Source: a virus
Taxonomy: Duplodnaviria; Caudoviricetes
Length of the DNA stretch: 64,000 nt
Virus record (IMG/VR): IMGVR_UViG_3300035491_000281
Reading direction: 5' to 3' (one strand)
The notes below the pieces were generated by a model. It searched no databases. It worked only from the letters and a program-made list of their open reading frames with translations, and was not told the DNA's origin. Positions 1 through 64,000 of this stretch are shown here, one piece after another. Position numbers and translations under genes: made by a program. The first letter of the stretch is position 1. Each line of letters starts with the position of its first letter.

Positions 1-192
1 ATCGGACCATACCGGGGCCCAACGGTTACCTATAGCATCCCACTGATACTGCACTACACCGCCGCCGAATTCGGGATCACCCGTGGCGTCATTCACGGTG
101 ACTTTCATCCCCGGGAAGCGTTTGGTGATCTCGTTGCGGTCGTTGACGGTGTTGACAATCCGACTACCATCGTTGGCAACCAGAATACCCAT
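1..192 (-). CDS. 5' part of a virion/fibre-associated protein running off the window edge (MGILVANDGSRIVNTVNDRNEITKRFPGMKVTVNDATGDPEFGGGVVQYQWD...)
   Basis: Not in the ORF track; translated by hand. ATG at 192 with AGGAG Shine-Dalgarno (ctcct at 201-205); frame is open to position 1. Confidence 0.75.
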   Translation of the reverse strand, partial: MGILVANDGSRIVNTVNDRNEITKRFPGMKVTVNDATGDPEFGGGVVQYQWDAIGNRWAPVWSD

Positions 193-217
193 AACTCATA
201 CTCCTGCTTAAAACGTC

Positions 218-251
218 ATAAACAGCGCGGATTAACGCCCGCGCTGTTTAT
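218..251. terminator. Intrinsic terminator-like hairpin
   Basis: Perfect 13-bp inverted repeat ATAAACAGCGCGG / CCGCGCTGTTTAT just downstream of the 264-1259 stop. Confidence 0.7.
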
Positions 252-263
252 TAGGCATGAGAC

Positions 264-1259
264 TTAGCCAGCCACGTACAGGTACTGGACCTGGACGGTG
301 TTGCCATCCCACTGGTTCGCGGAGTCAGTGGAAATGGTGAACACTTTCGGGTCAGCAGTCGCGACCAGCGGAGCGTCGTAGGCGATGCCTTCGGCGCTCA
401 TGTAACGCACGGTGCCGAAGTTCATCACGCCAGCCAGGCCGCCTTTCGGGGCGTTGGTCAGAGTGATCTGGCCGCCAACGGCAACCACCAGGCTTTCCAG
501 CGCGGGTAGCGAACCACCTTGCTTGGCAGCTTCATCCGCGTAGGTCTTGACGGCGGCAGCGGACGGGGCGTTGTCAGCCGGAGCAGCAACCGCCAGATCC
601 TGAGCCAGACCAGCCTTGAGCACGGCGTCGTCCAGGTCGATGGCCTGAGTCACGCTGAGCAGACCCACCTTGGCCTTGTCGGCGTCGGTGTAGGCATTGG
701 TGTCGTCGTTACCTTCGTACGAGGCCTTGATGGCGGCACCGTTGATGGAATTCTCCAGGCTGTCCTGATCGGAGAGCTTGGTCCAGCTGGTAGCCAGGCC
801 AGTGACTTCATCGAAGGCGGTCGGCTTGTACATGGCCCACTTGCCGTCGCCATCGTCGATCACGAAGACGCGGTCAGCGGTGTCCAGATCAGCCAGCGCG
901 TCACGCTCGGTCAGGTTCGCAACGTTGAAGTTGGAACCCATGTTGAGCTGAGCGGCGGTGATCTGATCGGCAACCTCGGTGCTGGAGAGCACGTCGAGGT
1001 TGGTACGGGCGATACCGGCATCCTGCAGGTCACCCAGGTTGGCGCTCTTCTGCAACGCAGCACCGGCGGTGTCGGAAACCGAACCGACGACTTCGTTGAT
1101 GGCAGCCACCAGGCTCGACTTGGCCTGGGTGTTCAGAGTGGCGAGGTCACCGTCGGCGGTGCCGCGGGCGGTTGCTTCGTCGGCAATCGCCTGGTTGATA
1201 GCTTCGAGGTCGCTGACGAGACCTGCGATAGAACTTTTGTGGCGCTTCAAAATAGCCAT
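264..1259 (-). CDS. Virion structural / fibre-associated protein
   Basis: 331 aa with a coiled-coil-like N-terminus, fibre-type motif NLGDLQDAGIARTNLDV, and a C-terminal beta domain ending VQVQYL that resembles the end of 1374-1862; GGAG SD. Confidence 0.65.
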   Translation of the reverse strand: MAILKRHKSSIAGLVSDLEAINQAIADEATARGTADGDLATLNTQAKSSLVAAINEVVGSVSDTAGAALQKSANLGDLQDAGIARTNLDVLSSTEVADQITAAQLNMGSNFNVANLTERDALADLDTADRVFVIDDGDGKWAMYKPTAFDEVTGLATSWTKLSDQDSLENSINGAAIKASYEGNDDTNAYTDADKAKVGLLSVTQAIDLDDAVLKAGLAQDLAVAAPADNAPSAAAVKTYADEAAKQGGSLPALESLVVAVGGQITLTNAPKGGLAGVMNFGTVRYMSAEGIAYDAPLVATADPKVFTISTDSANQWDGNTVQVQYLYVAG

Positions 1260-1373
1260 TAGCTAGTACTCCGTGAGAGCAGATGATGATGAGCTGTGGC
1301 TGTGCCGTTCCGTTCGGGTTAGGAAAGAGAAAATCACTTCCACATAAAATAGCAACTAAAAATACTAAGCTGC

Positions 1374-1862
1374 TTATACAGGTAAATCCCCCAGGTAGGA
1401 GACCACCAACCCGCTGATATTCCCTTTGATCAGCTCGTAATCTTCCGGTGGGAGACGGACGTAGTGGTTACCGTTCAGGACCACTTTCGACAGTCCCGTC
1501 ACCTCGATAAAGCTCCCGTCGGTGTAATAGACGTGAGCCAGGTCCATGAAAAACCCCCCGTAGGGTGCGGATGGCAGCAGAGCCATCCCGTAGCGGTCCA
1601 CTGGTAAGCGTGGGGTGGTTACCAACCCTACTCCCAGTTGGACAAAATCAAGTTTGGGCTCTAGGCTGGCTAACCACTCTTCTTCAGTGCCCACAAAGCC
1701 ATGGGCGACGGCGATTTCATACGCCGACTTTCCTTTGAGAAGGCCTGGTCGGATACGTCGATGCTGCCATGGTGCGCCGACGCCGGGGCGATGTATCGCC
1801 TCCAGCCAGATTTCCCCGGAAAGGATATCGATCGGCGTGAAGCTTGAAATCCTGTTGGTCAT
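1374..1862 (-). CDS. Short fibre-associated protein with one GKSAYE..GF.GT..EWL.SL repeat
   Basis: Shares its N-terminal motif and one repeat unit with the 1970-5164 fibre. Confidence 0.7.
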   Translation of the reverse strand: MTNRISSFTPIDILSGEIWLEAIHRPGVGAPWQHRRIRPGLLKGKSAYEIAVAHGFVGTEEEWLASLEPKLDFVQLGVGLVTTPRLPVDRYGMALLPSAPYGGFFMDLAHVYYTDGSFIEVTGLSKVVLNGNHYVRLPPEDYELIKGNISGLVVSYLGDLPV

Positions 1863-1927
1863 GGCTTCATACCTGAGAAAGCCGATTGATTGGAGTGTGC
1901 TATATAATCAGTGTTTTTTCATGCAGG

Positions 1928-1960
1928 CAAAAAAAGAACAGGAGGGCCGAAGCCCTCCTG
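1928..1960 (-). terminator. Rho-independent terminator of the collagen-fibre gene
   Basis: CAGGAGGGC-cgaa-GCCCTCCTG stem followed on the minus strand by TTCTTTTTTT. Confidence 0.85.
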
Positions 1961-1969
1961 CTAGACCGC

Positions 1970-4900
1970 TTACACCGACGGCAACGTCCCTTGGTCGTTG
2001 ATCCATTCACCCGAGGCTTCGTCCCAGACGATCCCCATGCTGGCGAAGACTTCGTTCAACAATTTAGGTGTGACTTCAGCGGTGGTAACCGCCGCCGTCT
2101 GCACCTGGTTTACCGTGGCTTCTGTAACCGGAACCCATTCGCCAAACTTGCGCTTGTACTCCTGGTTCGGATCATCCGCCGGGACCAGTACCTCACCTGT
2201 GGTCGGGTCGGTCTGTGCCGGTTGTGGTTCAGGTACTTCCTCGACTTCCGCCGTCAGTACCGACCAGTCGCCGTCCTTGCGAACGTACTGCTGTCCGTCA
2301 ACTGGGGCTTCCTCGACCTCAGCTGTCAACTCGATCCACTGCTTGTCCTTACGGACGTAGCTGAGACCGTCTGCCGGTGCCTCGTCAACCTTCGGGGTGA
2401 GAATCGCCCAGGCGCCGTTGATACGGACGTATTGCTCGCCGTCGACAGGAGCCTCGTAGACGTTACCACCGCCGAGGTGCCCCATGGATGCCCAGCTAAC
2501 GTCTGACACCTTTTGGTAGTACTGCTGGTCGAACTGGTCCATGTAGAAGTCACCGACGTTACCGGTGATGGCCTGTGGAGGGCCTTCCATCACGATCCAA
2601 CGGTTACCGTTGAGCGACTCAAGCCATTGTAGCTCGGTCAGGGTCGAGTCCGGGTTCTGTTCCTTGAACACCTCGTAGGCCGATAGACCGTCGATGCTGT
2701 TCAGCCATTCGGCTTCGGTACCGGTGAACCCGTTACGTACAGCGATCTGGTAGTTGCTATCACCAGTCTCGCCTTGATCACCCTTGTCCCCCTTATCGCC
2801 CTTATCACCTTTCGGACCACCAAACTGACCGAGATCCTGCCAGCTCGCCGGCTCACCGATCCAGGCCCATACGTTCCCAGCGATGACGTAGGCATCGTTG
2901 ATAGCGTTACCGTCCGCCGGCAGCTCGTCGGCGGTAGTTAGCTGTCCTTTGATGATCAGGGCAGGTGCAACCTCCCCCTGTTCCCCCTGGTCGCCTTTGT
3001 CACCTTTGAGGCTGGCTCGCCATTCGGCTTCGGTCCCGACAAAGCCCGCATCCACCGCCAAGGCGTACGCCGATTTCCCTTCCAGCGACGCGATCCATTC
3101 AGCTTCGGTACCGACGTAACCAAGCGCGACAGCCGTCTGGTATGCCGAAGCACCAGTTTCCCCACGGATAGCTCCGAGGTTTTTCCAGGTCCCCGCGACG
3201 TAACCGTAAAGATCACCGTTGATCAGGTAACCCTCGCCACTGACACCAACCTCTGGCAGCAAATCGACGCTGTCGAGGGTATCGATGATCGCCAGTTGCG
3301 CGCCAGGCAGGCCTTGATCACCCTGATCACCCTTGTCGCCTTTGAGGCTCAGCAACCAGTCGGCTTCCGTGCCGTTAAAGCCATTGTCACGAGCAACCTC
3401 GTAGGCAGACTTACCCTCCAGGCTGAGGAGCCAGTCCACCTCAGTACCCACAAAGCCTTGGTTGAGTGCGACATCGTAGGCCGAAGGACCTGCGATTTCT
3501 CCGCCGTCGACCCAGGTTCCGGCTTGGTAAACGTAGAGGTGGCGACCGACCAGATAGACTTCGTCTTCGACTGCTTCGGCGGGAAGTTCCTCAACCGTCG
3601 CTACCGCGCCGTTGATGACCAGACTACGCCCCATAGGACCTTCCGGACCCTGTGGACCTTCGTCACCTTTGTCGCCCTTGAGCGACGCCAGCCAATCCGC
3701 TTCCGTCCCGACGTAGCCGGCAACCAACGCCAGCTCGTAGGCTGACAGACCTTGCTCGCCTTTGAGCGAGGCCAGCCATTCTTCGGCAGTGCCGACAAAA
3801 CCACCAGCGACGGCGATCTCGTAAGCCGACGCCCCGGTAGCCCCAGTCAGGCTAGCTACCCAGTCCGCGTAGGTGCCGTTGAAACCATCGATGACGGCCA
3901 GCTCGTAAGCCGATTTACCGGCCGGACCTTCTTCGCCTTGAATACCCTGGATACCTTGCGGCCCCATGATTTCGCCGGCGTCGAACCAGCGGGTACCGGT
4001 CCAAACCCAAAGATGACGTACAATGAAGTAACCGTCACCCGGCTGAGCGTCGATTGGCAGTTCGGCTTCCGTGCTGACTTCACCCAACACCTTGATAGCG
4101 TTGGCCGGGTCACCCTGAATGCCCTGCTCGCCTTTCTCACCGCGTGGGCCGACCAGAGTTACAAGCCACTCGGCCAGCGTGCCGGTGTAACCGCCTGCCA
4201 CTGCCACCTCGTAGGCCGACTTGCCAGTCTCCCCTTTCAGGGAAGCCAGCCATTCTTCGCGCGTGCCGCTGTAACCGGAGGCCACCGCCACGGTGTAAGC
4301 ATCGCCGCCCTTGAGGCTGTTGAGCCATTCGCGCAGAGTACCAACGAAACCGGTGTCCAGCGCGTGCTGGTAGGCCGACTTGCCGGTGGGACCCACTTGA
4401 CCGACCGGTACCCACTTCTTCCCTTCCCAGACCCACATCTCGTACTTGATAATGTACGCGTCACCCGGGTAGTTGTTGTACTGGGGTAGCCAGACGGTAG
4501 AGCTGAACGAACCCAGAATCTTCAGACCGGCGCCAGTCTGTCCTTTGAGGGACTCTAGCCACTCGGTGACCGTTCCCTGAAATCCGTCAAGCACTGCCAA
4601 GTCGTAGGGCGACAAACCCTGATCGCCCTGGTCACCCTTCAGTGTCGCCAGCCACTCGATCTCAGTGCCGACGAAGCCTTGTTCGACCGCAACCTGGTAG
4701 GCAGACAGACCCTGGGGGCCGGCGTCACCTTGAACACCCTGGTCACCGGTATCGCCCTTGTCGCCTTTAAGGGAGGCAATCCATTCGTCCAGAGTACCCA
4801 CGAAGCCGAGGTCTTGCGCCAGCTGGAACGCCGACTTACCCTTGAGGCTTTCCAGCCATTCCGGGGTCGAACCCGCATAGCCGGCTTGGACGGCGATTTC

Positions 4901-5164
4901 ATAGGCGGACAGGCCGTTGGGGCCAACCAGACTCAGTAGCCATTCCTCGACGGTCCCGGTGTAGCCTTCCAGCTGCGCCAGGTCGTAGGCGCTCAGACCA
5001 ATCTGACCGCGCTCGCCTTCATCACCCTTGTCCCCTTTGAGGTCAAGCACCCGAAACTTCATGTTGCGGTACGACTCGGTACCGGCCACGCGCTGGATCA
5101 CCTCGATCCAGTCGTCCCCGGTGAGCAGTCCCGCCTGTTGGAACTCAGAAATCCTACCTGCCAT
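1970..5164 (-). CDS. Collagen-like repeat fibre protein with tandem C-terminal foldon-like repeats
   Basis: Gly-X-Y tracts (GDKGDKGDKGDQG, GPQGIQGIQG), about 17 GxSAYxxAxxxG(F/Y)xGTxxEWLxSL repeats, about 6 beta-domain repeats and EAPxDGxxYVRKxGxW repeats. Start placed at MAGRIS (ATG 5164, GAGG SD) rather than 5188. Confidence 0.85.
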   Translation of the reverse strand: MAGRISEFQQAGLLTGDDWIEVIQRVAGTESYRNMKFRVLDLKGDKGDEGERGQIGLSAYDLAQLEGYTGTVEEWLLSLVGPNGLSAYEIAVQAGYAGSTPEWLESLKGKSAFQLAQDLGFVGTLDEWIASLKGDKGDTGDQGVQGDAGPQGLSAYQVAVEQGFVGTEIEWLATLKGDQGDQGLSPYDLAVLDGFQGTVTEWLESLKGQTGAGLKILGSFSSTVWLPQYNNYPGDAYIIKYEMWVWEGKKWVPVGQVGPTGKSAYQHALDTGFVGTLREWLNSLKGGDAYTVAVASGYSGTREEWLASLKGETGKSAYEVAVAGGYTGTLAEWLVTLVGPRGEKGEQGIQGDPANAIKVLGEVSTEAELPIDAQPGDGYFIVRHLWVWTGTRWFDAGEIMGPQGIQGIQGEEGPAGKSAYELAVIDGFNGTYADWVASLTGATGASAYEIAVAGGFVGTAEEWLASLKGEQGLSAYELALVAGYVGTEADWLASLKGDKGDEGPQGPEGPMGRSLVINGAVATVEELPAEAVEDEVYLVGRHLYVYQAGTWVDGGEIAGPSAYDVALNQGFVGTEVDWLLSLEGKSAYEVARDNGFNGTEADWLLSLKGDKGDQGDQGLPGAQLAIIDTLDSVDLLPEVGVSGEGYLINGDLYGYVAGTWKNLGAIRGETGASAYQTAVALGYVGTEAEWIASLEGKSAYALAVDAGFVGTEAEWRASLKGDKGDQGEQGEVAPALIIKGQLTTADELPADGNAINDAYVIAGNVWAWIGEPASWQDLGQFGGPKGDKGDKGDKGDQGETGDSNYQIAVRNGFTGTEAEWLNSIDGLSAYEVFKEQNPDSTLTELQWLESLNGNRWIVMEGPPQAITGNVGDFYMDQFDQQYYQKVSDVSWASMGHLGGGNVYEAPVDGEQYVRINGAWAILTPKVDEAPADGLSYVRKDKQWIELTAEVEEAPVDGQQYVRKDGDWSVLTAEVEEVPEPQPAQTDPTTGEVLVPADDPNQEYKRKFGEWVPVTEATVNQVQTAAVTTAEVTPKLLNEVFASMGIVWDEASGEWINDQGTLPSV

Positions 5165-5246
5165 GATGGCATCCTCTTCAATCTGCATATAAACAAAGTT
5201 CCGACCACCGACCGGTATGGTGGGTGAACGGATCTTCTATTACGGG

Positions 5247-6113
5247 TTAGGCCACCGCGCGCAGGGCCTTGAGTTTCTTCAGATGGCTGCTGTGGGCGGT
5301 ACTCAGGCGGACGTCGTAAGGCGGGTTGTGTTTGTAATAACCCGGCCCGTTGTAGCGCTTTGCAAAGCCGGTCCAATCCAGTTCCTTCAACGCCCTCTGC
5401 AGGACGGGGTCTTGCTGAATGAAGCGCACAAAGGCTTCCAGCTGATCCCGCTCACTGCGTTGCATGCGGGTGACAAAGTCATCGATGCTCGCATACCCCA
5501 ACACCTTCCAGTGGTAACCCATGATCTGGTATCCGCCCCAACTGCACGACTCCAGCGCAGCTTCCCGATGAATGGCCTGAGCTTTCTGCAGGCGGTCGTA
5601 CTCGGCCTGACCCCCGCGGTACCCACCCGTTTTGGCATTCACCAACTCGGGGTGGTGGATTTCGTACAGACCCGGGTTCACCCCGTGTGCCCGCAGACGC
5701 TTGCGCATCACGTGGCGTTCGTACAGAATGGCTGCCGAACCGCTGCTGAAAAAACCGCTCCCTCGGGATTCTACCTCGTTCACCGCCATGACGGCCGCCA
5801 CCGAGACCTTCAGGGTTTTGGCCGCCCATTCCAGATCGGCTTGGGTCAGCAGGCGCCGATCGAAAGTCGGGTTGCGTAGGTGCGCCAACGTCTTCGGTCC
5901 GGCGATGCCATCGACCACCAGTCCCGCTTTCTTCTGAAACAGACGTACCGCCGTCTCCGTGCCGTCGCCGAACTTACCGTCGCGACCCGTAGTGAAACCG
6001 GCTTTGGTCAGAAGTTCTTGCAACTCCAGCACCGCTGGGCCGCACTCACCGTTACGTAACACCCCATCCTGGTCGGGTACGAAGTTACCGTCCCGAAAGA
6101 GTACTGCTGTCAT
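5247..6113 (-). CDS. Modular endolysin: N-terminal PG-binding domain plus N-acetylmuramidase (DUF3380-like)
   Basis: DGKFGDGTETAVRLFQKKAGLVVDGIAGPKT (PG_binding_1); AVNEVESRG, ILYERH, SCSWGGYQIMGYHW, FAKRYNGPGY (muramidase family motifs). Confidence 0.9.
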   Translation of the reverse strand: MTAVLFRDGNFVPDQDGVLRNGECGPAVLELQELLTKAGFTTGRDGKFGDGTETAVRLFQKKAGLVVDGIAGPKTLAHLRNPTFDRRLLTQADLEWAAKTLKVSVAAVMAVNEVESRGSGFFSSGSAAILYERHVMRKRLRAHGVNPGLYEIHHPELVNAKTGGYRGGQAEYDRLQKAQAIHREAALESCSWGGYQIMGYHWKVLGYASIDDFVTRMQRSERDQLEAFVRFIQQDPVLQRALKELDWTGFAKRYNGPGYYKHNPPYDVRLSTAHSSHLKKLKALRAVA

Positions 6114-6132
6114 GACTACACCTCAGTGAGCG

Positions 6133-6510
6133 TTAGAAAAAGGTTTTGATCTGGGCTACCGTTTCCTTATACGCCCCATACACTCCAACGGCGGCCGACA
6201 TGGCTTTGCGCCGCCAGGTGGGTACATCACACTCGGCCAGGGCACGACGGAAGAACTTATTGGCAACCCGCCACGGTTGTCCGGACTCCAGTAGATGGTC
6301 ATGCACGGCCGCGGCCGGGAAATAACGATCCACTGGAGGGAAGAGCCACCACAACCAGCGTGGAACCGTAGCGCCATCCGTGATAAAGCCGGCCGGGACG
6401 GTGTGTCCGGCAATTACGATATCTTCACGCAGCTGGTAACGTACCAGCTGATGCCATTTATCAGGTAGAAGCATGTCCACCGGATACACCATTGGAATTA
6501 TTTTGGCCAT
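6133..6510 (-). CDS. DUF1353-family protein
   Basis: VPAGFITDGATVPRWLWWLFPP...AAAVHDHLL signature. Confidence 0.85.
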   Translation of the reverse strand: MAKIIPMVYPVDMLLPDKWHQLVRYQLREDIVIAGHTVPAGFITDGATVPRWLWWLFPPVDRYFPAAAVHDHLLESGQPWRVANKFFRRALAECDVPTWRRKAMSAAVGVYGAYKETVAQIKTFF

Positions 6511-6534
6511 GGTGCGGTACCACTTAAATGGAAA

Positions 6535-6561
6535 GACCCGGGGGCATTAACCCCCGGGATC
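6535..6561 (-). terminator. Terminator-like hairpin
   Basis: CCCGGGGG-cattaa-CCCCCGGG between the 6567 stop and the 6510 start, with a short T tract on the minus strand. Confidence 0.55.
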
Positions 6562-6566
6562 AGTCG

Positions 6567-7292
6567 TTACACGCTCGGGGCGGTTTGTAGCTCCAGGCGC
6601 GCCTGATCGAATTCGACGCGCACGTCAAACTCCGTCAGTGCAGCCTCGTCCAGCATCGCCGTGAGGGCCTCATCAACGCGCCGCTCGGCGGTGAAGCATT
6701 CCTGCACATGCTTACTACAGGCCTGGGCTAGCGGCGTTAGTTCGGTCAGCGTGACCTGTACCCAACCGGTCGCCGACTTCCAATCCACCGCCGTGACGAA
6801 CCCTTTGTCCAGGGTGGTGTACGCGGCGTTGAGCTGCCCTTGCGATTCCCGGTCAGTCAGCACGTGCACGCCTTGTTCGGTGGTCACGCCACTGGTTTCG
6901 ATCTTGTAGCGGTAGCCGGCCAGTTCTTGACGCTTGACTTGACGCACCCGCTCCAGACGGGCCTCCTGCACGGCCGTGGTGTTGACCAGATCAGCCAGGT
7001 ACGGGCAGGTACTCTCCACCTCGACCGAGCCGAACTCGACGTAATCGGCCACTTCACCCAACCACTGGGCAGGGATCAGCTGGGCGTTGACTTCGTCCAA
7101 GCGGGCCTGTTGGGCAGGACTCAGGCTGTTGGCCTCGAACTTCAGGCCCGTGTGGTGCCACCAGCGGTTGACGAACTCACGCCAGTACTGCTCGTTGTGG
7201 TCGTATTTGACACGCTGGGTTTCACGGTCATAGAAGGTCACACGCAACCGGAAGGGTTCGTACAGACCCGTTTTCTCGTTGAAGTAGATCAT
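6567..7292 (-). CDS. Fibre-assembly-associated protein with C-terminal DUF4376-like domain
   Basis: RYKIETSGV...TDRESQGQL...VDWKSATGWV...HVQECFTAE pattern typical of DUF4376. Confidence 0.75.
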   Translation of the reverse strand: MIYFNEKTGLYEPFRLRVTFYDRETQRVKYDHNEQYWREFVNRWWHHTGLKFEANSLSPAQQARLDEVNAQLIPAQWLGEVADYVEFGSVEVESTCPYLADLVNTTAVQEARLERVRQVKRQELAGYRYKIETSGVTTEQGVHVLTDRESQGQLNAAYTTLDKGFVTAVDWKSATGWVQVTLTELTPLAQACSKHVQECFTAERRVDEALTAMLDEAALTEFDVRVEFDQARLELQTAPSV

Positions 7293-7315
7293 TGCTGTTT
7301 TCCTGTGCTAGGGGC

Positions 7316-7849
7316 TTAGGTCGATTCCATCAGACGGTAACTACCATCTTCCAACAAACGAGGATCGCCATTCTCCATCAGACGGGCATCGTCTGGAATA
7401 CTCAAGGACGTGATATTCACGTCTGCTTCACCATACCAGACGAGACTGTCCGGTCGGGCTTTTAGGCGGTATGTAAACGACATACCCACCGGCGCCAGCT
7501 GCACGATGGCCATGGAAGTATCTTCCGGGCCGATGTACATACCACGAACACGGTTGATTTCCTCGACGATCGCTTTGGGGGTAACCGCCCCACTTAAACT
7601 GATCTCGACGGGTTCTTTCAGTGCAATCCCAAAGTCCAACCGACGATACACGAACGGTTTCTTACAATTGATGTCGGTGTTCTCGACCTCAATGAAGGTG
7701 CGTCCGGGTGAGGTTGGCGTTGGGGCCAAAAAGGGTTTTTCGAACCGAGCGGTCGCTTCGGTCAAACCGAAGCGGGGTCGGATCTCTTGGATGAGCCGTA
7801 CAAGGGCCTGCCGGGATGGCAAGTCGTACGGGAAACGGTCAGTTGCCAT
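7316..7849 (-). CDS. Probable virion structural protein
   Basis: YRRLDF motif of phiKZ-like structural proteins; C-terminal RLMENGDPRLLEDGSYRLME repeat; candidate late promoter upstream. Confidence 0.6.
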   Translation of the reverse strand: MATDRFPYDLPSRQALVRLIQEIRPRFGLTEATARFEKPFLAPTPTSPGRTFIEVENTDINCKKPFVYRRLDFGIALKEPVEISLSGAVTPKAIVEEINRVRGMYIGPEDTSMAIVQLAPVGMSFTYRLKARPDSLVWYGEADVNITSLSIPDDARLMENGDPRLLEDGSYRLMEST

Positions 7850-7932
7850 TACCTGCCCTCAACTGTATTTTAAGGACTTACTTATTCCCATAGCATTGTA
7901 ATTTTTTACCGGGCGCCTCTAGGCTCCGACGG

Positions 7933-7965
7933 CATAAGCCCTCCCCGTTTGGGGAGGGCGTTATG
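7933..7965. terminator. CATAA-GCCCTCCCC/GGGGAGGGC-TTATG palindromic element (family member)
   Basis: Inverted repeat immediately after the 7968 stop; near-identical copies at 22240, 34361 and 40697. Confidence 0.75.
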
Positions 7966-7967
7966 AC

Positions 7968-8360
7968 TTACAAGATCTGTTTCAGTAGTTCGAAACTACC
8001 GGTGACGATCTGCGACAGGATTTGCATTCCACCGCTGCTGACTGCTGAATCCGCGTTGAGGATCTCGGTGATGGCGACGGTCACGGCAATGAAACCGATG
8101 AAGCCCGAGAAGATCAACACCGAGGTGCGGTACGAGTCGCTGTTGCGCACACCACCAACCTGCTTCTCCAGAATCCGCTCCTGTAACGCGGTATCCGGCA
8201 GCTGATAAATCAACGACAGCAGTTCCTGCCCGTCCATTTCCAGATTGACTGGTTTTTCACCCGGCAGGTACGCGTTCAACACCGCATGCAGGATGCGTGA
8301 GTACGGACTTTTGCGCAGAGGTTGGTCCCCCAGGTCAATCAGAACCTCTTCGACTTTCAT
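7968..8360 (-). CDS. Small membrane protein, holin/antiholin candidate
   Basis: Start MKVEEV at 8360 overlaps the o-spanin stop; hydrophobic segment VLIFSGFIGFIAVTVAITEIL plus an amphipathic C-terminus. Confidence 0.5.
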   Translation of the reverse strand: MKVEEVLIDLGDQPLRKSPYSRILHAVLNAYLPGEKPVNLEMDGQELLSLIYQLPDTALQERILEKQVGGVRNSDSYRTSVLIFSGFIGFIAVTVAITEILNADSAVSSGGMQILSQIVTGSFELLKQIL

Positions 8361-8673
8361 GATACTTCTTCTCCAGTTCGGCCTGACGATTGACCAACGT
8401 CTGCAACGACCGGAGTTGTCGGTTACAGTTTCCCAATTCGTCGAGTAAGTGGTTGGCGTAATCATTTAACGCAAGGGTGCGGGCTTCCCAAAGGTCGACT
8501 ACCCCGGGATAACGCGGGCGCGGGTCCGTCAACTCCTCAACGGTCAGCGGAACTGGAATGTAACACTCACGGTCCAGTGCGGCTTCCACATCGCCCCACT
8601 TGGGCGGGGGCGGTAGCGGCGCAGTAGGAGTCGCGCAAGCTACCAGCAATGAGCTGCAGACGAGCAAGGTCAT
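8335..8673 (-). CDS. o-spanin (Rz1-like outer-membrane lipoprotein)
   Basis: MTLLVCSSLLVAC lipobox, Pro-rich linker ATPTAPLPPPPKW, additional Cys residues and a coiled C-terminus; starts inside the i-spanin gene in another frame. Confidence 0.75.
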   Translation of the reverse strand: MTLLVCSSLLVACATPTAPLPPPPKWGDVEAALDRECYIPVPLTVEELTDPRPRYPGVVDLWEARTLALNDYANHLLDELGNCNRQLRSLQTLVNRQAELEKKYHESRRGSD

Positions 8674-9136
8674 TCCCTTCCCCAGGTTTGACCACCGTTG
8701 CCACAGGCTCCTGGCGAGGCTTAGGCTGCGGTTTGGCAACAACCGTAGAGGTTGGGACAGGTACCGGTTCAACCACGTCAGGCATAGGCTCAGGAGCCGG
8801 CTCAGGGGTGGGCGTTGTAGTGTTCTGTTGGGTTTGAACCAGCTTGAGATATTCATGCGTAAATTCCTGCCGGCGTCGGCTTTGTTGACGAAGTTGAGCA
8901 AGCTGCTCGTCAATAAACTCGCCGACGGTTCGATTAGTGATCGCCTGACTCGCCTCTCGGTATACCAACACCCCGGTGGTGGTTTGCAGGTTGACTTCGC
9001 TGCGGGTCAGCTGCTCTTGAGTCCGATCCAGTCGTTTGTATTGCAGGTAGGCAAACACGGTCAACAGAATGAACACACCGATAAAGATGCCCTCATACCA
9101 TTTCAAACCGAACCCACGTAGTAGGGTTGTAAACAT
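8567..9136 (-). CDS. i-spanin (Rz-like inner-membrane protein)
   Basis: Single N-terminal TM (IFIGVFILLTVFAYL), coiled coil, Pro-rich linker and two C-terminal Cys; start MFTTLL at 9136 with GGAG SD. Confidence 0.75.
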   Translation of the reverse strand: MFTTLLRGFGLKWYEGIFIGVFILLTVFAYLQYKRLDRTQEQLTRSEVNLQTTTGVLVYREASQAITNRTVGEFIDEQLAQLRQQSRRRQEFTHEYLKLVQTQQNTTTPTPEPAPEPMPDVVEPVPVPTSTVVAKPQPKPRQEPVATVVKPGEGNDLARLQLIAGSLRDSYCAATAPAQVGRCGSRTGP

Positions 9137-9158
9137 TCTCCATTGCTCCTTGGGCGGG

Positions 9159-9722
9159 CTAGAGCACCTGCCGCAAATAGTAGCGGGCGATGGCCACAGC
9201 ATCGACGCTGTGTTCATCCAGGTCTGACAGATTAACGTGCCACCGCATATCCGGCTGTACCGAAAGTGCGCGGCGCACGTCCTCCTTATCGGACATCTTG
9301 CCCTTGGCTACCCCCACCGCCTTTTTGACACTCGGTGGGTCGATCAGGTTGAAAGGCATATGCGGGTCGTATTCAAAGAGCACACCACGGATAGTTTGCA
9401 CGCATTCCACCAACGCACTGAAGGATTGAGCAAAGCGACCCATGAAGGGGGCTTCGGCAATCACGACATGTGGGCGGAAATCGTAGAGCAAACCCCGCAC
9501 GAGGTCCGCCTGTAGCTGCAGGCGGGCCACGCGACTTCCATGTAAATCAGCCGTGGACTGGTACCCCATCTGACGGTCGTTGGCCACCAGCGTGAACGCT
9601 GTGGCCACATCGATCATCGGACTTTCCAAATCCCAGTCCAGTACTGCGATCCCCATGGTCGTGGTTCCCGGATCAATGCCTAACACCCGCAGCGGCGTCG
9701 CTTGAGGTGGGAGGATTAACAT
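9159..9722 (-). CDS. ruvC: RuvC-like Holliday junction resolvase
   Basis: RVLGIDPGTTTMG, VIAEAPF, VKKAV, EHSVDAVAIA catalytic motifs. Confidence 0.9.
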   Translation of the reverse strand: MLILPPQATPLRVLGIDPGTTTMGIAVLDWDLESPMIDVATAFTLVANDRQMGYQSTADLHGSRVARLQLQADLVRGLLYDFRPHVVIAEAPFMGRFAQSFSALVECVQTIRGVLFEYDPHMPFNLIDPPSVKKAVGVAKGKMSDKEDVRRALSVQPDMRWHVNLSDLDEHSVDAVAIARYYLRQVL

Positions 9723-9731
9723 GGAACCTCC

Positions 9732-10619
9732 TTAGAGGAAGGTGGCGGCGTTAACGTCCTGCTCGCCCAGGGTCGGTTCCACCCCACCGACGTCTAGCGT
9801 GAAGGTGGCGCCATTGGTGGCGTAACCGAGCGCATGGTAGGTGGAGATGTGTACGTTGATCTGGGCGGCAATCACTTCCTTATAAGTGAAGGTTCCAGCA
9901 CCGCCGCTGGACCCGGCCACTTCCTTATCCACACCAGAAACGAGAGCGATCTCGGAGATGACCGGCGAACGGGTGGAGCCCGTGCGGATCTTGTGGGCAT
10001 TGAGGATTTCGGCAACGTCTTCTGCCGTCAGCTGTACCGTGACAATGGCCGAAGCCGATTCCGACGAATTCGACCCCAGCACGACACCACTGTTGGAAAT
10101 CTCCGGACGGACCGGGTTGAGGTTGTCGGTGGTCGGAGTGAACGGCGTGACTGTCGCCACCCCGTCGATGACTTCCACTCGTTGCAGCTGCGCCACTACA
10201 TCGGTCATGTCGATGCGACGCAGGTAGTAGGCGAAGTAGTTACGTCCGTTGTGTACTTCCTGCACACGCAGGCCGTAGCGATCACGCAGGTGTTGCGGCA
10301 GGTCGTTGGTGACCTCGCGCAGGGCGAACGGAATCTGCCCGTACATCCCGGCATCGGTGGCGCGATGCGGGACTGGTACGCTTTCCGCACTACCGTCATC
10401 GGCTTGAACAGTCATGTGGCCGAGGTTACCGATGGCGAAGTAACGCATGCTCGGCACAACCCCAACCGCCGGCTTCACCCCGGCCTGGACATCGAAGCGC
10501 TCATTGAGGGTGGTGTTGGGAATCAGCGTAAAGGGCAGGCCCAGGTTTTTGATCGTCTGCAGGTAGGTACCGTAGACTGTACGCGTGATGCCGATGATTT
10601 CTTGATCGATAGCTGGCAT
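9732..10619 (-). CDS. Conserved phiKZ-like virion structural protein
   Basis: 295 aa with NTTLNERF, YFAIGNLGH, IPFALR..NDL, YFAYYLRRID motifs recalled from phiKZ-like structural proteins; AGGA SD. Confidence 0.65.
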   Translation of the reverse strand: MPAIDQEIIGITRTVYGTYLQTIKNLGLPFTLIPNTTLNERFDVQAGVKPAVGVVPSMRYFAIGNLGHMTVQADDGSAESVPVPHRATDAGMYGQIPFALREVTNDLPQHLRDRYGLRVQEVHNGRNYFAYYLRRIDMTDVVAQLQRVEVIDGVATVTPFTPTTDNLNPVRPEISNSGVVLGSNSSESASAIVTVQLTAEDVAEILNAHKIRTGSTRSPVISEIALVSGVDKEVAGSSGGAGTFTYKEVIAAQINVHISTYHALGYATNGATFTLDVGGVEPTLGEQDVNAATFL

Positions 10620-10650
10620 TTGGGATTACTTCCTTAAACGGATAAAAGGC

Positions 10651-11259
10651 TTACGCTACCAGATCGCCAAGGCCGTGACGCTGGCCGAGAAAATGTACGG
10701 CGCAGTGCTGGTAGAGCTCAAAAAGAGTGGTGTAGGTCATTGCCGCTTCATGACTGACCCACTGGATGGTGGAGTCGGTCGGGTAGCCTATCACACCATT
10801 GGTCAAAGAAGCCTCATAACTGAGCTGGCTGGGTTCTTTTAGCCAGTCCCGCGCTGGGGTATTGCGGCTATAGGTTTCCACCAAGTGCTTCACGGTGAGG
10901 TCAACCTCAAACACCCCTACTCCTGCCACGGTTACTCGTTTGGCCAGTCGACGCGGTTTAGGCGTTGTGGTACGTAATGTGGGATCAAGGGTGCGACCGG
11001 TCAGGAGCGCGTCGATCGCCAACGCTTCCAGCTCCTGCTGGGTATACGGTCGATTGTCCAGCGCTAACCACCAAGTGTTGACTTCGTTGAGTTGCAGCGG
11101 TAGTGGTGCTTGGTCCAGGTCCCCGGTAGGCCAATGCCAGCCGCGAAAGAGTAGAGTACGCAGGGTTGGATGGCCCGGCTGGGTGATCACACTCATGTGC
11201 GCGATAGCGCCCAGACCCAGGTCACCCAACCGGAAATAACCTCGGGTGTTGTGTTTCAT
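10651..11259 (-). CDS. Hypothetical protein
   Basis: 202-aa ORF co-oriented and tiled with neighbours; no recognisable motif. Confidence 0.6.
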   Translation of the reverse strand: MKHNTRGYFRLGDLGLGAIAHMSVITQPGHPTLRTLLFRGWHWPTGDLDQAPLPLQLNEVNTWWLALDNRPYTQQELEALAIDALLTGRTLDPTLRTTTPKPRRLAKRVTVAGVGVFEVDLTVKHLVETYSRNTPARDWLKEPSQLSYEASLTNGVIGYPTDSTIQWVSHEAAMTYTTLFELYQHCAVHFLGQRHGLGDLVA

Positions 11260-11285
11260 GTGGCTTGTTCTCGTAGTAACAGCGT

Positions 11286-11315
11286 AACGCCCCGCCGGGT
11301 TAGGGCGGGGCAGTT
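11286..11315. terminator. GC-rich hairpin, probable terminator
   Basis: GCCCCGCC-gggttag-GGCGGGGC directly after the 11319 stop. Confidence 0.6.
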
Positions 11316-11318
11316 AGC

Positions 11319-11810
11319 TTAAGGCTGGTAGCGCTCCGGTGCGCCGAGCACCATGACACAGGCCCAGAGTTGACCGTTGTCGCTGGGCTTGATCTCATGG
11401 ATCTCGCTCAGGTTAAAGCCAATCCCCTCACCCTTAGGTACCGTGACGGGTTCATCGTTGATGTAGATTGCCTGGTCAGCGTGAAGCGCGTAGGCAATCG
11501 AGGTCCCCGACTGACGCTTTCCTACCCAGTAGGTCATGCGGTCCAAGAACCCTACCTCGGGGTCGAGTTCAAGGTACCAGCCTACCACCGCTTGGTCGGC
11601 CTGCTTGCTTGGGAACTGCGCTTTGAAAGCACTGCGGATGGCATGCGGCCAGAAGAAGTAGCGACTGTAGCGGTAACGACTCAGCGCCTGCTGACCGTTC
11701 TCGCCCATGCGGCGGCGGTGCGATTCGGATTCAGTGAACTGTACCTGATCGCGCAGACGCTGTAGGGTCGCCAACGCCTCGTCGCTCAATTTAGGGAAAC
11801 GAACGTACAT
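11319..11810 (-). CDS. 2OG-Fe(II)-oxygenase/cupin-fold protein, probably lacking the first metal ligand
   Basis: Aligns by eye with the adjacent oxygenase: GFLDRM in place of SFMAEHID; later GEGIGF...IHEIKP parallels GRATVF...PHEVPP. Confidence 0.55.
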   Translation of the reverse strand: MYVRFPKLSDEALATLQRLRDQVQFTESESHRRRMGENGQQALSRYRYSRYFFWPHAIRSAFKAQFPSKQADQAVVGWYLELDPEVGFLDRMTYWVGKRQSGTSIAYALHADQAIYINDEPVTVPKGEGIGFNLSEIHEIKPSDNGQLWACVMVLGAPERYQP

Positions 11811-11822
11811 ACGTAGTCCTTG

Positions 11823-12368
11823 TCACTCGTAGAGATAGATGAGGATGAAGCGCTGGTGTTTCACCGGCGGTACTTCATGCGGTGGGCTCCAAGCGGGGAA
11901 CACGGTGGCACGACCCGGCTCATCCACCACAAAGGTGTCACCGATAAACAACCCGTCGCCGTTATCGCACAGCGGAATGACCATGTTGTACCGGTATTGT
12001 GCCAAGTCGATGTGCTCGGCCATGAACGAGCCGACATCGTAGCGGTTGAACAGAGCTTCTCCCAGTTCTGTACCTTCGATCTTCGGTGCCATGGAGCGGA
12101 TCAGGGCGTTGAACTCCGCAGGTTGCTGCTTGTCGCCCAGGAAGTAGTAATGTGCATCAGTGGTCCCCTTGGTGGGACGACTGAGGATCTTATTGCGGAA
12201 GAACCAGCGCGCCGGGTGCATGGCGCGGAGTTCCTCAACCAACAGATCACAGACTTCCTTAGAAAACACTTCCACCCGTTGTGGGGCGCGGTCCGTAGGC
12301 TTCATGAAGTCCGCCTTCAAGACGACGGGCTTCAGCAGCGGCTGCAGCTTCGTAGCTAATGTACTCAT
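11823..12368 (-). CDS. 2OG-Fe(II) oxygenase (hydroxylase-type)
   Basis: NRYDVGSFMAEHID (HxD), distal PPHEV (His) and QRFIL (2OG-binding Arg). AGGAG SD before MSTLAT at 12368; alternative start at 12306. Confidence 0.8.
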   Translation of the reverse strand: MSTLATKLQPLLKPVVLKADFMKPTDRAPQRVEVFSKEVCDLLVEELRAMHPARWFFRNKILSRPTKGTTDAHYYFLGDKQQPAEFNALIRSMAPKIEGTELGEALFNRYDVGSFMAEHIDLAQYRYNMVIPLCDNGDGLFIGDTFVVDEPGRATVFPAWSPPHEVPPVKHQRFILIYLYE

Positions 12369-12867
12369 AGTCAGGGCTCTCCTGATAGAAGGTCTTACGG
12401 ATGGTGTTGGCACGCTTGACTTCGTCGATGTAGTTGCGCATTTCCACCAGCTGGGCGGTAGCGCTACTGAGATCGAACTCCATGCCGAACCGCTCCTTCA
12501 GCGCTGCGGTGAGATCCCGCAGTTGTTCTTCGAGTTTCAGGATGGCGGTGCCGACGATGTTTACTTGCTGGATCACCGGGTATTCCTTGGTGATCTTGTC
12601 CCGGGCTGCGGCATCGAGTTGTTCTTCGGTCATGACGATCGGCATTTCGAGCTTGTTCTTGATCTCGAAATTGTCAGCGGTGCCGACCACCATGTCGTTC
12701 TGGAAATCGAACATCACTTCGCGGTAGACGAAGAAATCATTGTTCAGCGTTTCCGGATCGACCCACATCATCTCGGCCACCGGCTCGCCGGTGATCTTGT
12801 TGAACTGAATCAGGGCCCGGATTTTCTCACTGGGTACCGTGTAGGCTTCTGCTAATCGACGATCCAT
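12259..12867 (-). CDS. Hypothetical fibre-operon protein (possible chaperone)
   Basis: 202 aa with AGGAG SD and a coiled C-terminal half; overlaps the start of the oxygenase. Confidence 0.65.
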   Translation of the reverse strand: MDRRLAEAYTVPSEKIRALIQFNKITGEPVAEMMWVDPETLNNDFFVYREVMFDFQNDMVVGTADNFEIKNKLEMPIVMTEEQLDAAARDKITKEYPVIQQVNIVGTAILKLEEQLRDLTAALKERFGMEFDLSSATAQLVEMRNYIDEVKRANTIRKTFYQESPDYEYISYEAAAAAEARRLEGGLHEAYGPRPTTGGSVF

Positions 12868-12877
12868 GGGTTACTCC

Positions 12878-14200
12878 TTAAATGTTGACCCAGCCACCGC
12901 TCTGCCGAACGGCGCCGTAGACTTGGTTGTAGACGCTGAGATGGGCGCTCACTGAGATAGCGTAGAGCACCACCGTTCCGACCGGGTACGCGCTGATGTT
13001 CGAGTAGGTCACGTTGATGTTGTTCAACGCGGTTGCTCGGCTTGACTGCATGCCGATGTAGAGGACCTTGTTATTGGTCTTCTCGTAGGTGTCGAAGATA
13101 GCGCGGATATCGCCCCAGGTTTTATTCCCCAGCAGCAGCTTGCTTGCACCTACGGCACCAGTACCCAGGCGCTCCGGATCAAATACGTCGTGGGTCACCA
13201 GACTGGCTTTTAACCCGCTGCGGATGGCATCGTAAACCTGCTGGTAGGTACGTCCCTGGAACAGCATCGAGTCCACCGCCGTACCATCCAACGGTAGTAG
13301 TCCGTCGATGGTGGTGTCCATCACCGCCGTGGTGTAGGCGCCGATCTGCTCAGCGGTCACCTCATGCGGGTCGTCGTAGTCGGTCAGGTGCGCATGCAGG
13401 GCAGGGATAGCGGTGAGTTGCAGGGCTTCACCCGTACCTTTAACCGTCATGTAGCGGTTAGTCACTGCCGGATCAATCGCATGTTCCGTTTCAGCCAGGT
13501 AGTAGTTGAACAGGTTCCCCAGACCCACCTGGACTTTAGTGACGCCGTGCGGGTTATTGTAGTTGTTGATATGCGCCGTGATCCCGGCGGTCAACACCTC
13601 AAGGGTATCCTCGGCCTCATCGAACAACACATCCCCGTAGTCTTCCTCATGAGCGACCGCCGCGGTGTCTTTGGTAAACGCCGCGCGTTTTAGCCGCTCC
13701 ATTTGGTGGTTTACCGACTCTAGCCCGTACAGCTGCCAGAATTTGTGGTGGTGGGGTGCTGGGGTGTACTCATAGGGCTTCCCGGCAATGCCGGCCCAGG
13801 TCACCGCCTGGTTTTCCGCCTTAAGTGCATCCATCACGACCGCGATATCCTCGCTGGAAAGGCTGTACCAGCCGCCAACGGCTTGATAGCTCAGAGTGAC
13901 TTTGGCACTCACAGCCGGGTTGGTCACAACTAAGATACCGCAGACTTCCTGACCGGTGACGGCCGTGAGTTCGCTGTACAGGTAAGTGGCCACATAATCC
14001 ACACCAGGCGTGAGGCTGCGGCCCGTCACCCCATCGATCAGGCGTTGTTGCTCACTGCGGGAATAGAAGGCCCCGCGGCGCGGCATGATCACCCGGTGAG
14101 ACCGGTTGGGTATGGTGATCAGCGTGTGCTGCTCATCCAAGACCCGGTTGGTCAGTTGCTTACCTGTCAGGTCAAGCGGTAAGAGCGTAATTTGCGTCAT
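12878..14200 (-). CDS. Tail-fibre-like paralog 1 (NPH-repeat family)
   Basis: N-terminal LPLDLTG...NRV domain, HINNYNNPHGVTKVQVGLGN repeats, C-terminal NINVTYSNISAYPVGTVVL module. Confidence 0.75.
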   Translation of the reverse strand: MTQITLLPLDLTGKQLTNRVLDEQHTLITIPNRSHRVIMPRRGAFYSRSEQQRLIDGVTGRSLTPGVDYVATYLYSELTAVTGQEVCGILVVTNPAVSAKVTLSYQAVGGWYSLSSEDIAVVMDALKAENQAVTWAGIAGKPYEYTPAPHHHKFWQLYGLESVNHQMERLKRAAFTKDTAAVAHEEDYGDVLFDEAEDTLEVLTAGITAHINNYNNPHGVTKVQVGLGNLFNYYLAETEHAIDPAVTNRYMTVKGTGEALQLTAIPALHAHLTDYDDPHEVTAEQIGAYTTAVMDTTIDGLLPLDGTAVDSMLFQGRTYQQVYDAIRSGLKASLVTHDVFDPERLGTGAVGASKLLLGNKTWGDIRAIFDTYEKTNNKVLYIGMQSSRATALNNINVTYSNISAYPVGTVVLYAISVSAHLSVYNQVYGAVRQSGGWVNI

Positions 14201-14209
14201 GTTGAATCC

Positions 14210-15556
14210 TCAGTTCGGACCCACCCAACCGCTGGCAGTACGCACGACCGCTCCGGTGATTTGAAGGGTAGTGGTGGTGGTTCCGTTACCGTTATAATGA
14301 CCCTGTTGATGCAGGAAACGCACCAGGACAATTGTTCCGACCGGGTAGGTGTTAATGTCAGCGAAGGTCTGCGCGATGTAGCTGTTGCAGTTTGCCTTCG
14401 AGCCACGATAACCCACCGTGAATACCCGCGGTGGACGGCTACTGTACTGATTAAAGAGCGTCGGTATATACGTCCAACGTTGGTCACCTGTCAGGATGTA
14501 ACGGTGGTCGAAGCTACCCGCGCCCAGACGCGCCTGCGCAAACCGCTCCGACGTTACGTTCGGGGCGTGGAGGTCTTTACGGGCATTGGCATAAAGCTGC
14601 GCGTAGGTGTAACCACCTAATCGCAAGCTATTCACTGCGGTTCCGGTACGGTTCAGTCGCTGCGACAGCATCAGGGTGACGTCACGCGCCGGGTACGAGT
14701 CGACCTGCTGCGGCGTAAGGCGGTGCGGGTTCTGACGATTGGTGGTATGACGGGTAAGGTCATCACCAAAGTTAGTCTCGACGTACTGGGCGGTGCGCAA
14801 CGGGGTCATCATGCGGTCATGCTGACCAATTCCCAACACCCGGGCTTCAGCTTCGGTTGCCGGTGGAATGTTGCTCAGCCGCTCCAGTTGAATCTGCACC
14901 ACGTTGACGCGGTGCGGGTTCTGCTGATCGCGCATGTGATCGGCCAAGCGTTCCCACTGCGCGTTTCGCCGCGCGCGCAGTTCATCAAACCGACGGGTCA
15001 GGTCGAGAAACAGAGCTTCCATTTCACGTTGGCTGGCGTCTAGGATCGCCTCTACCATCCGCTCAACCTGAAAACGGTACGGTTCAAAGCCGTACAGTTC
15101 CCAAAGGGCATGGGTATGACCCCCCGGGGTAAATTCCCCAGGGCGATCCTTCAGGTTTGCCCACTTCACCGCCCGTGTATCGCTCAGCAGGCCACGCGCC
15201 AGTTCGATGATGGCAGGAGCCACACTGGTGAATTCCCCGCCGACCATCTGGGCATCGATGTAGAGATGGCTGGTGACTCGTGGGTTCAGGATCACGATCA
15301 CACTGCAGACTTCCCGCCCACTCAAGCCTGACGCTTTGGCGTTCAAGCCGGTGAACTGATAGTCGCCAGCCTTGAGGCGGTACCCGGTATTGTCCCGCAG
15401 TTGGACGTCGTCGGTGTAAAAACAGCCATGCTCCAAACCAAACGCCCGCATGGGTTTATCGGCGAGCGCACTGAGGTCATGGTACTCACCCAACACCCGA
15501 TTGTCGGGGTTGGTTGCCGTCAAGTCCAACGGCAACGCTTGCAATAAAGGATTCAT
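14210..15556 (-). CDS. Tail-fibre-like paralog 2
   Basis: Same N-terminal domain, NPH repeats and ADINTYPVGTIVL C-terminal module. Confidence 0.75.
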   Translation of the reverse strand: MNPLLQALPLDLTATNPDNRVLGEYHDLSALADKPMRAFGLEHGCFYTDDVQLRDNTGYRLKAGDYQFTGLNAKASGLSGREVCSVIVILNPRVTSHLYIDAQMVGGEFTSVAPAIIELARGLLSDTRAVKWANLKDRPGEFTPGGHTHALWELYGFEPYRFQVERMVEAILDASQREMEALFLDLTRRFDELRARRNAQWERLADHMRDQQNPHRVNVVQIQLERLSNIPPATEAEARVLGIGQHDRMMTPLRTAQYVETNFGDDLTRHTTNRQNPHRLTPQQVDSYPARDVTLMLSQRLNRTGTAVNSLRLGGYTYAQLYANARKDLHAPNVTSERFAQARLGAGSFDHRYILTGDQRWTYIPTLFNQYSSRPPRVFTVGYRGSKANCNSYIAQTFADINTYPVGTIVLVRFLHQQGHYNGNGTTTTTLQITGAVVRTASGWVGPN

Positions 15557-15560
15557 CGTC

Positions 15561-17600
15561 TTACCCCAAAACCCAACCAGACCCAGTACGGACCGCGGCG
15601 CGCGTCAAATCAAAGGAAACTGTAGTGGCGCCGTTACCGGTACCTACTGCAGCACTGTAGTTGGCGCGGAACAGTACGATGGTTCCAATTGGGTATGCGT
15701 TGATGTTCGAGTAGGTCACGTTGATGTGATTCAACGCGCTGGCCTCCGAGCCAAGGTTACCTAGCAGGTAAACGCTACCCTGATCGGCCGGACTGTACTG
15801 CTGAAACAGCGAGCTTAAGCTGACCCAGGTGCCGTCACCGCGCAATACGGTGGCACCATTGGCCGCACCGATCCCTAGCCGTGCTGGTTCGAAAACCCCG
15901 GTTTCGAACGCTTGGGCGGAAAGATTCGCTCGTACGTCGTTGTAAACCTGGCTATACGTCTTAGCATCCCCTGGCCGCTGCAATACTTCCCAGGTGGCCT
16001 GAGGTTGCGACTGGCAGAGGTAACCGAACCGTTGCGGGCCTTTGAAGATCGCCAATTCCGGGTGGGAGTTCAGATCGACGACGGTTTTGGCACTGGTAAG
16101 ATAGCCACTTTCGCCCAACTGCGATGTTTCGATGGTGATGATGTCACGCGCCCGTGTGACCTTAAGTTTACAGCCGGCCGGGAAAGTGCCCCAACCCACT
16201 CCGGTGTTGGACACTCCCCGCGGTCCGGTGGCTACTGTACCGTCGGGCCACTTCAAACCACCGTAGACATTCTGCACCCAGGTTGGGTTGACTTGAAAGT
16301 CTTTGGCGATGATCATAGGGGCGCTGCCCATACCGACTCGCAGCACCGAAAGGTCATGCCAACGCCCTTTGGCGTCCTGTACGTGGGCGATACTCAAACC
16401 AATGTAGTCGTCGTCCATGCTGGTCGAGCGCAGCACGGTTTCCAGGGTGTACTCGTCAAACTTCTCAGGCGAGATAAAACCCACCAGCGACACCGAGTTG
16501 ATAGTCGAGCTGATGCGGTTGTTAACCTCGTCGAACGTCCACGAATTCATCTCCTCCGGCATAGCCTCATCACTATACGGATCGCCGGTGAGGTTATAGG
16601 TAGTGCTGGCAGTGCGGCTTACCCGTTTCCAGGATTCGAACACCCGCTTGAAGGTCTCCATGAAGGAAATCAGGTGGGTAGTATCGGCGGCGGTACCATC
16701 GCGGGGAAGCTTCTTCGCAACCTCGGCATCGAACTCTACCTTACCGAACACGCCCACCTGTCCGTAGGTCGCGCCATGTGGGTTGTCTTTTCGGGACACG
16801 TGTGCAGTGAGGGGTTTGAGCGCGAGTTCATCAATGGCTTGGTGAGTGCGTTGAGGTACCATAAAGGCCTCATGCAGGATACCACCTCGCGCCTGGGCTT
16901 CGCTCGCCGCCGGGAAGTTTTCCACCAGCTCCAGTCCGACTTGACGCTTGGTGACATCATGCGGGTCCTGGTCGTCGTTGACGTGACGCTCTAGCCGGTC
17001 GTCGTTCTCGGCAAGATATCCCGCCTGCAGTTCACGGGCGTTACTGCGGTAGACATTGACCGCTTCCTGATTACCGGCAATCTTGGAGTTGACCAGCGCT
17101 TCCAGCTCATTGTTAAAGCTTTGGAAGCCATCCCGCTCCCAAAGCTCCGCCTTCAGCTCGCCCGGCAAGTACTGACGCTGCACGCCAGTGATACCGCCCC
17201 AGGTAATCGGCGCGCCAACGTTGGTGCTGATCCACTCGATAACGTCTTCCTGTGCCGTCAACGAGAAAGCATAATCACCACCGACAATCTGTGCGGTGAC
17301 ATAGACCATACCGTCCAATTCCGGATTAAGGAATACTAGGGCACCGCAGATTTCCAACCCCGTACGGAACGTAGCATCCTCGTAGGTGTAGGTTGCAACA
17401 TAATCGATATTGGGCTTGAGACGGTTGTACTCTTTGTCGTACACCATCAAGTCGCGGGTATAGAACCCGCCGTGATCCAGGACCACTACCCGTTGGCTGA
17501 TGCCGGAGTGGTTGACCAGAAAATGGGGTTCACCCATGGTCAGGTTTGTCGGGTTACGCCCCGTGAGATCCACGGGGTAATGTATCAACAGCGAATCCAT
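15561..17600 (-). CDS. Tail-fibre-like paralog 3 with inserted lectin-like domain
   Basis: Same architecture plus an insert of about 230 aa containing DDDYIG. Confidence 0.75.
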   Translation of the reverse strand: MDSLLIHYPVDLTGRNPTNLTMGEPHFLVNHSGISQRVVVLDHGGFYTRDLMVYDKEYNRLKPNIDYVATYTYEDATFRTGLEICGALVFLNPELDGMVYVTAQIVGGDYAFSLTAQEDVIEWISTNVGAPITWGGITGVQRQYLPGELKAELWERDGFQSFNNELEALVNSKIAGNQEAVNVYRSNARELQAGYLAENDDRLERHVNDDQDPHDVTKRQVGLELVENFPAASEAQARGGILHEAFMVPQRTHQAIDELALKPLTAHVSRKDNPHGATYGQVGVFGKVEFDAEVAKKLPRDGTAADTTHLISFMETFKRVFESWKRVSRTASTTYNLTGDPYSDEAMPEEMNSWTFDEVNNRISSTINSVSLVGFISPEKFDEYTLETVLRSTSMDDDYIGLSIAHVQDAKGRWHDLSVLRVGMGSAPMIIAKDFQVNPTWVQNVYGGLKWPDGTVATGPRGVSNTGVGWGTFPAGCKLKVTRARDIITIETSQLGESGYLTSAKTVVDLNSHPELAIFKGPQRFGYLCQSQPQATWEVLQRPGDAKTYSQVYNDVRANLSAQAFETGVFEPARLGIGAANGATVLRGDGTWVSLSSLFQQYSPADQGSVYLLGNLGSEASALNHINVTYSNINAYPIGTIVLFRANYSAAVGTGNGATTVSFDLTRAAVRTGSGWVLG

Positions 17601-17622
17601 CGGGTAGTCTCCAGTTTAAAAA

Positions 17623-17940
17623 TCAACCCAAACGCTCTGTCGCGGATTCAAACGCGTCGGCCAGTTGCTCGAACACCTGGGCATCGATTGCTTCGGCCGT
17701 GCGGCGTGGAGTCATCAGACTATTGTTGTCGGTACCTACCACCGCCTTGGGTTTCGTCGCCGCCGGGTAGTTGGGCACGCGTCCCAGGCCAACATGGGCT
17801 TTGGTGGTACGGTGGGGGTTCTGAGTGTTTCCGATATGGTTATTCAGAACATTCATTACCGAAGTAATCTTCCCGTGTACCGTCGCGTAGTACCCACGCA
17901 TGACAGTAACTAGACTAGCTAAAAGGGCTACCAGATTCAT
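17623..17940 (-). CDS. Small NPH-repeat fibre-associated protein
   Basis: HIGNTQNPHRTTKAHVGLGRVPNYPAAT...LMTPRRTAEAI; hydrophobic N-terminus. Confidence 0.7.
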   Translation of the reverse strand: MNLVALLASLVTVMRGYYATVHGKITSVMNVLNNHIGNTQNPHRTTKAHVGLGRVPNYPAATKPKAVVGTDNNSLMTPRRTAEAIDAQVFEQLADAFESATERLG

Positions 17941-18044
17941 AAAAACCTCAGCTCAGAAAGTGATGAAGAGACACTGGTGTTGAGCCTGTGTATCCGTGTT
18001 GCGGGTGCCGGGAGTTCTACATGAAACTCCATCTGGAATAAGAA

Positions 18045-18067
18045 AGCCCGTTTTACGGGGCTTTCTT
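18045..18067 (-). terminator. Terminator-like hairpin after the 18078 stop
   Basis: AAGAAAGCCC-gttttacg-GGGCTTTCTT. Confidence 0.65.
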
Positions 18068-18077
18068 TAAGGGTCGA

Positions 18078-20141
18078 TTAGAACGACGGCGGTAGATGAC
18101 TGTTGTCATCCGTCGCACCCCAGTAGAATGTTTCACCCGCGGTGTTAACCGTGACCGAGTAGTTGAAGCCGGCATCCGCCAAAACAAACGGGCCGAATTC
18201 AGGGTCGATCGCCCACAGTGGGTTGTTGTCACCGAGGGTGGTGACGGTCTGGTCTTCGCCAAGTAGGACCAGGTGGCGATAACGCCCGCTGACCGCAGTG
18301 AAGAGACCCTCGATTGCCGGCAACGCCGTTACTGTAGTGGCACTTCCCGGATTGTTGATTGCCCATGCACTGACCAGTCCGGTATCATGCAGAACGACCA
18401 TGTGAGATTCACCCACAGCAGCTTCAACCGCATCCACGATCCCTGCCAACACCGCATTGGCTGCCGTTACGAAAGCGGCATGACCGCGAGCTTGCACCGT
18501 GCCGTCGAGCATCACCACCAGGGTGTGTTCCACGTTGAGCGCGTCGCTGGTGGTGTTGGTGTAAACACCGTCCACACCCGATCCCACCACGATGGTACCG
18601 CCGGCGGCATCGAAACGCAGCAGCGAATCGTCAGTCAAGACCACGTACACCGCTTCGCGCCGCGCCGCCAGTTGCCATGGCGAAGACGTCGGTGCCTCAA
18701 TGGCCCCCACGCGATAGCTGGCCGGCGGCTGGATCGCCGCACTACCAAAGACCTCGATGAAGCCCTCTTCCGTAACACGGTAAGCCGCATCCTTGGTAAA
18801 GGCGATTTGCTCATCAGCCGTAATAGTGTCAGTAAACAGTGCCGGTTGCGGAACCTCCAGTGCTTGGCCGTTAGACAGATGTAGTGCGTAACGGTCATAA
18901 CCGGTAGTGATCGCCGCCACCTGCACCCGTGCCGGTAGTGCTGCTGGGTTGACGTTGATCGTCAGGGCCCCGGCGTTGGCATCGGTGTACTCGGTGGTCA
19001 GGGTGTCGAGAATGTCTTCCACGTCCTCGAAGCTGGGCAGGGTTTGCCGCCATTCGGCATCGGTCATCCCGGCAAAACGCGGAGTATCTTGCGCGCTAAC
19101 GGTAGCCAGTTTCTGGTCAATGGTGGCCTTGTCGTAGGTCCCGACTTGTTCCGCCGTAGTACGGTGCGGGTTGTTCAAATCCAGCTGGTGGTTGTCCAAC
19201 TCTTGTTCGAGCTGATCGATCCGTCCCGAATCGCTGTTCTGTTGCAGCAGTGCCGCTGCGCTATACGGTGTCAGATAGCGGTCATTACGGGTGGTATCCA
19301 CCGCTTCTTCCGGGGTTGCCGGGGGGTAGTTCGCAACGTTCCCCAGACCCACCTGGAGTTTGGTGGTTTGGTGGGGATTGTTCTTGTCCGCAATGTGCGC
19401 ATTCAGCGGAGTCAGCGCTTGCTTGGTGATTGCCTGCGCGGTGGTACGCGGGGTCATCAGGCTGGCGTTGTCCAACCCGTCTTCAGCCTTGAGCTGCGTG
19501 GCCGGTGGGTAGTTCGGGACATTACCTAGACCCACATGGGTCTTAGTGGTGCGATGTGGGTTGTTGTAGTCGTTCAAGTGGTCGACGTTCGCTCCTGAGC
19601 TGGCCTCCACCACTGCGTCGGCGATGTCGGTCAGAGCCACCAGCAGCTCATCACTACCGACCAGGTCATCCAGCTGCTGATCGTGCGGTACCGGTGGGAA
19701 GGTGGCCGGCAAAACATCGATCTGTGCCCAGGAGCGGGTAATCGGGTTGTAGTGTTTGTTCGACAGCTCGGCAAGAATCGCCTGCTCGGAGAAGCCCCAC
19801 TGCCCACCCAGGGTGCGGTAACGCATCCGCACGATCCCACTGATATCGCGCTTGATGAAGCGAATGCTGCCGGCAATCGGCCGACCAATGGCATCCATCG
19901 CTTCCACGAAGTAGTGCCCAAACAGGAAATCCACCCCCTCGATATACGGGGTGTTGGTGTTGTCGTTGACGAGCTCAAAGCCCTCGACAAAGAACGGCGC
20001 TGCTTGCGGGATGATGAAATAAAAGTCATCCCGACCCGGAACCTGCAGCGTTTGACGTTCGTTGGGAATCAGGTTGTTGGGATTACTCCCGTAGGGGTCA
20101 AACTCATACAGACCCGTGGTCGCTTGCGTAGTCATGTCCAC
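18078..20141 (-). CDS. Tail-fibre/baseplate protein with NPH repeats and C-terminal RCC1-like beta-propeller
   Basis: N-terminal YEFDPYG.NPNNLI.NE domain, three NNPH.TT..QVG repeats, C-terminal blades AVGESHMVVL..TGLVSAW / GRYRHLVLLG / AGFNYSVTV..AGETFYWG. Confidence 0.7.
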   Translation of the reverse strand: MDMTTQATTGLYEFDPYGSNPNNLIPNERQTLQVPGRDDFYFIIPQAAPFFVEGFELVNDNTNTPYIEGVDFLFGHYFVEAMDAIGRPIAGSIRFIKRDISGIVRMRYRTLGGQWGFSEQAILAELSNKHYNPITRSWAQIDVLPATFPPVPHDQQLDDLVGSDELLVALTDIADAVVEASSGANVDHLNDYNNPHRTTKTHVGLGNVPNYPPATQLKAEDGLDNASLMTPRTTAQAITKQALTPLNAHIADKNNPHQTTKLQVGLGNVANYPPATPEEAVDTTRNDRYLTPYSAAALLQQNSDSGRIDQLEQELDNHQLDLNNPHRTTAEQVGTYDKATIDQKLATVSAQDTPRFAGMTDAEWRQTLPSFEDVEDILDTLTTEYTDANAGALTINVNPAALPARVQVAAITTGYDRYALHLSNGQALEVPQPALFTDTITADEQIAFTKDAAYRVTEEGFIEVFGSAAIQPPASYRVGAIEAPTSSPWQLAARREAVYVVLTDDSLLRFDAAGGTIVVGSGVDGVYTNTTSDALNVEHTLVVMLDGTVQARGHAAFVTAANAVLAGIVDAVEAAVGESHMVVLHDTGLVSAWAINNPGSATTVTALPAIEGLFTAVSGRYRHLVLLGEDQTVTTLGDNNPLWAIDPEFGPFVLADAGFNYSVTVNTAGETFYWGATDDNSHLPPSF

Positions 20142-20186
20142 TCCTTACCGTAATCAGGCGCTTTGGCTGATTAATGTTCTGAGAAT

Positions 20187-20195
20187 CATAAGATT
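20187..20195 (-). promoter_or_regulatory. Candidate late promoter AATCTTATG
   Basis: Identical 9-mer at 35307-35315 and GATCTTATG at 46168-46176, each 45-60 nt upstream of a minus-strand structural gene; TATG is the known phiKZ late motif. Confidence 0.6.
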
Positions 20196-20234
20196 GTTTC
20201 TTTTCTATAGACCCCACGCCTTAGGAGCCTGCGC

Positions 20235-21479
20235 ATGTACACACTCACTGGCGCTCGATATCGCAAAGATCGGCGGGACGGTCGCTGGGAAGTGGCCGAC
20301 TTGTCGACTGTTCCGGTCACCACCCTGACCACCACCCATGGCGATGTCTGGCTGTTTATTACCTACCCCTCGGTCTCCGAACCTAAAGCATTGCGCTTTG
20401 ATCTGGTGGCAAATTGGGTCAGTAGTCTGGATGCCGGCAAGACGGTGAGCGAGTGGTTGACCGGCCTGGGGAACCGTACCTTACCGTTCGCTGAAATCAA
20501 CCCACAGTTTCGACCCCATTACGTCCGTTATGCCCAAGCCTGGCATGCCGGTTACAACATTGAACCGATCGGACGGATTGGCACCCCTGACAAGGGCGGT
20601 AGCAAATTCGACAAAGAAGACCTAGTGGTGACCCGCGAGGATCTAACCCCACGGCAAATAGCTGACTATGCCCTGTTCTCTGTCAACGGGTTGTTTCATC
20701 GTACCGAATGGCGGGAAGATGGGGTGCGCATCCGTGGCGGTAACCTCAGCTTGCGTAAGGCCAACGACAATCAGATCGGCCTGCATTCATTCCGAGATGT
20801 CGGCAAACTGCAGTACGTCTCGATCACCGAAACAATGCTGAGTCGTCAGCGTCCCGACGCGCCACTGCGCAAAGCCGTCTACGTCACCCTACCGGAAACA
20901 GTTGACCTCAATAACAAAACGGCACTGCTGGTATTGGGGGGTTATCTCCAGGCTCTCGGCAAAGGCTACACCCGAGTGGGGGAACGTACCTACCGCATCG
21001 AGTTGGGTAACCTGATGCTGATGGAACGCTACTTCGATTCCCGCACCAGTCTGGATTTGTCGTCACTGGGTCTCAGCCAAAACCCAGCGAATCCCTCTGC
21101 GGTCAGTCGAGCGGAGTTGGAAAGCGACGCAGTACTGATCCGTTACCTCACGCTGGAGCAGAGTTTTTTCGTCGTGGTGGACAGCCCCAGCATGTTCCAA
21201 GAGCTGATCCCCCTCGAAGGTACCGGCTTACCCGGGCGCTACTACGCGCACGAAGCGCACAACTTCCCGGTCATGGGCGCCTACGGGCGGATGTTGGAAT
21301 ACCACACCATCGAAGAGGACGGCCTCTGGGTGGTGTGCGCCATGGACAACCTGCGACACAAGTACGACTTCCATACGCGGAAGTGGCGCACCAAAGCGGT
21401 CAATGATGCCGGGCGGTATCCGGCGTTTCCATTTGTTCACGCACACGCTTTCAGTCGCCTGCTAGGGGTTGAGAAATGA
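20235..21479 (+). CDS. Probable virion structural protein
   Basis: 414 aa, AGGAG SD, divergent from the fibre operon; phiKZ-like synteny. Confidence 0.65.
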   Translation: MYTLTGARYRKDRRDGRWEVADLSTVPVTTLTTTHGDVWLFITYPSVSEPKALRFDLVANWVSSLDAGKTVSEWLTGLGNRTLPFAEINPQFRPHYVRYAQAWHAGYNIEPIGRIGTPDKGGSKFDKEDLVVTREDLTPRQIADYALFSVNGLFHRTEWREDGVRIRGGNLSLRKANDNQIGLHSFRDVGKLQYVSITETMLSRQRPDAPLRKAVYVTLPETVDLNNKTALLVLGGYLQALGKGYTRVGERTYRIELGNLMLMERYFDSRTSLDLSSLGLSQNPANPSAVSRAELESDAVLIRYLTLEQSFFVVVDSPSMFQELIPLEGTGLPGRYYAHEAHNFPVMGAYGRMLEYHTIEEDGLWVVCAMDNLRHKYDFHTRKWRTKAVNDAGRYPAFPFVHAHAFSRLLGVEK

Positions 21480-22234
21480 AGACACTGTTTAAACGTGGGA
21501 ACTCCCAACAGAACAACACCCAAGCCTTGGGTGTGGGGGAGATCTCGATCGATATTGAAAAGAAGGCTATCCGGATTCACGACGGGGTGACGCCCGGCGG
21601 TTTTGAGATTCTGGGCACGCAGGCAGTAATCCCACCTGAGACCGGTCCAGGGGAGAAATTTGTACTGGCTGGGGATGACGCTCTAGGTTGGTACGGCACT
21701 GTTGCCGCCACTGATTTTATCAATGGGCCGGATCTGGCTTTGGCAGTGGGGCTGTCGGCGGGTAATAGCCTGTACCCGGATAGTGACTGGATGAAGTTCG
21801 CTCATCAGGATCGGATTTTGTTCATTCCCAAGCAGTGCCTGCGCCACGCCTTAAGCTGGGATCAACTTAATGCGTTGGGACTGGTGTATGGTGAGACCAC
21901 GGTAGTCATTAAGGGGTTGACTTACAAAGTACGATTGATTCAGGGTGCGGCAAACGACCCCGCGCTGAGCGCCACGGACGCCGGTCGGGAGTGGAACGAC
22001 CTGATCTACCGGGTCTCTGACGGCGATCCCACCCAGACCTTCTGGGCCCGGTACACTAACGCGGAGCTCAACGTCGCCGGCGGGAACGGCACCTATACGT
22101 GGTGTCAGGAGAAGTACAGTAGTTCGGACCGGGTGTACCGTGGTCTGAATGGTGTCACCAGCATGAACACGGTAAGTACAACCTACACGGGTGTGGCCAT
22201 TGGTTGGCGCCCGGTGTTGGAGTTGGTACTGTAA
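21476..22234 (+). CDS. Virion protein with Mtd_N-like N-terminus and GWRPVLEL C-terminus
   Basis: LFKRGNSQQNN....GEISIDIEKKAIRIHDGVTPGG (Mtd_N/hyaluronidase-N type); ATGA overlap with the upstream gene. Confidence 0.7.
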   Translation: MKTLFKRGNSQQNNTQALGVGEISIDIEKKAIRIHDGVTPGGFEILGTQAVIPPETGPGEKFVLAGDDALGWYGTVAATDFINGPDLALAVGLSAGNSLYPDSDWMKFAHQDRILFIPKQCLRHALSWDQLNALGLVYGETTVVIKGLTYKVRLIQGAANDPALSATDAGREWNDLIYRVSDGDPTQTFWARYTNAELNVAGGNGTYTWCQEKYSSSDRVYRGLNGVTSMNTVSTTYTGVAIGWRPVLELVL

Positions 22235-22239
22235 CACGG

Positions 22240-22274
22240 CATAAAGCCCTCCCCCGATTGGGGGAGGGCCTATG
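22240..22274. terminator. Bidirectional terminator-like palindrome
   Basis: CATAAAGCCCTCCCCC-gatt-GGGGGAGGGCCTATG between convergent genes. Confidence 0.8.
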
Positions 22275-22285
22275 TCCGTCACTAC

Positions 22286-22879
22286 TTAGAAGCGACCACT
22301 GTGGCCGAAGCCACCGTCACCGCGTGCCGTGGTTTGACCGAACTCCTCGACGAAGTTCAGACCGATGTGGTAGCGGTGCACCACGAAGTACTGCGCCACC
22401 CGCTCGCCCGGCTCGATGGTGATTTCGATGCCGGTCTCCTCTTCATGACGATTCCACAGGGTCAGTAGCAGCTCACCCTGGTAGTCGCTGTCGATCACAC
22501 CGATCAGGTTCCCCAGCACCACACCCTTGGTACCCAAGCCGCTGCGCGGGGCGATCAGACCCACCAGCTCGTAGTTCCGGATGTGGATTGCCAAGCCGGT
22601 GTGTACCAGCTGCTGTTGACCCGGTTTCAACGTCAGCGCTTCTTTACCGACGTAGCGCAGGTCCAGCCCGGCGCTGCCTGAGGTCGCACTACCACCAGTG
22701 GCGTAGGCCCCTTTGATGGCGGTGATCAGATTCTCGTCCAGGCCTTCGAAGCTGGATTCGACGTACTTGGCTTCCATTGGGATGTAACGATGGAACTCAG
22801 CATCGGCTACAGTACCGATAATGGTGTTGGCGACGGTGAGCAGCTCATCGCTGATAGCGGGTTGGTTTTGGGTAGACAT
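22286..22879 (-). CDS. dut: dUTPase (trimeric type) with N-terminal extension
   Basis: SAGLDL, PRSGLG, GVIDSDYQG, ERVAQ, RGDGGFGHSG motifs I-V; start MSTQNQ at 22879. Confidence 0.93.
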   Translation of the reverse strand: MSTQNQPAISDELLTVANTIIGTVADAEFHRYIPMEAKYVESSFEGLDENLITAIKGAYATGGSATSGSAGLDLRYVGKEALTLKPGQQQLVHTGLAIHIRNYELVGLIAPRSGLGTKGVVLGNLIGVIDSDYQGELLLTLWNRHEEETGIEITIEPGERVAQYFVVHRYHIGLNFVEEFGQTTARGDGGFGHSGRF

Positions 22880-22928
22880 GGAGCATGTTCCGTATTGGTT
22901 AAGGTTGGAGGGGATTACCGCAATGGGG

Positions 22929-23627
22929 TCAGGCCTCAACGACTGGCAGTGGCGTCTGGCCGTTTTTCGCGCAGTAGGCTTCGAATACCGAACGCGGGGT
23001 ATCGGTGGGTCCCACCATGAAACTGGCACCCAGCGCACCGCCTTTCCAGCTGCTTTTCTCCCAGCCTGACTCAGTGGAGAACTTCAGCTCGGCGCTGCGG
23101 GTGACATCATCCCGACTGAGTTTCGACAACCATGCCCACTTACCCCGGCCGCGCCGCCAGAGGTACGCGGTAATGGTCACTTCGGCAGTGATGAGTTCAC
23201 CATCGACGTCCTGGAGCTGAAAGACATGGGTCGTCTGACCGTCAAACTCCACCAGGCGGGTGTTGACCATCCGCCACTCTGCCCAGGGATACGACCACAG
23301 GGTAGTGGCGCTGGTCCGGCTGTCGAAGGTCTGCGGGCCGTAGAAGCACTGCAGGTCAGTAGGCCCTACCGCCACACCAACGATACGCTCTTGTCCCGCT
23401 TTGGTTGGGCGAAGCAGGCCAGGTAGTTCCAGGATCAGGGTTTTACCAAAGCCAGAAAAGCGCAGGTTACAGCCCGGGGCGTGCGCGTGCCCGGAGCTCA
23501 ACGCCAAGCGGAAGGGGTAGTGCGTATCGCAATGCTCCGCTACCGTCAGTGGGCCGAAGTGACGATCCTTGTCGCTCCAGCGGCGCTTGGGGCGCCGCAG
23601 GAAGGCTGGTTTCAATGTAGCAAGCAT
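22929..23627 (-). CDS. Hypothetical protein (likely accessory)
   Basis: 232 aa, AGGAG SD, Trp/basic-rich; no known motif. Confidence 0.6.
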   Translation of the reverse strand: MLATLKPAFLRRPKRRWSDKDRHFGPLTVAEHCDTHYPFRLALSSGHAHAPGCNLRFSGFGKTLILELPGLLRPTKAGQERIVGVAVGPTDLQCFYGPQTFDSRTSATTLWSYPWAEWRMVNTRLVEFDGQTTHVFQLQDVDGELITAEVTITAYLWRRGRGKWAWLSKLSRDDVTRSAELKFSTESGWEKSSWKGGALGASFMVGPTDTPRSVFEAYCAKNGQTPLPVVEA

Positions 23628-23649
23628 AGACTACTCCTTGTGGTCTGGA

Positions 23650-26130
23650 TTATGCGATTTTAACGTGTTGGTTGTAGCTTTGTGGAACCGTGATATTGGA
23701 CGGGTCAAGCACGCAGATCTCTGCCTGGTTAAACGCCCCGTGGGTGGCATCAAAGTGACTGATGTAAAAGAGCTGGTTGACCTGCCCCATTTCCAGTAAC
23801 CGATTGATGAACGGAATCAAGTTCAGACGGTGCTGCTCGTCGAACGTGCTGCCGAACTCATCAAGGTACAACGGATGGTCGTCCAGTCCCAGGAACTTAC
23901 GGGCCAACAACTTAAACGCGAAGTTGACAATATCCCGCTGAGAGGCCGAACCCCGACTGATGTCCGGTGCCACCACCGCGCCGTCGTTGACCTTCAATGG
24001 GAACTTGTAATCCAGCTCCTCTTTCTCAACCTGCGAGGGAAGGACTTCCATCGGGTAGGTCCAGACTTCTCCAATCACCGCGTTGAGCAGTTTAACTACC
24101 ACCTGCATGAACCCCATCAGGTAGCGCCCGATCAACCCACCGGTGGGCGCTAACGCTTTCACCAGCAGGCCCAAGTCCTGATGGGTCTGCAGGGCTTCGT
24201 CGTGCTGCTTTTGGATATCGCGCAGCAGCCCTTCTTGCAGTTCCGCCCGGGACAGGTTTTCCTGGGTCTGGGCAATGCGGTGATGGGTCTGTCGGGTCTC
24301 CTCGGCTACCGCGGTCTGAAACAGGAACTGACGCTGATGTTCGACCTTCTCCAGAAACGCCGACAGCTGTTCGTGCACCTGCACCAGTTGACGCTTGAAA
24401 CCATCACCACGTTGCAACCAACGCTCCAAGGCTTCAATGCGTTGACTCAGGGTTCGAATCTCATCGGTGGTTTGGCTGATCTCAGTTTCCAGCTGCTTAC
24501 GCCGTTGATCGGTCTGGGTCAGGGCGTCCCGGTCAATGGCTTCGACGTAACGCAGGCGGTGCTGTAGGATTTCCCGCTCTTGCCGGGTCAAGTCCAATTG
24601 CAACTTGAGCTCCATGCCGTTGCGCCACTGCGTCGCCGCGGTGATGAACTGCCGCGGGTTCCGCGACATGACGCGCTGCTCCAAGCAGTAGTCCCACACT
24701 GGCTGGAACACCGGGTTACCCTGCACCAACCCCCGGAACGCCCGGACGTAACTCAGATAGTCATGGAAATCCTCCAGGTACTGCTTGAGTTCGGCCAGTT
24801 TGGGTTCCATCGCCTCGTTTTGCTCGCCCAGACTGCGCAGCTCGCGTTCCAGCTTCACGACTTCGTTGGGATCGACGCCCGGTTTGAAGGTGTGTTCACA
24901 TGCCGGACACTGTACTGTCTCACACCCTTTGAGGCGGGCAATTCGTCCAACCAACGCGTTAGCACGAGAGTCGTTAGCTTGCCGTTGGGCCTCCATGGTC
25001 TTCAGGCTTTCCTGTGCCAGCCCGGCGCGCTCGCTGTTAAACCGGCCGTCTTCGTTCAGGGGAGTGCTTTGCAGCAGGTTCGCCCATTCTTCAAAGGTGC
25101 GAGTTAACAACTCCAGAGGCTGTCGATCGAGCGGTAATGTCACCAGGGGAAACGCCCCGGTGTAGTCGCCGACCTGTTTATCGTAGACGTACTCCTGTTG
25201 GACCAGTGTTTCGACCTGCAGGCGTAGTTCGGCAATCTGCTCATCGGTCAGTTCGGCATCGCGAGCGGGCGTCTGCTGTAGCAGCCGTTGGTGCTCATCA
25301 TTCATCCGCTCCAGCAGGGTACGCTTCCCGTGCAATTGCTCACGCAACTCCACCAGCCCGTTATCTCGGTGAACCGCGGGGTCGGTCGGAATCTCCAGAT
25401 GCTGTAGCAATAGCCGTCGAGCCCGTCCGGTCAATTCGCGCAACTGAGCTTCAAAGTCCTGGTTATCGCGGAACGCCGATTCCAAACCGGCTTGCCGCAG
25501 TTCGAACAACCGATCTAGTTTATCGGTTCCACGCTTGATCTCCGCGCGGTACTGGGCCAGCGTGCTGTCATCGGCTAGGTCGTGGTTTTCCTGCCCCATG
25601 CGCTTGGTCAAGTGTTTGATTACCCCGAGCTTATCCCGGTGATGGTCCTTGACCTTGTTGTAGACGTTAAAGGCGTATCCCAGCTCGACGGGCGATAACA
25701 GGGTCAGCCAATGACGACGCTCGGCGGTCGACATGTCGGTAAAAGTTTTCAGACCGATCATCAATTCGTGGATCTTACGAGTCAGTCCGAACTCTTGGCG
25801 CACTAACTCTTCCTGAATGGCGAAGGTTCCGCCTTGGTTGAGTTCCTCACCGTTACGGACAAAGGAGTGCGAACCACTACCGCCGTTGTAGACCGACTTA
25901 AGCTCGTACTCGAAGTTGCGGTGACTGACGTGGATGATTTTAGACCCGCCTTTCACAAACCCACTGTGGTGGGCCGGTAGCGGGGTCAGTTCTTCCAATA
26001 CCGACGACTTCCCCGACCCGTTGGAGCCGATGATCAGCTGCATGCTACGGGTGGGGTGGTATTCGAATCGCTGGATGTTGGACAGCATCAGGCGCTTGTA
26101 CTTTTCCAGTATAAAGGTTGTAATTTGCAT
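23650..26130 (-). CDS. sbcC: SbcC/Rad50-like SMC ATPase (phiKZ gp165-like)
   Basis: Walker A GSNGSGKS, zinc-hook CPAC, signature SRGSASQ, Walker B LYLDEFGSTFD. Confidence 0.9.
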   Translation of the reverse strand: MQITTFILEKYKRLMLSNIQRFEYHPTRSMQLIIGSNGSGKSSVLEELTPLPAHHSGFVKGGSKIIHVSHRNFEYELKSVYNGGSGSHSFVRNGEELNQGGTFAIQEELVRQEFGLTRKIHELMIGLKTFTDMSTAERRHWLTLLSPVELGYAFNVYNKVKDHHRDKLGVIKHLTKRMGQENHDLADDSTLAQYRAEIKRGTDKLDRLFELRQAGLESAFRDNQDFEAQLRELTGRARRLLLQHLEIPTDPAVHRDNGLVELREQLHGKRTLLERMNDEHQRLLQQTPARDAELTDEQIAELRLQVETLVQQEYVYDKQVGDYTGAFPLVTLPLDRQPLELLTRTFEEWANLLQSTPLNEDGRFNSERAGLAQESLKTMEAQRQANDSRANALVGRIARLKGCETVQCPACEHTFKPGVDPNEVVKLERELRSLGEQNEAMEPKLAELKQYLEDFHDYLSYVRAFRGLVQGNPVFQPVWDYCLEQRVMSRNPRQFITAATQWRNGMELKLQLDLTRQEREILQHRLRYVEAIDRDALTQTDQRRKQLETEISQTTDEIRTLSQRIEALERWLQRGDGFKRQLVQVHEQLSAFLEKVEHQRQFLFQTAVAEETRQTHHRIAQTQENLSRAELQEGLLRDIQKQHDEALQTHQDLGLLVKALAPTGGLIGRYLMGFMQVVVKLLNAVIGEVWTYPMEVLPSQVEKEELDYKFPLKVNDGAVVAPDISRGSASQRDIVNFAFKLLARKFLGLDDHPLYLDEFGSTFDEQHRLNLIPFINRLLEMGQVNQLFYISHFDATHGAFNQAEICVLDPSNITVPQSYNQHVKIA

Positions 26131-26206
26131 GGCGCTTAGCGTTCCGTCCAGAATTGGCTCTAACTCTATAGTAAGAAGACCCTCAGTGAATTCTCTGGAG
26201 CTTGAT

Positions 26207-27049
26207 ATGCAGGTATCTCAACTGGTCCCGTACAGCATCGGGATTGCTGCGGAAAACAAACCGCTGAACACCCGGACCCTCAACGTTACGCCGATTGAGG
26301 TTCTGTCCGCATTGGATGGGGAGTTGAACTTCAACCCCACCAGTACCACCAGTGTGGGTACTGACAGTGCGGGTAACCGCTATGAAGTCAAAGCCACCGT
26401 AGACAACACCATCACCGCTGAGTGGTACCCAGGTAATTCTAACCGCGTCACACCCCCTGATATCCGTCGCGGGGAGCTGATTGACATTTTCCGGTTGGCA
26501 GACAGTGATCAGTACTACTGGCGCTGCATGGGCCTGCGTGATGACCTGCGCCGTTTGGAGACGGTGATCTTTGCCTTCAATGGCTCTCCCAAAGAAGGAG
26601 GAAAGGGTATTGACTTCGATACCTGTTATTTCCTGGAGATCTCCACCCACAAGAAGCTGGTGACCTTTCAGACCTCGCAAGCCAATGGTGAGCCGTTTCG
26701 TTACACCTTCCAGATCAATGCGGACGAAGGTCGGACGGTGTTGACCGACGACGTGGGAAACTACTTCGAGCTCGACAGTGCCAAAACCAATTTACGGTTG
26801 GAGAATATCGACGGCACCCACCTGGAACTGAACCGTAAGGACATCAAAGGCTACGCCCCCAACAACATCGATCTCAAGGCCGACAACAACATCAGCCTGA
26901 CCGCGGGCAAGGACATCAATCTGCAAGCGGGTAACAACGCCATGATCAACGGGGGAAAGATGGCAGGCTTGGTGTCAGGTGGAACGTCCTTAATCCTAAC
27001 GCCTGCTGGTGGTACATTGAAGGCGGCTGACTTCTCAGCAACCCAATAA
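26207..27049 (+). CDS. Baseplate central spike protein (phiKZ gp164-like)
   Basis: Start MQVSQL at 26207 (GGAG SD); OB-fold-like N-terminus then beta-helix repeats (NIDLKADNNISLTAGKDINLQAG); precedes a PAAR gene. Confidence 0.75.
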   Translation: MQVSQLVPYSIGIAAENKPLNTRTLNVTPIEVLSALDGELNFNPTSTTSVGTDSAGNRYEVKATVDNTITAEWYPGNSNRVTPPDIRRGELIDIFRLADSDQYYWRCMGLRDDLRRLETVIFAFNGSPKEGGKGIDFDTCYFLEISTHKKLVTFQTSQANGEPFRYTFQINADEGRTVLTDDVGNYFELDSAKTNLRLENIDGTHLELNRKDIKGYAPNNIDLKADNNISLTAGKDINLQAGNNAMINGGKMAGLVSGGTSLILTPAGGTLKAADFSATQ

Positions 27050-27061
27050 CCGGAGGTGGCT

Positions 27062-27325
27062 ATGCCTGGCATTGCGTTGGTAGGTAAAGATACGGCTGGG
27101 GGAACCCAATTAGGTGGTGGTCAAGGCTTCTTTAAAGTCGACGGCGCCCCTGTGGTGCTGGTGGGTGATGCGATTGCCGGTCACGGTAAGTCACCACATA
27201 GCGCCCCAGTCATGGTGGCCGGGGCCGATTGGTTTCGGATCAACGGCAAACCGGTCTGTCGGGCCGGTGATCCGGCCAGCTGTGGTCATGCCAGTACTGG
27301 ACAATCCTGGTTTCGGATCGGGTAA
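27062..27325 (+). CDS. PAAR-domain spike tip protein
   Basis: VDGAPVVLVGD..AGH, H, INGKPVCRAGD.ASCGH metal ligands; GGAGG SD before ATG 27062. Confidence 0.9.
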   Translation: MPGIALVGKDTAGGTQLGGGQGFFKVDGAPVVLVGDAIAGHGKSPHSAPVMVAGADWFRINGKPVCRAGDPASCGHASTGQSWFRIG

Positions 27326-27376
27326 ATAGCACGGGGTCCTGCGGGACTCCGTCTATGCCGTCGGGACTTGACGAAA

Positions 27377-27405
27377 TAGACCCCCTCCCGAAGGAGGGGG
27401 ATCTA
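27377..27405. terminator. Bidirectional terminator-like hairpin
   Basis: CCCCCTCC-cgaa-GGAGGGGG between convergent genes. Confidence 0.7.
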
Positions 27406-27416
27406 AAGGCTACTGC

Positions 27417-29357
27417 TTACGCCGTGAGTAGTTTGGCATTACCGCCCTGAGCACCGCCGGTCGCAGCTTCCGCCGCTTCCTCGAAATGCTTGAGGTTGTA
27501 CTCCAACACTGCCATGAAGGCGTTGGCGCTGCTGACCACGTAGCCGTTGAACTGACCGCCCGGCTGTACCAGCAGGCGCGTCAGCGACTGCATGGCGTTA
27601 ACCAGCGGATTTGTCCAGCGCGGAAGGGTTACCTGTTCACCGATGGAAGACGAAGCCTTAAAGATGTCGTCCAGGATGCCGTCGACTTCCGTGCGGATCT
27701 TCTCGTACTTGGTCTTGTTCTCCTTGCTCTTCTCCACTTGACCGAGCAGCGCGTCCAACTCCTTGACCATCGCCTGCAATTCGACCTTGGTCGGCAGCTT
27801 ATAGGTTTCGGCTTTCGGATTACTGCGAACGTTCAGCGGCACGAACTGAATGTTGAAGACACGGTGGAACATCGTGGCGATGGCAACTGCCTGATCTGCA
27901 CCGGCATCACCGGTACCAAACCGCGCGGTGATCTGCTTGATGAATTGCACCAGGGCGAAGTTACCTGCGACCTTGTGGCTCGTGACCACTCCTTCATACT
28001 TCTGCAGGCTAGCCGGTAGTTCAGCGCGCTTGGCCGGCTGTGCACCCTTGATCGGCTTCATGTGCTTGCCGGGGATACTGGCGAAGTCGAGCAGGGCCGC
28101 GCCGCGGGCGAGTGCCGCTTCTTCACTAAAGGCAAAAAGACCCACCTTCACACTCTGGTAGTGTGCTGCGGCGGCACGAATCAGGGATTCAGCTTGGGTC
28201 GGATATTGGCTGTAGATGTAATCAGCAATCGCTTGGATATCGCGAACCCCTTGAGCGTCGTTACCCACGAAGTCGATACCCACCGACAGGCGCGCCGTGC
28301 CATTGACAGTGACCTGCTTGTTGACACGCTGTACGCTCAGCGCTTTAACACGCTCCGCGATCTTCTCCAGGCGCTTCTGCGCACGTGCTGCGCCACCGGT
28401 CATCTCGACCCAGAGGTCGTAGAGGATGCGGAACAGCTTGTCGATCGCCGCCTTGGTCGCCTTAAGCACCACGCCCATCTTCTCACGCAGGGATTCCAGC
28501 GAGATAGTGGTAGCGGTCTGACGCGAGCAGGTTTCACCGAACGACTCCAGCGACGGAATGACTTCCACGCCACCGAAGGACTCATCGATGCTTTCCAGGC
28601 CGATACGGATGGCTTCGGCGGTAATACCACTGATACCCTGCTCATCCTGAAGCGCGCGGCTGAGCAGCGCGTCATAGGCTTCCAGTGCGGCCGACATGTC
28701 GGTGAAGTTGTCGATGTCGTTCGCCACGGCTTGAGCTTCGGCCTGCAGTACTTCAGCCGGCTCAGGAGTAACTTCGAGTTCCACCGGTTCCAGGTCGTCT
28801 TCAGCCGAGACTTCCAGCTCGACGTCGGTTTCAACCACAACACCGGCAGCAGGGACGTCGACCACTTCGCCCTCGGTCGGGGTGACGCCTTCCGGCTGCA
28901 CTTCGCCTTCTACCGGCGCAGGTACCACTGCGGGCTGATCGCCGGTTTCGACGCTGACTTCGATTTCCTTCGGTTTGACTTGGTCGTCGGCGTTGTCAGC
29001 AATCTCGGGCACGCCGCCGGTTTCACCTTCGGCTGCTTCGACTTTGGCTTTGGTGACTTCTTCGGTCACGGCGCTCACGGCGCCTTCAACCTTCGACTCA
29101 CCTTCACCGGCTTCGTTGCTTTCAGCAGAGACATGCACGGTCTGGTGACCTTGGTCGATGTCCTTGCCTGCGGGCGCGCCTTCGGACGCTGCCGGGATTC
29201 CGGCAGCGGCGGGTTTGGCGGTATCCACGTCAGCGGTAGCTTCGGCGCTGGCGGCGCTGAAGTCTTCCTTGGGGGTTTCACCTTCCTGAACGATCACCGG
29301 GGCGTCGTTGGATTCGGTGCTGACTTGTTCCAGCCATTGTTTGACGTTCTGAGACAT
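27417..29357 (-). CDS. Internal head / inner-body protein with acidic propeptide (phiKZ gp162/163-like)
   Basis: Long Glu/Ala/Pro-rich N-terminus followed by PSLES and ISLES protease motifs and a helical mature domain. Confidence 0.75.
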   Translation of the reverse strand: MSQNVKQWLEQVSTESNDAPVIVQEGETPKEDFSAASAEATADVDTAKPAAAGIPAASEGAPAGKDIDQGHQTVHVSAESNEAGEGESKVEGAVSAVTEEVTKAKVEAAEGETGGVPEIADNADDQVKPKEIEVSVETGDQPAVVPAPVEGEVQPEGVTPTEGEVVDVPAAGVVVETDVELEVSAEDDLEPVELEVTPEPAEVLQAEAQAVANDIDNFTDMSAALEAYDALLSRALQDEQGISGITAEAIRIGLESIDESFGGVEVIPSLESFGETCSRQTATTISLESLREKMGVVLKATKAAIDKLFRILYDLWVEMTGGAARAQKRLEKIAERVKALSVQRVNKQVTVNGTARLSVGIDFVGNDAQGVRDIQAIADYIYSQYPTQAESLIRAAAAHYQSVKVGLFAFSEEAALARGAALLDFASIPGKHMKPIKGAQPAKRAELPASLQKYEGVVTSHKVAGNFALVQFIKQITARFGTGDAGADQAVAIATMFHRVFNIQFVPLNVRSNPKAETYKLPTKVELQAMVKELDALLGQVEKSKENKTKYEKIRTEVDGILDDIFKASSSIGEQVTLPRWTNPLVNAMQSLTRLLVQPGGQFNGYVVSSANAFMAVLEYNLKHFEEAAEAATGGAQGGNAKLLTA

Positions 29358-29436
29358 AGGGTTCTCCTTAGGAGGTTAAATCAGGCGTGATTGCCAAGAA
29401 GCCCGGCCGGGGGCTGTGTCTCATAAATGAGGAGGG

Positions 29437-30054
29437 TCAAGTGGGAATTAAACCATGGTCCTTAACGATCTTTTCCAGAATCGCCAGGCGTTGACTCAGT
29501 TCTTGATTGACCCGTGTGAGTTCCAAAACCCGCGCCCGATCGGTAGTGCGATTAGCGACCGCTGCCATGCGTGCCGCTTCCAGGGCGTCGTGTTGCTCTG
29601 GGCTAACCACACCCGTGGATGGAGCGAGGCTCAGGTGCACGGTGGGTGTCATCCCGATCACGTCGGAGATGACACTGGCGACTTGATCTTGGGCAAAAGA
29701 CAGGTCTATATAATCGGGTAATGGACCGAGTGAAGCAGACAACACCACATGCTGGTAGTTGCGGTGACTCTGGTCGGGGAAGCTGGCCAGATAACTACTG
29801 GGGACGTACAGCGGGGCGGTGGTTTCAGATACCAGCGTCAGCAGTACTTCATCATTTCGCCGGTCCTGTTCATAGACCGTGCGATCGAGACCATAGGGCT
29901 CGTAGTAGGTGACAAAGACGTCAGTGCCCAGGTTTTCCAGGTCGATGAACTTACGGATCGCCGCACAGGTGTACAACACCCCCGGAGCTACGCTCCAGGG
30001 GGCTTTTAGTGTGTACAACCCGCGGGTACCGATAGGCGGTATTAAGCGGGACAT
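29437..30054 (-). CDS. Probable virion structural protein
   Basis: PPIGTRGLYTLKAPW N-terminus typical of phiKZ-like structural genes; synteny. Confidence 0.6.
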   Translation of the reverse strand: MSRLIPPIGTRGLYTLKAPWSVAPGVLYTCAAIRKFIDLENLGTDVFVTYYEPYGLDRTVYEQDRRNDEVLLTLVSETTAPLYVPSSYLASFPDQSHRNYQHVVLSASLGPLPDYIDLSFAQDQVASVISDVIGMTPTVHLSLAPSTGVVSPEQHDALEAARMAAVANRTTDRARVLELTRVNQELSQRLAILEKIVKDHGLIPT

Positions 30055-30063
30055 GGCTTATCC

Positions 30064-31428
30064 TTAAATGGGTTGGTCAACGCCCGGTCCAGTATCGCCC
30101 GGTAGCGGTAGTTCAGAGGTGGTAAACTCAGCCACCGACTTGCGTGTCACGACCAGGTAGGTCACGTTGTCGTAGACCGTGGTGATATAGAGCACGCCGT
30201 CGCGCTTGAGTTTTGCCAGCCCCGCTGGGACGCTAGAGGTATCGGTGAAGTTCTCCGCTACCTTGATCAGCTGTGCAAGCTTGGTGACGAACTCTTGCGT
30301 GTACACCGACATGCGGTCGAAATCGGCCGAGTCGTTGCTGACCATCATGTAGTCGGGGTATTTCTCAGAGAAGCGCACAATCCCATCCCGGTTCTCCGGG
30401 TTGGCCACCACGCCAAAGGCCAGCGACTTGTACAGCAGGTTGGACAGTTCGTAGTTATTGTCCACCCAGAGGTCGTTGTATTTCGGTCCACGGGCCGTGC
30501 GACGCAACAGCGCCTGCACTTTACGTGGGTCGACGGTCGGGCTGTACATACCCGCCTGCAACTCGCCGTTGGGGACCGAGTACTGGTGCCAGAACGGGGT
30601 GACGATGTATTCGGTGGTGGTGAACAAGTCCGGTAGGATCGTCATCCACTCTTCGCGGGTGTGCGTGGAGTCGGCCAAGACATGCTCAACGATCACGTTC
30701 TTCAACAGATCGGGGTTGTTCGCGGTTTCACCGTAGAGCAGCACGATCCAGTAGGTCGGCACAGTCCAGCTAGGATCACGCGGGTCTTGGTAATCGTAAC
30801 GCAGTGCCAGCACCTGGGTGTAGGGGTATTCCCCACGGCGCTGTTGCGCCTCTACCAGTTTGTTGGTGATGTTGTACTCATCCAAACGAATCTTGACCTG
30901 CAGGGGGTCTTTGAAGAAATCATCCAGCGGAATGAACGGTGGGATCACCTCAACGAAATACTCGTCGTACTGGCGCCGGAAGCTTTCATCCGACAGCCAG
31001 ATGGTTACCTCGTTGTCTTCGCCGAGGTAGGAATACCGGTAGCGAATCCACTCCGGCAGCCAGATGTTGCCGTTGGTACGCATCTCGCCGGTTACAAAGC
31101 CGGACAGCTCCTCACTGAATTCAGCCAGCACCATCTGGCGCAAAGCGGCGGCGTCGTCGGTAACGGTACCCTGCAGGGCGCGATCGAGGAGGTACTGTCC
31201 CAGCTTGAGCGCCGCCACGGCGAGTTCGGCCGGGACATCGACGTAGGCTTCGTCCCTTACGCTATGAAAAGAAATAAGGGTGGTCTGCGGGGCGATGTCG
31301 TTGTTGTGGTACGTCTTGTCTTTGGCAAACGTGGCGCTATGCGAGGACAGCTCGCCGAGCAGGGCTACCTGGTCACGGTTATTGTTAACCAAGGGTGAAT
31401 AGTTGAAAAACCCTTTTAGTCTGTACAT
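30064..31428 (-). CDS. Probable virion structural protein
   Basis: 454 aa; MYRLKGF...GELS..S.TF start typical of phiKZ-like structural genes. Confidence 0.6.
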   Translation of the reverse strand: MYRLKGFFNYSPLVNNNRDQVALLGELSSHSATFAKDKTYHNNDIAPQTTLISFHSVRDEAYVDVPAELAVAALKLGQYLLDRALQGTVTDDAAALRQMVLAEFSEELSGFVTGEMRTNGNIWLPEWIRYRYSYLGEDNEVTIWLSDESFRRQYDEYFVEVIPPFIPLDDFFKDPLQVKIRLDEYNITNKLVEAQQRRGEYPYTQVLALRYDYQDPRDPSWTVPTYWIVLLYGETANNPDLLKNVIVEHVLADSTHTREEWMTILPDLFTTTEYIVTPFWHQYSVPNGELQAGMYSPTVDPRKVQALLRRTARGPKYNDLWVDNNYELSNLLYKSLAFGVVANPENRDGIVRFSEKYPDYMMVSNDSADFDRMSVYTQEFVTKLAQLIKVAENFTDTSSVPAGLAKLKRDGVLYITTVYDNVTYLVVTRKSVAEFTTSELPLPGDTGPGVDQPI

Positions 31429-31652
31429 ACGGGGCAGTTCCTCGTGGTGAATGCGTTGGTGCTGTTACCTATAAAATCAAGGCCATAGTTGTTGACTAGA
31501 CCGCGACACCCGAGTAGACTTACTCGGTTGGGTCTCAAGAGGAGACATTTTTAAACAAGACGCTAGGAAATACCTACCAGTTGTGTGACTGACCGATGTG
31601 AACGGTGTGGGTAGGCATTGTCTCAAAAGCGGTAATATAAACAGAGGCAATA

Positions 31653-32000
31653 ATGATCAAACTTATCACAAAGGCATTGATCATCGGCTGGCCTTTCCTA
31701 CGAAGCATCATCTTCAAGGATCGGACGGTAAAGGAGGTACTCCTCGCCAACAGGCAGTTCACCTGTCTGTTTGGTCTTTTGGTGGTGGTGGTGTTCACGC
31801 TGTACCTGACGGTGGCGACTTTGGCTGAGACCAAAGCGTTGCTGCTGCTATCACAAGCTGAGGCGGCTCGGCTGAAAACGCAGCTGGAAAGCAGTCAGGC
31901 TGACACCCGCCCGCAGGCCGATCACGAGGTTCTGTTAACCGCGACTAACTGTGTGCCGGTGGCTTACGACAAGTCCCGGTTACTGCAGATACTCGAATAG
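31653..32000 (+). CDS. Membrane protein (holin or i-spanin-like candidate)
   Basis: TM segment FTCLFGLLVVVVFTLYLTV, short coiled coil, one late Cys; GAGG SD. Confidence 0.55.
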   Translation: MIKLITKALIIGWPFLRSIIFKDRTVKEVLLANRQFTCLFGLLVVVVFTLYLTVATLAETKALLLLSQAEAARLKTQLESSQADTRPQADHEVLLTATNCVPVAYDKSRLLQILE

Positions 32001-32021
32001 GAAACCGATCGGGGGGGAGAG

Positions 32022-32396
32022 ATGAGATTCTGCCAACTCTTAATCAGCTTCATTTTGTTTTTGCCGAGTGGCTGTGCGGTGACCGTCAACCGTCATGCGC
32101 CGGTGATTTTTAACTACAACGAACAACGACTGGAGCTCGAATTGGAGCAGCCCGCGACCAGCGCGGTTCAGGTGGTACCCAAACCGCCTAAACCCGATCA
32201 GGCGTGCCGTTTCCTACTGCCCGAGGCTCGCGCCTTACCCGAGATGCAAAACCTCAAGGACGAGGCTGTGGTGACGTCAGAGGATGCGGCAATGGTGCTG
32301 GCGCTACATGTGCGGGATCTGCGCGGGTATATTGATGACGAACGTCGGCGAGTGGAGCAGGCCTATCGGGCTTACTTAAAACGTTGCGGACTCTAA
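32022..32396 (+). CDS. Putative lipoprotein (o-spanin-like candidate)
   Basis: MRFCQLLISFILFLPSGC signal (non-canonical lipobox), PKPPKP linker, helical C-terminus with Cys. Confidence 0.5.
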   Translation: MRFCQLLISFILFLPSGCAVTVNRHAPVIFNYNEQRLELELEQPATSAVQVVPKPPKPDQACRFLLPEARALPEMQNLKDEAVVTSEDAAMVLALHVRDLRGYIDDERRRVEQAYRAYLKRCGL

Positions 32397-32452
32397 AAAT
32401 ACCCATCCGGCTAATGCTCTAGTAGACATTGTTCATTAGAAGGAAAACCATT

Positions 32453-33931
32453 TTGACACAGGATAACATCAGTCAGACCGACGGTCTGGTTTTGTACACC
32501 GACGGTAGCTTCCGCCGTCGCGCCGGTGGCTGGGGTATCCATGGTTACACCTACAAGGCAACCCCACTGACTCGCGGTATCGGCATCAAGCAGTTGCCTA
32601 CGGCCGAAGGCTACAAGTTGGTGGAGTACCCGGATACAGTGACACCGTTGGAATACATCGATGCCTTTGGCACCGTGACCGAAAACCCCACCAACAACAC
32701 CGCTGAACTACAGGCCGCGATCGAAGCTTTCAAGATCGGCGAAGAGTTGGGGGTTACCTCTATGCACCTGCTACTCGACAGCGAGTACGTGCGCAAGGGT
32801 CTGACCCAACACGTCAAAGGCTGGATCAACCGCAACTGGTTGAAGGCTGACGGAGAGCCGGTAGCTAACCAGGATTACTGGAAGACGCTGGTCGCCCTGG
32901 AGGAGCAATGGAAGGCCGCGGGTAAGAAATTGACCCTGGCCTGGATCAAAGGTCACAGCGACGATACCGGTAACGACCTGGCGGATCTGAATGCACTCAC
33001 GGGGTCCGGCGGTACGGTTACCCGTCACGTCTGTCGTAGTCCGGTGGATAAATACCACAACCCCACGACCGACATCAACCCATTGGTGCTGAAGACCCGG
33101 TTGTTGTTTAACATGGGCTATCAGCGCGAGGTGGTAGAAAACAAGCATTACTACTACCTGTACCAGTTGGGCCGTATGGCAACGTACGGTCACAAGCAGC
33201 ATGATACCACGAAGGACCGTCACGATAAGACCGACCTACTGCTGGGTCGTCGTATTGCTGACGCGACGTTCTGTGTCATGCAGGTCAATGAACCGGATCG
33301 AGACCTAGAGGGTCTGATCGAGCTGCACACCAAGGCACATCAGAAAGACATCATTGAGCTGGCAGTGGCCCGGTTGGATAACGCTTTCCGACCTGGTATC
33401 TATCAGCGGATTCAACAGTTGGGGGCCCATGCCCTGATTTCGTGTAGCGACAACAATTCCTTGGTGACGCCGCAGGATGATTTGATCACGAAAACCCTGA
33501 ACCCTCCACGGTTGGCGCGGGAGGCGGTCGATCAGTTCAGCATCATGCAGACGCGACTGGACGCTCATCTATCCGGGCAACTTGGGTCTGGGGTTACTGC
33601 GGTGGAAATCACCGATGCGTTGTACGCAGTGGAGGGCAGTGAGAAGAAAGCCAAGCTCAAGCTACTCAAAACCATCACCAACACGCTGGCAAGTTTGGAC
33701 GTCCCAGTCGAAGTCAACGGCCATCCCGTGACTTTGAAGCTGTTGCTCGGTGTAGATATCCCACAGCGCAACACCCTGGCCAAACTGGCGGACCACAACC
33801 CCAAGGTCACGGTACTGGTAGTAGCGAACGGCCCGGCCGCCTACTCGTTCGCCACTGTTTTTGAAACGGGCGTTGGTAATGCCATTTACCAGTCGCCTTA
33901 TACTCAATTCGTACTACCGAAACGGTCATAG
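32453..33931 (+). CDS. rnhA: RNase H with long C-terminal extension (phiKZ gp155-like)
   Basis: LYTDGS, TNNTAELQAA, LDSEYV, WIKGHSDDTGNDLAD. Probable TTG start at 32453 with AAGGA SD. Confidence 0.9.
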   Translation: MTQDNISQTDGLVLYTDGSFRRRAGGWGIHGYTYKATPLTRGIGIKQLPTAEGYKLVEYPDTVTPLEYIDAFGTVTENPTNNTAELQAAIEAFKIGEELGVTSMHLLLDSEYVRKGLTQHVKGWINRNWLKADGEPVANQDYWKTLVALEEQWKAAGKKLTLAWIKGHSDDTGNDLADLNALTGSGGTVTRHVCRSPVDKYHNPTTDINPLVLKTRLLFNMGYQREVVENKHYYYLYQLGRMATYGHKQHDTTKDRHDKTDLLLGRRIADATFCVMQVNEPDRDLEGLIELHTKAHQKDIIELAVARLDNAFRPGIYQRIQQLGAHALISCSDNNSLVTPQDDLITKTLNPPRLAREAVDQFSIMQTRLDAHLSGQLGSGVTAVEITDALYAVEGSEKKAKLKLLKTITNTLASLDVPVEVNGHPVTLKLLLGVDIPQRNTLAKLADHNPKVTVLVVANGPAAYSFATVFETGVGNAIYQSPYTQFVLPKRS

Positions 33932-33940
33932 GCAACCATC

Positions 33941-34354
33941 ATGCGTTTCCTTAAACAATACTTCAAAAGTGTGCACAACCCGCTCGTTTGGATCTGGTTT
34001 TCTATCTGGGCACGCGTGCCGGATCAGTCCAAACGGATGTTTGTGCTGGCCTCGCTCTACGTCCGCCTCATGAATTGTAACGAGGATGACACGGAGCGGT
34101 TGGATGACGTGAACCGCACCTTGGGACTCAGTCGGGATACTCGGGTTTTGAGAACGCCGGCGGTCTTTGCCCCGGTGATCTGGAAGCAAGTACTCCCGAT
34201 TGAAAAGATCGACCCGGATCAGGGCGAGCGGTATATCAGTCGACTGATAAAGCGCACTCCATGTTGGTTGTGGTATGCCGACTTGGAGACGCGTACGGAG
34301 GATTTACGGCAACTGATGGAATTCTGTCGCACACACCCCTGCCGCTTGGCGTAA
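33941..34354 (+). CDS. Conserved hypothetical protein
   Basis: 137-aa ORF co-transcribed with RNase H. Confidence 0.65.
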   Translation: MRFLKQYFKSVHNPLVWIWFSIWARVPDQSKRMFVLASLYVRLMNCNEDDTERLDDVNRTLGLSRDTRVLRTPAVFAPVIWKQVLPIEKIDPDQGERYISRLIKRTPCWLWYADLETRTEDLRQLMEFCRTHPCRLA

Positions 34355-34360
34355 TAACAG

Positions 34361-34392
34361 CATAAGCCCCTCCCGTTTGGGAGGGGTCTATG
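34361..34392. terminator. Bidirectional terminator-like palindrome
   Basis: CATAAGCCCCTCCC-gttt-GGGAGGGGTCTATG between convergent genes. Confidence 0.8.
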
Positions 34393-34393
34393 T

Positions 34394-35251
34394 TCAAAGC
34401 GCCCGCAGTAGCTTCTTCTCGTTGAGCTTGAGGGCTGTGGTCAAGTCGATCAGGCGCGTCACTGTGACCGAGTACCATTCCACCCACCGTGCTGCCAGTT
34501 CCAGCTCACTGGCGAGCGCCGCGACCACCTGCTTGCTGATCGGCTGCTCCGCTTGCTGAATCGCCGCAAACAGGGCGTCGGCGGTTTTCACCAACCGGCC
34601 GGTGAGGTCGGCCACCAGACTCGGCTTGGCTGCGGCCCACCGGCTGGCGTTGATCCGATTGATTTCGGTCATGGCTGCACTGCACTCGGCGTTGTTGTCG
34701 AAGAGTTCAGTGAACAACCCCTCGCTGCTGCGGTTACCCTTGATGAACCACGCCGCTTCCAGCTCCACTGCCTCCTGCAACACAGCCAGATCCATTTCCT
34801 CCGCAATCGACTCGATGCGCCGCTCTTCCAAGCGGGTCAGGTCATTGAGGTAGTAAGCGAACCGAGTTGTAACCGGAGTCAGCACGGCGGTTGGGATATC
34901 GTTGAGCAGCTCTAGGTTGCGCAGCTGATGCAGGGTGTAGGCATGCAGGTTCCCTTTAAAACCCACCGGCTTGTGGATCTTGAATTCATCCAGGTCGGTG
35001 TATTGGACCTTGCGCAGGGTCGCCATGACCGCGTTGGGGTTAAGCACTTCCGGCTTGCTGTGATCCCACGTGGTCACGAACCGGAACGCGTCCTTCAGGG
35101 CGGCGCTGAGCTTGGGTAGGCGGTCACTGACAACCTTTTTCAGGTCATCGATGGAGAAAGCCTCGGCCGACACAGTCTGGCAGGCGCTGATCAGGCGCGT
35201 GCTTTCCGGAGTGCTGGCGAGAAACTCCAGGGTTTCTTCGTTGATTGACAT
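34394..35251 (-). CDS. Probable virion (head) protein
   Basis: 285 aa, VSAEAFS candidate protease site; AATCTTATG motif upstream. Confidence 0.6.
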   Translation of the reverse strand: MSINEETLEFLASTPESTRLISACQTVSAEAFSIDDLKKVVSDRLPKLSAALKDAFRFVTTWDHSKPEVLNPNAVMATLRKVQYTDLDEFKIHKPVGFKGNLHAYTLHQLRNLELLNDIPTAVLTPVTTRFAYYLNDLTRLEERRIESIAEEMDLAVLQEAVELEAAWFIKGNRSSEGLFTELFDNNAECSAAMTEINRINASRWAAAKPSLVADLTGRLVKTADALFAAIQQAEQPISKQVVAALASELELAARWVEWYSVTVTRLIDLTTALKLNEKKLLRAL

Positions 35252-35306
35252 GTCAAATACCTTAATGCAGTGAATACAAGGCGCTGAGGCACACGCGTGT
35301 TTTGGC

Positions 35307-35315
35307 CATAAGATT
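35307..35315 (-). promoter_or_regulatory. Candidate late promoter AATCTTATG
   Basis: Upstream of the 35251 start; identical to 20187-20195. Confidence 0.6.
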
Positions 35316-35406
35316 CTACAAGTCTCAACAACAGCTTAGTGAAAAAGCACCCTCCTGACCAATCAATTGACAACACTGGCTGTACCACAACAGGATAACT
35401 ACCACC

Positions 35407-36873
35407 ATGTTTAACAACACCTTTGCGCGTCCACGCTTCCGCCCTGCCGTTAACCTTGGCTGTCTGATGGACGTTTCCACGGGTAAATACGAACTCGGGC
35501 TGCGCGGCGAGTCCATCCTGAACGGCGGTCTGGCCAGCATGACCGGGATTTGTGCCCGTCCGAACAACTTCAAGACCGCCCTGGCTGTGTATATGCTTGC
35601 CATGCTGCGTCGCGCGTGTCACCACACCCACTCGTTGACTTACGACACCGAAGGTACCCTCTACCCGAGCGCGCGTTTCAAGGCCGTATCGGAAGCCGAC
35701 CCGTATCTGGCATCGCTGGATTACGAGGAAGACCCACAGTTTGCCTTCACTGACCTGTCGCAGTACAGCGGCGATGAGTGGTTTGCCGCTTTCCGCAAAG
35801 TGGTCGACGAAAAACCCAAGAACGAAAAGCAGTTCCTGGCCAGCACCCCGTTCCCGGACCTCAACAAACAGGCGAAGAAAGCCCTGTATCCGAGCGGCGC
35901 GCTGATCGACTCCTTCAGTAAGTTCACCGTGGCGGCGGTCGAAGAGCTTTACAAGAAGAACAAGATCGGCGAATCGGGTGCCAACACCGACGCCATGACC
36001 AACGGCAAGGCCAAGAATCAGATGTTCAACCAGATGCCGGCGATCTGCGCCAAGACCGGCACCTACATGATCCTGACCGCGCACTTGGGTGACATCATCA
36101 ACATGGAGATGTACCCGACCGACAAGCGTAACTTGTCGTTCCTGCCGCGCGATACCGTCCTCAAAGGGGTCTCCGGTGGTTTCTACTCGCTGCCGAACAA
36201 CGTCTGGTTGATCACCTCCAACAAGCCGCTGTTGAACAAGGATAAGATGCCGCAGTACCCGTGGGACAACGCCACCGCGATTCAGGGCGACACCGACCTA
36301 GTGGTGATCACCATGAAGAACCTGCGTGGTAAGAACGGCATGTCTGGGCTGCCGATCGACCTGGTGGTCTCGCAGTCTGAAGGCGTATTAGCCTCGCTGT
36401 CGGAGTTCCACTACTGCAAGGAAAACTCCTTCGGGATCGGCGGTAATCTGCAGAACTACTACATGGAACTGCTGCCGGAGGTCAAGCTGTCACGCACCAC
36501 GGTCCGCCAGAAGCTCAAGGCCGATCACAAGCTGCAGCGTGCGGTACAGATCACCGCCGAGCTGCTGCAGTTGCATCAGTTCCATCGTAACCACGATCTG
36601 GGTCTGATGTGTGATGCCAAGACGCTGTACGACGACCTGATCGAGATGGGATACGACTGGAATCAGCTGCTGGAAACCCGCGGCTACTGGGTCTTTGAAG
36701 AAGAAGAGAAAGAGCACCCGTTGCCTTTCCTCTCCACCATGGACCTGCTGCGCATGCGCACCGGTCAGTACGTACCGTTCTGGATGTCCAAGGAAGAGAA
36801 AGCCAAGCTCAAGCCGGCCAAGGTGAAAGTGGCACCGAATCCGGAAGCTGTGGTTGCTGCCGAGGGAGCGTGA
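35407..36873 (+). CDS. uvsX: UvsX/RecA-like recombinase (phiKZ gp152-like)
   Basis: Divergent Walker A GICARPNNFKT, YDTE, LIDSFS, MILTAH; phiKZ-type synteny. Confidence 0.75.
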   Translation: MFNNTFARPRFRPAVNLGCLMDVSTGKYELGLRGESILNGGLASMTGICARPNNFKTALAVYMLAMLRRACHHTHSLTYDTEGTLYPSARFKAVSEADPYLASLDYEEDPQFAFTDLSQYSGDEWFAAFRKVVDEKPKNEKQFLASTPFPDLNKQAKKALYPSGALIDSFSKFTVAAVEELYKKNKIGESGANTDAMTNGKAKNQMFNQMPAICAKTGTYMILTAHLGDIINMEMYPTDKRNLSFLPRDTVLKGVSGGFYSLPNNVWLITSNKPLLNKDKMPQYPWDNATAIQGDTDLVVITMKNLRGKNGMSGLPIDLVVSQSEGVLASLSEFHYCKENSFGIGGNLQNYYMELLPEVKLSRTTVRQKLKADHKLQRAVQITAELLQLHQFHRNHDLGLMCDAKTLYDDLIEMGYDWNQLLETRGYWVFEEEEKEHPLPFLSTMDLLRMRTGQYVPFWMSKEEKAKLKPAKVKVAPNPEAVVAAEGA

Positions 36874-37217
36874 TCGTCTACACGTATCAAATCGCGAAGT
36901 GGCGTCAACTGAAAGGCCGTGGTGTTCCACTGATCGACACCACGGTCAAATCCGGCGATCCGCGTTTGGCCCCGACCTGGGAGATGGTTATGAGGCATAA
37001 ACGCGGGCAATGGTCGGATCAAGAATATACTGACGCTTACTATTGCATGCTGGACTATTGGTGGTTTCAAGATCCCGAGTTTTGGGAAGACCTTATGGCG
37101 CGGCCGGTGGTTGCGCTTGGGTGCTATTGTCCAGCGCATTCCTTCTGTCATCGTTACTTACTTGTGGAGTTCCTAAAGCGCATCACCGAGATCGATTACA
37201 GAGGCGAACTCAGTTAA
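36870..37217 (+). CDS. DUF488-like small protein
   Basis: IDTTVKSG..LAPTWEM, ALGCYC....CHRYLL pattern. Confidence 0.6.
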   Translation: MIVYTYQIAKWRQLKGRGVPLIDTTVKSGDPRLAPTWEMVMRHKRGQWSDQEYTDAYYCMLDYWWFQDPEFWEDLMARPVVALGCYCPAHSFCHRYLLVEFLKRITEIDYRGELS

Positions 37218-37299
37218 CTGACCCCCGTCGGGGGATATTAAAAGGACCGACTCCCATGTCGTCACCTCGTTTTACGTTACCCTATTCCGGAGTTGTACC

Positions 37300-37626
37300 A
37301 TGCCTTATTCCTTGCGTACCCGTGTGTTCTACCTGATCCGCCACCGCGATATCGAGCTGGCGGAGGATTTTGTCCGCCGCTGCCCCGAGGTCAACGACAT
37401 CGTGGAGCTCAACAACTTCTTCCATCGTACCCTGTCGCAGTTCGAAGTCAACACCCTGCCGGCACGGGAAGCTCTAATAGATACCCCGGTGTTTGAAGAC
37501 TGGGCGCGTCATTTCGAACAGGATGTACTGCCGGTCCTGCGCAACCTGCGTTTCCCGGCGCTGACCGCCAAAATTGTCCCACCGTCGTACCAGTCGGCTT
37601 ACCATGACCCGAGGGTGGTGGTGTAA
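37300..37626 (+). CDS. Hypothetical protein
   Basis: 108 aa, GGAG SD. Confidence 0.65.
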   Translation: MPYSLRTRVFYLIRHRDIELAEDFVRRCPEVNDIVELNNFFHRTLSQFEVNTLPAREALIDTPVFEDWARHFEQDVLPVLRNLRFPALTAKIVPPSYQSAYHDPRVVV

Positions 37627-37753
37627 CCACCCCCCCCCCTAATCTGCCGCCGAGGCCTGTCCGCGTGCGATTACCGTCGAACTGACCCCACCTTCCGCCA
37701 GTTGGTTCGCGGGGGTGGGGTATCGTATGGTCCACATTCTAGGAGAGTTTCCA

Positions 37754-38422
37754 ATGTCCGCGCGCCAAGCCGCCACCGAAGAGCTGTTGCATTTCATCGA
37801 CCAGTTTGCTCCTGGCTCTGCCAACCGTGCTATTTACGAAGAACGCCTCGGTAAAATGTCCGATGCGGAATTCGAAGCCTTTATGACCCGGCTGGAAAAC
37901 GAAGAGGAGATTCTATCCCTGTTCGTCCCCAACCTGTCGGAGCACAAAGTCAGCATCAAACGCAACTTCGAGATTGCTGAGCAGCTCGACCATCAGTTCT
38001 TCCAGCACCTGTACCTGACCGACCCGACCACCGGGCAGGTGGTGAAAACGCCCACCAAGCATCTGGTGATCGACCTGATGCTGCGCCGGCAAGCGCAGAT
38101 GCTGTACAAGAAGATGTCGGTGCCGGAGAACAACCAGGCGGTGGACGAACGGTCCGGCCAGGCGACGGGTCCTTCCAAAGGCTCGCGGATGTCCTACCCG
38201 GAACTACAGGTCAATGCCGCCAAAGGGCTCGACCAATCGGTGCTGGAGCTGATCAAATTCCGGGGTGGTGATGTCAAGGCGTTCAACGCCATGAACCGCA
38301 GTATTCTGGAAACCGGTGAGGCCTCGTTGGAGTCCATCAGCGCCCGCGAACCCACCACCGTTAAAGCCACGCAGACCCTGAGTGTTCTACTGAAGTCTGC
38401 CCATCTGGATAATAATCTCTAA
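37754..38422 (+). CDS. Virion RNA polymerase beta subunit, C-terminal fragment (phiKZ gp149-like)
   Basis: SGQATGPSKGSRMSYPE corresponds to RpoB QPLGGKAQFGGQRFGEME; ELIKFRGGD corresponds to EMLTVKSDD. Start MSARQA at 37754 (AGGAG). Confidence 0.85.
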   Translation: MSARQAATEELLHFIDQFAPGSANRAIYEERLGKMSDAEFEAFMTRLENEEEILSLFVPNLSEHKVSIKRNFEIAEQLDHQFFQHLYLTDPTTGQVVKTPTKHLVIDLMLRRQAQMLYKKMSVPENNQAVDERSGQATGPSKGSRMSYPELQVNAAKGLDQSVLELIKFRGGDVKAFNAMNRSILETGEASLESISAREPTTVKATQTLSVLLKSAHLDNNL

Positions 38423-38431
38423 GGCCGTTGT

Positions 38432-38935
38432 ATGACCGGACTGTACGAAATAGCCAGCCAAGCCGCCGTTGAGGCTCTGCAGGAAGAGCTCAAGCTGCTA
38501 CGCCATGAGGTTCACCTTGAGGTTTACCGCTTCTTGCTGCGCCTGCGCATGGAACAACGGCTTTACTACATCAGCCGAGAAATGGCCGCTGACGTGATCT
38601 GGAAGGAATTGCGCGATAACGACGACCTGCTGGATCTGACCATGCGTGCCGCCATCGGGTTCTACAGTCGTATGTCGGGGCACGAGCAAGGCGACAAGTA
38701 CCTGCCGTACTGCATGTTACTGGCCGAAGCCATCGGTGGGATTACGCACCGCGGTCGAGACGCCGGTTTGGTTACCGACTCGACCTTCAGTGAGAAGATC
38801 GTCAGCCCCACCGAGCTCGGGAAGTTGTTCGGCAGTGAACACTGGCTGACCCTCTTGCTGACGCTGGAACGGGCGGTGAGTCGGTATCTGCCGAAGGCCA
38901 TGCTGCAGGAGCTGCAACTCGGAGGTGGGACGTGA
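38432..38935 (+). CDS. Conserved hypothetical / virion protein
   Basis: 167-aa ORF in an operon with the RNAP fragment. Confidence 0.65.
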   Translation: MTGLYEIASQAAVEALQEELKLLRHEVHLEVYRFLLRLRMEQRLYYISREMAADVIWKELRDNDDLLDLTMRAAIGFYSRMSGHEQGDKYLPYCMLLAEAIGGITHRGRDAGLVTDSTFSEKIVSPTELGKLFGSEHWLTLLLTLERAVSRYLPKAMLQELQLGGGT

Positions 38936-39645
38936 TTCGGCGTATCCTGCTGGATATCGATGCGCTACTAGACACCCGGCTGGGGTTGTTGTCCCAGCTG
39001 AATTCCGAGGTCGCTACCCGGGTGGTGCAGAGTAACGCTTATTGGGAGCGGGACTACACCGACTGGGAACGCCTCACTCGGGGGGGTGTGACCAACGCCG
39101 CCTTCGAGGCGGCCTGGGTAAAGCGCGACATCGAGACCGCCCGCCAATCGATCATGACCGGCATTATTCCGGTGTTGATGCGCGTGATGGCCGAGTACGA
39201 CCAGAATATGCGTGACGGTGTGGTCACCGACGACCTGGCGCTGGAAGTGAATCTACACCCGTACGAGTTCAACGACGAAGAGACCGAGGAGCTGACGGAA
39301 ATCCTGAAAGGGGTGTTCTATCAGGACCTGACGGTCACCTTCTGCTCCCGACCGCTGGAGGAGCTAACGCCGGTGGTGCTGAACGAGCACTATTCGGCGG
39401 TGGTGTTGTTCGATTTCAACCGCTGGATCAAGCACCACTGCCTGAGCTTAGGGGAAACCCGGTGCAAGGGGTTGAGCTTTATTGTTCCTCGGTTGTTTGA
39501 AAAAGACCCCAGTCAACTCAGCCTGGAACGCAAACAGGAAGAGATCATGGGGTTTCGCCTGTGGTTTGTGGAGCTGTTTGAAGTGGAGTTCATTGACGCT
39601 GAATGGTTCTCCATGTACCGTCCCTCGCTGCCGGCCGAAGCGTGA
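38932..39645 (+). CDS. Conserved hypothetical protein (HAD-like N-terminus)
   Basis: RILLDIDALLDTR resembles a HAD DxD motif; GTGA overlap with the upstream gene. Confidence 0.6.
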   Translation: MIRRILLDIDALLDTRLGLLSQLNSEVATRVVQSNAYWERDYTDWERLTRGGVTNAAFEAAWVKRDIETARQSIMTGIIPVLMRVMAEYDQNMRDGVVTDDLALEVNLHPYEFNDEETEELTEILKGVFYQDLTVTFCSRPLEELTPVVLNEHYSAVVLFDFNRWIKHHCLSLGETRCKGLSFIVPRLFEKDPSQLSLERKQEEIMGFRLWFVELFEVEFIDAEWFSMYRPSLPAEA

Positions 39646-39649
39646 CTCT

Positions 39650-39679
39650 ATAAAGCCCCTGACCCTTCGGGGGCTTTAT
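39650..39679 (+). terminator. Terminator-like hairpin
   Basis: ATAAAGCCCC-tgacccttcg-GGGGCTTTAT after the 39645 stop. Confidence 0.7.
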
Positions 39680-39701
39680 GCCCTTGAATCGATGCAGCTT
39701 G

Positions 39702-39713
39702 AGATCTATATCA
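39702..39713 (+). promoter_or_regulatory. Candidate early phage promoter AGATCTATATCA
   Basis: Exact 12-mer also present at 41275-41286; both are intergenic and upstream of + strand small genes; resembles the TATATTAC-like phiKZ early consensus. Confidence 0.55.
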
Positions 39714-39781
39714 CCATGGTGAACCACCCCTGAGTGCTGTCCGTAGTTTCGACAGAACCCGGATAACCCTGGAGGTCTACC

Positions 39782-40054
39782 ATGAAATCGATTGTGTGTG
39801 CATCTTTTCAAATCAGTGACTCCCATATCCGTACGGCTGTTGCACGGGTAGACGATGGCCCGCGTCCATTGGTGGACGTGATTTATGCCGACATTATTGA
39901 CGGCCGACCTAGCGTGTATTGCTTTGATCATCACCTGTGTGCGGCCATCCCGTTTCGCGATAAGAGCTTTGCGCGGCAACGGGCGCAGTACCCCGCGGTG
40001 CAGTTGCGCGATCCAGACCTGGCAGTTTTGCTAGAACATCCCGAATTAAATTGA
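39782..40054 (+). CDS. Small hypothetical protein
   Basis: 90 aa, GGAGG SD. Confidence 0.7.
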   Translation: MKSIVCASFQISDSHIRTAVARVDDGPRPLVDVIYADIIDGRPSVYCFDHHLCAAIPFRDKSFARQRAQYPAVQLRDPDLAVLLEHPELN

Positions 40055-40065
40055 AGGAGCTTTAG

Positions 40066-40410
40066 ATGACAAACCTACCCGGCAGCATTCGTCGTATCTC
40101 ACCCGGCGAACACACCTGCGAGCACAGAGGTTGTACCCTGCTGGCTACCCACAGCCTCCAAGGTGAGACCGACAGTTTCGGGGCGGAGTACCGCTACTAC
40201 TGCACCGCCCATATCGAAAACGAACGGCAACGCCTATCGAAGGCGAGCCGGGTAGGAACCTGCGATTGGTGCAAAGGGCACGCGACTGACCTGCGTCCGC
40301 ACCGGGATTTCGAGGAAGGCAGTAACGGCCCGGTGTATGAGGTCTGTGGGGACTGTGTCCGCAAACAAATCGCGGAGGTTCAAGACGAACTGGAAGACTG
40401 CTATGAATAG
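40066..40410 (+). CDS. Small Cys/His-rich (probable Zn-binding) protein
   Basis: CEHRGC, QGETDSFG.EY..YC..H, CDWC, CGDC; AAGGAG SD. Confidence 0.75.
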   Translation: MTNLPGSIRRISPGEHTCEHRGCTLLATHSLQGETDSFGAEYRYYCTAHIENERQRLSKASRVGTCDWCKGHATDLRPHRDFEEGSNGPVYEVCGDCVRKQIAEVQDELEDCYE

Positions 40411-40693
40411 TGCTGACCATGCGTTTATGCTGCACTTTGTGGATTTGATGTTGGCGTTCTTACTGCTGCTGGCGCTGGCGCTCTGGGTAGTGTGCAGTCC
40501 CGATGTGTTGTTTCCGCCCTACCGGCGTCCAGCATGGCCGCGGCGGCGACAGAAGTTGCTCGGAGGGGCGGTCCTACTCAGTATGACCTTAGTCGGGTTA
40601 GGGTTGTGGTTTAGCTTCAGTGGGCTCTGGTTAGGCGTCACCGCCATCTACTGGCAGCGCCGTCATTGGCTAATGCAGTTCCCCGATCAGTAG
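40403..40693 (+). CDS. Small multi-TM membrane protein
   Basis: Start MNSADH at 40403 overlaps the upstream stop; two to three hydrophobic segments separated by RRPAWPRRRQK. Confidence 0.65.
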   Translation: MNSADHAFMLHFVDLMLAFLLLLALALWVVCSPDVLFPPYRRPAWPRRRQKLLGGAVLLSMTLVGLGLWFSFSGLWLGVTAIYWQRRHWLMQFPDQ

Positions 40694-40696
40694 CGA

Positions 40697-40729
40697 CATA
40701 ACGCCCTCCCCGTTTGGGGAGGGCTTATG
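40697..40729. terminator. Bidirectional terminator-like palindrome
   Basis: CATAACGCCCTCCCC-gttt-GGGGAGGGCTTATG between convergent genes. Confidence 0.8.
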
Positions 40730-40745
40730 CCGTTTCTTTTTTTGC

Positions 40746-41201
40746 TTAGTCGGACTCACCTTTCAAGGCTTGCATCCGGGTCATGAAATCGCCGCAGTTC
40801 TCACTGATCACGCCGATCTCAGTCTCCCCTTCGACGAGCTTGTGTTCGCCCAGCTTCTCGACGCTGACCGACGGTACCACCGTGGGCGCCGCCACCGAAC
40901 CGTCATCGCGGCGGGCGAAGGGGTTGGCGTTCTTCTGCATTTCCAACATCTGGCGCATGGCGTCAGCCACCTCACGGGAGGTGTCGGAATCTTTCTGGTC
41001 GATTTGGTTCTTGCGATCGGCCAGGGCCGTCTGATCCATGTCCTTGAGGGTCTTGAGCAAGGTGTCGACCGCCTTAGGGTCGTTGGGCACCTCGCCATCC
41101 TCCATCACCTTGTCGATGATCCTGCGACGAATGCGCTGACTGAAGCTCAGCGTCTGTTGATAATCCAAGACATCTTCTTGATTTTCAGAAGGATTTTCCA
41201 T
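40746..41201 (-). CDS. Conserved hypothetical helical protein
   Basis: 151 aa, codon usage like neighbouring genes. Confidence 0.7.
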   Translation of the reverse strand: MENPSENQEDVLDYQQTLSFSQRIRRRIIDKVMEDGEVPNDPKAVDTLLKTLKDMDQTALADRKNQIDQKDSDTSREVADAMRQMLEMQKNANPFARRDDGSVAAPTVVPSVSVEKLGEHKLVEGETEIGVISENCGDFMTRMQALKGESD

Positions 41202-41274
41202 GTTACAGGTACCTCAGTGGGGTGCGTGGAAAAACTACGGAATACTCCGACTGTATAGTAGTGGACATATTTCC

Positions 41275-41286
41275 AGATCTATATCA
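41275..41286 (+). promoter_or_regulatory. Candidate early phage promoter AGATCTATATCA
   Basis: Identical to 39702-39713; 42 nt upstream of the 41328 ATG. Confidence 0.55.
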
Positions 41287-41327
41287 TGATTTTGCGGTAA
41301 CCACCACTACTGTAAGGGGGAGAAACC

Positions 41328-41825
41328 ATGTTAGGTCGTCGGCTGCGGTTACGCCGCTACCGCCGTCAACTGGCCGAGACGGAATTGATCGCTACCGACA
41401 GCGCCAATGTTGTCGCCCGACTGGCGGCGCTGTGGCGGGGAATCAAGCCAAAAGACCTAGTTGACATCAACGTCCAGACTCGTATGTCCACCAAACTACG
41501 TGTCTGTTTCAATAACCTACCGCTGTTAGTCACTCGCCTGAAAGAGCACAACGCCCTGATTGCGGCTAACGGTGACCGGATGCTGGAGTTGTCAGTTGCC
41601 CGACAAGGGCGAGCGCTCACGGATGTGGCGCTCGACTTTTATCTGGCCGACGACCACCAACTACCTGTGGATGAAGAAGCCTTGCTGCGTCGTTTACAGG
41701 GGCTACTGTTAGAACATGCCCACCTCCTGCGCCAGCAGGACGGACATTACTACCAGCGGCTGAGCGAGATGTTCTATCAAGACATCATCGTTCTCACCAC
41801 AACTCTAATAAATGCCAACCACTGA
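41328..41825 (+). CDS. Hypothetical protein
   Basis: 165 aa, GGGGAG SD. Confidence 0.65.
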   Translation: MLGRRLRLRRYRRQLAETELIATDSANVVARLAALWRGIKPKDLVDINVQTRMSTKLRVCFNNLPLLVTRLKEHNALIAANGDRMLELSVARQGRALTDVALDFYLADDHQLPVDEEALLRRLQGLLLEHAHLLRQQDGHYYQRLSEMFYQDIIVLTTTLINANH

Positions 41826-41955
41826 ATCCCGCAGAGGAGAAGACCGCTATGCTGACAAACAATGGACCCTAAGGGACGGTTGCGTCTCTAGTAGTTTGTG
41901 AAATCAAACCATGGACCGTTTACGGACGGCCAACCACCGTAGGTGAAAAACTAAA

Positions 41956-42705
41956 ATGAGCAGAACCGTCAAAGAGCTTCTCGCTGACCCGCTCAAAGGG
42001 ACGAACCGCGCGCAGGGGGTGTTGTGCTACCTGTTCCGGCATGTCCTACTCTGGCGAAAAGTCAACCAGTTCACGTGGAACAAGAGGGCCCGGCTGTATT
42101 TCGAAAAGCCCCACAACCGTGACAACCCCGACAAGGGCAATCTCAACAAAGCCTTGACCCACGACGACTTCACGTGGGGAACCTTCAAGAAGTCCATTGA
42201 CTTTCTCAACCCCTACTCGGCCACCTTGGTCGTGCAGTTGACCTGGACCAGTGGGCGGGTCTCCCGCTACCCGATTCGGATCGACCCAGCGGAGAACGAG
42301 GCCGACTCGGCGCTGAACAGCTTTGGTGAAGCTGAGAGCGATGTGTTCCACGACCAGCGTAAACCAGCCAGTACCCTGGCGCGCCTGTTCCGCCGTATTG
42401 TCAGCGAAGAACAGATCGACGTCACCCGTTGGCAAGCGTTGTTTGAGGACTACGCCAAAAACCCCCTGCACGGCATTCCCCAGAACCGGCGGGATATCAC
42501 TAACTTTATCAACACCACTCAACGGGAGCTGATGAACGCCCGGATGTCCTGGAACGTGTTTCGCAAGGGCTTGGTGGTGCTCAACCCCAAACAGGAAGAT
42601 TATATCCTGGAGTTGCGCTGGAGTAAGGACCCGACCGATGTGAGTATTCACACCGTGACGATCCGCAATCCGATGCTGGTGAATCCGGCTTCCAATCAAG
42701 ACTAA
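41956..42705 (+). CDS. Hypothetical protein built from two homologous halves
   Basis: LCYLFRHVL...FTWGTFKKSIDFLNP...VVQLTW versus LARLFRRIV...MSWNVFRKGLVVLNP...ILELRW. Confidence 0.75.
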   Translation: MSRTVKELLADPLKGTNRAQGVLCYLFRHVLLWRKVNQFTWNKRARLYFEKPHNRDNPDKGNLNKALTHDDFTWGTFKKSIDFLNPYSATLVVQLTWTSGRVSRYPIRIDPAENEADSALNSFGEAESDVFHDQRKPASTLARLFRRIVSEEQIDVTRWQALFEDYAKNPLHGIPQNRRDITNFINTTQRELMNARMSWNVFRKGLVVLNPKQEDYILELRWSKDPTDVSIHTVTIRNPMLVNPASNQD

Positions 42706-42714
42706 GGGTTTGTT

Positions 42715-43170
42715 ATGTCGAATGTGCCGAGTGACGACGTGAACGGGGACGGCGTTAGTTGTATCAACATTGGGCGTTACGCCCGGACACCCTTGGGGCG
42801 GCTGTTGCATTATTACGACAGCACCCCCAAGCGGCTACCCGACGGCAAGCACTTTTTCATGTTTGCCGGCTACTACTATTACCTGATCACCACAGGTGAG
42901 AGCAGTGGTCGGTTCTTGCGCATGAAGACCACCGACGAGTTGGAGTTCAAACGCAAGGTCGATTGGACCAACGTACCAGGCTTAGAGACCCATCTGGAAA
43001 CCGCGTTGAGTTACAACATCAACCGGTCGCCGTTGGCCTTGAGCCTGGTGCGCAAACACCACTTACCCGTGGTCTGGGTGGAACCGGACCGCGAGTTACG
43101 CAATGCTGAAAAACGCTGGCTACGGGTGGTGCAAAACACCCTGCGCCGACTCCGGGCGGAACACGTCTAA
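42715..43170 (+). CDS. Hypothetical protein
   Basis: 151 aa with aromatic-rich FAGYYYYL segment. Confidence 0.65.
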   Translation: MSNVPSDDVNGDGVSCINIGRYARTPLGRLLHYYDSTPKRLPDGKHFFMFAGYYYYLITTGESSGRFLRMKTTDELEFKRKVDWTNVPGLETHLETALSYNINRSPLALSLVRKHHLPVVWVEPDRELRNAEKRWLRVVQNTLRRLRAEHV

Positions 43171-43176
43171 CTCACA

Positions 43177-43248
43177 CCCACCCCGCGGGGTGGGTTTATA
43201 CCGTTCTGCCGCATAAGCACGGAGACCCTTCGGGGTCTCCATTTTATG
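43177..43248. terminator. Two tandem hairpins
   Basis: ACCCACCCC/GGGGTGGGT and GGAGACCC-ttcg-GGGTCTCC, the latter flanked by CATAA...TTATG. Confidence 0.6.
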
Positions 43249-43280
43249 ACCTCATTTCTTTTTTTGTTCAGGTGATCCCC

Positions 43281-44294
43281 ATGTCTCGTATCGCACAACC
43301 TGCGTTTAACGGCGCTCCCACCGACGAGTTAGCCGCGGTCGATGTCTACGGCACCACCGACGCCGAACAACGCAGTGCCTTCACCAGCGCCTACACGGCC
43401 TTCGGCGAAGGCCTCGATGTGGTAATGAATAAATCCAAGGAAGTCAGCGGCAAGGTGGTGCAGAAAGCCAAAGACGGCGAGTTGGATGTAAATGAGTCCC
43501 GTAAAGTGGTGCAGCGTGCCCTGAAGGGATCGCGTACTGATATCGACCGCATCGGTACGGCAGCCAGTGACCTGTTACTGGGTGATGTGGCTAAAGGCAG
43601 CATGCTCGACCAACTCGGGGGTGGTAAGAACTACTACAAGTCTATCAAAGTGCTGACCCAAAACGGTCAGCACAACATCGATAATGCCGATTACGACAGC
43701 GTTTCTGGTATCCTTGCAATGGTGTCGGACGTCACCGGCAGCGGCGCCTTCGAGGCCACCAACCTGGCCGTGGAAGCTGCAGTTCTCCACACTGCAATTG
43801 AACAGCTCACGGACCTTGGCGTGCCCGAGCTGGTCGATGACGTGATGCAGGAGATCAAGGACGAACAGTTACGCAAGACCGTGGCGCGGCGTAGTGCGGG
43901 GCGGTTGGCCACCAGCGGTAATATCGACACAATAGAGATCGCACTCAACTCCGTCGGGGCTCCACCACTTACTGCCAGCCAACCTACACTCCCCCAGCAG
44001 GTGCTGGCACGCTATAAGCTCAAAGAGGGCAGTACTCGTGCCGATTATCCAGAGCGCCTGGTGCAACTGGTGCGGGTGATGAATCAATTGAAGCCGGATT
44101 GGTTCTGGACTTACCGCGGTAGCGAACGCGTCTGGAACCTGGCTATGCTGAGCACCGCCAGCGACGACGCCCGGCTGGTGTTGCTGAGTGACGAGGAGTA
44201 CCGAACCCCCACCCTGATCGCCTCCAGCTACCCGCAGCGCGACGTTACACGTCTGATGAAGGACATGTACCCGATGATCGCGATCGCCGCGTAG
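43281..44294 (+). CDS. Probable virion structural protein
   Basis: Start MSRIAQ at 43281; AFNG.PTDEL.AVDVYG N-terminus typical of phiKZ-like structural proteins; ATTTTATG upstream. Confidence 0.6.
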   Translation: MSRIAQPAFNGAPTDELAAVDVYGTTDAEQRSAFTSAYTAFGEGLDVVMNKSKEVSGKVVQKAKDGELDVNESRKVVQRALKGSRTDIDRIGTAASDLLLGDVAKGSMLDQLGGGKNYYKSIKVLTQNGQHNIDNADYDSVSGILAMVSDVTGSGAFEATNLAVEAAVLHTAIEQLTDLGVPELVDDVMQEIKDEQLRKTVARRSAGRLATSGNIDTIEIALNSVGAPPLTASQPTLPQQVLARYKLKEGSTRADYPERLVQLVRVMNQLKPDWFWTYRGSERVWNLAMLSTASDDARLVLLSDEEYRTPTLIASSYPQRDVTRLMKDMYPMIAIAA

Positions 44295-44323
44295 TGACGC
44301 TTACAGCGCCTCTGGCGTGAGGG

Positions 44324-44358
44324 CATAAACAAGGCCTCCCGGCAGGGAGGCCTCTATG
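44324..44358. terminator. Bidirectional terminator-like palindrome
   Basis: CATA...AGGCCTCCC-ggca-GGGAGGCCT-CTATG between convergent genes. Confidence 0.75.
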
Positions 44359-44368
44359 CCGGCGAGTA

Positions 44369-45277
44369 TCAGTCGGCGACGTTGAGCACAACCACCGCTT
44401 TCAGATAGGCGCAGAGACTTTCCAGCAACCAGCCAGCCCGGTCCACCAGCTGACTGGACAGGGCAGAGTTCTGGTCATCGGCCAGGGGATGGAAGATCGC
44501 TTCGAGTTTATCGTCCCAAGCCTCGTTCACCTCATCGGAGTAACCACGGAAGGGCGGATCACTGACATCTAACCCCAGAGCGCTGTACTCTTCGAAGTCG
44601 GCGAGTTCCTGGACGAACTTCTCCAGCTCCATGACCAGCTCGACGGTCGCCTCTACCTGCTCCTTACTGGGGGGCGCCAACGTGATCGCTGCGCTCTTTT
44701 CCGGCGCGACCTGATAGCGGAACCAGCCATCGCTGTCGGTGAACTTGGTTTTGCTCCAGCCGAGGAAGCTGTAACTGGGTTCGGTGAAGCCGACCAGGGT
44801 CGATTTCGGAACCCGCTTCTTGATGTCGTTGAGTAGTTTGGTGAATTCGTCCGGATGCTCCACGCCCGGGTAGCGCTTAAGCCACTGCGTCGCTTCCTGA
44901 TCCACCTTCTTCAGGAACTCCGAGAAGGTTTTCAGGGGGCCCCTGTACCGTTGGAATAGTTGGCGATACTGCACCAGATCCTTGCGGAACTCAGCGGCGA
45001 CGTTACTCACCGGCCGGCCCTGACGCTGAAACAGCGGTGCGTAGCGGGCCGCCAGTGTCACGTCATTCTTCACCACCCCGAACTCACCGGGGGTTTTACG
45101 GTACAGGTTATCCTGCACCCAGGCCACCACGTCTTCGCGGCTGATGTCCGGTGCCTCGGCACTGGGGTCTTTTTTCTTGCGTTTGAAGAAATCCCGCAGG
45201 GAGCTGACCAACCCTTCGTTGGAGACCTCGGGTTGTTCGGCGGGGAAGTTGGTGTTCAATATCTCACGAATGTTCAT
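44369..45277 (-). CDS. Probable internal head protein
   Basis: Short acidic leader then VSNEGLVSSLRDFF, a typical prohead-protease processing context. Confidence 0.65.
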   Translation of the reverse strand: MNIREILNTNFPAEQPEVSNEGLVSSLRDFFKRKKKDPSAEAPDISREDVVAWVQDNLYRKTPGEFGVVKNDVTLAARYAPLFQRQGRPVSNVAAEFRKDLVQYRQLFQRYRGPLKTFSEFLKKVDQEATQWLKRYPGVEHPDEFTKLLNDIKKRVPKSTLVGFTEPSYSFLGWSKTKFTDSDGWFRYQVAPEKSAAITLAPPSKEQVEATVELVMELEKFVQELADFEEYSALGLDVSDPPFRGYSDEVNEAWDDKLEAIFHPLADDQNSALSSQLVDRAGWLLESLCAYLKAVVVLNVAD

Positions 45278-45328
45278 GCTCGGTTCTCGTTGCGAATAAA
45301 CGACCCGCCCCGAAGGGCAGGTCTGTGG

Positions 45329-46111
45329 TTACCAGTTGAGGTACACCGGACGGCTCGCACCGCGGCCGGACGACTTGTCCCAACCCAAATCGCGAATCAG
45401 GGTCTCGTAGTCGATACCGCTCGATTCCAGACCCAGCGCCTGCTGTTTCTTCTGCTCATCGGCCAGCGTCCACAACACCGTGGGCGACAGCTGCACTTCG
45501 TTGAAGGACTCCAGCGCCGGCGAGAAGTACTTGTTGGCGTTGTAGATGCCGCCCTCGTTGACGAAGTCCCAGGTGATGATCTCGCGGGTGTACTTGACCC
45601 CGCGCATCAGGTCATCGACGGTGAGACTGCGGACCGAGAAGTACACGTTCTCGTGCGGGTTGTCCAGGGCGTCTTTAAGCACCTGGCCATAGGGGCCGGA
45701 CGGCCGCACTTCGCCGATCACCACGGTGATGGGGCGGCCTTTGTCGTCGCGCTGGCCTTCTTCCAGGCGCAGGTTGCGAATGTGGAAGGCTACCCGATCG
45801 CTGTCGATCTGGCGAATCCGATGTACGTACTGGGCATCCGACATCCCGGGGACTTTCTCGGGGTGTTTGTATTCCCCGCGCAATACCCCTTTGTTGAGCA
45901 TCCGGCGCAGCACGCTACCCTCTTGGAAGAAGGGTACAGCCGAAGCCAGGTCGTAGAACATACCGGCGCTGTTGTGTGCGCCGTAGGCACCGAGGACAAC
46001 GGTGTAGTAACCGTCAGCGTCCGGTTTCAGGACACCTTTCTTCTCGGTGCCAAGCAGCATGGTACAACCCAGGCTGACTTGACGTTGACGTTGTTGCATG
46101 TGAGTCTCCAC
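45329..46111 (-). CDS. Prohead (head maturation) serine protease (phiKZ gp175-like)
   Basis: DGYYTVVLGAY, LRGEYKHP, AFHIR, YFSVRS, ITWDFVNEGGI motifs; C-terminal ALES and GLES self-cleavage sites. Confidence 0.85.
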   Translation of the reverse strand: METHMQQRQRQVSLGCTMLLGTEKKGVLKPDADGYYTVVLGAYGAHNSAGMFYDLASAVPFFQEGSVLRRMLNKGVLRGEYKHPEKVPGMSDAQYVHRIRQIDSDRVAFHIRNLRLEEGQRDDKGRPITVVIGEVRPSGPYGQVLKDALDNPHENVYFSVRSLTVDDLMRGVKYTREIITWDFVNEGGIYNANKYFSPALESFNEVQLSPTVLWTLADEQKKQQALGLESSGIDYETLIRDLGWDKSSGRGASRPVYLNW

Positions 46112-46167
46112 TCCAGCTGAAACTGGGCGTAATAGGTACTGACGACCGCATTGTAGGGCGGGTGTGC

Positions 46168-46176
46168 CATAAGATC
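46168..46176 (-). promoter_or_regulatory. Candidate late promoter GATCTTATG
   Basis: Upstream of the prohead protease start at 46111. Confidence 0.6.
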
Positions 46177-46194
46177 ACCCGCCCGGCCGCGCAA

Positions 46195-47163
46195 TTACGC
46201 TTTGGCGGCCTGCTCGATCAGTTCCATGATCGCGGTAGCCACTTTCCCGGCATGCTGTAGCATGCTGGTTTGAGTCTTTTCCAAATTGGCGATCGAGTTG
46301 ATGAACATGGTGTTGATGTAGCGGTATTCCTTGTCGTGGTTGCCTTCACGACGGCGGAAGACCTCGATCTGCAGGATACCGTCCACCAGGCGGTGGTGGT
46401 ATTTCTTACTGGCTTCAAGTTGTTGGGTGGTCGTATCCAGGAACTTGGCGATCTTACGTACATCACCCAGGGTCAGCGTCAGTTCCGCCAGCGTTTCCTT
46501 TTCATGCGTCTTGAAGAGCAACGGCGGTTGCAAGAACAGCATGTCGTAGTGACGCTCGGCCTTATCGTCACTAATGTTGTTGTAGTTCTCTTTCAAGTAA
46601 CTGGTAAAGTCCGGGAGGTACTGATTCAACACGAAAGTGTCAGGCTTGAACGCAATGTCCGGTACCCGCTCGCCCGGGGTGGCCAGGCGTACGATCTCAT
46701 TGAAGCTGGACATCTCGTGGCGCTTACCTTCATCGGCCTGGCGCAGCGCCCCGTAGAGCATGCCAATGTAACGGTTGCACCAATCGGAATAGACGGTAAG
46801 TACGAAGTGCTGCCCCTGCACATCCCGCTTTATGGCGTCGGCCAGTTGCTTCGGGGATTGACCGTTGCAGTTAAGGCTACGCAGCAAGGTCTGGTTTTTG
46901 ATCACCACAGGGTCGCTGTCTTTACCGGTCAGCCCGGCCAAGATGCGCAGACTTTTGGTTTTTTGTTCGGTCAGGGTTTTGATCGCCCCGTCAAAGCGCT
47001 TCGCGTCAATCTTCTCGATCGAGCGGCGTTTGAAGCGGGTGACCAGTCCCCCGATAAACTCGGTCGAGACCGTCAGGACTTCGTCCGGATAACGTTCCAC
47101 ACTGGGAGTGCCTTCGGTGGTACCGAAGGGGAAATTGCTTTCGAGAAGTTGAGTGATTTTCAC
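46195..47163 (-). CDS. Probable internal head protein
   Basis: Start moved to GTG 47163 because the ORF-track start lies inside a terminator; PSVE candidate processing site; helical. Confidence 0.55.
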   Translation of the reverse strand: MKITQLLESNFPFGTTEGTPSVERYPDEVLTVSTEFIGGLVTRFKRRSIEKIDAKRFDGAIKTLTEQKTKSLRILAGLTGKDSDPVVIKNQTLLRSLNCNGQSPKQLADAIKRDVQGQHFVLTVYSDWCNRYIGMLYGALRQADEGKRHEMSSFNEIVRLATPGERVPDIAFKPDTFVLNQYLPDFTSYLKENYNNISDDKAERHYDMLFLQPPLLFKTHEKETLAELTLTLGDVRKIAKFLDTTTQQLEASKKYHHRLVDGILQIEVFRRREGNHDKEYRYINTMFINSIANLEKTQTSMLQHAGKVATAIMELIEQAAKA

Positions 47164-47182
47164 GAGGGCGCTGCCTGTAGTC

Positions 47183-47242
47183 AAAAAAAAAACGATGACC
47201 AACCCCACCCAAACCACCGGAGTGATTCAGGCGAGGGTAGTC
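47183..47242 (-). terminator. Long G-U-rich intrinsic terminator
   Basis: 21-position stem with 20 pairs (6 G-U), UCCG loop, then 4 nt and U10; folds well only as minus-strand RNA. Confidence 0.85.
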
Positions 47243-47253
47243 GGTTCGAGCGA

Positions 47254-47973
47254 TTAAGTGCGCAGCAGTTCTTCGATCCGCTCCACCCGGTCGCTGGGGT
47301 TAACCAGGGCTGAGGTGATGCTGTCGCCAAAATAGGCGCCGATCAACTTGCTGGTGGTGTCCGAGGCGTTCCAGATCACACTGCGGAACGGTACGATCAC
47401 CGGCGGATTGGTTTCGATATCCCGCGGCTGCTTGAGCACATGCCGATACAGCTCGATCATGTTCTCTCTATTCCGCGCAATGGTCGATACGATCAGGTCG
47501 ATGATCGCCCGGTTACCCAGGTCGATGCCGGCGTGTTCTTTTGCCGTCTCGAAGATCTTGGCCAGATCGTAGTAGTTGAAAAACCAAGGGATGCGTCCCT
47601 TAGCGATCAACTCGTCGTAGATGTAGTACGTCAGAGTGTCATTCTTCACGAGGTCGGTGCTGTAAAACACCCGATCCCCCGGTTCGAATTGAAACTCCAG
47701 ATAAGGCGTGCCGTCGACGTCAACCGTTTCCGTACTGCTCGGGGTGATGCGCATCATCGCATCAGTGATGCTGACCGAGTAGTACTGGTCCTCCATGATC
47801 AAGGCAAAGAAACCGAGGATATGCACCTCGGTGCCTATGCTCGCCAAGTGCCGACCCAGGTACCGCTCGGGTACCTGAATCGTGCAGGCGACATCAGTGT
47901 AGATGCCGCCGTCTTCGCGCTCATGCAGGTGCGCTTTGACTTTCTCAGGCGCCCGTTGCAGGCGCTGCTTCAT
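47254..47973 (-). CDS. Conserved phiKZ-like protein (gp176-like position)
   Basis: 239 aa; synteny between the RNAP genes and the protease. Confidence 0.7.
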   Translation of the reverse strand: MKQRLQRAPEKVKAHLHEREDGGIYTDVACTIQVPERYLGRHLASIGTEVHILGFFALIMEDQYYSVSITDAMMRITPSSTETVDVDGTPYLEFQFEPGDRVFYSTDLVKNDTLTYYIYDELIAKGRIPWFFNYYDLAKIFETAKEHAGIDLGNRAIIDLIVSTIARNRENMIELYRHVLKQPRDIETNPPVIVPFRSVIWNASDTTSKLIGAYFGDSITSALVNPSDRVERIEELLRT

Positions 47974-49516
47974 CGTTTACCTCACGAATGTCATCGGCGT
48001 CGGCCGAGGCCGGGGCTTCGTCGATCGGCTGGGGTGCGATGTCCGGGCTCACCGGGCGGTCGTACAGCAGCGCCTCGAACGGCAGCGAGCTGACCTGCTG
48101 GGCCAACCAAGCGGCGATCATTTCCACCGCAGCGATGGTGGCCACCTCGCGGGGCGGCAGGTCCCCTTGATCGGCCGCGATCCGGTCCATGGCGTCGAGG
48201 AAGCTGCGATACGGAGTGTTGGGATAGTAGACCTCACACACCAACTTGGAGATGACGCGGTTGATGTCGTGCAGGTCTTCTTCCTGTACCGACTGCAGTA
48301 GCTTGGCTACCCGTCCTTCCAGTTCCGGTGCGCTGATGTCTTTCGGCAACAGCTCACGCACGTCTTGTGGTGGTACCAGCAGCAAGGTACGCAGGTGACT
48401 GCGACGCTGACGCAGGTAGTTGTCCAGCCGCGACTGGCGAATCAGGTAATGCTTGCGCTCCCACACCGCAATCAGGTCAGCCTGAACCGCCGTCAAATCG
48501 GCAGCATGGGTCCGGGCCGGGTCAGCGATGGCTGCTCCCAGCAGTGCCTTGACGTCGCCGCCGCGGGAGAGCCAGTCCGGGTAAACGTCCTGATTCACTA
48601 CCACCACTACCCGACCGTCGGTCATGGGTTGTTCGGCTTCGTAACGCCACACCACGCGCTGGCGGGTACGAGCCTGAGCACGCTTGACGTAACCCTGGGC
48701 CAGCTGAGCCCCGAAGTACTGGTGTTGCAGCAGGATCGCGTGTTCCCACTCGTCGAGGCTGACGCCTTCGCCGGTCACGTCCTGCGGGTTTTCCAGCAGG
48801 TAATGGGTCAGCAGGTAAGCGGTCAGCACGGCATCGACGTTGAACGGGAAACCGCCCAGATCGCGGAAGCTCAGCTGCTGTGCCGTCAGCGAGCGGGCCG
48901 TGCCGAACAGTCGGCTCCACACCAGGCGCAGGGTATCAGCTCCAACCCCACAGGCCCAATCGGCCGTCAGGGCCGCGTCGACGTGGCGGTTGGCACTGAG
49001 CCACTGTACCAGCGTTTCCACCGAAGGCGTCGCGATCAGGAAGCTGCGGTAGGCCTCAGCCTGGGGCACGCTCAGGTAGCGGTCCGCGATATGGCTGGTC
49101 AGTCCCGGCTCATCGTGGATCTTGTGCAGCACCAGCGGCTTGACCTCGATCTGAGCCAGGCGGCTGACTTCACTGCGGCTGTCATAGCCACTGCGAATAG
49201 CCTTGCAGGTTGGGATCACGGCTTCGCGCACGGTAGTCAGCATGCGCTCCAGGCCAAAGCTCATGAGTTCAACCAGCTGGTCGAATTCATCCGCGGCCAG
49301 GTCGGTGACCTTGGCGTTGAGGTGGCGGAAGTTTTCCACTACCTGGTCGGTACGCTCTCCTGAAAGCTCACGATGCTCAGCCTGCAGTGGGGCGCGGAAA
49401 TGATCGGCCATCACCGCCACGGGAAAGTTCGGCGACTTCGGCCGCAGCAGCAGACCGTTGGCGGTCAGGGTTTCGGCCAGCGGACGGGCGACCGTTACCG
49501 TAGAGGGTTTGAACAT
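47945..49516 (-). CDS. Conserved phiKZ-like protein (gp177-like position)
   Basis: 523 aa, AGGAG SD; synteny. Confidence 0.7.
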   Translation of the reverse strand: MFKPSTVTVARPLAETLTANGLLLRPKSPNFPVAVMADHFRAPLQAEHRELSGERTDQVVENFRHLNAKVTDLAADEFDQLVELMSFGLERMLTTVREAVIPTCKAIRSGYDSRSEVSRLAQIEVKPLVLHKIHDEPGLTSHIADRYLSVPQAEAYRSFLIATPSVETLVQWLSANRHVDAALTADWACGVGADTLRLVWSRLFGTARSLTAQQLSFRDLGGFPFNVDAVLTAYLLTHYLLENPQDVTGEGVSLDEWEHAILLQHQYFGAQLAQGYVKRAQARTRQRVVWRYEAEQPMTDGRVVVVVNQDVYPDWLSRGGDVKALLGAAIADPARTHAADLTAVQADLIAVWERKHYLIRQSRLDNYLRQRRSHLRTLLLVPPQDVRELLPKDISAPELEGRVAKLLQSVQEEDLHDINRVISKLVCEVYYPNTPYRSFLDAMDRIAADQGDLPPREVATIAAVEMIAAWLAQQVSSLPFEALLYDRPVSPDIAPQPIDEAPASADADDIREVNDEAAPATGA

Positions 49517-49527
49517 GACGCGACTCC

Positions 49528-49731
49528 TTAACCACCAAAATGCTTGGCCAGACGCGAGGCCAAGAGTTCTTGAATGTCGGCGACCGACTGCGCTTCCCCA
49601 CGGATGTGGTTGGACACGGCATCGGACCCCATGACTTTCTGCAGGGTTGCAGCACCCAGTTCGAGACTGGCGGTAATTACCGCCAGGTTCTCGTTGAGCG
49701 CGGCATCAGGACTTTCTTTGGGCTTTGCCAT
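49528..49731 (-). CDS. Small hypothetical protein
   Basis: 67 aa, GAGG SD, overlaps the RNAP stop. Confidence 0.55.
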   Translation of the reverse strand: MAKPKESPDAALNENLAVITASLELGAATLQKVMGSDAVSNHIRGEAQSVADIQELLASRLAKHFGG

Positions 49732-52291
49732 TGACTTTTCCTCGATAGACAGCGGCTACATGTTTGGACAGGACCCGCAACAACGTGTTGGTGGTTCCTA
49801 TCAGTTTTGGTGAGAGCACCTTTCGGTCTTCAATACTGGTATTGCCGAAGATGGCATCGAGGGGGTCCCCAGACTCGGTGGTGTTGGTCCCTTGGAAGAC
49901 CCGCGAAATCACCGTCTTCATCTGGTTGCCGAAGACACCTTTATCACCAACCCCGGCAGGAATGTCGTGGTCGATGTACACCAGAATCGCCATGGTGTCC
50001 GGATCAAGGGCTTTGCCTTTGACGCGGAAGCTGGTATCAACCTGGCCGGTGAAGGCCGGTTCACCCAGGGCCCGTGCCCGGCGCTTGCGTTCCTTGTCCG
50101 ATTCCCGAGCCAGCGCCTGCAGATTGTCCGACAGGTCTTCCAGCTCCCCATGATAGAAACATTCCACGCGGCTGACGTGACCGACTACCTTCGCCCGCGG
50201 GGTCATGGCAGCCATCCGGCGCAGAGTATCGAGCGCCGCTTCGTCAAAGAGCGGGTTGTTCGCGGTTTCCGGGTCCTCGATCGTACATAGAATTGTCTCC
50301 AGGTCGACATGGTCGCCCTCTCTGACCAGATTATGCACCAGTTGATCGAAGCGCACTTCAATCGTCCGGATCTCGGTGGTTTGGGTTGTGAGCTTATCCG
50401 CCACCGCTTGCGAGATGGCCGAGCCGTCTTCTAAGGTGTCGATGCAATCGATCAGTGCCGTGCGCACCAACACCCCGGCTTTCCACACCACCTGATTCGG
50501 ATTGAACCGATCGGGCGTAAAGAACTTGTGGTTGTAGGCGAGGATATCCCCGCGCTGGACCTTATCTCCTTTCTTCAGGTCGGTGACAACTTCGTGCGGG
50601 TAGGTAACCCCGGCGGCATTGCCGAAGCGTTTGCCCAACTCCACCCGGGTCTCACTACCGTCTTGGTACCGGACGGTGAGCGAGCGTTTGCTGACATCGA
50701 CAACTTCCCCGTCTTGCTCGGCGCTGCTAGCGAAGATGCTAGTGGTGCGCTGCGCGACGATTTGGTCGTAGCCGGTGCTCCAGGGTTGTGGTTGATAGCC
50801 GTTGGCGAACACCCCCTGTTGTTGCTGGATCGGGATGAAGTTAATCCGCTTGGGATCGTCGTGGTCTGCGGCTGGCGCCAGCAGGGCTGACGAGGACAAC
50901 AGTTTGCAGGCCCCATCCCGCTCTTTATCGAACGGTCGGGTTACACCACGCAGGTTGGTGAGGTTGGCATCTGGTGCTAGGTAAGCCACCACCCCCACGT
51001 CGCCCGAGTCTACCGTCGACTCCGAGACTACCCCGACGTCGCTCTGATGGTAGATGCGGGTGCGCTCCACCATCGACTTACCCCCGCGTCCACCGTCGCC
51101 CCGGTAGGTCATGACTTCCTGCTCGCGCAGGTTAGCCAGCGGGTTAGACTCCTCCACCGGTGACACCGCAGGGTCCTGCACCACCTTCTGCCAGACTGCG
51201 TGTGGGTTCAGCTCGACCGCGTTCTCACCAACCCCGATGCGGGCGTTGAAGGTTTTGGCAGCGCGGGTCAGCTCCCCGTAGACCATCCCGGCAAAGCGCT
51301 CGTAGCCCCGGTAGCGCATGAACGCCCCGTCGACTTCTTCCGGTGAGTAGTCGTTTTGCAACAGCTCCACCGACCGCAGCACCAGCGGCAGGAACTCGAC
51401 CGGTTCACCCATCTGCTCCAGCAGGCCACGCGTGATCGGGTCAACCCACGAGGTAAACAACGCCTCGATTTCCCGCAGGTAGCGTACCCCCAAGCCCGCT
51501 CCTTCCATCAGTCGGTAGTAAACGTCCTTGCGATCGAAGTCCCACACCGAGTATTGCTTGAGGATGTCGTGGTACCGGTTCAGACCGGCCAACACCATGG
51601 CCGAACGCTGATCCAACCGGGAGAACACCAAGACTTCATCTTCAAACGTCAGGGCGTATTCATCGGCCTGCTGGATGTTGCGCTCACCCCGGCGGAAGCG
51701 GGTGACCTCACAACCCAAGTGGTTGATCAGATTGGTCAGCCCGAGGTGGTAGGCCAACACGAACCCCACCGGCAGCGATTTGTTCGACACCGACATCTCA
51801 GCCACTTCCAACGGCGCACCGGCGGCCGAGATCCCCAGCACGTCGTGCACGGTACCCAACACTTCCAGTCCGTCGTTGGTGTGCAGGTAAAAGGTGTTGT
51901 TATAATCCACCAACACCGGCATCCCCTGCAGGGTACCCACCATCACCTGCTCGCTGGTTTCGAACAGTTTGATGTTCAAGCCGGCCGTATCGGCAAAGTG
52001 CTGCTCCCGGTTGCGGTAATCGAAGAAGAAGCGGATCTCCCCACTGTTGAACTGCGAGAAACGCTGGGCCAGCAGGGTATAAATCCGTGGCAGGCGTTCG
52101 GTCATGACGAACACGTCTGAGAATCGCAGATCGGTGATGCGCTCATCCGCCGGGTCCACACCCCGTTCCGTGATTACGCGGGTCAGCCAGCGACCGTAGT
52201 TGTTCACCGACCGCTCCGACCGGTCGACGAAGGTCTTGTTGTAGTACGACGTCAGGGCGACACGCACCGGACTTACCTTGCGAATTGGTAG
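49706..52291 (-). CDS. Virion RNA polymerase beta subunit (phiKZ gp178-like), exon 2
   Basis: HQSDVGVVSESTVDSGDVG, HDDPKRINFIPIQQQQ, EDGSAIS, GVGDKGVFGNQMKTVISRV RpoB-equivalent motifs. The ORF-track ATG (52294-52292) ends in the intron omega-G. Confidence 0.9.
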   Translation of the reverse strand, partial: LPIRKVSPVRVALTSYYNKTFVDRSERSVNNYGRWLTRVITERGVDPADERITDLRFSDVFVMTERLPRIYTLLAQRFSQFNSGEIRFFFDYRNREQHFADTAGLNIKLFETSEQVMVGTLQGMPVLVDYNNTFYLHTNDGLEVLGTVHDVLGISAAGAPLEVAEMSVSNKSLPVGFVLAYHLGLTNLINHLGCEVTRFRRGERNIQQADEYALTFEDEVLVFSRLDQRSAMVLAGLNRYHDILKQYSVWDFDRKDVYYRLMEGAGLGVRYLREIEALFTSWVDPITRGLLEQMGEPVEFLPLVLRSVELLQNDYSPEEVDGAFMRYRGYERFAGMVYGELTRAAKTFNARIGVGENAVELNPHAVWQKVVQDPAVSPVEESNPLANLREQEVMTYRGDGGRGGKSMVERTRIYHQSDVGVVSESTVDSGDVGVVAYLAPDANLTNLRGVTRPFDKERDGACKLLSSSALLAPAADHDDPKRINFIPIQQQQGVFANGYQPQPWSTGYDQIVAQRTTSIFASSAEQDGEVVDVSKRSLTVRYQDGSETRVELGKRFGNAAGVTYPHEVVTDLKKGDKVQRGDILAYNHKFFTPDRFNPNQVVWKAGVLVRTALIDCIDTLEDGSAISQAVADKLTTQTTEIRTIEVRFDQLVHNLVREGDHVDLETILCTIEDPETANNPLFDEAALDTLRRMAAMTPRAKVVGHVSRVECFYHGELEDLSDNLQALARESDKERKRRARALGEPAFTGQVDTSFRVKGKALDPDTMAILVYIDHDIPAGVGDKGVFGNQMKTVISRVFQGTNTTESGDPLDAIFGNTSIEDRKVLSPKLIGTTNTLLRVLSKHVAAVYRGKVNGKAQRKS

Positions 52292-53838
52292 CATCCCAAT
52301 TCAAAATGGACCATATCTTCTTCCCAGAGGGAAGCCTACCGTTTCGGAATCCACTTAATGGATTCCTACTCTACTCACTTTAATCGCGTTTGGGCGACCA
52401 CCTGACTTTAGACAGGTGTCATTAGGCAGTTTCCTGCTGTAGCTTTCGATGGCCTCTGAGCACACTCCGTAGGGATCATCCCTGTAGGAGCTTCGCTGCG
52501 TCGGTTGTGCCAACCGCTGACGTTTTTACCGTGCTCACCGCTTCCATTACTGGGGTGAGTGTTACACTCAGTTTCCTGGTGTAAGTGGTAGACAGCTGGT
52601 TATAGGCAGGTTCCCGCAATTAGGTAGGTTTTCTAGTAGAGTATTGCTACTCTACGCGGACCATGTGTTAGTGATAGTTAAGCTCTCATCAAATGTGTGT
52701 CCAGTCGCTCGCAGAACGGTTTCCAAGGCAATCTCCACACCCTCGTGTTTCGATAACCAGTAACCTAGTCTTAGCAAGGAATATCCTCCCTGCTCAGCGA
52801 TGACCTTCTTCACTTTGTCACTTTCGACGGTTTGCTTGAAATATAACTCACCGCCAAAACGTTCAACCGGCTTGAAATGTTGTTGCCCTTGGTATTCGAT
52901 CAGAAGCCCGTAATCCGGAAGGAAGAAATCGTAGCGATACAGGTAGGGGTCTACCTTGTATTCTTGGACATGGTTTATACCGTGACGCTCAAGAAATACC
53001 CGTATACGGGTTTCGCCTTTTGATTCCTTACACCGTGGACAACCACCACCCGATGAGGTGTGGCTATTCGGTGTTATCCAGAAAGACCCGTGCTCGAAAC
53101 AGATTACTTCTACCTTTTCCTTACTTGTGGTATAGACCACGTTAGAGTAGTCGTATCTGTCACCATGGGTTTTTATAGCCTGTTGAATAAACTCATCTTT
53201 GTTCGACCGATTCCTGACAAGATAACAATGCTTACACCCACTTCCGCTGAGATGCACTCGCGGTTTCTGTTGAAACTCGCCGTGACTCGGACAGACGATG
53301 GTTACCGCCGAATCACCTGCCATGTAAGCAACTTTAGAGTAATCGTAGACAGCGCCATGCACTACCCGCGAACGAGCAATGAATTCGTTAATACCCATGC
53401 GGTCATTTTCACGATAGCAACCGGGACATCCTGTACCTCTGGTGTAGTGTAGATACGGCACGGTTTGGAAGACCCCGTGCGTCGGACAGATGACCTCAAC
53501 TTTCGTGGTTGAGTTAACTATCCGCACTAAGCTGTAGTCGTACCTTTCCCCATGTAGTCGTTTAGACCGTTCGAGGAAATCCTGCGGTGTGAGTTGCTTA
53601 CCGCAGCTTTTACACCCCACCGTAGATCGCAAGAAGTGCTGAGGACAAACCTCAAAATCGCCATGAGTTGGGCATGTAACAATTACTTTTTCGCGTTTGG
53701 TTCTGTAAACCGTCTTGTCGTATAGGAAACGATCACCATACCTGCGTTTGGCTCGCTTGATGAATTTTTCTGGTGAGAGTCTCTTCTGTGTCATCACTAA
53801 CCCCACTGATGAAATACCACATCATCGTGGGAGTTTTA
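52292..53838 (-). ncRNA. Group I self-splicing intron (IA-like), 1,547 nt
   Basis: 5' exon ends in U (GAU|UAA); intron ends in G (AUG|CUA); IGS GUCCGCG pairs with exon CGCGGAU; P AAUUGCGGGAA, Q ACGCAGC, R CUCAGAGGCCAU, S AAGAUAUGGUCC; splicing restores QRAD-LPIRKV in frame. Confidence 0.92.
52652..53794 (-). mobile_element. Intron-encoded putative homing endonuclease: four CPxHG/GCxxC Zn repeats (DUF723-like) plus Vsr/EDxHD-like PD-(D/E)xK nuclease
   Basis: Four repeats F...(S/A)...HG..YDYS.V.Y....KV.I.CP.HG.F...P..H..G.GC..C; C-terminal ESKGE.RI..FL, YDFFLP, LLIEYQGQQH. Visibly more AT-rich than flanking genes. Confidence 0.82.
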
Positions 53839-55542
53839 ATCCGCGCGCTGCAAGCGCATCTTGTAAGTCACGCCGTTAGAGATGAACCGGCCATCGTCAT
53901 CCACCACCGGGAGGCGGAAACGCAGCGTCGATTGCCGACCCCGAACCGGCTTGACGGTCACCGTGTGGATCTCGTAATGGTTCATGGCGTCGCGAACGGT
54001 TTCGACGCTATAATCCTTGACAGCTACACCCTGGCTCTGGATGGCCAGAACCGCACTGACGATGTCCTTACGTAGCACCTTGCGAACGTACTTCTTCTGC
54101 AAGCCTTTGAGCTTGGAGGACAGCATGGACTTGTCCGGAATCGTACTGCGGTTCGGGAAATCCGGTTCGTCCGGCAGTGCCAGATCGTCATCAGTCACGT
54201 CCAGCATACTTTCCAGAGAAGCGCCGGAGCCGTAGGGGTCCTTCAGACGCTTGTAGGTTTCGGCATCAGCCAGGGCGCGTTGGTAGGCCTTGGGGGACAT
54301 CAGTCCCACCTCGTGCAGCTCCCAGGCTTTTGCGGCGACCCCTTGGGTCAACCGTTCATCCAGCGACGGTGGCTCCGTGGCCTCGACCGCGTCGCCCTGT
54401 TCCTCCGCCGGCAACAGTACGTCAGCCGGCTCGGCCGCGATGGGTTGTGCAGGGGTGGTCAAGCTAGGCGCTACCGGTGGGCTTTTCGGTTCCGGCAGCC
54501 AGAGGTCATTAAGACCCGGCAGAGCCAAGGCTTCTACCAGTTCCTGCTGGGCCTGGGGTGCTTCCTTGGCCGTGGCTTCACGCGCCGACTGGGCCGCAGG
54601 CAGTTGTTCTGCAGGGACCGGTTTGGTGCCAGCGGCAGGAACCTCGGCAGGCGCTTCGCCGGTCCCCGCATCCAGCTGGGTAACCCCGGAGAGCAGGTCG
54701 CGCAGGCCATGCAGCAGTACCAGAAAACGACGCTGCAGGACAGTGCCCGACAGGCCGGTGTCGCCATCCACATCGGCATCCTTGCGCCATTCATCGATCA
54801 CCCCCAGGTTAATGATGAAGAAATACCCTTTGGCTTTGACGATGAAATGAATCTTCGCCAGGGCATCCTCCGACAGCGTTGCCAGGTGAGACGCTTGACG
54901 GTTGTCGCCCAGCCAATGCCAGAGGTCCAACAGATGCAGGGCGGCGTTGGTGTTGAACACCTCCAGGTTCTTCTGGTTCAGGCCGTTCTGCATACGCAGG
55001 AACTGTTCGTGGGTGGGGATGGCGTCGGGCAGGTGCAGGTCGATGAACTGGTTCCAACCAAAGCGCTCATGCGTCTGTTGTACCCGGTCCCAGAACGTGG
55101 CGGCGACATTCTTCCAGCGGAAGTAGCCAGCCTTGAACGACGGGATATACCGATACAGCGAGGACAGCAACGCGTAGTTGACAATCAACAGGTTCTTCGG
55201 GTTGATGGTCAGGGCTTCGTCCTTGCGCAGCGGCTTGAACAGGCGATTCTTACGACGGAATTCGTTCTGCAGCAACATGGGGTTGAGCACGGTACGGCGG
55301 GGACCGCCCTCCAGATGCTCCAACTGGGCGACGTGCTCGATAAACACCCGCCCACCCTGCAGGTCGGACAACAGCGGGTCTTGCGGGGACGGTCCCATCA
55401 GCGCGCTGTCATCGGGTAGGAACTGATAGATGCTTTCCAGCGGTAGGGTCAGCTTGGCGATCGGAATCAGGCGCGGCCGGGAGAGGTGCGCCCGTTCGCG
55501 CACCCCGGTTTGCCGATAGAACAACGGTTGTTTTAAACGCAT
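53839..55542 (-). CDS. Virion RNA polymerase beta subunit (phiKZ gp178-like), exon 1
   Basis: 568 codons ending ...FISNGVTYKMRLQRAD at the intron 5' splice site; AGGA SD. Confidence 0.85.
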
Positions 55543-55551
55543 GGGACGTTC

Positions 55552-57192
55552 CTAGTTCGGGCCAGTCATGAACCGCATGGTCAGGGCCAGGGTGTGGATC
55601 TCGACACTGAAGGCCAGACCCCCACCCGCTTTGACGTAGGCGGCGCGGGTTTTGAAGAAGCGATCGGTTTCATCGACGGCTTCTTTGGAATAGAGCGAGT
55701 TGAAGCTGACGGTGTCACCGTCGAAGTCGCCCCCGAGGGCGGCCAGACGGGCTGGCGATACCGAGGTCGAGTCGTGGTACTGCGTCACCACCCCTTCCTT
55801 AATGATGGGGTATTCCAGCGCTATCGGCGCCTCAGGGTCGCGTTCCCAGTCATCGCCCAGGGCGTAGCGCAGCTCCCCGGTAACAGTGGTCTTGACATAA
55901 TGCTTGGTCGGGTAGGAGCTGTTGTAGTTCTCCACCGGGTAGCGGGTGACGAAGGCACTGTTCTTGTACCACATACCCAAACCACTCAAGTAAATCAACT
56001 CCACATAGGTGAGCGGGCGGACGTACTTGGCGTTAAAGTCCTGCGGTAACTCATCGATGCTGCGCAGGAGCTTGTACTCGGCATTGGGGCTCAGGTACAC
56101 CAGGGCCAGGTAATGACCGGCGATCATCACCGGTTTGTCACGCTTGTCGATCACCGACAGTTCGTTGATGACTTTATCCAAGCCCTCTTCAGTGCTCCAG
56201 CGGTCCATCTCCTCGTTGGAGATTTCCACCCAAACCCGCTTGAGGGTTTTCGGATCTACCAGCTCGACGTTGTTGGAGGTGGTGTCAAACACCTGCCCCA
56301 CCAGGCCTGTCTTCAGGTGGTAGATGGTCTTGGGTAGGACCGAACGTGCGGCTTGGTACAGACCGATCACGGTGTCGTTGAACCGCGGGCGGTTGGGGGC
56401 GTCCAGATCGGCAGTGGAGGTATCCAGCGAAGAGATCACGTTCCGGGTACCGTTGAATACCCGACGCGACGCCCAGCGGCTCTGAATGAAGCCACCCTTA
56501 CCAGAGATCAACCGCTCGATGTGCTCGTAGATCGCCACCAGCTTCAGTGTCAGCGTGTGGCGGGTGCGGTCATAGGCGCTGAGGTCATCGCTAGCTCGGG
56601 CTTTTTCGGGGAGGTTACGCACCAGCATCAAGACCCCTTGGTAGATCTCGTTGATCTCATCCATGGAGACCCGGCCGTCCACGTCGATCTCGGCATCACG
56701 CAGGCCCGCCGGCATCACCAGCAGGTTATCAAGCAAAGCTTTGTCGCGGTACTTCTCCAGCAGCTGTACTCGCAGGTCACGGGTGGCCGAGCCCGTCTTG
56801 GCTGGGCGCAGTTCGGCAAAATGCTGAACGAAGAAATGATAACCGGTTTGCCCGTCCAGTTCGGTGGCCTTTTCGAAATCTGCTGCCTCGGGGTTCCATT
56901 TGGCGTAACCCTTACCGGAGAGGATGTCGGCGTACAGGCCTTTGAGTTTGATCAGGCGAGTGAACACCACCGGGTGGAACACCGGCACCCGCAGCGCAAT
57001 ATAACCGAAACGGCGGTCACGGTCAGGGTCGCCCACCCGACCGAACGTCAGCGTGGAAAACAAACCGTCGTCATGGAAATTACCACCGGGGCCGTCGAAG
57101 ATATCCAGGGTGGTAACCTGACGCAGCCGTCGCAGTTGTTCCGGGGACGGATTCAGTAACGACAAGTTGAGGGGGAGTAGTGCTTTTTGCAT
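55552..57192 (-). CDS. Virion RNA polymerase beta-prime subunit with catalytic loop (phiKZ gp180-like)
   Basis: GGDFDGDT catalytic motif, KGGFIQSRWASRRVFNGTRNVIS, VTRYP, DGLFSTLTFG. Confidence 0.93.
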   Translation of the reverse strand: MQKALLPLNLSLLNPSPEQLRRLRQVTTLDIFDGPGGNFHDDGLFSTLTFGRVGDPDRDRRFGYIALRVPVFHPVVFTRLIKLKGLYADILSGKGYAKWNPEAADFEKATELDGQTGYHFFVQHFAELRPAKTGSATRDLRVQLLEKYRDKALLDNLLVMPAGLRDAEIDVDGRVSMDEINEIYQGVLMLVRNLPEKARASDDLSAYDRTRHTLTLKLVAIYEHIERLISGKGGFIQSRWASRRVFNGTRNVISSLDTSTADLDAPNRPRFNDTVIGLYQAARSVLPKTIYHLKTGLVGQVFDTTSNNVELVDPKTLKRVWVEISNEEMDRWSTEEGLDKVINELSVIDKRDKPVMIAGHYLALVYLSPNAEYKLLRSIDELPQDFNAKYVRPLTYVELIYLSGLGMWYKNSAFVTRYPVENYNSSYPTKHYVKTTVTGELRYALGDDWERDPEAPIALEYPIIKEGVVTQYHDSTSVSPARLAALGGDFDGDTVSFNSLYSKEAVDETDRFFKTRAAYVKAGGGLAFSVEIHTLALTMRFMTGPN

Positions 57193-57250
57193 GTCAGGAC
57201 CTTAAACCGATGGATGGTATGATAATTTAGTCAATGCCGGAGAGCTTTCC

Positions 57251-60200
57251 ATGGCAGAGTCCAAAAACCCTAAGTCGGGGAAAACAAAACTGTCGACTCA
57301 GGATCTGGAACTGAGCGTTCTGGATCTGGATAATCTCGACGACCCGTTTGCCGTCGATGAGCTGGCATCCGGCCACGAAACCCAGCCGGGAGCCGTGAAG
57401 CGATTCGTTGCCGGTTTTCGTCGCGGCTTTCTTGATGAGAAACGGTTCAAGCGCCACATTCGCAGTCTAGTCGTCGGGGCGTTGCCCGACGGTTATTCCC
57501 ATGCCTACCATGCTGCGGCAAGTGCCCGCTCGCAACTGGAAACCGATTTCCAACAGCTGCGGGTGGAAAACCCAGCAACCCTGATGTCGCTGCTGGAGAA
57601 AACGGAACGGGTCCTGCCGAAGATCAAATCGCGGGCACCGAAGCGGTTGTATTCGCGCTTGGAAGAACGGGTAGCTAAGGTCAAATCCGAGCTCGGGTAT
57701 GAGCTGGACTACCAGCGGAAAAGTGATCGTTCCCAAGCCGAAATTGACGAAGGGCATATTGTTGAGGGTCTGCGTGATCTTCACATCCTGACCGAAGCGC
57801 GGCGCGAACATGCCGAGTCGGAACGGCAACTCCAGGGGATGGCCGAACGCAGCCTACGCGACCAGGTGGAGAAGGGCCGTTTCCTGGCACTGAACGACCA
57901 CCTGAGTCATATCGGCACCTCGCTGGCCCAGCAGAATCAGTACCAAGAGAAAATCACCTACCACTTCCAGCGTAAGACCCTGGAGCTGCAATACCGCACC
58001 TATTTCGTCTTGCGCGATATGCGGCAAATGACCGCCGCGCGGATGATGCTGGAGCAACAGAGTTTCCTGCGTCGCAACCCGGAAGCGGGTGGTGGTTTGT
58101 TTGGCGGTATGCAATCGCCAGCGGCGGCGCTGGCAGCCCACCAGGCGGCCATGGGTCTGGCGGGTGGTACTGGGGCCGGTGGCTTTACCTACGGATCGCA
58201 GATCAAACGTCAGCTGACCAATAAAGCCGTCAACCGCGTCAGTGGTTACCTGCCGGCCTATCTCGCGGAGTTCTATCCGAACCTGCGCCAGAACCTGATG
58301 ACCCAAGCGGCACAGTTCTTGCAGAACATCGACCAGTTGGCGGGCCAGGGGGAGATGCTCGGCTCGATGGGCGGTATGCTGGGGCGGGGTGATCGCAGTG
58401 GGATCGCCGGTGACCTTGCCGGCGAGGGTATGCATGGTCTGCTGGGTTCGTTTATCGTTCCTCGCCTGGCCCGGGCGATGCGGCCTGCGTTTAACCGCGC
58501 GGGTGACAAAGCCGGTGGTCAAAACCATCTGCTCGCCTACTACCTCAACAACTTCCCGGCGCTGTTGCAGGAATACACCCAAGACCTCAACCAGAGTTCC
58601 GGTTGGCGGGGTGTGCTGCAGAACTTCGTGCGGTCGGTGGCACCCAGCTACTACCAGGATGATGAGATAAAGGATGGTACCTATCAAAGCATTAACAAGG
58701 AAGCGACCTTTAACCAGCTGACTCAGCGGTCGATCGTCGACATCATTCCCGGGTATCTGTCACGTATCCTCCATGAAGCCCGCATGATCCGCACCGGTCG
58801 AGATGACCTGGAGCGGGAAGTGTACGACATCACGACCGGAAAGTTCACGGGTGTGGGGTCGGCGGCGAAAGCCATGGCTGGACGCGTGGTCAATGAGACC
58901 ACTCGGCGACAGATCAACACCACCCTGGACGACGTAGTTGATCGTTACGACCCGGACGGTAAGCTGTCACCGGCAGCGCGGGAAGCGCTGCGCGAACGGC
59001 TGCTGCGGGATGCGGCCACCAACGGACGGTTCGATCCGGGTAAGTATGCTTCGGGCAGCGGGTATGGCAGTAATGTCACCGATGAAGCCATCGAAGAACT
59101 GAGTGGCTTCTTTAATAATATCTTCGATCTGGATGCTGACGGGAAGATCGCCAAAGACGTAGAAAACCGTCGTCGGTTGAATGCCTACTCCAACGTATTC
59201 CTGGAACTGCGCAACATCATCCCAGATCCCCGCAAGGAGATCCGTCGGGTCCATGGTGTGGGTAGTCAGGAGTTGCTGCGTGAGCTGGGCCTGGTCAGTA
59301 CCCATCACGGTGTGGACCGGATCGACTTCGAGCGGTTGTTCGGGATGTACCGTGGGGCCAATGGCACCGACGACAACGTCGGTCTCAGCGACTTTACCGA
59401 CGCCCCGAAAGAGCAACCGCGCAGCTTTAAGGAGACACTCAGCGAGCAGGTTGACCGTCGGATCGATTCCGCGTTGGCAGGATTGACTGGGGTCTTCCGT
59501 AAGCCGGTGGCAGATGAACTGCAGGACTTGCACCTACAGGACAGTCCAACCCCCCTGCTGATGGCACGGGAAATGCAAGCCGGTAACTACGTGGATGAAA
59601 ACACCGGGAAAACGGTGCGCTCATTCAAGGATATCACCGGGGCAATCCGTCATCGGCTGGGCTTTGTGGTGGCGACCGCGGATGAAGTCTTCCGTGGGTT
59701 GTTCACGCGTGACGGCAAGTCGGTACAGACTGGGGTAAATACCAACTCGGCGAGCTTTAAGGAAAAGGCTCAGAGCTTCCACGAGACCCTGCGCACCTCG
59801 CCGGTCAACGACTTCATTCAGGAGCAGGTGAAGGTACAAGACCTCTACACCCAGGGGTCGGAGCAGGCAGCATTGTTGGCGCGCGATATCAAGGCCGGCA
59901 AGTACCGCGATGTCAACACCGGGAAAATCATCGAAGATTTCGAAGACATCACCGGTGAGGTGCGAGACCTCGACGGCAACATCGTGGTCACTGACGCGGA
60001 ACTGCAAAACGGTCTGTTTGATGCTCAGGGGAAACAGCGGGTGGATTCGCTGCGCCGCCGGTTGGCCCGGGGCTACCTCAGCGTCACCACGCTCCCGGCA
60101 CGACTGCTGGGGAAAGGCTTGGTACGAGGTGGGGGTGCCTTGATCGATCGCCTGCGTGAGGAAAACGACGCCTACCTGCCGGACACGGAGCAGCCAGTAC

Positions 60201-63200
60201 TGACCAAGCGGGGTATCAAACGCGGGGAGTACTACAACGCTGAAACGGGACGGGCACTGCAGTCGTTCGATGACGTCAATGGTGATATCGTAGATCGGGA
60301 TGGCAACCTGGTGTTGGCCGCGGCCGACATCCCACGGTTGATTACCCGGCGCGGTGGTAAGCACCGGGCGGCGTCGAAGCCGGGGCTGGTACGCAAGTTG
60401 TTAGGGAAAGCCGCGCGGGCGTACATGCGCTGGACGGTGGACTACTATAAGAAGCTACCGGGTCGACTACTAGCGGCAGGGAAGGGGGCGGTGAGTGTGG
60501 GTAAGGGGGCGGTGACTGCGGCGAAAGCAGTAGGAACAGCGATCAACCCGATGACCTACGTTCGGGGCGCCTCGCGGTTGGGTAAATGGATGTTCGGAAA
60601 GGGGCGGAATCAACCGATCCCGGATTCGGCCATTCAAACCCCCACCGACGGTATCCTGGCCCGGATCTACGAGGTTCTCAGCACTCGACTGCCGGACGAC
60701 GAACCCCGCAAGGGTTCCTGGCAGCAGATCCTAGCCGACCGCGCCAAAGGGAAGGCCAGCCTGAAGGAGAAAGGTAAAGCGGAGAAACCGACCAACCCGT
60801 TCGCCGGGCTGACTGCGGGTTTGGGCAAGCTCTTTGACTTGTTCAAGAAACGCGAGGAGGACGAGGAGGGCTTTGGGCTGGATGACGCCGCTGACGTGGC
60901 CGATATCGCGGATGCCGTGGATGGTGACGGCGACAAGAAGCGCCGTCGAAAGCCCAAGGGTCGTAAACCCAAAGGTAAGATGGGTAGGCTTGGCAAACTC
61001 TGGAATGCGGCCAAGACCAGTCGGTTGGGTCGGTTCGTAGGGGGTGCGGGGCGCCTGGCCCTGAGTGGCGCTGGTTGGTTGGCCCGGGGAGCCCTGACGG
61101 CCGGAACTGCTTTGGTTAGTGTCGTAGGGGCGCCGGTAGTACTTGGCACCGCAGCAGTGGCCGCCGCTGGTACCGTGGGGTATATGTACTACAAACGCCG
61201 TAAGCAGGCCTCGGGCGTCTTCCGGGAACTGCGGCTGACTCAGTATGGTATCTCACCGAACGGCTGGGGGGCGCCCGGGAAGATCCTCCACTTGGAGAAA
61301 ATCTTCGAAGACGTCACTCGTCGGAATGACGGGGATCAACCCACGTTCGATCTCGGTCGCCTGGACCCGCAACGCATCTTCGAAGTCTTGGAGGTGGACA
61401 CTGAAAACGAAGAAGACATTAAGGCACTGGCTGACTGGGTAGAGGGGCGTTTCAAGCCTATTTACCTGACCTACCAGAAAGCCCTGATGAACCTGGCGCC
61501 GACTGTCCCATTGTCGGAACTGGATGAGAAGCTACCCAAGGAGTTGGGTCTGGCACTGCTCGATCAGGTGAAGTTCCCGTACAGTGGTAACACTCCGTAT
61601 GCCATTACAGCGTCGCCATTTGGGGCCGATGATGAACTCTCGACCGATGTGGATGACATCAAGGAACGTGAAGAGGCGGTGCGTGAGCACTACCGGGACG
61701 CCAAACCGAAAGAGGATAAAACGGCTGAGAAAGCGACAGTAGCCACGGCTGCAATTGCCAACAACGCTGTTCAGGCTGCTAAGGTGGCGCCCCCGGTTAC
61801 TCCGGTGGCGCGCTCGACGTCCCGCAGGGGACAGGGGACGGCAGTGGTCGCCGGAAGCTCCATGCTGGCAGTCGCGGCTAACCGCGGGTTCGGCGGCGAG
61901 CGGTTGACGGTGGTGGCCAGCAGCGGGGTAGCAACCAACCAGGTGCTGACCTCACTGCAGGCTATTCGACTGCGGGCGTACGGGTTGGACCGGCTGCTGG
62001 AAAGTCGGGTACAGGCACTGTTCGAGCTGGAAGATGCGGTGTTCAGTACGCTGATCGAAAGCGGTAACGGGGAAATCACCCATGAGGGTGGTTACCGTGA
62101 TTACGCAATTCGGTTTGCGGGCGCCTTCGGGTTGAATACCACCGATGAGAAAAACCGGGATGTCTATCGGTTCAATCGTTGGTTCATGGAACGGTTCCTG
62201 CAGGTATTGATTCGGTATGCGCTGGCGGTACGGAAATTTAACCGCACAACTAATCTGGCGACCATCGAGGGGACGCTGTCTGATCAGCAGAAGCTCAAAG
62301 TGGGTCGCGAGCTGGTCGATTTGCATCTGTTCAACGGCGATGACCTAGTACCCGTGTGGCGAATCCCGCGATTGGTTTGGTTGGAAGAAGACCAAGCAGC
62401 AGCCGAAGCCCACGCCAGGGCGGACCTACTACTACTGGAGACCAACGCCAAGAAGAAAGAGCAGGAACTCAGCACCCCCACCCAACGGGCCATCGGGGGT
62501 ACCACAACCCCCAGCGCCGCCAACACCTCGGGTAGCCAAACCCAAAAGAGTCAGGCGGTGATCCAGCAGGGGCAACAGCAAACGGCGATCCAACGGGCCA
62601 TCAACGCCTGGAAGACTGACACCGCGGGCTTGATTCGACCAACCTCACCGATGATTGACGTTCCGCGTCAGCCCGGTGGTCAGGTGGTGACTCGCGGTAA
62701 TGCCTTTGGTGGAATCGCTCAAGGGAACGGTGGGGTTTGGGAGGAGATCCCGCTGCCGAAGTCCAACAAGTCGTATCAAGGTGCGCTACCCACCCTGGAA
62801 GCGGTGGCGAAGATGACTGGCGTCGATGCCGGTCTGCTGGCGACCTTCTGCTCAATCGAGTCCGGCTTTGACTACACGGTTAAGGCTAAGACCTCAAGTG
62901 CGAGTGGTTGGTTCCAGTTCATCAACGCCACCTGGGACGAGCAGCTTCGGTTGCACGGTGCCAAGTACGGGATTCCGCCGGACGACGCCATGCGTTCACT
63001 GCGGTTGGACCCTCGTATCAACGCACTGATGGGGGCGGAGTTCCTCAAGGGGAATTTCAACTACCTGCAAAAAGAGTTGGGACGGACCCCAACTGACACT
63101 GATCTGTATCTGGCGCACTTCATGGGTCCGTACGGAGCTGTGCAGTTCCTGAAACAGGACAGCAACGCCAACGCGGCACAGGTATTCCCGAAGCAGGCCT

Positions 63201-63946
63201 CGGCCAACCGATCGATCTTCTTCAAGCCCTCGGGTCAAGCACGGACGATCGGAGAAGTCTACGCCCTCATGGACGAGAAAGTCTCCAAGCACCGCTACGG
63301 GGCAGGGAAAGGGGTTAACGTTGGCCAGCACGCCGCGAACGATCCGACCATGTCGGGTTCCGCAGCAGGCGATAACGTCACAATCGGGCCAGATGGTCAG
63401 GCGGTGGCGCAACTTGCACCGGGGGACGTCACGGGGGCTTTCCAGTCCACCAACAATCCCTTCGCGAACGGAACGCAGAAAGGTCAGAGCATGGCCCAAC
63501 GCGCCGAAAGCACGGTCAACCCATATAACCAGGTCGCCACAGGCGTCTTGGGCACTGGCGTTGGCAGTCCAAGCCCAACCCCAACAGCGGGGACGGAGGA
63601 GGTACCCAGCGCCGGGGCGAGTGATCCGGTGGTGCAGCACAACGAGTCCATCAAACGGCAAGCCATTGCCGCGGACCGCCGGCAGCAGGAGCAAACCGGC
63701 CAAGCGGTTCAGCACAACCGGGAGATGGGCCAGTTGTTGGCCAAGCAGTTGGAAACCCAGATGGAAATGCGGGATTACCTGCGGACGATCGCCGAGACCT
63801 TCGGTGGAATCAAGCGGGATGGTCTTAAAGTCCAAGGAGGAGGGGTCGGAGCCGGTAGCTCGTCTAATGATACGAGTAAACCTACTACGGCGCCTGCAGG
63901 ACGACCGGCTGGGAACAGCCCCGCACCCATCAGCATGCGACGTTAA
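57251..63946 (+). CDS. Giant tail protein / tape-measure-like with C-terminal lytic transglycosylase (phiKZ gp181-like)
   Basis: 2231 aa; SLT motifs CSIESGF, SASGWFQFINATW, DLYLAHFMGPYGA; Gly/Ala-rich helical tracts; divergent from the gp180-like gene. Confidence 0.88.
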   Translation: MAESKNPKSGKTKLSTQDLELSVLDLDNLDDPFAVDELASGHETQPGAVKRFVAGFRRGFLDEKRFKRHIRSLVVGALPDGYSHAYHAAASARSQLETDFQQLRVENPATLMSLLEKTERVLPKIKSRAPKRLYSRLEERVAKVKSELGYELDYQRKSDRSQAEIDEGHIVEGLRDLHILTEARREHAESERQLQGMAERSLRDQVEKGRFLALNDHLSHIGTSLAQQNQYQEKITYHFQRKTLELQYRTYFVLRDMRQMTAARMMLEQQSFLRRNPEAGGGLFGGMQSPAAALAAHQAAMGLAGGTGAGGFTYGSQIKRQLTNKAVNRVSGYLPAYLAEFYPNLRQNLMTQAAQFLQNIDQLAGQGEMLGSMGGMLGRGDRSGIAGDLAGEGMHGLLGSFIVPRLARAMRPAFNRAGDKAGGQNHLLAYYLNNFPALLQEYTQDLNQSSGWRGVLQNFVRSVAPSYYQDDEIKDGTYQSINKEATFNQLTQRSIVDIIPGYLSRILHEARMIRTGRDDLEREVYDITTGKFTGVGSAAKAMAGRVVNETTRRQINTTLDDVVDRYDPDGKLSPAAREALRERLLRDAATNGRFDPGKYASGSGYGSNVTDEAIEELSGFFNNIFDLDADGKIAKDVENRRRLNAYSNVFLELRNIIPDPRKEIRRVHGVGSQELLRELGLVSTHHGVDRIDFERLFGMYRGANGTDDNVGLSDFTDAPKEQPRSFKETLSEQVDRRIDSALAGLTGVFRKPVADELQDLHLQDSPTPLLMAREMQAGNYVDENTGKTVRSFKDITGAIRHRLGFVVATADEVFRGLFTRDGKSVQTGVNTNSASFKEKAQSFHETLRTSPVNDFIQEQVKVQDLYTQGSEQAALLARDIKAGKYRDVNTGKIIEDFEDITGEVRDLDGNIVVTDAELQNGLFDAQGKQRVDSLRRRLARGYLSVTTLPARLLGKGLVRGGGALIDRLREENDAYLPDTEQPVLTKRGIKRGEYYNAETGRALQSFDDVNGDIVDRDGNLVLAAADIPRLITRRGGKHRAASKPGLVRKLLGKAARAYMRWTVDYYKKLPGRLLAAGKGAVSVGKGAVTAAKAVGTAINPMTYVRGASRLGKWMFGKGRNQPIPDSAIQTPTDGILARIYEVLSTRLPDDEPRKGSWQQILADRAKGKASLKEKGKAEKPTNPFAGLTAGLGKLFDLFKKREEDEEGFGLDDAADVADIADAVDGDGDKKRRRKPKGRKPKGKMGRLGKLWNAAKTSRLGRFVGGAGRLALSGAGWLARGALTAGTALVSVVGAPVVLGTAAVAAAGTVGYMYYKRRKQASGVFRELRLTQYGISPNGWGAPGKILHLEKIFEDVTRRNDGDQPTFDLGRLDPQRIFEVLEVDTENEEDIKALADWVEGRFKPIYLTYQKALMNLAPTVPLSELDEKLPKELGLALLDQVKFPYSGNTPYAITASPFGADDELSTDVDDIKEREEAVREHYRDAKPKEDKTAEKATVATAAIANNAVQAAKVAPPVTPVARSTSRRGQGTAVVAGSSMLAVAANRGFGGERLTVVASSGVATNQVLTSLQAIRLRAYGLDRLLESRVQALFELEDAVFSTLIESGNGEITHEGGYRDYAIRFAGAFGLNTTDEKNRDVYRFNRWFMERFLQVLIRYALAVRKFNRTTNLATIEGTLSDQQKLKVGRELVDLHLFNGDDLVPVWRIPRLVWLEEDQAAAEAHARADLLLLETNAKKKEQELSTPTQRAIGGTTTPSAANTSGSQTQKSQAVIQQGQQQTAIQRAINAWKTDTAGLIRPTSPMIDVPRQPGGQVVTRGNAFGGIAQGNGGVWEEIPLPKSNKSYQGALPTLEAVAKMTGVDAGLLATFCSIESGFDYTVKAKTSSASGWFQFINATWDEQLRLHGAKYGIPPDDAMRSLRLDPRINALMGAEFLKGNFNYLQKELGRTPTDTDLYLAHFMGPYGAVQFLKQDSNANAAQVFPKQASANRSIFFKPSGQARTIGEVYALMDEKVSKHRYGAGKGVNVGQHAANDPTMSGSAAGDNVTIGPDGQAVAQLAPGDVTGAFQSTNNPFANGTQKGQSMAQRAESTVNPYNQVATGVLGTGVGSPSPTPTAGTEEVPSAGASDPVVQHNESIKRQAIAADRRQQEQTGQAVQHNREMGQLLAKQLETQMEMRDYLRTIAETFGGIKRDGLKVQGGGVGAGSSSNDTSKPTTAPAGRPAGNSPAPISMRR

Positions 63947-63952
63947 GCATAG

Positions 63953-63982
63953 GTCCCCGGGGTTTCCCGGGGACTCTTTTTT
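63953..63982 (+). terminator. Rho-independent terminator
   Basis: GTCCCCGGG-gttt-CCCGGGGAC followed by TCTTTTTT. Confidence 0.85.
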
Positions 63983-64000
63983 CTGGAGGTTCAGTTATGG

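Follow-up and report, generated by a model that had tools for sequence, protein, structure and literature searches.

A probable mobile group I intron with a predicted Vsr-like endonuclease in the virion-type RNA polymerase beta gene of a chimallin-encoding jumbo phage

That a virion RNA polymerase (RNAP) beta gene can host a group I intron with a homing endonuclease is already known from phage PhiPA3, in which the intron of the gp211/gp210/gp209 locus carries the HNH nicking endonuclease gp210 (PMC11620839). The products of PhiPA3 gp211/209 and phiKZ gp178 are the virion RNAP subunit (Birkholz et al., Science 2024; PMC11620839), and gp210 was demonstrated experimentally to cut phiKZ gp178, with a competitive advantage for PhiPA3 (PMC11620839; review PMC12908238). 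The initial annotation of the DNA studied here had stated that RNAP introns of phiKZ-like phages are best described for the non-virion enzyme, which is out of date now that the PhiPA3 virion RNAP beta intron has been characterised. A second point of reference is the EDxHD family of endonucleases, whose prototype is I-Bth0305I and which also includes phage 'Hef-type' endonucleases (PMC3239194). In the paper on phage vB_pir03, one open reading frame (ORF) was described as a homing endonuclease (HHpred, 3R3P) and the gene piece that we identify below as exon 2 was named 'RNA polymerase subunit alpha'; an intron is never mentioned.

Here we describe a virion-type RNAP beta gene interrupted at positions 53838..52292, on the minus strand of the window (the whole stretch of phage DNA that was analysed, 64,000 nucleotides). 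From its sequence we infer that the interruption is a mobile group I intron that is spliced from the transcript, and we assign this reading a probability of about 0.92.

The interrupted gene and its surroundings

The window belongs to an uncultured phage, a 231-kb IMG/VR record with terminal repeats that was recovered from a tar-pit metagenome. The genome is that of a jumbo phage and encodes a chimallin homologue 47% identical to PhiPA3 gp053. Megablast of the intron region against GenBank phages gave no match, indicating that no close relative has been deposited there.

The locus is made up of three frames in the ORF list: one of 568 aa at 53836..55542, one of 862 aa at 49706..52294 and, within the insert, one of 384 aa. 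Exon 1 (53839..55542, minus strand; 568 codons) matches positions 2-574 of PHROG 3148, a profile of 1,424 positions named 'RNA polymerase beta subunit' (E 3e-139), and exon 2 (49706..52291, minus strand; 861 codons and a stop) matches positions 575-1423 (1222 bits), so that the two halves abut in one family profile; for exon 2, residues 380-585 align to Thermus beta 396-656. The last codons of exon 1, CAG CGC GCG GAT, run to 53839, and the next codon in frame is TAA (53838-53836); exon 2 starts with CTA CCA ATT CGC AAG from 52291, immediately after the intron end ...GAATTGGGATG at 52292. Joining 55542..53839 to 52291..49709 yields 568 + 861 = 1,429 aa without a stop (...QRAD/LPIRK..., with the slash at the junction). 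All exon and intron letters and coordinates of the initial annotation were present on the minus strand, and its single 1,429-aa frame holds, the joined protein being collinear with an uninterrupted 1,464-aa gene of an IMG/VR relative (L006; ...LQRAD/QPIRK...), whose type of intron-free site reads CAGCGCGCTGAC/CAACCCATCCGT. It had also foreseen a false ATG start, and one is found: the intron ends in ATG, which shares the frame of exon 2 and is the reason that the 862-aa ORF is called from 52294.

Genomes without the intron agree with this junction. With 254 residues from the end of exon 1 and 254 from the start of exon 2 as tblastn queries against GenBank phages, the two matches touch to the nucleotide in Noxifer (179395/179394), PhiPA3 (194457/194456) and PA7 (122693/122694). 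The insertion site lies within a strongly conserved block, GRQSTxRFRLPVVDxDGRFxSNG...RLQRAD/xPIRKxxPxRVALTSYYNKTF, and the window beta protein is 45-46% identical to PhiPA3 gp211. The comparison with intronless gp178 homologues proposed earlier thus found single continuous frames, with no homologue naturally split at codon 568/569.

The gene order around the intron is that of PhiPA3 gp213/gp212/gp211-209/gp208. The genes beside the intron-bearing gene belong to PHROG 2986 and PHROG 3201, as do PhiPA3 gp212 and gp213; this agrees with the neighbourhood expected of a phiKZ gp178-type gene, which adjoins gp180-like and gp181-like genes. A separate nvRNAP-type beta gene is located elsewhere in the source genome. 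By homology and setting, then, the interrupted gene is a virion RNAP beta gene of the phiKZ gp178/PhiPA3 gp211 type, and its product is predicted to be packaged. Two further group I introns, both ORF-less and both above the Rfam cut-off, reside in the same genome, one in the non-virion-type RNAP beta gene and the other in the thymidylate synthase gene.

Splice sites, ribozyme core and covariation

The codon boundary used here is occupied in five phages: the window, the IMG/VR relatives L005 and L007, Vibrio phage Yong-XC31 (with its relatives) and vB_pir03. The Vibrio jumbo phages with an intron at this site are vB_VmeM-Yong XC31, XC32, MS31 and MS32 together with vB_pir03 (GenBank MK308674-7, MT811961); in their introns, the core segment is ~72% identical and RF00028 scores 43-45 bits.

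In the window the intron spans 53838..52292 on the minus strand, 1,547 nt between codons 568 and 569. As had been annotated, the 5' splice site follows a U (U53839) and the last intron base is a G (G52292). The exon end CGCGGAU (53839..53845, minus strand) is the 5' strand of P1 and pairs with 52661-52655, with a U.G at the splice site; the 3' strand, the internal guide sequence GUCCGCG (52655..52661, minus strand), overlaps the last codons of the endonuclease ORF. Six of the seven P1 pairs are conserved in all homologues, and when a mini-intron lacking the ORF is folded, its minimum-energy structure includes P1 with two extra intron-internal pairs. The first intron codon, the in-frame TAA (53836..53838, minus strand), ends exon 1 translation and is found in five of five same-site introns. 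It is followed by a 5' hairpin (53799..53835, minus strand; RNAfold -16.7 kcal/mol) whose 3' arm covers a GGGG Shine-Dalgarno-like tract 6 nt upstream of the endonuclease ATG, and L005 and L007 keep an equivalent hairpin despite changed sequence.

From the 5' end, the elements are ordered as splice site, TAA, hairpin 53835-53799, endonuclease ORF, guide 52661-52655 and P2, and then P3, P4, a large P5 domain, P6, P7, four hairpins, P3', P8, P7', a 16-nt tail and G52292. The ribozyme core, from P2 with the extended P5 domain to the terminal G, occupies 52292..52654 (minus strand) and is supported by RF00028 and RNAalifold. Its P7 is formed by GGCCA (52450..52454, minus strand) and UGGUC (52309..52313, minus strand), 52454-52450 pairing with 52313-52309. 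P2, of 8 bp with a GCAA loop, is absent from L007 and from the Vibrio introns. Four covarying hairpins lie between the P7 5' strand and P3' (alignment columns 234-334), where the usual number is two; this surplus of helices suggests subgroup IA, or at least an IA-like architecture.

The 3' end of the intron has an arrangement of its own. P10 amounts to at most 1-2 bp and an internal P9 hairpin is absent, while the intron tail (52302-52296) pairs with exon-2 bases +4 to +10 (52288-52282), giving a hairpin, GAAUUGG/CCAAUUC, across the 3' splice site (52282..52302, minus strand) with the terminal G in its loop. This hairpin is found in both the minimum-energy and the consensus folds. In L005 it reads GAAUCGG/CCGAUUC; the change is compensatory and, in the exon, synonymous. 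The Vibrio introns have an ordinary internal P9 hairpin in place of the intron-exon hairpin. In the window clade, a covarying hairpin between intron tail and exon 2 may replace P9/P10, with the 3' splice site presented in a loop.

The complete RF00028 model (1-253) aligns to the minus strand at 52280-52689, with E-values of 2e-9 (region searched alone) and 6e-8 (entire window), and is the sole match there; the search with this model that had been suggested thus returned a full-length match, at 44 bits against a cut-off of 50. At gathering thresholds Rfam gives no match in the window, and RF00028 appears only under E-value thresholds. The P, Q, R and S elements named in the initial annotation align to the RF00028 consensus, and the orthologous L005 intron reaches 59.2 bits, above the gathering score. 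The shortfall in the window is likely due to several features of the intron: the P1 5' strand is 1.2 kb upstream and out of the model's sight because the ORF sits in the P1 loop, the P7 pseudoknot is treated by the model as single-stranded consensus and is changed here, and long insertions in P5 and between P7 and P3' are penalised. A chance match to RF00028 is excluded.

Covariation was assessed on the three closest cores (window, L005 and L007); the intron-family alignment has 416 columns. The RNAalifold consensus of these cores contains 109 pairs, 33 of them with compensatory changes, and recovers P3, P4, P5, P6 and P8 with such changes. Standard pairs fill 98.6% of cells; shifting the 3' partners by 1-3 columns lowers this to 32-40%, and the number of compensatory pairs from 33 to 1-6. 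P3, for example, reads CCUACC/GGUAGG in the window, CCUGUC/GGCAGG in L005 and CCCCCC/GGGGGG in L007, and GGCCA/UGGUC forms five standard P7 pairs in the three introns. Between clades P1 covaries as well, from GCGGAU/GUCCGC in the window to GUGGAU/GUCCAC in the Vibrio introns, and P7 changes one pair on both sides, from GGCCA/UGGUC to GACUA/UAGUC at the aligned positions. Both the 7-bp P1 with its U-G and the covaried P7 of the initial annotation are therefore borne out. RNAalifold also paired the guide sequence with the P7 3' strand (columns 2-8/380-386); we rejected this pairing as an artefact, because the real P1 partner was left out of the alignment.

The exon is part of this pattern. It ends in GCG GAT in all three intron-containing alleles of the window clade and in GCT, GCC or GGA followed by GAC in intron-free alleles, which are thus without the splice-site U. 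As read from these alleles, the exons are adapted to the intron, with a codon choice that appears tuned to P1.

The intron-encoded endonuclease and intron mobility

The endonuclease gene (52652..53794, minus strand; ATG at 53794, TAG at 52654-52652) encodes 380 aa within the P1 loop and was characterised with Pfam, PHROG and an AlphaFold (AF2) model. Pfam recognises four DUF723/CapR/DUF4379 treble-clef (zinc-ribbon) modules in residues 1-260 and nothing in residues 255-384, and NCBIfam also offers no name for the C-terminal domain. The PHROG matches are 559, 681 and 9084. Under the label of PHROG 559 the protein would be an HNH endonuclease; this label is misleading because an HNH motif or fold is absent, and no HNH family is found in Pfam at E up to 5. 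The assignment was rejected, as the Cys/His pairs belong to the treble-clef repeats and the sole nuclease-like domain is Vsr-like.

That domain was recognised by structure. With the AF2 model (pLDDT 81.8), the best VIA-align match is the I-Bth0305I catalytic domain (3r3p_A; Z 11.7, rmsd 2.6 A, 96/97 residues), followed by Vsr (1cw0_A, Z 11.3; 1vsr, Z 10.5) and a DUF559-like protein (Z 10.2). Foldseek gave TM scores of 0.61-0.71, depending on the target, at E about 0.01; searched against PDB with the full-length model it gave no match at E <= 0.001, and the domain was identified only by VIA-align. A phmmer search of PDB sequences returned nothing at E up to 1. In an alignment of 11 sequences E265, D293 and E304 are invariant, and H310 and D333 are conserved in nearly all rows covering them; E265/D293/H310/D333 were matched to E170/D196/H213/D222 by motif order, not by residue-level superposition. 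According to the model, the C-terminal domain is a Vsr-like EDxHD nuclease with predicted activity. More than 1,000 phage records contain relatives of the protein, most of which do not lie in RNAP genes, and some homologues are labelled 'Hef-like' in GenBank.

Among the same-site introns, the endonucleases of L005 and L007 are 65% and 50% identical to that of the window, and those of the Vibrio phages ~40-41%. A host-gene tree made from exon-2 residues 1-470 does not set alleles with the intron apart from those without it; the two kinds are interleaved, and the window and L005 group with the intron-free L004. Host-gene identities among the three introns of the window clade are 59-71%. Within this clade the endonuclease has diverged slightly faster than the host gene (65 vs 71% and 50 vs 59% identity), which fits long co-residence. 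Between the window and vB_pir03 the endonuclease is 41% identical and the host exon 34%, a weak hint that the endonuclease may have been transferred between the two lineages. In contigs of four DNA runs no joint skipping the intron was found, indicating no intron-free variant among these near-identical strains, and in two runs of another study ~99% identical contigs bridge the 3' splice site with the intron present.

This gene is interrupted at other positions as well. L008 has its interruption at the PhiPA3 site; in L004 and, through a second intron, in L007 it lies four to five codons downstream of that site, giving at least three intron sites in the gene (568/569, ~1047/1048 and ~1051/1052 in window residues). 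One might go further and propose that the virion RNAP beta gene of chimalliviruses is a multi-site battleground of mobile introns with unrelated endonuclease classes, that the EDxHD enzyme of site 568/569 is a weapon in the manner of PhiPA3 gp210 and cuts the intron-free gene of co-infecting phages, and that the endonuclease has moved between the distant tar-pit and Vibrio lineages. Taken jointly, these propositions form a tentative picture, and we consider it rather doubtful that all of them hold.

Interpretation of the locus and comparison with described systems

If the locus works as its sequence suggests, the exon end GCGGAU in the pre-mRNA would pair with the guide GUCCGC ~1.2 kb downstream, free guanosine bound at P7 would attack after U53839, and the freed exon would then attack after G52292, joining ...QRAD to LPIRK... 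and restoring the 1,429-aa protein. The in-frame TAA at the border would keep ribosomes out of the intron, and the ribosome-binding site of the endonuclease would be hidden in the 5' hairpin. The endonuclease most likely cuts intron-free alleles near the insertion site, whereupon repair would copy the intron in.

It is worth asking if the intron could instead be a relic that does not splice, with the exons translated separately, the first as far as the TAA and the second starting at ATG 52294, and the two polypeptides assembling into the polymerase. Natural splitting of beta and beta' genes is frequent in this phage group, which would make such an assembly feasible in principle, and the PhiPA3 annotation notes name gp273/274 as the 201phi2-1 counterpart of this gene. 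Such a start codon does exist, in frame and exactly at the exon-2 border; however, it is TTG in L007, and no Shine-Dalgarno-like tract precedes it in the window, where the sequence is GAAUUGGG, part of the 3' hairpin. A weak P10 and an RF00028 score below the gathering score would also be in keeping with a decayed ribozyme, but a dead ribozyme would not be expected to keep 98.6% pairing and 33 compensatory pairs in host genes that are 59-71% identical, nor to keep the covariation of P1, its guide and P7 across clades and the P1-tuned exon codons. Caution is in order here, as ONT-cappable-seq showed no splicing of the endonuclease-associated 'introns' once predicted in phiKZ (PMC10914365), and prediction alone has thus failed before in this phage group. 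On balance we regard a relic as very unlikely.

Even less probable, to the point of being nearly negligible, is that a free-standing homing endonuclease gene lies between two separate genes, with the RF00028 match due to chance or to an unrelated structured RNA. Endonuclease genes of this kind are common in jumbo phages and most relatives of the ORF are found outside RNAP genes; nevertheless, the flanking ORFs are abutting halves of one family profile, the cmscan match covers the full-length model at E 2e-9, and in five phages the endonuclease is accompanied by the ribozyme at one and the same codon boundary. We retain the reading of a mobile group I intron that splices.

Under this reading, the packaged RNAP subunit would be one 1,429-aa protein rather than two truncated ones, and the same correction would apply to vB_pir03 and to Yong XC31, XC32, MS31 and MS32. 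The mis-annotation as separate genes that had been anticipated is in fact seen in the GenBank records of these Vibrio phages, in which the intron is not annotated and the exons are labelled 'RNA polymerase beta', 'hypothetical protein' or 'RNA polymerase alpha'. The initial annotation had proposed that an essential packaged enzyme depends on self-splicing; on this reading, the enzyme with which infection begins would need its RNA to splice itself, and this in a phage whose transcription takes place in a protein nucleus, apart from translation. After the PhiPA3 work, another, independent intron site that is served by a nuclease of a different class suggests that conflicts are common in this gene, and the cultured Vibrio phages offer a direct experimental system.

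As in PhiPA3, a chimallivirus, the orthologous virion RNAP beta gene lies in the same gene neighbourhood and holds a group I intron with a homing endonuclease. In contrast, the PhiPA3 intron follows the DD motif, at window residue ~1047/1048, whereas the window intron lies at 568/569, ~480 codons upstream. The endonucleases also belong to different classes, gp210 being an HNH nicking enzyme and the window protein a predicted Vsr-like EDxHD enzyme with zinc-ribbon repeats. Activity and competitive effect are experimental results for the PhiPA3 enzyme, while the window enzyme is known from sequence and model. The Vibrio introns share with the window the boundary (...QKVD/xPIRKT...), TAA as first codon and an endonuclease in the P1 loop, but they are AT-rich, lack P2, and have a canonical P7 and an internal P9 hairpin. 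Our literature search found no paper describing an intron at the 568/569 site.

The pairing of a phage group I intron with a Vsr-like endonuclease has a precedent in I-Bth0305I, from recA of Bacillus phage 0305phi8-36 (PMC3239194, 3R3P). There, however, the host gene is recA, the ORF is located in P5 rather than P1, and the DNA-binding part is of the NUMOD/helix-turn-helix type rather than four treble-clef repeats. By phmmer, the window endonuclease has no detectable sequence similarity to I-Bth0305I.

The T4 td intron with I-TevI has an IA-type architecture, which the window intron probably shares. Both have additional helices between P7 and P3', and in both the 5' splice site is closely followed by an in-frame stop. 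The ribosome-binding site of I-TevI is sequestered in a hairpin, a translational control that the 5' hairpin of the window intron resembles. Our source genome also has a group I intron in its thymidylate synthase gene. In contrast, I-TevI belongs to the GIY-YIG class and has its gene in the P6 loop, and the T4 host gene and phage lineage differ from those of the window. Set against these systems, what is new at this locus is the insertion site, the endonuclease class, and the recognition that the annotation of the intron is missing from the Vibrio phage records.

Phage lineage and further breaks in the beta gene

The phage whose virion RNA polymerase (RNAP) beta gene carries the intron belongs to a lineage that extends beyond the tar-pit sample, given that metagenomes from another study (2023; runs X3 and X4) contain low-depth contigs about 99% identical to positions 49500-55700 of the window. 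Judged by sequence, it is probably a nucleus-forming phage, as a 630-aa ORF at G000:C1:47449-48897 of the 231-kb genome record has 47% identity to the nuclear shell protein (chimallin) of PhiPA3.

In three relatives, L004, L007 and L008, the gp178-type beta gene has additional breaks near the DHDD|PKRIN motif, at window residues ~1047-1052. The L008 break (5476-6514) lies at the PhiPA3 site and holds a 256-aa ORF and a ribozyme of 63 bits, while L007 has an ORF-less intron (5430-5804; 78 bits) 4-5 codons downstream of that site. This second position is also where L004 is broken (5458-6616), here followed by an unrelated 363-aa ORF; the L004 locus gave no match to the Rfam group I model RF00028.

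Intron endonuclease and guide sequence

The window endonuclease (52652-53794) has a Vsr-like nuclease domain and lacks an HNH motif, in contrast to the label "HNH endonuclease" of PHROG 559. Its relatives occur in more than 1,000 phage records, many of which have several copies in one genome, with a maximum of 17 places in Klebsiella phage KP13-7.

The nearly self-complementary GGUCC is common to the guide UGGUCCG (window 52655-52664) and the P7 3' strand UAUGGUCCA (52307-52315), and because both contain it, they are able to pair with each other. This pairing, picked by RNAalifold on an input that did not include the real P1 partner, may represent a misfolding trap or else nothing.

Introns in other phage genes

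The gp180-like RNAP gene, a neighbor of the beta gene, is also split in Vibrio phages Yong XC31 and pir03, in both cases by a group I intron carrying an endonuclease ORF (Yong XC31, L042 1546-2871, RF00028 69.9 bits; pir03, L043 1581-2901, 40.7 bits) that is not annotated in either record. In the alignment with the window's protein of 546 aa, the split point falls at residue 489/490. In pir03, MT811961 39437-42001 (L043 5999-8563) encodes the C-terminal two-thirds of a gp178-type beta subunit.

Two further group I introns, both ORF-less and on the minus strand, are present in the genome of the window itself. One (G000:C1:33661-33984; L001 1501-1824; RF00028 77.5 bits) interrupts another RNAP beta-like gene, which encodes the enzyme of the non-virion type and whose exons match the PHROG 3295 profile at positions 5-403 and 404-696. 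The other (G000:C1:107012-107255; L002 1501-1744; 59.5 bits) lies within the gene for thymidylate synthase, whose exons match PHROG 160 at positions 33-210 and 217-308; the thymidylate synthase gene td of phage T4 is likewise intron-split.
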